Positions 1 to 10,483 of a stretch of DNA of 10,483 bases are shown one piece after another. The notes under the pieces are model-generated. The model had not been told where the DNA came from. It worked only from the letters and a program-made list of their open reading frames with translations, and searched no databases. Source of the stretch: Bdellovibrionota bacterium (GTDB taxonomy: Bacteria; Bdellovibrionota_C; UBA2361; OMII01); assembly GCA_044356215.1 (NCBI GenBank), contig JBIKWQ010000095.1:1-10483 (forward strand). The letters run 5' to 3'. Position 1 is the stretch's first letter. Each line of letters opens with the position of its first letter. The position numbers and the translations under genes are program-made.

Positions 1-209
1 AGTTGATATTCGATTTTCGAGATGGGAAAAAACCGCACCAGACTACGCCAAGGCTACGTCTGGTCCGACAAAAGCCTCGCCGGCCGTAGCTTTAGCGAAG
101 GTCGGAAGTGTATCCAGTGTGATACATTGAGGATTTTTTCCCATCTCGAAAACTCGAAGAGCAGCTCAAGATCCGCTTTCGCAGTAGGGAGGGGTTTTGC
201 CGGCCTTCC
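1..209. mobile_element. Truncated copy A of a dispersed palindromic MITE-like element (IS5-subgroup-like terminus)
   Basis: Reverse complement of 10273-10480 with 7 substitutions and 1 indel over 209 columns by manual alignment. Identity stops abruptly at ...CCGGCCTTCC (209), followed by CTAG (210-213). Internal 19-bp perfect inverted repeat at 14-32/134-152. No transposase ORF in the visible part. Confidence 0.7.
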
Positions 210-213
210 CTAG

Positions 214-248
214 GATAAAAACCCGAGCGCTGTTGGTCAGCGCTCGGG
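214..248 (-). terminator. Rho-independent terminator on the minus strand
   Basis: Perfect 11-bp GC-rich stem CCCGAGCGCTG (222-232)/CAGCGCTCGGG (238-248) with a 5-nt loop, followed on the minus strand by TTTTTAT (plus-strand A-tract 217-221). Confidence 0.8.
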
Positions 249-452
249 CCATGGGCTACGAAGAGCAGAATAAACGCTTAAGGTCCTTACAACGAACCTT
301 AGTTAGTTAAAGGGCAATAAGCGCCGACTATCCCTCGCTGTTCCCACAACGAGACATCGGCAGTAGTCGGTTACCCAGACCACTTTTTTACGCTGAGTTA
401 ATCAGAGCGGCTAATTTGTCCGCCCAGCTAACGTCTCTCCTCGCGTCCGTGT
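217..452 (-). ncRNA. Candidate structured non-coding RNA or leader, family not recognised
   Basis: No long ORF. Bounded by a promoter-like motif (459-487) and a terminator (214-248). Several helices whose irregular pairs read as G-U on the minus strand; GGGA tetraloop; possible pseudoknot 318-323/275-280. Confidence 0.5.
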
Positions 453-458
453 GAGTAC

Positions 459-487
459 AATCTATCAATAAACACCGGTGGTGATAA
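459..487 (-). promoter_or_regulatory. Putative sigma70 promoter for the candidate ncRNA
   Basis: Minus strand reads TTATCA (487-482) - 17 nt - TAGATT (464-459), with an extended -10 TG motif (TGaTAGATT). Confidence 0.4.
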
Positions 488-507
488 TGATCGAGGTTAG
501 GTAGTAA

Positions 508-1395
508 CTACTCGAGCTTTCCCGCCGCGGCATAAACACGAGCCGGTGGCTCTCGTAGGTTCCATACAAGTCCAAAAACAGAAAGTGCCTTTAGAATGTA
601 GTGAGAGATATCGATCTCCCACCAATAGAAGCCCTGACGCTCGGAGCCTGGATAGTAGTGGTGATTGTTGTGCCACCCTTCGCCTAAAGTAATCAAAGCT
701 AACAGCCAGTGATTCCTACTGTGGTCAGTCGATGGAAATCGACGCTTACCGATTAGGTGAGTGAAAGAGTTGATACAGAATGTTCCGTGATAAAGCAGTA
801 CAGTGCTGATGAAGAATCCCCACACTAACATCTGCCAGCCATTCGTGCCGAGGGCTGGGTTTGTGTGCTCAAGTAATACGCCGAGCAGAAAACATCCAAC
901 AGCTAGCAGGATCGGTGGAACCAAATTGAAACGCTCGAGGAGTCGCAGCTCAGGAAACTTTAGTAGGTCCTTAACCAGCTCAAGACGAGGCTCAATAAAC
1001 TGAGAGCTTAATACCCAACCAACATGCGCGAAGTAAATTCCAGATACGATCGGTGAGTGAATGTCCTCTGGTGTGTCGGAGTGTCTGTGATGGTGTCTGT
1101 GGTGAGATGCCCACCAGATCGGACCCTTCTGCGCGGCCGTTGTTCCCAGTACAGCTAGGCAAAATTGAAAGAAGCGACTGGTATCGTAAGAACGGTGAGA
1201 GAAATACCTGTGGTACGCACCTGTGATAGCGAACATGCGAATTACATACAGGGCCAAGCAGACAGCCACAGCGACCCAGCTAACGCCAACCCAGATGGCG
1301 GCGATGCAGGCCACGTGAACCGCCCAAAATACCCCCTGCTTGATCAGGTTAATCCAGTTAAAGTCGTCTTTTACGATCGCGTCGCCGTGGTACAT
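508..1395 (-). CDS. Delta-9-type acyl-CoA/acyl-lipid fatty acid desaturase (OLE1/DesC-like), 295 aa
   Basis: Three His boxes HRYFSH, HHRHHH and GEGWHNNHH, plus hydrophobic membrane segments. Start moved from the track's 1473 to the ATG at 1395 (MYHGDAIV...), which is preceded by the SD-like AGGAAAGGA. Confidence 0.93.
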   Translation of the reverse strand: MYHGDAIVKDDFNWINLIKQGVFWAVHVACIAAIWVGVSWVAVAVCLALYVIRMFAITGAYHRYFSHRSYDTSRFFQFCLAVLGTTAAQKGPIWWASHHRHHHRHSDTPEDIHSPIVSGIYFAHVGWVLSSQFIEPRLELVKDLLKFPELRLLERFNLVPPILLAVGCFLLGVLLEHTNPALGTNGWQMLVWGFFISTVLLYHGTFCINSFTHLIGKRRFPSTDHSRNHWLLALITLGEGWHNNHHYYPGSERQGFYWWEIDISHYILKALSVFGLVWNLREPPARVYAAAGKLE

Positions 1396-1537
1396 GATTC
1401 CTTTCCTAATATATAGCGCGCCTCTATGGTGCCATGTTCCTGATCCTTGAACAAGGAGCTGGGCCCGCCACAATCCTGTAAAGATGAGTTGAAGGGGATC
1501 AGATTAAGCTGTTGTTTACCCCGGATTGGTTTGGTAA

Positions 1538-1563
1538 GCCGTGAGATATTATAAACTTACGGC
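1538..1563. promoter_or_regulatory. Imperfect inverted repeat enclosing a minus-strand TATAAT; possible promoter/operator of the desaturase
   Basis: GCCGTGAG-N10-CTTACGGC (7/8 match). The spacer contains ATTATA at 1548-1553 (TATAAT on minus). No good -35. Confidence 0.35.
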
Positions 1564-1654
1564 AACTTCAGCAGCTACCTAAACGGCGCGAACGCACCGT
1601 CTTTAACAAAACATCTCGTAAGCGAGGTCTTGACGCGATCCGCTCTTCTCTTCG

Positions 1655-2041
1655 CTACGCCACATCCCTCGCGGCAACTCTTTTGGCGCGCATCCAGAGG
1701 CTCTCGATGTCATATTCAGCTCGAACTGGTTCGTAAAAGATATGAACTACGACATCTCCACAATCGACCAGCACCCATTGGCCATCCTCGTATCCCTCAA
1801 CAGAGAGAGGCTTGATCCCGGAGCGGTATAGCTCCTCCATAACTCGATTTGTAATTCCTTGAACTTGGCGGTCAGATCGACCAGACACAACTACAAAGTA
1901 ATCCGCGAAATCAGATATTGAGTTAACGTCGAGGATAACCAGATCCTGACCCTTAACATCCTCACAGCCCTTCACGATCCTTTTAACAGTATCAAATGAA
2001 GCGACGTCATCCTTAACAACCAATGCGAGGTTATTTCTCAT
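1655..2041 (-). CDS. rsfS: Ribosome silencing factor RsfS (iojap/YbeB family)
   Basis: 128 aa with family motifs DVKGQDLVILDV, ADYFVVVSGRSDRQV, EG...WVLVDCGDVVVHIF and R..YDIESLW. GGAGG upstream. Confidence 0.95.
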   Translation of the reverse strand: MRNNLALVVKDDVASFDTVKRIVKGCEDVKGQDLVILDVNSISDFADYFVVVSGRSDRQVQGITNRVMEELYRSGIKPLSVEGYEDGQWVLVDCGDVVVHIFYEPVRAEYDIESLWMRAKRVAARDVA

Positions 2042-2348
2042 ACAGCGCGGGATCCTCCGTGTTTAATGGTGATTTAGACAGTGTAACAACTTCGAACAAC
2101 GAAATACGGTTTTGTCTATTAGAATTTTGGAGATTAATAGAGCGGGGATTCAACAGATCTGAATTCGGTAAGGAAACCGACGTGTTTCTAAGGGTTATTT
2201 GGTGCCTAGTTGCTATGCAAAACTCCTAGTCTGGGGTGGTCTATATGGCCCCCAATTACCTAACACTCTTTTAAGATGATCTTAGCACCAACTTGGATTC
2301 AGCACAAAGGGCATTGTTGAAAAGTGAGTAAAATCATAAGGTTCTTTT

Positions 2349-3518
2349 ATGAAAAAGCTAATACAAAATATCCTTATAGTGATTTCATCATTGGCAGTCT
2401 CGCTAATTGTTTGCGAGCTTGTCGCGCGTCGGATAATACCCCCACAGATGACGGTGCAGGCTAAGTCCGAATCGCGCACGCCGAGCCAAGCGGCGGAGAA
2501 GGCCGTGACCGGTGACGACGGCTCTATCAACAGCGTCATAGATTGGTCCGGCCACTACGGAATCAGGCTTAACCCAAATGTTACCGCGACCATCCGCAAC
2601 CACACTCTGAGTAAGGAAGATGTTGTAATCCGAGTCAACTCGCTAGGGCTACGTGGGCCTAACGTGGGCCCAAAAGAACCTGATGAGTTCCGCATATTAG
2701 CGATCGGAGATTCAATAACATTCGGCGATTATATGGATGAGTCTCTCACGATCCCGGCCTTACTTGAAAAAGAACTAAAGCAGGCGGGCAAGAAAGTTAC
2801 GGTATTAAACGCGGGGCTTCCCGGCGCTACCGCTAGTGATGAGTTCTATCACTACATGGAGCTTCAAGAGCAGATAAAACCGGACCTGGTTTTAATCGGA
2901 GCGTATCTAAATGACGCCGCGCAGACCCGTAAATTTTACGTAAAAACCTTGCGGTTCCCCTTTAATCAGAGCCGCTTTTTGACCTGGGCGTTCCAGAGGT
3001 TTCAGCTTATAGACATGGATAGTTTATTCTCAGCCAAGGAGATGACTGATGTTTCATCTGATTGGCGCGAGAAGTTTCGCGGAGGCAGGAACCTCTCTAG
3101 TGGAGATCCCTTAGGGAGACGCGAAGGATTTGATTTTGAGATCTACAACGCGCACAACGATTTCGGTCTCGGATGGAGCTCTGAAGCCTGGGATAGATTA
3201 GAGAAGATATACAGCTCGTGGTTTGAGATCGCCAAACGAAACGGGACAAAGGTGGCTATGCATGTGTTTCCTGTGTGGTTTCAGATCTACGCTAAAGATA
3301 ACGTCATGAGCACATATCCGCAGGATAACTTTCAGCGTGTCTGCGCGGCGAGTGATGTTCCATATCTAGATCTTTTGCCCTACCTAAGACAGATCGCGGC
3401 GTCAGGTATGCAGAAGAGCGATCTGCTGTGGGATCACTGTCACTACAAGGTGGCCGGAAACGAGCTGGTCGCTAAGCACTTGGCTGAGTGGTTGGTGAGG
3501 GATGGGATGGTTAAGTAG
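2349..3518 (+). CDS. Membrane-anchored SGNH/GDSL hydrolase family protein
   Basis: N-terminal TM helix, N(S)LGLRG motif, block I GDSITFG, block II NAGLPG, block III YLND, block V DHCH (DxxH). Confidence 0.88.
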   Translation: MKKLIQNILIVISSLAVSLIVCELVARRIIPPQMTVQAKSESRTPSQAAEKAVTGDDGSINSVIDWSGHYGIRLNPNVTATIRNHTLSKEDVVIRVNSLGLRGPNVGPKEPDEFRILAIGDSITFGDYMDESLTIPALLEKELKQAGKKVTVLNAGLPGATASDEFYHYMELQEQIKPDLVLIGAYLNDAAQTRKFYVKTLRFPFNQSRFLTWAFQRFQLIDMDSLFSAKEMTDVSSDWREKFRGGRNLSSGDPLGRREGFDFEIYNAHNDFGLGWSSEAWDRLEKIYSSWFEIAKRNGTKVAMHVFPVWFQIYAKDNVMSTYPQDNFQRVCAASDVPYLDLLPYLRQIAASGMQKSDLLWDHCHYKVAGNELVAKHLAEWLVRDGMVK

Positions 3519-3541
3519 GGGGTCAACTCCGACATGGCACT

Positions 3542-4486
3542 TCAATCCACAATACGATTGGTTTCCCTCCTGAAAAAATATCTCGTAAGCGGGGATTCTC
3601 CGCTCTTCCTTAATTCCTTTTGAACCCTCGATGCATGAGAGGTTTCGATGACGATTGTGATGAGTATTATCAACCCGCCGACGATTACTGATGGATTTGG
3701 GAGATCCCCAAGTATTACCCAGCCAAGAGCGACGCCGTATACCGGCTCAAGAGTGGTTGCAGTACTTGCGAACTGGGCGCTCACGGTCTTTAGAGAGTAA
3801 AGAAAGAGCGAATGCGCCAAAGCTGTGCAGAAGATCCCAAGCAACAGTAGTAGTAACAGGTCTTTGGGGGTCACTGTGAATGAACTCTGGAAAACAAATG
3901 GGAAGAGAAGCATGCCCGCTAGCCCATTTTGCCACATCGCTATAGATAGAGGTGAGAGGGTGTCGGAGCGCAGCTTGTTTGCGACTGATAGCAGAGCGAA
4001 TAACAGTCCGGATAAAGTCCCTATTATCAGACCACGAGTAGCACTTTCGGAAAAATTTATGGATGGATTTGCGATGGATAGTCCACAGATTAGCATAAAA
4101 ACGACTATTATATTCCGAAGACTGATTCTTGATCGCGTGCAGTAGGGCTCTATCAGTGTCGTGAAGATCGGGTAAGCCGAAAACGATACGAGCCCTATGG
4201 CAAGGCTCGAGATTTGAATGGCGTAAAAAAACGTCAGCCAGTGCGTCGCCAGCAGAGCCGCTGTTATGAAATGAAATGATAGATCCTTTACTGTAGGTAG
4301 GGACCGATTCGTGCCTTTCGCAACAAACGGAAGAATGACCAATGCGGACACTACTGCCCTGGCAAAAACGATGAAGGTAGCGGGCAGTGATAGTGTCTTG
4401 GCCACCACTCCTGCGAGTCCGAAGAGTAAGACTGATATGTGAAGCGAGCACAGTGTTCCTGAAGACTGACGCAGCTCTGAATTCAT
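3542..4486 (-). CDS. EamA/DMT family transporter
   Basis: 314 aa with ~10 hydrophobic segments in two repeats. Motifs HWLTFFYAIQ, PIFTTLIEP, CTALAHSLF and LEPVYG. SD AAGGAG upstream. Confidence 0.9.
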   Translation of the reverse strand: MNSELRQSSGTLCSLHISVLLFGLAGVVAKTLSLPATFIVFARAVVSALVILPFVAKGTNRSLPTVKDLSFHFITAALLATHWLTFFYAIQISSLAIGLVSFSAYPIFTTLIEPYCTRSRISLRNIIVVFMLICGLSIANPSINFSESATRGLIIGTLSGLLFALLSVANKLRSDTLSPLSIAMWQNGLAGMLLFPFVFQSSFTVTPKDLLLLLLLGIFCTALAHSLFLYSLKTVSAQFASTATTLEPVYGVALGWVILGDLPNPSVIVGGLIILITIVIETSHASRVQKELRKSGESPLTRYFFRRETNRIVD

Positions 4487-4552
4487 GACGATTCTCCTTT
4501 TAAAACCAGAGACAGTGTCGCGTGAAACGTGCTATTTAGGGAACAGAAGTTA

Positions 4553-4589
4553 AAATATGACTAAAAAGCGCTGTTTTTAAGTCATATTT
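4553..4589. promoter_or_regulatory. Inverted repeat operator candidate between divergent EamA and Lrp-like genes
   Basis: Perfect 10-bp arms AAATATGACT (4553-4562)/AGTCATATTT (4580-4589). The 17-bp spacer adds an AAAAA/TTTTT pairing. Confidence 0.6.
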
Positions 4590-4609
4590 AATACGCTTTA
4601 AGGAATAAC

Positions 4610-5569
4610 ATGGCAGACCGTATTGATCGACTAGTGCTGACAGAGCTTGATATTAACGCGCGAATAAGCACCAGTGAGCTCGCTCGGAGGCTCCGATTGG
4701 GACGGGATATTGTTGAGTACAGACTCGAGAAACTTAGGGACGACGGGGTACTAACAAAGACAATGGCGCAGATTAACCCTTATAGGTTGGGTTTGATGAT
4801 ATTTAAGTGCTATCTACGATTACGATCCTCAGTGAATAGGCGGCAAGAGTTGATAACTTGGCTCAAGCTAAAGCGTTCGGTGTTCTGGGTCGCGGAGACT
4901 TGGGGGCGATTTGATGCGGCTTTCTCGGCGCTTGTTCGTTCGCCGGATGATTTCGATAAGCTGCAAATCAGTTTGCTAACGAGCTTCCCGGACCTCATCC
5001 TTTCTCACGAGATGGCGCTGAATGTAGAAGTTTTAAGCTATCCTCGCCGCCATCTTGTGAAATCTAGTTCCAAATCGAAGGCTCTCAGGTGGGGAGGGAA
5101 ATTACAGCAGTACAACTTAGACGCAGTTGAAGCGCACATCATATCGTGTCTTTCAGAGGATGCGCGGCTGTCACTAACGGATTTAGCGGATCGTTGTTCA
5201 AGTACGCCAGCCATTGTGAGTCGCCGCGTGGCCGCGCTCGAGGACGCTGGGGTAATTATTGGTTACAGAACACAAGTCGATCTCGCTAAGCTTGGGTTGC
5301 GCTATGTGAAGTCCCAATTGGAAATTTCAGAGAGCATAAAGGGTACAACAGTTGCTCAGGCACTAATGAGATTTTGCGAAACGGCACCCAATGTGGTGTA
5401 CCTCATCCGACAGCTTGGTCAATACCGGGTCGAGGTTGAAAGTGAGGAAGCGGCGGATGGTGAATATGGGATAATCCTTCCAGCGCTTGATTCAACACTT
5501 GGCCATTATCTCAAATCATCTGAGATGCTCTTGATCTCCAAGGACCACCATCATCGGCTAAACCTCTGA
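4610..5569 (+). CDS. Lrp/AsnC-family transcriptional regulator with two tandem HTH + effector-domain repeats
   Basis: Two AsnC-type HTH motifs: DRIDRLVLTELDINARISTSELARRL...RLEKLRDDGVL and LDAVEAHIISCLSEDARLSLTDLADRC...RVAALEDAGVIIGY. 319 aa is about twice a normal Lrp. SD AAGGA. Confidence 0.85.
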   Translation: MADRIDRLVLTELDINARISTSELARRLRLGRDIVEYRLEKLRDDGVLTKTMAQINPYRLGLMIFKCYLRLRSSVNRRQELITWLKLKRSVFWVAETWGRFDAAFSALVRSPDDFDKLQISLLTSFPDLILSHEMALNVEVLSYPRRHLVKSSSKSKALRWGGKLQQYNLDAVEAHIISCLSEDARLSLTDLADRCSSTPAIVSRRVAALEDAGVIIGYRTQVDLAKLGLRYVKSQLEISESIKGTTVAQALMRFCETAPNVVYLIRQLGQYRVEVESEEAADGEYGIILPALDSTLGHYLKSSEMLLISKDHHHRLNL

Positions 5570-5775
5570 ATGCCGTCCGCTATCAACTCGAGGATCCAAG
5601 TATTCCTTGATAATTTCAGCTTGCTAAATTTGATAATTAATCCAATAGCTAATCGGGTTTAGCTGCTAGTTTGAGTCTTTGGTTTGAGCCTTTGCCCAGC
5701 TCGTATAATCGTAGTTCTATGGAAATGCGACCGTTGACGTTCGGCAGTATTGCTGTTACCCCCGAAAGCCCTCGT

Positions 5776-5804
5776 TTGAGTAGCATCCCGCTAGCAGGTA
5801 CAAT
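5776..5804 (+). promoter_or_regulatory. Putative sigma70 promoter giving a leaderless or near-leaderless transcript
   Basis: TTGAGT (5776-5781) - 17 nt - TACAAT (5799-5804). ATG lies 8 nt downstream and there is no SD. Confidence 0.5.
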
Positions 5805-5812
5805 CCTCCACC

Positions 5813-6511
5813 ATGACTAAAAAGAATTGCATCGCCTTTTTTTCGACCTTGCTTTTAGCGCTTTCATTCCTTGGATGCGCTGATAGCTCGAGTGACAACA
5901 AGACAAACCTACGCTTTATGAACGCCGTGGTGGGGGTAGGGGATGTCGATCTTCTGATTGACTCTGATGAGTACCTTGAGAACGTTTCTTATCTTGAGAG
6001 CACAGCTTATCTTGAGTTCGATACCGATCCGCACCTATTTCAGGTAACCCCATCAAACTCCCTGACCCCGATCGATTCGCAGCTGACCTCTTTGCAGGAC
6101 GATGTTGACTACACATATATCGCGTGCGGCACATCGAGTGAGGCAGAGGCGATCCTTTTAAGGGATGACAACGAGCCAGCGGGCGACGGTAGCTTCAGGG
6201 GGAGAATAATTAACGTCTTTAAGAAAGGGGTGAGTTTTGATGTTTACGTCCTAGCTAACTCGAGCGATGTAGATCGGTTAGAGCCTACAGCAAAAAAGAT
6301 CGGCTATAAGGCCGCGACAGGTTATCAAGCGGCGCGTTCGGGGAGATACGACATCGTTGTTAGGCGAAGCAGAACCAGTGAGGTGGTAGCTAAGGTAGCG
6401 GGACAAGAGTTTAAGTCAGAGAGCGTCTACTCGATCATGTTGGTAGCTGATGGAGAAAATCCGGATAAGACAAGAGTTCTGGTTCTTACTGACAGGGAGA
6501 ACGGCAATTAA
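5813..6511 (+). CDS. DUF4397-like domain lipoprotein
   Basis: Signal peptide with lipobox FLGC (Cys22). Two internal repeats of the pattern R-x-x-N-[AV]...D-[VL]...Y...Y (LRFMNAV..VDLLID..SYLESTAY; GRIINVF..FDVYV..GYKAATGY). Confidence 0.75.
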   Translation: MTKKNCIAFFSTLLLALSFLGCADSSSDNKTNLRFMNAVVGVGDVDLLIDSDEYLENVSYLESTAYLEFDTDPHLFQVTPSNSLTPIDSQLTSLQDDVDYTYIACGTSSEAEAILLRDDNEPAGDGSFRGRIINVFKKGVSFDVYVLANSSDVDRLEPTAKKIGYKAATGYQAARSGRYDIVVRRSRTSEVVAKVAGQEFKSESVYSIMLVADGENPDKTRVLVLTDRENGN

Positions 6512-6562
6512 TAAGAGCTGCGGGGCTATCCACTCTCGGGCTCACAGTGGTACTGTAAGCAG

Positions 6563-7390
6563 ATGTCACACGACTCAAAAGCAAAAGAAGCTGTTGGCCG
6601 TTTTCTTGAGATCACCAGTAAACTGCGGGATCCCCAGAATGGCTGCCCATGGGATCTCAAGCAGACCTTTGAGAGCTTGAAGCCTCTACTGATTGAGGAG
6701 GCGTATGAAGTCGCCGACGCGGTGGAGGTCGGGCCAGAGGCAGTTCGTGAGGAGCTTGGTGATCTCGTTTCCCTTATCGGGCTGTTTTCGCAGGTTGCCA
6801 CTGAGCGTGGCCAATTCGCCTTCGCCGACGTGGTAGACGGAATCTCAGATAAACTAGTTCGTCGTCATCCTCACATCTTTGGCGATACTAAGGTTTCAGG
6901 GGCCGATGAGGTCTTGCGAAACTGGGAGCGGATTAAGCAGGAGGAGCGAAAAGCATCCAAAAGTGGTGATAGCCCTAAGGGGCTTTTAGCTGGCGTACCG
7001 AAGTCGCTCCCAGCGCTTTTGAAGGCCCATCAGATAGGTGAGCGTTGCGCTCGGGTCGGTTTTGATTGGCAATCAAGTGATGGCGTAACGGATAAAGTCC
7101 GCGAGGAGTTGGATGAGTTCCTTCGCGAGGCCGGGGCAATTGACCCCAGTGCGTCTCCGGATCCCGCTCGAGAAGCGGCCCTTGAGGAGTTTGGGGATCT
7201 CTTATTTACCCTCGCTCAGTACGGTCGTCACATGGGATTTAATTCTGAAGAAGCTTTAAGCGCGGCAAATCGCAAATTTATGACCCGATTCAGTCGGGTA
7301 GAAAAACTAGCTGACGGCAGGTCCTTAGCGGAGCTTTCGGCGGAAGAGCTTGAGGGGTTGTGGGCGGCGGCTAAGTCAGCCGAAAAATAG
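6563..7390 (+). CDS. mazG: Nucleoside triphosphate pyrophosphohydrolase MazG (tandem domain)
   Basis: Motifs [47 protein letters not shown] and ANRKF..RF. Confidence 0.97.
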
Positions 7391-7441
7391 CCTTTAATCG
7401 CGGTATTTCGTCCACATCACGCCGAAAGATCGCCCCGCAAC

Positions 7442-7470
7442 TTGTTAGAGTGGCCGTACTAGGATACCAT
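7442..7470 (+). promoter_or_regulatory. Putative sigma70 promoter of ahcY
   Basis: TTGTTA (7442-7447) - 17 nt - TACCAT (7465-7470). Confidence 0.4.
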
Positions 7471-7533
7471 CCTTGCGTTGCTCGAGGCCCAGCTTTATTT
7501 GGGGTCCCAGGTTTAGATAGGATTAAACTTATT

Positions 7534-8850
7534 ATGTTAAACGCCATGAAAAACGAATTCACAGATTACAAAGTAGCCGATATGTCCGCCGCCACGGTTG
7601 ACTGGGGTCGTAAAGAGATTCAGATGGCGGAGAAGGAGATGCCTGGATTGATGGCTCTTCGCGAGGAATACGGCAAGCAGAAGCCACTAAAGGGCGCTCG
7701 TATCGCTGGCTCGCTACACATGACGATTCAGACAGCAGTTCTGATTGAGACCCTAATCGAACTAGGAGCTGAGGTTAGGTGGTCGAGTTGCAACATATTC
7801 TCAACACAAGATCACGCTGCCGCGGCGATAGCTGCTGTAGGCATCCCAGTTTTTGCTTGGAAGGGCGAGACCGCTGAGGAGTACGACTGGTGTTTAGAGC
7901 AGACGATCCACTTCGGTTCTCAAGGGCCGAACATGATCCTCGATGATGGTGGCGATCTGACTATGCTTGTGCACAACAAGTATCCTGAGATGATGAAGGA
8001 CATCATCGGCATCTCTGAGGAGACAACCACAGGAGTTCACCGTCTTTATGAGATGATGAAGCAAGGCAAGCTAAAGGCACCAGCGTTTAACGTGAATGAT
8101 TGCGTTACTAAGTCTAAGTTTGACAATCTTTACGGATGCCGTGAGTCTCTCGCTGACGGAATCAAGCGCGCTACAGATATCATGGTAGCTGGAAAGGTTG
8201 TTGTAGTAGCTGGATTTGGAGATGTAGGTAAAGGCAGCGCGCACTCAATGCGTGGCCTAGGCGCTCGAGTTCTCATCACTGAGATCGACCCGATCTGCGC
8301 TCTGCAGGCTTCGATGGAAGGCTATCAAGTTGTAACGATGGAGACAGCGGCTCCAATGGCTGACATATTTGTTACAGCTACAGGTAACGTAAACATCATC
8401 AATGAGAAGCACTTCAAGTTGATGAAGGATGAGGCGATCATTTGTAACATCGGCCACTTCGACAATGAGATCGACATGGCTTGGCTAAATAAGAACACCA
8501 AGAAGGTTACGGTAAAGCCACAAGTTGATAAGCATGTATTTGCTGATGGCCGCTCACTAATTGTTTTAGCTGAGGGACGATTAGTGAATCTTGGATGCGC
8601 TACAGGCCACCCAAGTTTTGTAATGTCGACCTCTTTCACGAATCAGACCCTAGCTCAGATTGAGCTTTACACGAAGAAGGGACAGTACCCGATCGGCGTG
8701 TATGTATTACCAAAGGTGCTAGATGAGAAGGTTGCTCGTCTCCATCTCAAGAAGCTCGGAGTTGAGCTAACAGAGATGACTGAGGAGCAGTCAAAGTATC
8801 TAGGAATCGCGAAGACTGGGCCGTTTAAGCCTGAGCATTATAGGTACTAG
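7534..8850 (+). CDS. ahcY: Adenosylhomocysteinase (SAH hydrolase), ~438 aa
   Basis: Motifs [73 protein letters not shown] and [10 protein letters not shown]. The start is more likely ATG 7534 (AGGA upstream) or 7546 than the track's GTG 7450. Confidence 0.98.
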
Positions 8851-8890
8851 ATCAGGGCGATTCATCACAGGATCGCGCTCTTACAAGACG

Positions 8891-8946
8891 TCTCCGCAGC
8901 CGCGTTCGAGTCTTTTGCTCGGTCGTGGCTGCGGAGATTTTCTTTT
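8891..8946 (+). terminator. Rho-independent terminator of ahcY
   Basis: 14-bp stem TCTCCGCAGCCGCG (8891-8904)/CGTGGCTGCGGAGA (8924-8937) with one G-U, an inner TCGAG/CTCGG extension, then TTTTCTTTT. Confidence 0.85.
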
Positions 8947-9095
8947 CGCTATGAAGAAAGAAGGCGTAATCTGACTATTACCCATATCCTGGGAGATAAG
9001 TCTTAACTATCTGCTGAGTAGTTACGTCGCTTCTTGTACACCTAGTTGAGATAGTTTATACTGAGTGGACATTTTACGCGGTATTTTGATCACTA

Positions 9096-10256
9096 ATGTT
9101 GATCTCTCGGCAAATAGCTAAAATAATTGAGGAATCAAAGAAGAGTATCCTTTTGCTAGGTCCTCGTCAGACCGGTAAATCAACTCTTATCTCCGCGCTG
9201 AGCCCGGATCTGTCGATCAACCTTGCTCGCGAATCCACCTTTCTTGAGTTCGCCTCTGACCCGACTTTGCTAGATGCTCAGATTAATGCCCTCAAGCCTC
9301 GAACCGTTTTTATCGACGAGGTACAGCGTCTGCCATCCCTGCTCAACACAGTACAGGCAATAATCGATGAAAGTCGGGGTACGCTACGATTTTTTCTCAC
9401 GGGATCGAGCGCGCGAAAGTTGCGGCGCGGGCGCGCAAATCTCCTGCCGGGGCGAGTTTTAGCTCTTGAGCTTGGACCCCTCCTTCACGTTGAGCTCGGT
9501 GAAGCTTTTGATCTCTCGGCATCGCTCTCAGTAGGAACTCTGCCGGGAATTATCACTGATGATAGCGCGATAGAGCGAGAAAGAGTTTTGACCTCCTACG
9601 CTGGAACTTACCTTAAAGAGGAGATTCAAGCAGAGGCTTTAACGCGAGACCTAGAAGGTTTCGCCCGATTTATTCGATACTGCGCCGCCGCTTCAGGGCA
9701 GTATCTCGATATGACGCGACTGGCCGCAGAGGCGCAGGTTAAGCGAGCCTCAGCTATACGGTTCTTTGAAATACTTGAGGATACGATGCTCGCTTTCCGG
9801 TGCGATGCTTTCGCTAAATCTGAGCGGCGTCGACTGATTCAACACCCGCGCTTCTTCTTTTTTGATAACGGAGTGCTCAACGGAATTCTCGGCAATTTTA
9901 AGGTATCTGATGATCGCAGAGGGATGCTCTTCGAGCATCTTGTGATCACACAAGCATATCACACCGCGAGAGCTATCGGCGGTGAGATTCGACTCTCTAA
10001 TTATCGCACCGAGCATGGAGCGGAAGTTGATCTGGTCATAGAGCGAGCGAACGGAGAGATCCTCGCGGTTGAATGTAAATCCGGTGGTAATGTCGGATCA
10101 AATGATCTCGAGGGCTTTAGAAGCTTGGGCTCATACATCAACAAGCCTCACCGTAAGATTATTATCTATGGCGGCGCAACGCCCCGCAGGATTGATGATG
10201 TTGAGATCTTTCCGTTTCAGCTTGGATTAAGAGAGATATTTATGTGGGCGAGATAG
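9096..10256 (+). CDS. AAA+ ATPase (AAA_14 type) with DUF4143 and C-terminal PD-(D/E)xK-like domain
   Basis: Walker A GPRQTGKS, Walker B VFIDEVQ, LTGSSA, FFFDNG, GMLFEH and YRTEHGAEVDLVIE...AVECK. Confidence 0.9.
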   Translation: MLISRQIAKIIEESKKSILLLGPRQTGKSTLISALSPDLSINLARESTFLEFASDPTLLDAQINALKPRTVFIDEVQRLPSLLNTVQAIIDESRGTLRFFLTGSSARKLRRGRANLLPGRVLALELGPLLHVELGEAFDLSASLSVGTLPGIITDDSAIERERVLTSYAGTYLKEEIQAEALTRDLEGFARFIRYCAAASGQYLDMTRLAAEAQVKRASAIRFFEILEDTMLAFRCDAFAKSERRRLIQHPRFFFFDNGVLNGILGNFKVSDDRRGMLFEHLVITQAYHTARAIGGEIRLSNYRTEHGAEVDLVIERANGEILAVECKSGGNVGSNDLEGFRSLGSYINKPHRKIIIYGGATPRRIDDVEIFPFQLGLREIFMWAR

Positions 10257-10272
10257 CACCTCTTCTTATTAA

Positions 10273-10483
10273 GGAAGGCCGGCAAAACCCCTCCCTACTG
10301 CGAAAGCGGATCTTGGGCTGCTCTTCGAGTTTTCGAGATGGGAAAAAATCCTCAATGTATCACAGGGGATACACCTCCGGCCTTCGCTAAAGCTACGGCC
10401 GGCGAGGTTTTGTCGGACCAGACGTAGCCTTGGCGAAGGCTGGTGCGGTTTTTTCCCATCTCGAAAATCGAATATCAACTCAA
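10273..10483. mobile_element. Truncated copy B (inverted) of the palindromic MITE-like element
   Basis: Reverse complement of 1-209. Begins GGAAGGCCGGCAAAACCCC directly after TTAA (10269-10272), 16 nt after the ATPase stop. Internal 19-bp perfect inverted repeat at 10330-10348/10449-10467. Confidence 0.7.

Follow-up and report, generated by a model that had tools for sequence, protein, structure and literature searches.

The minus strand of the window, by which we mean the whole 10,483-nucleotide stretch analysed here, carries between about positions 452 and 217 a structured RNA whose fold is supported by compensatory changes in related genomes. Comparison of the sequences and of their predicted folds gave good support to the view that this is a new structured RNA family, restricted, as far as the searches reached, to one genus of the Bdellovibrionota. 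A stand-alone small-RNA gene with its own promoter-like box and terminator is the best-fitting of the three functional options put forward in an earlier note on this DNA, and is a reading that we believe about as readily as we doubt it.

The window is the entire contig C114 of a MAG (G000; 3.24 Mb, 96% complete), and the closest relatives of its desaturase among database records come from Bdellovibrionota or Bdellovibrionales MAGs from lakes. The RNA lies between this fatty-acid desaturase gene and one copy of a repeated element (Table 1). A BLAST search of the genome with the element yielded 216 segments, of which many were full length and 94–98% identical, and it is probably the cause of many of the assembly breaks in the MAG. 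The repeat sets in 2 nt past the U tract of the terminator and reaches the contig end, so that anything that came after the RNA in the window is hidden. Both ends of the contig (1–215 and 10270–10480) are inverted copies of the element with terminal inverted repeats, and positions 1–184 were also covered by one RNA-library contig. Only one copy of the RNA per genome was found by the covariance models (R1 and R2) used below. A separate observation was that a further desaturase paralogue, 64–71% identical to the desaturase of the window, occurs in almost all genomes of the genus (e.g. G000:C67:12742-13584).

Table 1. Predicted features of the RNA gene and its surroundings, in positions of the window.
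Feature	Position	Strand	Basis or remark
Fatty-acid desaturase gene (upstream neighbour)	508-1473	-	PF00487, E = 2.4e-18
TAA-N6-TCAT, version of the T-R-A-N6-TCAT imperfect inverted repeat	487-499	-	candidate activator site, centre about -41.5
Extended -10 box: TG 467-466, hexamer TAGATT 464-459	459-467	-	comparison
Predicted transcription start, A, 7th base past the -10 hexamer	452	-	spacing and conserved pyrimidine-A
Structured core, eight helices	258-444	-	covariation and covariance models R1, R2
H1	444-439 / 263-258	-	
Purine-rich single strand AGAGAC	433-438	-	directly after 5' strand of H1
H2	432-430 / 399-397	-	
H3	426-421 / 410-402	-	
H4	395-387 / 274-266	-	
H5, GNRA loop 374-371	383-375 / 370-363	-	
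H6	361-356 / 328-323	-	
H7	354-347 / 340-333	-	
H8	322-310 / 288-276	-	
Intrinsic terminator: 13-bp stem 250-220, U tract 221-217	217-250	-	
Copy of the ~212-nt repeated element (downstream boundary)	1-215	.	begins 2 nt past the U tract, reaches contig end

Searches of the whole window against Rfam 15 (4227 models) gave no matches at gathering thresholds, and at E ≤ 10 there were still none on either strand of positions 1–700, where ARAGORN reported no tRNA or tmRNA genes. The family was thus as unrecognised as the earlier note had taken it to be. In those parts of the literature that were available to us there was no description of the element, the transcriptome papers being on B. bacteriovorus only. 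The minus strand of 217–487 had a folding energy of -105.1 kcal/mol (z = -5.57; none of 200 shuffles was as good), compared with z = -3.71 for the plus strand of the same stretch. With the promoter and terminator left out (minus 255–450), z was -3.33 and 1 of 200 shuffles was as good. Overall, the analysis supported the earlier proposal that the minus strand encodes a folded, non-coding RNA about 235 nt long. There was no open reading frame of at least 40 amino acids inside 217–496 on either strand, the gaps in the alignments were not multiples of three, which argues against coding, and inspection by eye revealed no conserved start codon for a small open reading frame behind an SD-like motif.

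Covariation was examined in a MAFFT alignment of four genomes that was not fitted to any model (A3). The consensus structure paired 93.0% of the cells in this alignment and 19 of its 58 pairs showed compensatory changes; structures slid along the alignment paired 26–49%, and the covariation score was reached by none of 500 shuffles. RNAalifold, run on the first four sequences, returned 70 pairs, 21 of them with a compensatory change. The corresponding values were 93.3% paired and 30/58 pairs compensatory for five sequences (A4), and 92.0% paired (35–43% when slid) and 52/58 pairs compensatory for 14 sequences (A6), counts that lean towards the structure because both alignments were fitted to the model. 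Since the genomes are kin, the compensatory changes are not independent events, and all of these counts are to be read as strong indications and not as probabilities.

A scripted check located in the window all seven of the pairings that the earlier note had listed, and its structure paired 74.4% of the cells of A3 with 8 of 41 pairs compensatory, less than the consensus on the same alignment. The part that held up consisted of the helix CUCGUUGU/ACAGCGAG, which is H7 (87.5% paired, three compensatory pairs), the long-range closing pair CGAGGAG/CUCUUCG, which is in the same register as H1 (three compensatory pairs), and a hairpin at 425–405 that coincides with the covarying H3. The helices GGGUAA/UUGCCC and CCGACUA/UAGUCGG had no compensatory pairs, and in the second 4 of 7 pairs were broken in some sequence; in place of both, the data favour a hairpin at 383–363 and a helix at 361–356/328–323, in which one pair covaries (A-U twice, G-C twice). 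AAGGUUC/GGACCUU also had no compensatory pairs and competes with H8. The bulge CGCUUA and its complement UAAGCG, which had been read as a pseudoknot or switch, turned out to be the ordinary nested base of H8 (322–318/280–276), which covaries. The GGGA loop that had been taken for a GNRA tetraloop is not conserved (the four loops are UGGGAA, UUGAUA, GAGAAA and GAGAAA). A GNRA tetraloop is conserved in H5 (374–371), where it reads GUAA, GCGA, GUAA and GCAA in subfamily A and GUGA, GCGA, GCGA and GUAA in subfamily B. CsrB-like GGA loops were also considered and rejected, the GGA of the H7 loop of the window being lost in relatives when judged by eye.

The sequences could be split into about six subfamilies (A to F). 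Groups A to D, each folded separately, shared a single layout. Read from the 5' end, it has a closing stem that adjoins the terminator, then a single strand that is short and rich in purines, then a hairpin, and lastly an inner stem with three hairpins. Only two hairpins were found within the inner stem of group E, and group F, a single sequence, was left out of the group-wise folding. Folded alone, subfamily C (eight sequences) had compensatory changes in 18 of 80 pairs and subfamily D (six sequences) in 14 of 69. Of all sequence motifs in the family, the purine-rich stretch near the 5' end (AGAGAC in the window) is conserved most widely: columns G6, A7, G8, A9 and G10 are invariant in A3, and motifs of the GAGAG, AGCAAC and GGGAAGG types occur across all the subfamilies.

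The distribution of the family was narrow. A BLAST search with the RNA in 60 relatives gave three matches, all in the same genus; the core matched in 3 of the 34 other genomes of the genus, each time directly after the orthologous desaturase. Covariance model R1, built from the first four sequences, scored the window at 179.5 bits, matched 5 of 35 genomes of the genus and added G022 and a metagenome contig (L152); on 31 loci with remoter desaturase homologues it returned only the already known L010, L011 and L009. Model R2 scored the window at 146.7 bits and added G003 and G028 (82–85 bits) and G030 (27 bits). Subfamilies A and B are recovered by this model, whereas G030, D and E are matched only weakly and subfamily C is missed altogether; the matches in subfamily D and in G002 were weak (12–15 bits) yet full length and correctly placed. 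When R2 was run with stricter filters over 91 genomes of the order there were seven matches, all in the genus (g1), and none in the 56 genomes outside it.

The orthologous desaturase locus was then compared in 30 genomes of the genus, and the order of desaturase followed by RNA was kept in at least 25 of them. The element was absent downstream of the desaturase in G023, G024, G025, G018 and L093, and in G009 there was too little sequence downstream of the gene for a judgement. G016 has a TCAG variant of the promoter box and aligns with subfamily D, and G026 has, by eye only, what seems to be a shorter variant of the element. Tandem copies of the RNA were found in G032 (L186, 2444–3084) and in a metagenome contig (L092, 2723–3343), the units lying about 371 nt apart, each with a promoter box, and differing from one another by compensatory changes; both copies in G032 have a terminator, and the second copy in L092 runs off the contig end before its terminator.

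The pattern TCAT-N22-TAnnnT was present downstream of the desaturase in 22 of the 30 loci, compared to a chance estimate of about 0.03 per locus. These genomes were picked by this pattern alone, and the triplet six bases 5' of TCAT, which was not part of it, was TGA in 14, TAA in six and TGC in two (n = 22); that is, T-R-A occupies this position in 20 of 22 genomes, with the intervening N6 varying freely. TG stands one base before the -10 hexamer in 14 of the 22, and columns T54, G55, T57, A58 and T62 of alignment A1, which fall in the extended -10 box, are invariant. A simple sigma-70 scan called no promoter at the RNA, and the candidate promoter, which the earlier note had also proposed, is based on comparison, through the conserved box. 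Counted from the predicted start at 452, the repeat would be centred at about -41.5 and would resemble activator cores of the CRP/FNR type. Class II CRP/FNR-dependent promoters have a TGA-N6-TCA core centred at -41.5. The box of the RNA is like these in that T-R-A-N6-TCA precedes the -10 hexamer by 22 nt in 20 of 22 genomes, but unlike them it has short half-sites, with a degenerate left one (TAA) in the window. Among the proteins of G000, at least one has a Crp-type HTH that scores above the Pfam cut-off. A search of this genome for a regulon gave 17 matches to a loose motif, against about 12 estimated by chance, and the strict box motif matched only this site, so no regulon was visible in G000.

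At the other end of the RNA, a strong hairpin with a T-run (-16 to -33 kcal/mol, 5–8 T) was found 190–240 nt after the box in 22 of 22 genomes. In the window it has 13 pairs (9 of them G-C) and a loop of five, followed by five U at 221–217; the 11-bp terminator described earlier was therefore present, but is longer than stated and stronger. Terminator stems show compensatory changes in relatives.

These observations bear on the idea that the RNA is a structured 3' UTR of the desaturase mRNA, serving as its terminator or stabiliser and possibly processed to a 3'-derived small RNA. A terminator scan found no terminator-like site between the desaturase and the RNA (507–452), so transcripts of the desaturase should end at 221–217, and the conserved order of the two elements would be expected of such a UTR. 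However, the box, with its fixed 22-nt spacing, lies at a variable distance from the desaturase end (an offset of 35–206 nt in a stretch starting 15 nt before the end of the desaturase match), which indicates that it travels with the RNA and not with the desaturase stop codon. Furthermore, four genomes have the desaturase without the element, and the tandem units were duplicated together with their own boxes. A pure desaturase 3' UTR, one of the options raised previously, is accordingly not what the loci resemble, and we consider this role quite improbable.

Sequence from RNA libraries hinted at transcription of the stretch, at a level sufficient for assembly. Six RNA-library runs contain 10–20% of the sampled words of window positions 1–1500. 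One 233-nt contig is identical to 210–442 (0 differences), although such contigs are strandless, do not mark ends and may stem from DNA carry-over; no other contig of that run fell on the stretch. Contigs from two other studies cover 259–433 and 257–420, beside pieces of the desaturase, and in a fourth run that was compared only parts of the desaturase were covered. Positions 451–500 had no contig cover in all four runs, and lack of cover was not counted as evidence. As the contigs lack strand and ends, and RNA libraries may hold DNA, expression is indicated only as a hint.

In 19 of the 30 loci the RNA is followed on the same strand by a gene for an AI-2E-family permease (PF01594). This arrangement of box, RNA, terminator and permease on one strand would be explained if the RNA were a cis-acting leader of the permease, similar to an attenuator or riboswitch, with the box as the permease promoter and the RNA setting passage through the terminator; in the window, the inserted repeat and the end of the contig would then have severed the permease from the RNA. 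We regard this role as possible but rather doubtful. In eight genomes (G017, G002, G030 and the subfamily C members G010, G011, G019, G029 and G032) the permease, judged by inferred start codons, begins about 13–30 nt past the U tract, a spacing too short to hold a promoter of its own and one that agrees with a leader. RNA and permease are missing together in G023, G025, G024 and G018, and no locus has the permease without a form of the element, where G016 and G030 were assigned by alignment or model and G026 by eye. Terminated leaders would also appear as short RNAs, so the RNA-library contigs are consistent with this role as well.

Other properties of the RNA are not readily reconciled with a leader. 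Folding of 20 sequences without the 3' half of the terminator (simple MFE) gave no conserved antiterminator: the 5' half of the terminator was free or locally paired in about half of them, and in the others it paired with differing upstream segments, mostly at the extreme 5' end. The terminators are strong (-16 to -33 kcal/mol with 5–8 U), the duplicated unit takes in the promoter box, and the drift is so fast that R2 misses all of subfamily C, which would be unusual for a ligand-binding core. In three groups the conserved 5' purine motif seemed, on inspection by eye, able to pair with the permease leader, but this idea was dropped, as the complementarity was no better than in shuffles (z from -2.31 to +0.92 in 16 genomes; in 1 of the 16, at most 5 of 200 shuffles were as good).

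The element also persists where the permease does not: G003, G028 and G031 keep the RNA with no AI-2E gene within 612–1500 nt downstream. A search with the G006 protein detected no AI-2E orthologue in G000, G007, G028 or G031; G000 has only two AI-2E paralogues, one of which was compared, at 20% identity, G027 has only a fragment of the permease, and in G003 a copy with 50% identity lies elsewhere, where a contig begins. These absences are weakened as evidence by the incompleteness of the MAGs (83–96%) and by contig breaks at the locus. Two further observations at these loci are that in L011 (G007) the terminator is immediately followed by an almost perfect palindrome of about 46 nt and then by an unannotated reverse-strand open reading frame with no Pfam match, and that L022 has, about 250–330 nt past its desaturase, a sequence which we take to resemble the core of a SAM-I riboswitch.

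Across the genus the RNA-adjacent permease is 31.7–43.8% identical to the G006 protein, whereas the desaturase is 71–91% identical to that of the window. Judged by these sequence identities, the module of RNA and permease is evolving far faster than its desaturase neighbour, or is exchanged. A more specific form of the leader role is that of a new signal-responsive leader, in which an activator-driven, shape-conserved RNA of about 190 nt would gate terminator read-through into an AI-2E permease in bacteria of a predatory lineage; we think this unlikely. Compared with known terminator-type riboswitches and attenuators, the RNA is similar in that a promoter, a structured RNA of about 190 nt, a terminator and a transporter gene lie on one strand, with a short distance from terminator to start in several lineages, but it differs in having neither a conserved antiterminator nor a sequence core across subfamilies, and in surviving without the gene. 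In the literature accessible to us in part, we found no paper joining AI-2E or perM permeases to a riboswitch.

A divergent 6S-type RNA, which would bind the RNA polymerase holoenzyme, had also been suggested. The length of about 190–235 nt and the paired 5' and 3' ends are similar to those of 6S RNA (RF00013), and RF00013 had no match in G000 at E ≤ 0.001, in a search that was positive in only 5 of 14 control genomes. However, RF00013 did not match the locus even at E ≤ 10, the fold supported by covariation branches at two junctions, one three-way and one four-way, and has five hairpins, unlike a rod with a central bubble, and the RNA is confined to one genus, with 0 of 56 other genomes of the order matching. 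We therefore hold a 6S-type function to be very improbable indeed.

Taken as a stand-alone small-RNA gene, the locus would work as follows. Polymerase would start near 452, a start site predicted from the extended -10 promoter, and this promoter would probably depend on an activator at the T-R-A-N6-TCA repeat, whose centre lies at about -41.5. The transcript would fold closed, H1 joining its 5' end to the segment just before the terminator and enclosing the H2/H3 hairpin and the inner stem H4, which in turn would hold H5 with its GNRA loop, H6/H7 and H8. Intrinsic termination at 221–217 would then free an RNA of about 235 nt, and where a permease closely follows, transcripts reading through the terminator would double as its leader, so that the stand-alone and permease-leader roles may coexist. 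The shape, the box, the purine-rich strand and the terminator are kept while the sequence drifts, which suggests that the RNA is read by its fold, most likely by a protein partner; a seed-pairing small RNA or a metabolite aptamer fits this pattern of drift less well.

To our knowledge, very few regulatory RNAs have been described in the Bdellovibrionota. The RNA resembles orphan lineage-specific small RNAs of the Rfam type in being intergenic, in its promoter-like box, intrinsic terminator and covarying multi-helix fold, and in its narrow range, and it is unlike the Rfam orphan motifs in matching none of the 4227 models and in an unusually fast divergence of sequence with the architecture kept. 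It thus provides a new RNA family of an uncultured freshwater genus, with a box, an architecture and a terminator, that is usable for the annotation of MAGs and for RNA family libraries. With its shape kept and its sequence turning over rapidly, beside a divergent permease and a conserved desaturase, it offers a useful case for RNA evolution. If the RNA does act as a permease leader, it would offer a fresh approach to the AI-2E transporters, a family that is poorly understood; and if it represents a new class of leader, it would sense a ligand or protein so far unlinked to any RNA switch, and the RNA and its unusually divergent permease would evolve together as one module.
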